From Macrostomum lignano (lineage: Eukaryota), in assembly GCA_002269645.1 (NCBI GenBank), contig NIVC01000536.1, positions 62,001 to 126,000 on the forward strand: a stretch of 64,000 bases of DNA, written 5' to 3'. The notes beneath the pieces were generated by a model that saw nothing but the letters and a program-made list of their open reading frames with translations, had not been told where the DNA came from and ran no database searches. How positions within the stretch are numbered: the first letter of the stretch is position 1; the number at the start of each line of letters is the position of its first letter. This document shows, in pieces, positions 1-64,000 of the stretch. The position numbers were made by a program, and so were the translations under genes.

Positions 1-481
1 TCAGGCATAAACTTATTAGTCTGATGCGCTCTCTGGGCACTCTGGCTATAATGCTTCAAATCCTCAGATCAAACAAGAATCCCACTTCAAAACCAGGCGG
101 GGAGGCTCAATAGTGGAGGTTTTAATTGTTTGCTCAAATCATTTCGCTACGGGAGGGTCAGGCGGGGCAGAGCGGAGATCTGCTTTTGACACCTTTCGTT
201 CACCTCTCTCAGCGTGAGGGCACTGGCGCCAAGTAGGAGGTGAGAAGGTGAGGGCTCGGGAGAGAGTGATTAGTAGATCTCAGCCTCCATCAAATCACGA
301 GCTGCCTCTTACAGCCTCCTTGGAAAATTGACGCGCGCTCTCAAGAACACTCTCCACCCCGGGTGAGCAAATTTTTACTGAAAACGAATATTTAAAGCCA
401 AGACTTCCGACAGCTCAGCTCTGCTTCTGTCTGTGAGACTCAAAAGCGCTCGGCTGTTTGTAACGGATTTTCTTCATCAAG

Positions 482-1424
482 ATGTCGGACGCTGAGGAAC
501 AGGTGCTGCTTGCTGGGCTTGTCGAGGGATCAGCATCTGCTCTGGGAGACTGCAGCGGCGGCGGCAGCGGCTGCTTCATAATGGCGGGATTCAACTCAAG
601 CAGCTCCACTGTGGATGGTGAGTCCCGTGAAACTGGTGTGGTCACTCTCATCCCATCCCGGTTCTCTTGTTCCGTCACTCTCACCCGTCACTCTTACTCG
701 TCACTCTCACCTGTCACTTTCACCCGTCACCCTCGCTCGTCACTCTCACCCGTCACTCTCACCCGTCACTCTCACTCGTCACTCTCACTCCGTCACTCTC
801 ACTCCGTCACTCTCACTCCGTCACTTTCACTCGTCACTCTCATCCGTCACTCTCACTCGTCACTCCCACCCGTCACTCCCACCCATCACTCTCACTCGTC
901 ACTCCCACCCGTAACTCCCACCCGTCACTCTCACCCGTCACTCTCACCCGTCACTCTCACTCGTCACTCCCACCCGTCACTCCCACCCGTCACTCTCACC
1001 CGTCACTCCCACCCGTCACTCTCACTCGTCACACGCCCCCACAGAGTCGAACCCGCTGGAGGAGGTGCCCAAAGAGCGGGCCAGTTTCCGCGAGCGCAAG
1101 CGAATGTTTAGCATCAACTCGGCATTCGAGGAGCTGCGCAGCCACATCCCGACATTTCCGTACGAGAGGCGACTGTCGAAAATCGACACCCTCCGACTGG
1201 CCATCGGCTACATCGCCTTCCTCCGCGATGTGCTGGACTCTGAGTTCTCTAGCCCAGACGAATTCATCCGACACGCCCTTGCACCCAGCCAGCAGTGCCG
1301 CAACTACAGGCAGGCGGAGTGGTTCACCAGCGACCTGCTGGCCCGGCTGGGCTGGCTGCGCTGCCGCAACCTCGGCTGCTGCCCCGACTTTGCCGATATC
1401 GCCACCCTGACTAAGATTGCCTAG
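482..1424 (+). CDS. Fer2: bHLH transcription factor, PTF1/Fer ('48-related') family, Fer2-like; join(482..617,1045..1424)
   Basis: Exon 2 encodes [49 protein letters not shown] plus a C-terminal [12 protein letters not shown] motif that I recall from Fer2-type proteins. Donor G|gtgagt at 617/618 and acceptor ccccacag|AG at 1044/1045 are both phase 1 and join in frame with the 1065..1424 ORF. Subfamily call is from recalled motifs, not a search. Confidence 0.8.
640..1030. repeat. 13-bp minisatellite (cactctcacccgt) filling the bHLH intron
   Basis: Direct inspection. Confidence 0.9.
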
Positions 1425-1439
1425 TTGGTGTGCTGCCGC

Positions 1440-1770
1440 TGGTGTTTGGGAGTGGGGTGGGTGTTGGGAGTTAGGAGGGTGTTGGGTTGGGAGTGAGGTG
1501 GGTGTTGGGAGTGAGGTTGGTGTTGGGAGTGAGGAGGGTGTTGGGTTGGGAGTGAGGTGGGTGTTGGGAGTGAGGTGGGTGATGTGAGTGATGTGAGTGA
1601 GGTGGGTGTTAGGAGTGAGGTGGGTGTTGGGAGTGAGGAGGGTGTTGGGTTGGGAGTGAGGTGGGTGTTGGGAGTGAGGTGGGTGATGTGAGTGATGTGA
1701 GTGAGGTGGGTGTTGGGAGTGAGGTGGGTGTTGGGAGTGAGGTGGGCGTTGGAAATGGGGTGGGTGTTGT
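1440..1770. repeat. 18-bp minisatellite (gtgggtgttgggagtgag)
   Basis: Direct inspection; same unit as 2935..3810. Confidence 0.85.
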
Positions 1771-2084
1771 GCTATCAGTGCTAGTTAGCCTCTAAAATTA
1801 GTAAAGTTTTATCGCGGTAAAACTCAACCTGCTGGCCCATGGAATTGTTAATTTTATAAAAATACAATCTTGATCGTTATTAAAACTTAAAATTTACTTA
1901 CCAGTACTTTCGATGTGTTAACTTTAACTTTCTTCTTGTTTCGATTTATTTGCTTAAACTATACTAGCTTTTACAGACTGGCATTGATCGCTGAGGTTTA
2001 ATCAGTTGATCAGTTTATCAATGACTTTATTGTCCTTCTCCAATGTAAAATTTCAGCCCCCCACCTTGATTCCCTTCAGCCTTT

Positions 2085-2250
2085 CAGATACTCTGCAGGA
2101 TTCCCTTCAGGTACCCTCAATAATTCCCTTCAGGTACCCTCAATAATTCCCTTCAGGTACCTTCAATAATTCCCTTCAGGTACCCTCAATAATTCCCTTC
2201 AGGTACCCTAAATAATTCCCTTCAGGTACCCTCCAGAATTCTCTTCAGAT
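2085..2250. repeat. 23-bp minisatellite (ttcccttcaggtaccctcaataa)
   Basis: Direct inspection. Confidence 0.85.
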
Positions 2251-2346
2251 CCATTGATCTATTTCAGCTGCCTTCTGATCAATTTAAGCTACCCTCCTCA
2301 ATAGTCAACCCAGATCCTTCAGCAAGATTCGAACCCCGGCTCTCAC

Positions 2347-15598
<13,252 letters not shown>

Positions 15599-16807
15599 GA
15601 CACACTTCCGCCGTAGTAAAACGTTGCGTTGGCTTCTCCAAACAAAGGACGGGCTTGGTTTGTTGCTGTTTAGGATTTAGAGATAGCTATGGGAGAGCGG
15701 AGCGGCGAGAGCCGAGTGTATGGGGAGAAGGCGGCGGATGGGACGGGAGGCGGAGCTGCCTCCTCAGCTGTTTAAAATGCGCGCCACTGAGTAAGTAGGG
15801 GGTGGAGGCTGCTGCAGCGGTGCAGGGCGCGGATTGGATTGGAGGGGAGCTTTTTGGGAAACGCAAGGGGAGAGATAGAAGAGATGAAGAATGGCGCGAG
15901 TCTGGCATGATCAGGTCCCGCAATCCATTCTGGTCGTCACTCCTGCCTGCTTTTTGTCAGCGAATTCAGCCTCCCCCAGGTGAAAGCACTGAAATGGATG
16001 GCTGACTGCTTTTCGTCACTCATTCATAGTCACTCCACCATTTTCTCCAGCTGCCTAATTTTCCTGCTCCATCATATTTCAATGCAACTGGCGGGAGCAA
16101 TGCTGATCTAAGGCCAGACTCAGCTTTAGTTGTATTTTTAAAGGCTTTAATTTGAAAGGTAGTGCTCGAATTGAATCTGCAGAGCAATTTCTGTCACTAA
16201 CCGTACTGTTTGTGTCCCGACTGAGCGGTTGATAGTTGAAAAAGCCCATGGCACACCAAACAGCCCTGATAAGCGCTCGCTAAACCATATCTCTGAACAC
16301 GGGCAGCTTGAAGGCTCCGAGGGCCGGTCTGGCCGGGGACACCTTGGATATAAGCATCTGGACGGGAATAGTTTTAAAGCTTCAATTCGACGTATTTTCC
16401 ATTGTCAATTTGTCATTTGTGAGTCTGATTGCAGTTGATCGCCAAGTCTGCAGCAGCTTTGACTTGTGACAAATCCAGAAAATGTAAAATTCGAGCTCGT
16501 AGGCTACAGCCACTGCCTGTCTAACGCCAACCCAGATTCTAAATCTAGATCGCCCTGGCAGTGCTGTCACACACTTGAACTACTACTATCCACTATAGCA
16601 TGCAGCTCGTTCTGATTTCCGGCGATTTATTCGGTCTTATCTGTCTTAGCAGCGCTCCAAGGGCTGTAGCACTGTGGCTGGCCAGGCAAACAAGCAGTTG
16701 GCCTGCATGCCAAGTCACTCTTTCTGCGCATTACTGTTTATTAGGCTAATAGAAGCGAGAAATGCTTTACTTGACAGCAGTTTGTTTTGCTGAAAAATCA
16801 TTTAGCG

Positions 16808-16997
16808 ATGAAGCTCACAGGCAGCGTCGGGAAGCTGTACGAGCTGCGCACGTACCGGATCGCTGCTCAGGATCTGCCGAGGATGCGCAGTCTGGTCCAG
16901 GAGGTGTTCCGAGTTCGCGTCCGACACTCGCGCATCGTTGGCTAGTGGTCTGCCGAGCTGGGCTCTCTGAACCAAGTGTTTCACATCTGGGAGTACG
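16808..16997 (+). pseudogene. NIPSNAP: NIPSNAP-family exon with in-frame TAG
   Basis: Frame from ATG 16808 reads MKLTGSVGKLYELRTYRIAAQDLPRMRSLVQEVFRVRVRHSRIVG*WSAELGSLNQVFHIWEY, then donor G|gtgagg at 16997/16998. YELRTY and G[Y]W..E.G..N.V.HIWEY are NIPSNAP motifs; TAG at 16943..16945 occupies the aromatic (Tyr/Phe) position. No further NIPSNAP exon recognised in the window. Confidence 0.75.
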
Positions 16998-18076
16998 GTG
17001 AGGAGCTCTCATTTTTAGTATAGTCGACTAGCCATCTGCGCCCCCCCAAACGGGGAGGCAAAAAAGAAAGGAATAAAATATTTTGAATAAAATAAAAGTA
17101 CAGTCTGTAGTTAGTTTCTCAAGAAAAATGATGTTAAAAGCATAAAAGCATCAGCCCTGAAAGCCAGCTATCTAAGCCTATCAGATTCTCTATGATCCTT
17201 GACATCAAAGCCTCCCTTTAAGCCATGTTTTACCAATAACTCTCCCTTTTGATGCTTGACCTACCAACAACTCCCAATTGACCCTTCGCATCTCAGCAAC
17301 CCCCCCCCCCCGTGAGCCATGACAATCCCAGCAAGTTTCAAATAAACCTTGACATCTCAGTACTTTCCCCTGTGTCACAGAATTCCATCAATAACCCTCC
17401 ATGAGCCTTGATACGAGCTATCTTAGCGATTCTAAACAAACTTCGCAATGCTTGTGAAAGTTGCAAAGCTTGATATGAAAACTTTGGAAGCAGTTTTTCC
17501 AAAGTACCTGGGGTTCGATTTCGTACGCGGTCAAATAAATTTGACGTTTGAGCTCGAAAATCGGCATGGGGCTTCATTGTGGCCGCTTGATCAAAGCAAC
17601 CGCGTCTCCACAATGACCCACTGCAGGAGGGGGGTTGATTCTGTTAGGAAATTTTTGCTATAGCAAGCTGAGCACCTTCAACTAATTTTGGGTCCATTTA
17701 CTGCCTCTTTTCTTTAATGCGTTTTTGAATTTCTCATATTTCTGTTTATCGGTCTTTGATTCAAAATTCATTTTTTTTCGAAGCAGCAAAACGCAAATCC
17801 CTGCGTCGAGTTTCACTGAATGAAATCGTTTCAGATTCCCTGACGGCGAGAAAGGCTATTCGAGACGCCCTGACACTCGACCAAGATTGGAACAACAAAT
17901 TTCTTAAGCTCGCGTTGCCGGCTTTCGAAAAGCAAGACAACTGCGTTGCCAAGTCGTTGCTAGGTGACATAAAGTCCGTGTGGAACGATCAAGGTGTGTT
18001 CTGATTTGTTTATATCATTTTTTATATTTAGCCTAGTGAGGGGGTTTTAGCTAGTGAAGGGGTTGTTGCCAAGTGA

Positions 18077-18335
18077 GGGGGTTGCAGCCTAGTGGTTAGA
18101 GTGTCGGACTCACGACTTGAAGGTCAGGGGTTCGAATCTCGACCCACTAGGAACAATTTGTGTCCTTGAGCAAGACACTCAACTCTGCATTGCTTCAGTT
18201 CACCCAGCTGTAAAATGGGTGCCAACATTAGCTGGGGTAATTGAGGGTGTGTGGCGACCCCCCCCCCCCCCAGTCCTTGGACTGAACAGCCGTACGCAGC
18301 CTTCAGATGCGCTGCGCAATAACTTTTAAATTTAT
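18077..18335 (+). mobile_element. tRNA-derived CORE-type SINE
   Basis: tRNA-like head with A-box-like GCCTAGTGGTTAG (~18087) and B box GTTCGAATC (18130..18138), followed by GTGTCCTTGAGCAAGACACTCAACTC...CTTCAGTT...CTGTAAAATGGG (~18160..18219), which resembles the MIR/CORE domain (CCTTGGGCAAGTCACTTAAC...CTCAGTT...CTGTAAAATGGG). 3' boundary approximate. Confidence 0.75.
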
Positions 18336-19114
18336 ATATAAAATGCATTGTTAACCGACGAAATGCCACCCGAACTGACTGCAGATTTCTACAAAGTGCT
18401 CACAGTCAACTATCAAGGACTGGCACAGGAGGACGCTAGGAAACGATTTCTTAAATCGGTTCAACATCTGCAACAGCAGGGACCTGATGTGAAGGGCGCT
18501 TTCGAAACTGTTATTGGAAATAGCAGAGAGTGTAAGCATACGGCTGTTGCATGAGATGCTGCTATAACAATGATAACTTGCCTTCTTATCGTGCGTTATA
18601 AACTGTTCCACATTTCCCCAGTCTACGTAATGCAGAGCTCTAACGACCTGGACCAGCTGATTGGTGGCGAAGAGGCTCTGACAGGCGATCCCACCGCTGC
18701 CACCACTTCGAAGGTGCTGAATCCCCTCCAGTGGACTCGGTGGCTGAAGGACTGAAGGCCAATGGATGATGGACGGATAAATTACTATTCACTAGATGAA
18801 AAAGTATCCCCACTAGCATCTAGACATTCCTGATGCTTTCAGCATTGATGCTGTTCAGAGCTTATTAGTAGAAGAGAGAGAGTTATTATTTAGGTCGTTA
18901 CGCTTTAGCCAAATGCGCAATAAATTACGTACAGCTCAACGTAATTTTGGGTATCTTTTTCGATAAGAATGCTGACACTAGACCTGCTGACCATCCGCGT
19001 GCCAGATGTCTTCTCTGTGATTCCACACTACGAATGTGTTGTGGGCGCGGGACGGGAAGAAGGCTCCCTGGATCTCCGCTACCTTGACCCGTAGCCAGTG
19101 GTCAACGTTTCTTA

Positions 19115-19415
19115 GAGCTACAGATGTCACTGCAATGCTACAGATGTCACTGCAATGCTACAGATGTCACTGCAATGCTACAGATGTCACTGCAATGCTA
19201 CAGATGTCACTGCAATGCTACAGATGTCACTGCAATGCTACAGATGTCACTGCAATGCTACAGATTTCACTGCAATGCTACACTTGCTACAGATGTCACT
19301 GCAATGCTACAGATGTCACTGCAATGCTACAGATGTCACTGCAATGCTACAGATGTCACTGAAATGCTACACTTGCTACAGATGTCACTGAAATGCTACA
19401 CTTGCTACAGATGTG
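19115..19415. repeat. 20-bp minisatellite (gctacagatgtcactgcaat)
   Basis: Direct inspection. Confidence 0.9.
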
Positions 19416-19834
19416 ACTGCAATTCCACACAGTCAGTCGGTTGAAGCCAGTCGGAGGAAAGAGATGAAGCCTGCTTTCTAATGCTTTACTCAGACGGCGG
19501 CAACTGCAGCAGATTTCAATCAAAAACAAAAATAGAACGATAACAATTAAAATGATAAAAATTGTGTTTCCTTCATCAAAAAATTGCCGCCAAATTGGAT
19601 TAATCAAACTGATTGCGAGCAGTGCTTATGCAGTTTCAAAAAATGACTCAAGCATAAAAGCATATTTCAATTTTGTTTTTCCAAAATCGAACAGTTACAT
19701 TTTGACTGCACATTGGATTGAACATAACGATTGTTCATTTCATTTAACGAAATAATTACTTTTAAGTTTTCAGCCTCTAAATTGTCTATATTTTCGCCTT
19801 TATGATTTTCGAATATTTTTGAAGCTGGTATGCG

Positions 19835-20575
19835 TTTGGTCTGAGGTGGTATCTCAGTGTGGTACTAGGTTTGGGGTGGTATTTGGTCTGAGGTGGCATC
19901 TCAAGGTGGTATTTGGTCTGAGGTGGCATCTCAAGGTGGTATTTGGTCTGAGGTAGCATCTCAAGGTAGGATTTGGTCTGAGGTGGCATCTCAAGGTGGG
20001 ATTTGGTCTGAGGTGGCATCTCAAGTTGGTATTTGGTCTGAGGTGGCAGCTCAAAGTGGTATTTGGTCTGAGGTGGCAGCTCAAAGTGGTATTTGGTCTG
20101 AGGTGGCATCTCAAGGTGGGATTTGGTCTGAGGTGGCAGCTCAAAGTGGTATTTGGTCTGAGGTGGCATCTCAAGGTGGGATTTGGTCTGAGGTGGCATC
20201 TCAAGGTGGGATTTGGTCTGAGGTGGCAGCTCAAAGTGGTATTTGGTCTGAGGTGGCATCTCAAGGTGGGATTTGGTCTGAGGTGGCATCTCAAGGTGGG
20301 ATTTGGTCTGAGGTGGCATCTCAAGGTGGGATTTGGTCTGAGGTGGCAGCTCAAAGTGTTATTTGGTCTGAGGTGGCATCTCAAGGTGGGATTTGGTCTG
20401 AGGTGGCATCTCAAGGTGAGATTTGGTCTGAGGTGGCATCTCAAGGTGGGATTTGGTCTGAGGTGGCATCTCAAGGTGGGATTTGGTCTGAGGTGGCATC
20501 TCCAGGTGGGATTTGGTCTGAGGTGGCAGCTCAAAGTGGTATTTGGTCTGAGGTGGCAGCTCAAAGTGGTATTTG
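19835..20575. repeat. 30-bp minisatellite (atttggtctgaggtggcatctcaaggtggg)
   Basis: Direct inspection. Confidence 0.95.
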
Positions 20576-20956
20576 GATGTTCAAAAGGTGAGAAATGGTC
20601 CAAAAGGCAGCAAACTGACTATCTAGCTTTAAGACACGAAATTGAAGTTAAAATAGTGAACCTAAGTATTTCTAGTAGTCCTTCTCGCAAACATTTCGAG
20701 TATTCAGTGACGTGAAAAGAAGCCACATTGCCGCATGTAATTGCTTGTCCAACTCTCAGAATTTTAGTCATTTATTTAGAAAAATGTGGCTACTGAAAGT
20801 AGAGTACGAGCGTACTTGTCTCAATTTGGGTGATGCAATCTAAGGATATGACATACCGCATGCATAGATCAGAGAGTTGCTTTTAACAAGCTGCAAGAGC
20901 TAGAACGCCTCTTTCAGCAAGAGTCTGGCGGGAAACAGAATAACGTTGAATGGCCT

Positions 20957-22447
20957 TCATGCCTCAGACAGAGCTCGGGTGAGCTTTGCTGCCAGTCGGA
21001 CCCAGCAGGGCATGCCGCCGCCACTGCCGGGCTGAGGGCAGCCAACCGCTGCCATGCCGGCTGGCCAGACGCGCCAGGCTGCTCGCACCGGAGCCAGGAG
21101 GGCGTGCATCTGCGGCGCGGTCAGCGGGCCGCAGTCGACGTAGCAGGACGCCAGCACGCCGTCAACCAGTAGACTGCCGCTCAGGGTGAACGGTGCGTAG
21201 ATGCCTCGGTGGCTTCTGCTGCTGGCTTGTTGAACACACACAACGAGGTCTCTTCGGAGTCCACCTGGTCCCATCGTCCACAGAGAGGATTGTCCGGCAC
21301 GCAGCTGGCTGGCGGGAGCAGCGCGCGGTGCACAAGCCGCACTCTCTGCCGTCTCGGCCAGAAGCAGCAGGTGCCTGGGGCTCAGCGCGAGGCACGCGCC
21401 AGATTCTGTTCGAATCGACAGCCAGGTTGCGTCCGCCACCTCCGGGTTCCGGTGGCCCCAGGCGTAGACCGGTGAAAATGCCAGGCGGTTACCTGAGCTG
21501 CCCTTCCTGCCAAGCACCAGCTGGCCCAGCCGGAGGTCGCGCAGCTGCACTGGACCATCGGGCGTTACGACTGTGGCGTCGCCAGGGAAGCAGGTGTCAC
21601 CGTTCAAAATGGCGCTATTAGCAACATCAGTTGCAGCTCTCTTCATCGCGGCCTCTTCAATCCGCTGCAGGTCCCGCTCCAGTTCATTCCTTAGTCGAAC
21701 CAGCTCGTCCTTTCCCGCATTCGCCACAAGCCTGTTGAATTCTTCGCGACGCTGCTGCTCTTCGGATTGCAGAGCAGGCCGCAGCTGACGCAGCGCCTCC
21801 TTAGCCTCAGCAAAGTACCGGTTGGTGAAGGTCGCGCCTCTGTTCTGCTGGACCAGACTGTCCATCCTGCTAAGAAGGTGCTCTACGCTTCCATGATTGT
21901 CTACAAGGACAAAGCGATTTCCGCATTGGTTCAGAAGACTGTTTAGGAATTTGGTTGCGTTCCGGGCCTCGTGGATGAGCCTGGCGAACGCTTCTTCGCT
22001 ATTGCCGATGTCATCGCCGTGGCTGAACACCACTATGCAGTGCTTGTAGAAGTCTTCACCGAACATGCGCGTCACAAGTTCCACAGCGGCTCTGTCTTCA
22101 TCAGTGAAGCGACAGTCAACACGGATTATTATTAGAATTACGTGAAACCCCTCGCGACAATGAACTATGGCATTGGCCACCTCATGAAGCGCTCTCTCGC
22201 GGTTATTGGAATCCATTGTACCCGGTGTGTCGACCACGGTCAGCTGTCTTCCTTCCACGGACGCCTCGGCAACCTCGCAGTCGACGCTGGAACTGCAGAA
22301 CGAGTGGTTGACACCGAATGCGTCGAAGTTAGCGGCGGCGGCGCCCTCCTGGCGCCCTCCCGCTCGCAGCAGCGCATTGCCGAGACTGCTCTTGCCGCTG
22401 CCGGTTTTCCCCACGAGAAGAACGTTCAGACTTCTGCGTTCTCGGGC
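20957..22447 (-). CDS. AIG1/GIMAP-family GTPase + coiled coil + Hog domain (Hint autoprocessing + SRR-like tail); main exon
   Basis: Single open exon starting at acceptor ttttag|GCC (22447): LNVLLVGKTGSGKSS (G1), VVDTPG (G3), RVDCRFTDED (GIMAP conserved box), VVFSHGD (G4), CGNRFVLVDN; helical EEQQRREEF...ELERDLQRIEE; then CFPGDATV (Cys at 21590..21592), LRDLRLGQLVL, FSPVYAWGHR, LALSPRHLL, GIYAPFTLSGSLLVDGVLASCY, HALLAPVR. Minus-strand AATAAA at 20771..20776. Confidence 0.92.
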   Translation of the reverse strand, partial: ARERRSLNVLLVGKTGSGKSSLGNALLRAGGRQEGAAAANFDAFGVNHSFCSSSVDCEVAEASVEGRQLTVVDTPGTMDSNNRERALHEVANAIVHCREGFHVILIIIRVDCRFTDEDRAAVELVTRMFGEDFYKHCIVVFSHGDDIGNSEEAFARLIHEARNATKFLNSLLNQCGNRFVLVDNHGSVEHLLSRMDSLVQQNRGATFTNRYFAEAKEALRQLRPALQSEEQQRREEFNRLVANAGKDELVRLRNELERDLQRIEEAAMKRAATDVANSAILNGDTCFPGDATVVTPDGPVQLRDLRLGQLVLGRKGSSGNRLAFSPVYAWGHRNPEVADATWLSIRTESGACLALSPRHLLLLAETAESAACAPRAAPASQLRAGQSSLWTMGPGGLRRDLVVCVQQASSRSHRGIYAPFTLSGSLLVDGVLASCYVDCGPLTAPQMHALLAPVRAAWRVWPAGMAAVGCPQPGSGGGMPCWVRLAAKLTRALSEA

Positions 22448-22997
22448 CTAAAAGTTGATTTAAAGTTGGGTCTAAACAGTGACTCGCCCATCAATTTTCT
22501 GTCAATCGTCTCACACAGTCCTACTGCACAGTACCAAGGAGCGTCATTAAGGATAACTGAGTCTACAGGTTTTGAGACCGAGTCCGAAATTTGACTGACA
22601 AACTGACTGCTGACCCGATAAAAACGGTACCCAGGCCAAGACGTGTCCCAGAGTAGGAAGTAGGAAATAGTTTGACTCTAGACGACTCTAAAACGATGAG
22701 ATCTCACGGTACAAGTCGCCAAAAATTCGTCAAAGAGTCGGGTGTTTTATTGTTTTTGACTCTGAAACGACTCTTACGTGACGTGACGCAAGTGACTCTG
22801 AGACTGTAGAGCTGGATCTGAGGCGTGCTGAAGTCACTACGAGGTAAATAACTGAGTTGCGTCTAAAGCGCATCTGCGTCACTTATCATGAATCATGAAT
22901 TAGAATCGCAATTTACTCTGAGTTAGTAGAAAGTTAAGCGCTAACGCTAGACCTTTGGCCGACTTTCTCACGACTCATTTACGATTCTACAACGTAC

Positions 22998-23036
22998 CGA
23001 TATCCGTTCCTGGTTGCGTCCACCGACTTGAGACAT
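22998..23036 (-). CDS. Candidate first coding exon of the GIMAP-Hog gene (MSQVGGRNQERIS)
   Basis: ATG at 23036, 13 codons, phase-0 donor TCG|gtacgt at 22998/22997 matches the phase-0 acceptor at 22447. The main exon has no ATG before the P-loop, so some upstream exon is required. No homology support for this particular one. Confidence 0.35.

Positions 23037-64000: not shown

What the first reader, a model, noticed from the sequence alone, without database searches (positions are those of the whole stretch)
20957..22447. GIMAP/AIG1 GTPase fused to a full Hedgehog-type Hog autoprocessing module
Seen: one uninterrupted exon encodes an intact AIG1 G-domain (G1 GKTGSGKS, DTPG, conserved-box RFTDED, FSHGD), a coiled coil, then CFPGDA...LSPRH...GIYAPFTLSGSLLVDGVLASCY and an SRR-like tail (HALLAPVR...GMPCWV). 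There is no signal peptide and no Hedge domain. Established: Hog domains cleave themselves before the Cys, and Hedgehog transfers cholesterol to the new C-terminus; many GIMAPs are membrane-anchored through C-terminal helices. The precedent I recall for IAN-GTPase + Hog is GIN1 of arbuscular mycorrhizal fungi; I do not recall one in animals. Inference: this protein may release a GTPase carrying a covalent C-terminal lipid in place of a transmembrane anchor, i.e. a self-lipidating, cytosolic, immune-type GTPase system.
Basis: partly seen in the sequence, partly recalled or inferred. Interest (0 to 1): 0.92.

Follow-up and report, generated by a model that had tools for sequence, protein, structure and literature searches.

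The report
Flatworm GIMAP-like GTPase with Hedgehog-type self-cleaving tail
This is an intact, selectively maintained gene of the flatworm Macrostomum lignano that fuses an immune-type GTPase to a Hedgehog-style self-cleaving domain. The fusion has already been noted in corals, snails, lancelets and mycorrhizal fungi, but nobody has tested what it does.

Summary
On the minus strand, 20957..22447 is the large second exon of a two-exon gene; exon 1 (23036..22998) supplies 13 residues. The 509-aa product is identical to Macrostomum lignano PAA81348.1. It contains an AIG1/GIMAP G domain (Pfam 1.4e-39), a helical linker and a Hedgehog-type Hint module (1.2e-28) followed by a C-terminal tail. There is no signal peptide, no transmembrane segment and no Hedge domain.

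Four of the five Hedgehog Hint active-site positions are kept: Cys1, S/TxxH and Cys143. The Asp46 general base is replaced by His, and the D46H mutant of Hedgehog is active. The modelled Hint matches Hedgehog Hint at TM 0.89. Two homeologous copies give dN/dS 0.11.

The novelty claim fails. AIG1 plus C-terminal Hint is published for coral, snail, amphioxus and the fungal GIN1. I also found a 38%-identical paralogue and seven mollusc cluster representatives.

The most likely mechanism is self-cleavage at Thr298|Cys299, probably coupled to transfer of a hydrophobic adduct onto the GTPase fragment. This is inferred, not shown. The tail keeps Hog motif J but lacks the Hedgehog HWY sterol motif, so cholesterol cannot be assumed. 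Verdict: a real gene and a new member of a known but uncharacterised architecture.

The parts
22998..23036 (-). Coding exon 1: ATG plus 12 codons (MSQVGGRNQERIS), followed by a gtacgt donor
   Evidence: The spliced product is 100% identical to P0261 / PAA81348.1. The same exon and donor are present in the homeolog L002.
22448..22997 (-). Intron of 550 nt (GT...AG, phase 0)
20957..22447 (-). Coding exon 2: residues 14-509 plus TGA. It encodes AIG1, the linker and Hog without interruption.
21782..22429 (-). AIG1/GIMAP-type G domain (residues 20-235). Motif coordinates: P-loop 22388..22411, DTPG 22220..22231, conserved box RFTDED 22094..22111, SHGD 22013..22024.
   Evidence: Pfam AIG1 at 1.4e-39. 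Alignment to GIMAP7, GIMAP4 and GIMAP2. Foldseek match to GIMAP2 at TM 0.72.
21593..21781 (-). Helical (coiled-coil-like) linker, residues 236-298, ending at the predicted scissile bond after Thr298
   Evidence: AF2 predicts helices at 225-254 and 259-296. The region aligns to the C-terminal helices of GIMAP7 up to residue 281.
21128..21592 (-). Hint module (residues 299-453). Codon coordinates: Cys299 (Cys1) 21590..21592; His345 (position 46) 21452..21454; Ser369-Pro-Arg-His372 (TxxH motif) 21371..21382; Cys448 (Cys143, SCY) 21143..21145.
   Evidence: Pfam Hint at 1.2e-28. Residue mapping onto Drosophila HhC. pLDDT of 83-96. Foldseek matches 1at0 at TM 0.89 with rmsd 2.0, and 6tyy at TM 0.88.
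20960..21127 (-). ARR (adduct-recognition-region-like tail), residues 454-509. It contains motif J H461-A-L-L-A-P-V-R468, a Gly/Pro loop, G-M-P-C-W, and an amphipathic terminal helix at 494-509.
   Evidence: Alignments A1 and A2. H461, L464, P466, R468 and P493 are invariant across flatworm and mollusc AIG1-Hog proteins. Helices predicted. Hydrophobic moment of 0.69.

Best explanation
The gene encodes a cytosolic precursor. It consists of an N-terminal GIMAP/AIG1-type GTPase with a helical extension (residues 1-298, about 33 kDa) joined to a C-terminal Hog autoprocessing domain (Hint plus ARR, residues 299-509, about 22 kDa).

By analogy with Hedgehog, the proposed chemistry has three steps:
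1. Cys299 attacks the Thr298 carbonyl in an N-to-S acyl shift, assisted by Ser369 and His372.
2. The acyl group may pass through Cys448.
3. The thioester is resolved by a nucleophile positioned by the ARR and activated by His345.

This releases the GTPase fragment. Most probably the fragment carries an ester-linked hydrophobic adduct (a sterol or another lipid alcohol) at its new C-terminus, which would tether it to the cytosolic face of a membrane in place of the tail anchor used by several GIMAPs. The Hog fragment is discarded.

Shown: the architecture, intact catalytic residues, the fold, purifying selection, and membership of a conserved AIG1-Hog family. Inferred: the cleavage itself, the identity or even existence of the adduct, the membrane targeting, and any immune role.
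For: - Both domains score far above the Pfam thresholds, and they sit on one uninterrupted exon.
- Four of the five Hedgehog Hint active-site positions are kept. The fifth, Asp46, is His. D46H Hedgehog still autoprocesses in cells (PMC12054796). In vitro it keeps activity with a wider sterol range (PMC8529194 and PMC9163320).
- The AF2 Hint model has pLDDT 83-96 and superposes on 1AT0 and 6TYY at TM 0.88-0.89 with rmsd about 2 A.
- In a 38%-identical paralogue and seven mollusc AIG1-Hog proteins, C1, H46, H72, the SCY cysteine and the ARR residues H..L.P.R and P(x)W are invariant. The [ST] of [ST]xxH is kept by inspection of that alignment. Conservation of the ARR, and not just the Hint, argues that the second (transfer) step matters.
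- Two homeologs differ by 12 synonymous and 4 nonsynonymous changes. dN/dS is 0.11 (p=3.8e-5), and 0.15 within Hog. Divergence across the roughly 4-kb aligned region, coding sequence included, is about 4%.
- The terminal helix is strongly amphipathic and basic, like a membrane-interface helix.
- There is no signal peptide or TM segment, so any membrane attachment must come from elsewhere.
- The same hypothesis fits GmGIN1, which aligns colinearly.
Against: - No experiment on any AIG1-Hog protein was found.
- The Hedgehog SRR motif K (HWY), implicated in cholesterol contact (PMC9163320), is replaced by P-x-W. Sterol specificity is therefore not supported by sequence.
- Hedgehog processing occurs in the ER lumen at a membrane. 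Here the reaction would be cytosolic, where millimolar glutathione could simply resolve the thioester without lipid transfer.
- The residue before the Cys is Thr, not the Gly conserved in Hedgehog. It is variable across the family.
- Transcription and splicing were not verified directly.
- The AIG1 part of the model has only moderate confidence (pLDDT about 60-75).
Confidence: 0.5

Rival explanations
1. Self-cleavage only. The Hog domain cuts at Thr298|Cys299 and the thioester is resolved by water or a small thiol. This releases an unmodified GTPase, either as a maturation or activation step or to shed an autoinhibitory or localising C-terminal domain. No lipid is attached.
For: - The catalytic set for thioester formation is intact.
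- The HWY sterol motif is absent.
- Cytosolic thiols are abundant (established knowledge).
- Burglin 2008 notes that it is unclear whether non-Hedgehog Hog domains add cholesterol, hence the name ARR.
Against: - The ARR (motif J, the P-x-W motif and the amphipathic helix) is conserved across flatworm and mollusc proteins and lies under purifying selection. This is unnecessary for mere thioester formation.
- The position-46 base needed for the transfer step is invariant as His in the AIG1-Hog set.
Confidence: 0.25
2. The Hog domain acts as a ligand-triggered switch or sensor. The C-terminal Hog takes the place that sensor domains occupy in NLR-like immune NTPases. Arrival of a particular sterol or lipid, for example of microbial or dietary origin, triggers cleavage and thereby activates or relocates the GTPase.
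For: - Related proteins carry N-terminal effector or adaptor modules. Amphioxus has CARD (PMC12373286). Snail AIG-family proteins carry death domains, though not shown in the same proteins as the Hint. Haliotis and Potamilus have a stonustoxin-like MACPF.
- A His at position 46 broadens sterol tolerance in Hedgehog.
Against: This is purely architectural reasoning. The window protein has no effector domain, only 19 residues before the G domain. There are no data on inducibility.
Confidence: 0.1
3. The Hint is catalytically dead or used only as a structural or interaction domain, and the protein functions uncleaved.
For: There are two departures from Hedgehog: Thr to Ser in TxxH and Asp to His at position 46. 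Thr rather than Gly precedes the Cys.
Against: Both substitutions are conservative or experimentally tolerated. C1, H72 and C143 are invariant across about 30-40% identical relatives. A dead enzyme would not be expected to keep all nucleophiles.
Confidence: 0.1
4. The fusion is an artefact: an assembly or annotation error, or contaminant DNA.
For: None found. The window is highly repetitive, which can cause misassemblies in general.
Against: - Both domains lie in a single uninterrupted ORF.
- The same gene occurs on other contigs of the assembly at 99% identity, with the same intron.
- A 38% paralogue on another contig has the same architecture.
- Mollusc proteins share the architecture.
- The gene has a GT-AG intron and sits inside a 346-kb M. 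lignano contig.
Confidence: 0.02

Closest known systems
[quoted passage not shown]
   Same: - It has a colinear AIG1-like GTPase plus a bona fide Hog domain and no signal peptide.
- BLASTP alignment to the window protein is end to end, at E=8e-32 and 25% identity.
- It also has His at position 46 (LMIHADP), TPKH, SCY and an L-V-P-L-R motif J.
   Different: - It is fungal and has a much shorter linker (about 30 residues against about 60).
- In my NJ tree the GIN1 Hog does not group with the flatworm and mollusc Hogs, though support is below 50% either way.
- Common origin versus convergent fusion is unresolved. Its function is also untested.
Animal AIG1 + C-terminal Hint proteins already reported: Acropora millepora (PMC3723955), Biomphalaria glabrata (PMC7053062), Branchiostoma CARD+AIG1+HINT (PMC12373286). 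Also the mollusc proteins found here: Haliotis XP_046325551/XP_071114325/XP_046377533, Potamilus KAK3590788/KAK3597702, Physella XP_059156493.
   Same: - They share the domain order.
- The mollusc proteins share the invariant residues C1, H46, H72, SCY, HxLLxPxR and P-x-W.
- In NJ trees of both the Hog and the AIG1 domains, they place next to the flatworm pair, with weak support.
   Different: - The flatworm protein is the minimal form of 509 aa.
- Many relatives add N-terminal modules: stonustoxin-like MACPF, CARD, or long coiled coils (P0169 is 1416 aa).
- The coral and amphioxus sequences could not be obtained for direct comparison.
Hedgehog C-terminal autoprocessing domain (HhC; PDB 1AT0, 6TYY)
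   Same: It shares the Hint fold (TM 0.89), Cys1, the xxH motif, Cys143 in SCY, motif J, and a helix-loop-helix tail.
   Different: - There is no Hedge signalling domain and no signal peptide, so processing would be cytosolic.
- Position 46 is His, not Asp. TxxH is SxxH. The HWY motif is replaced by P-x-W. Thr rather than Gly precedes Cys1.
- Hedgehog Hog domains form a separate clade with 86% bootstrap.
Vertebrate GIMAPs (GIMAP7 3ZJC, GIMAP2 2XTM, GIMAP5 6Z3E)
   Same: It shares the AIG1 G domain with G1, G3 and G4-like motifs and the conserved box. The Arg aligned to GIMAP7 Arg103 is present. A C-terminal helical extension follows the G domain.
   Different: Vertebrate GIMAPs end in a tail anchor or a soluble helix, never a Hint. 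Sequence identity is only about 27-33%. Invertebrate AIG1 domains, including this one, cluster apart from vertebrate GIMAPs with 71% bootstrap.

Membership tests
AIG1/GIMAP (IAN) GTPases | AIG1 domain profile above the curated threshold | tested here: met
   PF04548 at 136.1 bits against a cutoff of 27, E=1.4e-39, covering 208 of 212 profile positions
AIG1/GIMAP (IAN) GTPases | G motifs plus the GIMAP conserved box between G3 and G4 | tested here: met
   GKTGSGKS, DTPG, box IIIRVDCRFTDEDR and SHGD align to the corresponding GIMAP7, GIMAP4 and GIMAP2 motifs
AIG1/GIMAP (IAN) GTPases | GTP binding and hydrolysis; role in immunity or cell survival | not testable with these tools
   This needs biochemistry or genetics.
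Hog domain (Hint + ARR/SRR) proteins | Hedgehog-type Hint profile and fold | tested here: met
   PF01079 at 100.6 bits against a cutoff of 29.7. Foldseek matches 1at0 at TM 0.89 with rmsd 2.0.
Hog domain (Hint + ARR/SRR) proteins | Catalytic Cys1, TxxH and Cys143 (SCY) | tested here: met
   Cys299, Ser369-x-x-His372 (Thr to Ser) and Cys448 align to Drosophila C1, T69/H72 and C143
Hog domain (Hint + ARR/SRR) proteins | General base Asp46 | tested here: not met
   The position is His345. His is invariant in the nine AIG1-Hog proteins of the A1 alignment, and by inspection it is also present in GmGIN1 and in the moss and protist Hogs examined. The D46H mutant of Hedgehog is active, so this is a variant and not a loss.
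Hog domain (Hint + ARR/SRR) proteins | C-terminal SRR/ARR with motifs J and K | tested here: inconclusive
   Motif J (H-A-L-L-A-P-V-R) is present and conserved. At the motif K position, Hedgehog HWY is replaced by P-C-W. Helix-loop-helix is predicted.
Hog domain (Hint + ARR/SRR) proteins | Autoproteolysis and adduct transfer | not testable with these tools
   This needs expression, mutants and mass spectrometry.
Hedgehog proteins proper | N-terminal Hedge signalling domain and secretory signal peptide | tested here: not met
   No PF01085 hit. The N-terminus is hydrophilic and there is no TM segment. Its Hog lies outside the Hedgehog clade.
Inteins | C-terminal splice junction (terminal Asn plus a downstream nucleophile) and a C-extein | tested here: not met
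   The protein ends 56 residues after the Hint with the ARR, and no C-extein follows. Protein splicing, as suggested for the coral proteins in PMC3723955, is not expected.
AIG1-Hog fusion proteins (GIN1 type) | Colinear AIG1 + Hog in one polypeptide without a signal peptide | tested here: met
   plus the paralogue and mollusc members
AIG1-Hog fusion proteins (GIN1 type) | Common descent of the fusion (both halves co-cluster) | tested here: inconclusive
   The flatworm pair has 90% bootstrap on Hog and, with P0206, 95% on AIG1. It places beside the mollusc AIG1-Hogs in both NJ trees, but the joining nodes have under 50% support. GmGIN1 is not joined on the Hog tree.

The most novel reading that the evidence does not exclude
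AIG1-Hog proteins would be a second, cytosolic class of autocatalytically sterol- or lipid-esterified proteins, spread across corals, spiralians, lancelets and glomeromycete fungi. The Hog domain would covalently plant an immune-type GTPase on a membrane, or would fire in response to a particular sterol. In relatives, that GTPase is coupled to CARD or to a stonustoxin-like pore-forming domain. The M. lignano gene would be the minimal version, in a flatworm reported to be amenable to transgenesis (my own knowledge).
Probability: 0.3. Interest if true: 0.8.

Novelty: new member of a known kind. Interest (0 to 1): 0.4.

Why it matters
The Hedgehog literature treats covalent cholesterol ligation as essentially unique to Hedgehog ligands. 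[quoted passage not shown]

A conserved family in which a full Hog domain, with its base and tail intact, is fused to a cytosolic GTPase suggests that the same chemistry is used elsewhere, for a different purpose and in a different compartment. If that holds, three things follow:
- It would reveal a new way of anchoring or activating GIMAP-like GTPases, whose own mechanism is still unclear.
- It would define the natural substrate range of His46-type Hog domains.
- It would give an ancestral context for how Hedgehog processing arose.

This gene adds Platyhelminthes to the distribution. It offers a compact 509-aa, nearly intronless representative for a direct test. It does not establish a new architecture.

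Tried and rejected
- **Word-indexed Hog-only searches.** The aim was to list every AIG1+Hint protein with names. The first was cut too hard by my 1e-10 threshold. The second was swamped by Hedgehog proteins after I added Drosophila HhC. Neither gave an architecture census. The census therefore rests on the top 150 of 9032 HMMER hits and on the literature.
- **Coral AIG1-Hint sequences.** I looked in the supplements of PMC3723955. Only domain E-values are held there.
- **Literature on this gene.** A search for Mlig016153 and Mlig029920 found nothing. Searches for functional work on GIN1 or on cytosolic Hog proteins found nothing relevant. PMC8857920 does not mention Hint.
- **Other copies in the window.** tblastn found only this one. 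Almost all other long ORFs lie in tandem repeats.
- **Hedgehog orthologue or Hedgehog-derived Hog.** Rejected. There is no Hedge domain, and Hedgehog Hogs form a separate clade with 86% support.
- **Intein or protein splicing.** Rejected because there is no C-extein.
- **Fusion artefact.** Rejected on the single ORF, the homeologs and the paralogue.
- **Limits of the trees.** The NJ trees are shallow analyses (BLOSUM62 distances, 100-200 bootstraps). They should not be read as resolving deep relationships.
Full report
**What is there**

On the minus strand, 20957..22447 is a single open frame of 496 codons ending in TGA. It starts immediately after a ttttag acceptor. A tblastn with the annotated protein located a 39-nt first exon at 23036..22998. 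It encodes MSQVGGRNQERIS and is followed by a gtacgt donor. Splicing the two exons gives a 509-aa protein that is 100% identical to PAA81348.1, BOX15_Mlig016153g3 of Macrostomum lignano. The window comes from contig NIVC01000536.1 of assembly GCA_002269645.1. No in-frame ATG precedes the P-loop in exon 2, so exon 1 is needed for a complete G domain.

**Domains**

Pfam finds two domains far above threshold:
- AIG1, at E=1.4e-39, covering residues 20-235 of the full protein.
- The Hedgehog-type Hint module PF01079, at E=1.2e-28, covering residues 290-453.

No Hedge domain is hit. Against PDB sequences, the N-terminal half matches GIMAP7, GIMAP4, GIMAP2, GIMAP5 and GIMAP1. The match extends through the helical extension of GIMAP7. 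The C-terminal half matches Sonic hedgehog and Drosophila Hedgehog Hint.

G1 (GKTGSGKS), G3 (DTPG), the GIMAP conserved box (RFTDED) and the G4-like SHGD all align to their GIMAP counterparts. The N-terminus is hydrophilic and no 19-residue window reaches transmembrane hydrophobicity. The protein should therefore be cytosolic.

An AlphaFold2 model has mean pLDDT 69. The Hint module scores 83-96, and two long helices span 225-296. The model superposes on Hedgehog Hint 1AT0 and 6TYY at TM 0.88-0.89 with rmsd about 2 A, and on GIMAP2 at TM 0.72.

**Catalytic inventory**

HMMER and MAFFT alignments to Drosophila HhC map the Hedgehog Hint active-site positions as follows:

| Hedgehog Hint position | Window protein |
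|---|---|
| Cys1 | Cys299 |
| Asp46 | His345 |
| Thr69 | Ser369 |
| His72 | His372 |
| Cys143 (SCY) | Cys448 |

These are the five residues listed as the Hint active site in PMC12054796. The only non-conservative change is Asp46 to His.
- The D46H mutant of Hedgehog still autoprocesses in cells.
- Its structure is almost unchanged (6TYY).
- It accepts a wider range of sterols.
- His is the state in every AIG1-Hog protein I examined, in GmGIN1, and in the moss and protist Hog domains examined.

After the Hint comes a 56-residue tail. It contains Hog motif J (HALLAPVR), a Gly/Pro-rich loop, GMPCW, and a strongly amphipathic basic helix with hydrophobic moment 0.69. At the motif K position, the Hedgehog HWY motif, which is implicated in cholesterol contact, is replaced by P-x-W. 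The tail is thus an ARR in Burglin's sense. It is not demonstrably a sterol-recognition region.

**Is the gene real and maintained?**

A homeologous copy (P0001) lies on contig NIVC01000263.1, and a second contig also carries P0001. The NIVC01000263.1 copy has the same exon 1, intron boundaries and length. Its coding sequence differs at 16 of 1530 nt, which amounts to 12 synonymous and 4 nonsynonymous changes by Nei-Gojobori. Divergence across the roughly 4-kb aligned region, coding sequence included, is about 4%.

| Region | dN/dS |
|---|---|
| Whole coding sequence | 0.11 (binomial p=3.8e-5) |
| G domain | 0 |
| Hog | 0.15 |

A second M. lignano gene, Mlig029920 (P0002), is only 38% identical but has the same AIG1 + Hint architecture. 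In that paralogue an intron lies exactly in front of the Hog-coding exon. In the window gene both domains share one exon. An assembly or annotation artefact is therefore excluded for practical purposes.

**Distribution**

An exhaustive HMMER search of 1.84 billion cluster representatives returned 9032 hits. Among the top 150, seven further representatives carry both domains. They come from Haliotis cracherodii, Haliotis rufescens, Potamilus streckersoni and Physella acuta, plus one from a cluster that includes Bradybaena similaris.

Aligning their Hog domains with the two flatworm ones gives 23 invariant positions. These include Cys1, His46, His72, the SCY cysteine, H..L.P.R of motif J, and the Pro of P-x-W.

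In NJ trees the two flatworm proteins pair. Support is 90% on Hog; on AIG1 it is 95%, in a group that also includes the AIG1-only protein P0206. The pair sits beside the mollusc AIG1-Hogs for both domains, but the joining nodes lack support. Hedgehog Hogs form their own clade at 86%.

**Literature**

The fused architecture is not new.
- GmGIN1 of Glomus mosseae was recognised as AIG1-like GTPase plus bona fide Hog without a signal peptide (Burglin 2008, PMC2362128). Its sequence, taken from that paper's Additional file 9, aligns colinearly with the window protein at E=8e-32.
- In animals, Weiss et al. 2013 reported four Acropora AIG1 proteins with a C-terminal Hint (PMC3723955).
- Lu et al. 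[quoted passage not shown]
- A 2025 amphioxus pangenome paper describes CARD+AIG1+HINT as a recurrent architecture also present in a few fungi (PMC12373286).

I found no paper that tests cleavage or lipidation of any of these proteins, and none that mentions the M. lignano genes.

**Mechanism**

The best-supported reading is a self-processing precursor. An N-to-S acyl shift occurs at Thr298|Cys299, and the thioester is then resolved with release of a roughly 33-kDa GTPase and a roughly 22-kDa Hog fragment. I put cleavage itself at about 0.75.

Whether a lipid is transferred is less certain. Three observations favour it:
- the tail is conserved across phyla;
- the position-46 base, which is needed only for the transfer step, is conserved;
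- the terminal helix is amphipathic.

Three observations count against it:
- the HWY motif is missing;
- the reaction would occur in a thiol-rich cytosol;
- there are no data of any kind.

I therefore give 0.5 to cleavage with a hydrophobic adduct, 0.25 to cleavage only, about 0.1 to a ligand-triggered sensor role, about 0.1 to a non-catalytic Hint, and 0.02 to an artefact. Protein splicing, as suggested for the coral proteins, is not expected because there is no C-extein.

**Verdict**

It is the same inference that fits GIN1. This is a new flatworm member of a known but functionally uncharacterised AIG1-Hog family. Its value is as a compact, intact, selectively maintained representative with which the cytosolic Hog hypothesis could be tested.

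Noticed in passing
window 1..64000; e.g. 13268-15276, 46458-48096, 50228-52099, 19875-20576, 23506-24144: The window is dominated by dozens of unrelated minisatellite and tandem arrays (72 TRF rows). Examples are a 9-mer x226, (CTAT) x410 and a 23-mer x82. The gene sits between a 30-mer array about 380 bp past its stop and an 11-mer array about 470 bp upstream of its ATG. Nearly all other long ORFs in the window fall inside such arrays.
   Followed up: partly
P0199 (Haliotis cracherodii XP_071114325) residues 12-276; P0158 (Potamilus streckersoni KAK3597702): The long mollusc AIG1-Hog proteins carry an N-terminal stonustoxin-like MACPF (pore-forming) domain. Stonustoxin alpha (PDB 4wvm_A) matches at E=4.9e-6, and Pfam MACPF scores 20.8 bits, just under the 21.5 cutoff. 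The architecture is therefore MACPF + AIG1 + Hog, which I did not find described in the papers I read.
   Followed up: partly
L003 (NIVC01000184.1) 3001-6293, paralogue Mlig029920: The 38%-identical paralogue has at least three coding exons. One intron lies at about residues 291-293, exactly in front of the Hog domain. In the window gene, AIG1 and Hog are on one exon. This hints at exon-level modularity or intron loss.
   Followed up: partly
P0206 (UniRef A0A1I8GAU7, M. lignano, 307 aa): M. lignano also encodes an AIG1-only protein. It is 45% identical to the window G domain and groups with it at 90% bootstrap. It ends in a Cys-rich tail (...CPCCKVPW...) instead of a Hog domain. This may be an alternative anchoring solution (acylation?), or the model may be truncated.
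   Followed up: no
L001 vs L002 (window gene vs homeolog on NIVC01000263.1): Two of the four amino-acid differences between the homeologs fall next to catalytic residues: CFPG versus CFPS at position 302, and SPRH versus SPGH at position 371, inside the TxxH motif. The catalytic residues themselves are unchanged.
   Followed up: partly
literature (PMC12373286 vs PMC3723955 / PMC7053062): [quoted passage not shown] For AIG1 plus C-terminal Hint, this overlooks the earlier coral and snail reports and the mollusc and flatworm proteins found here.
   Followed up: yes
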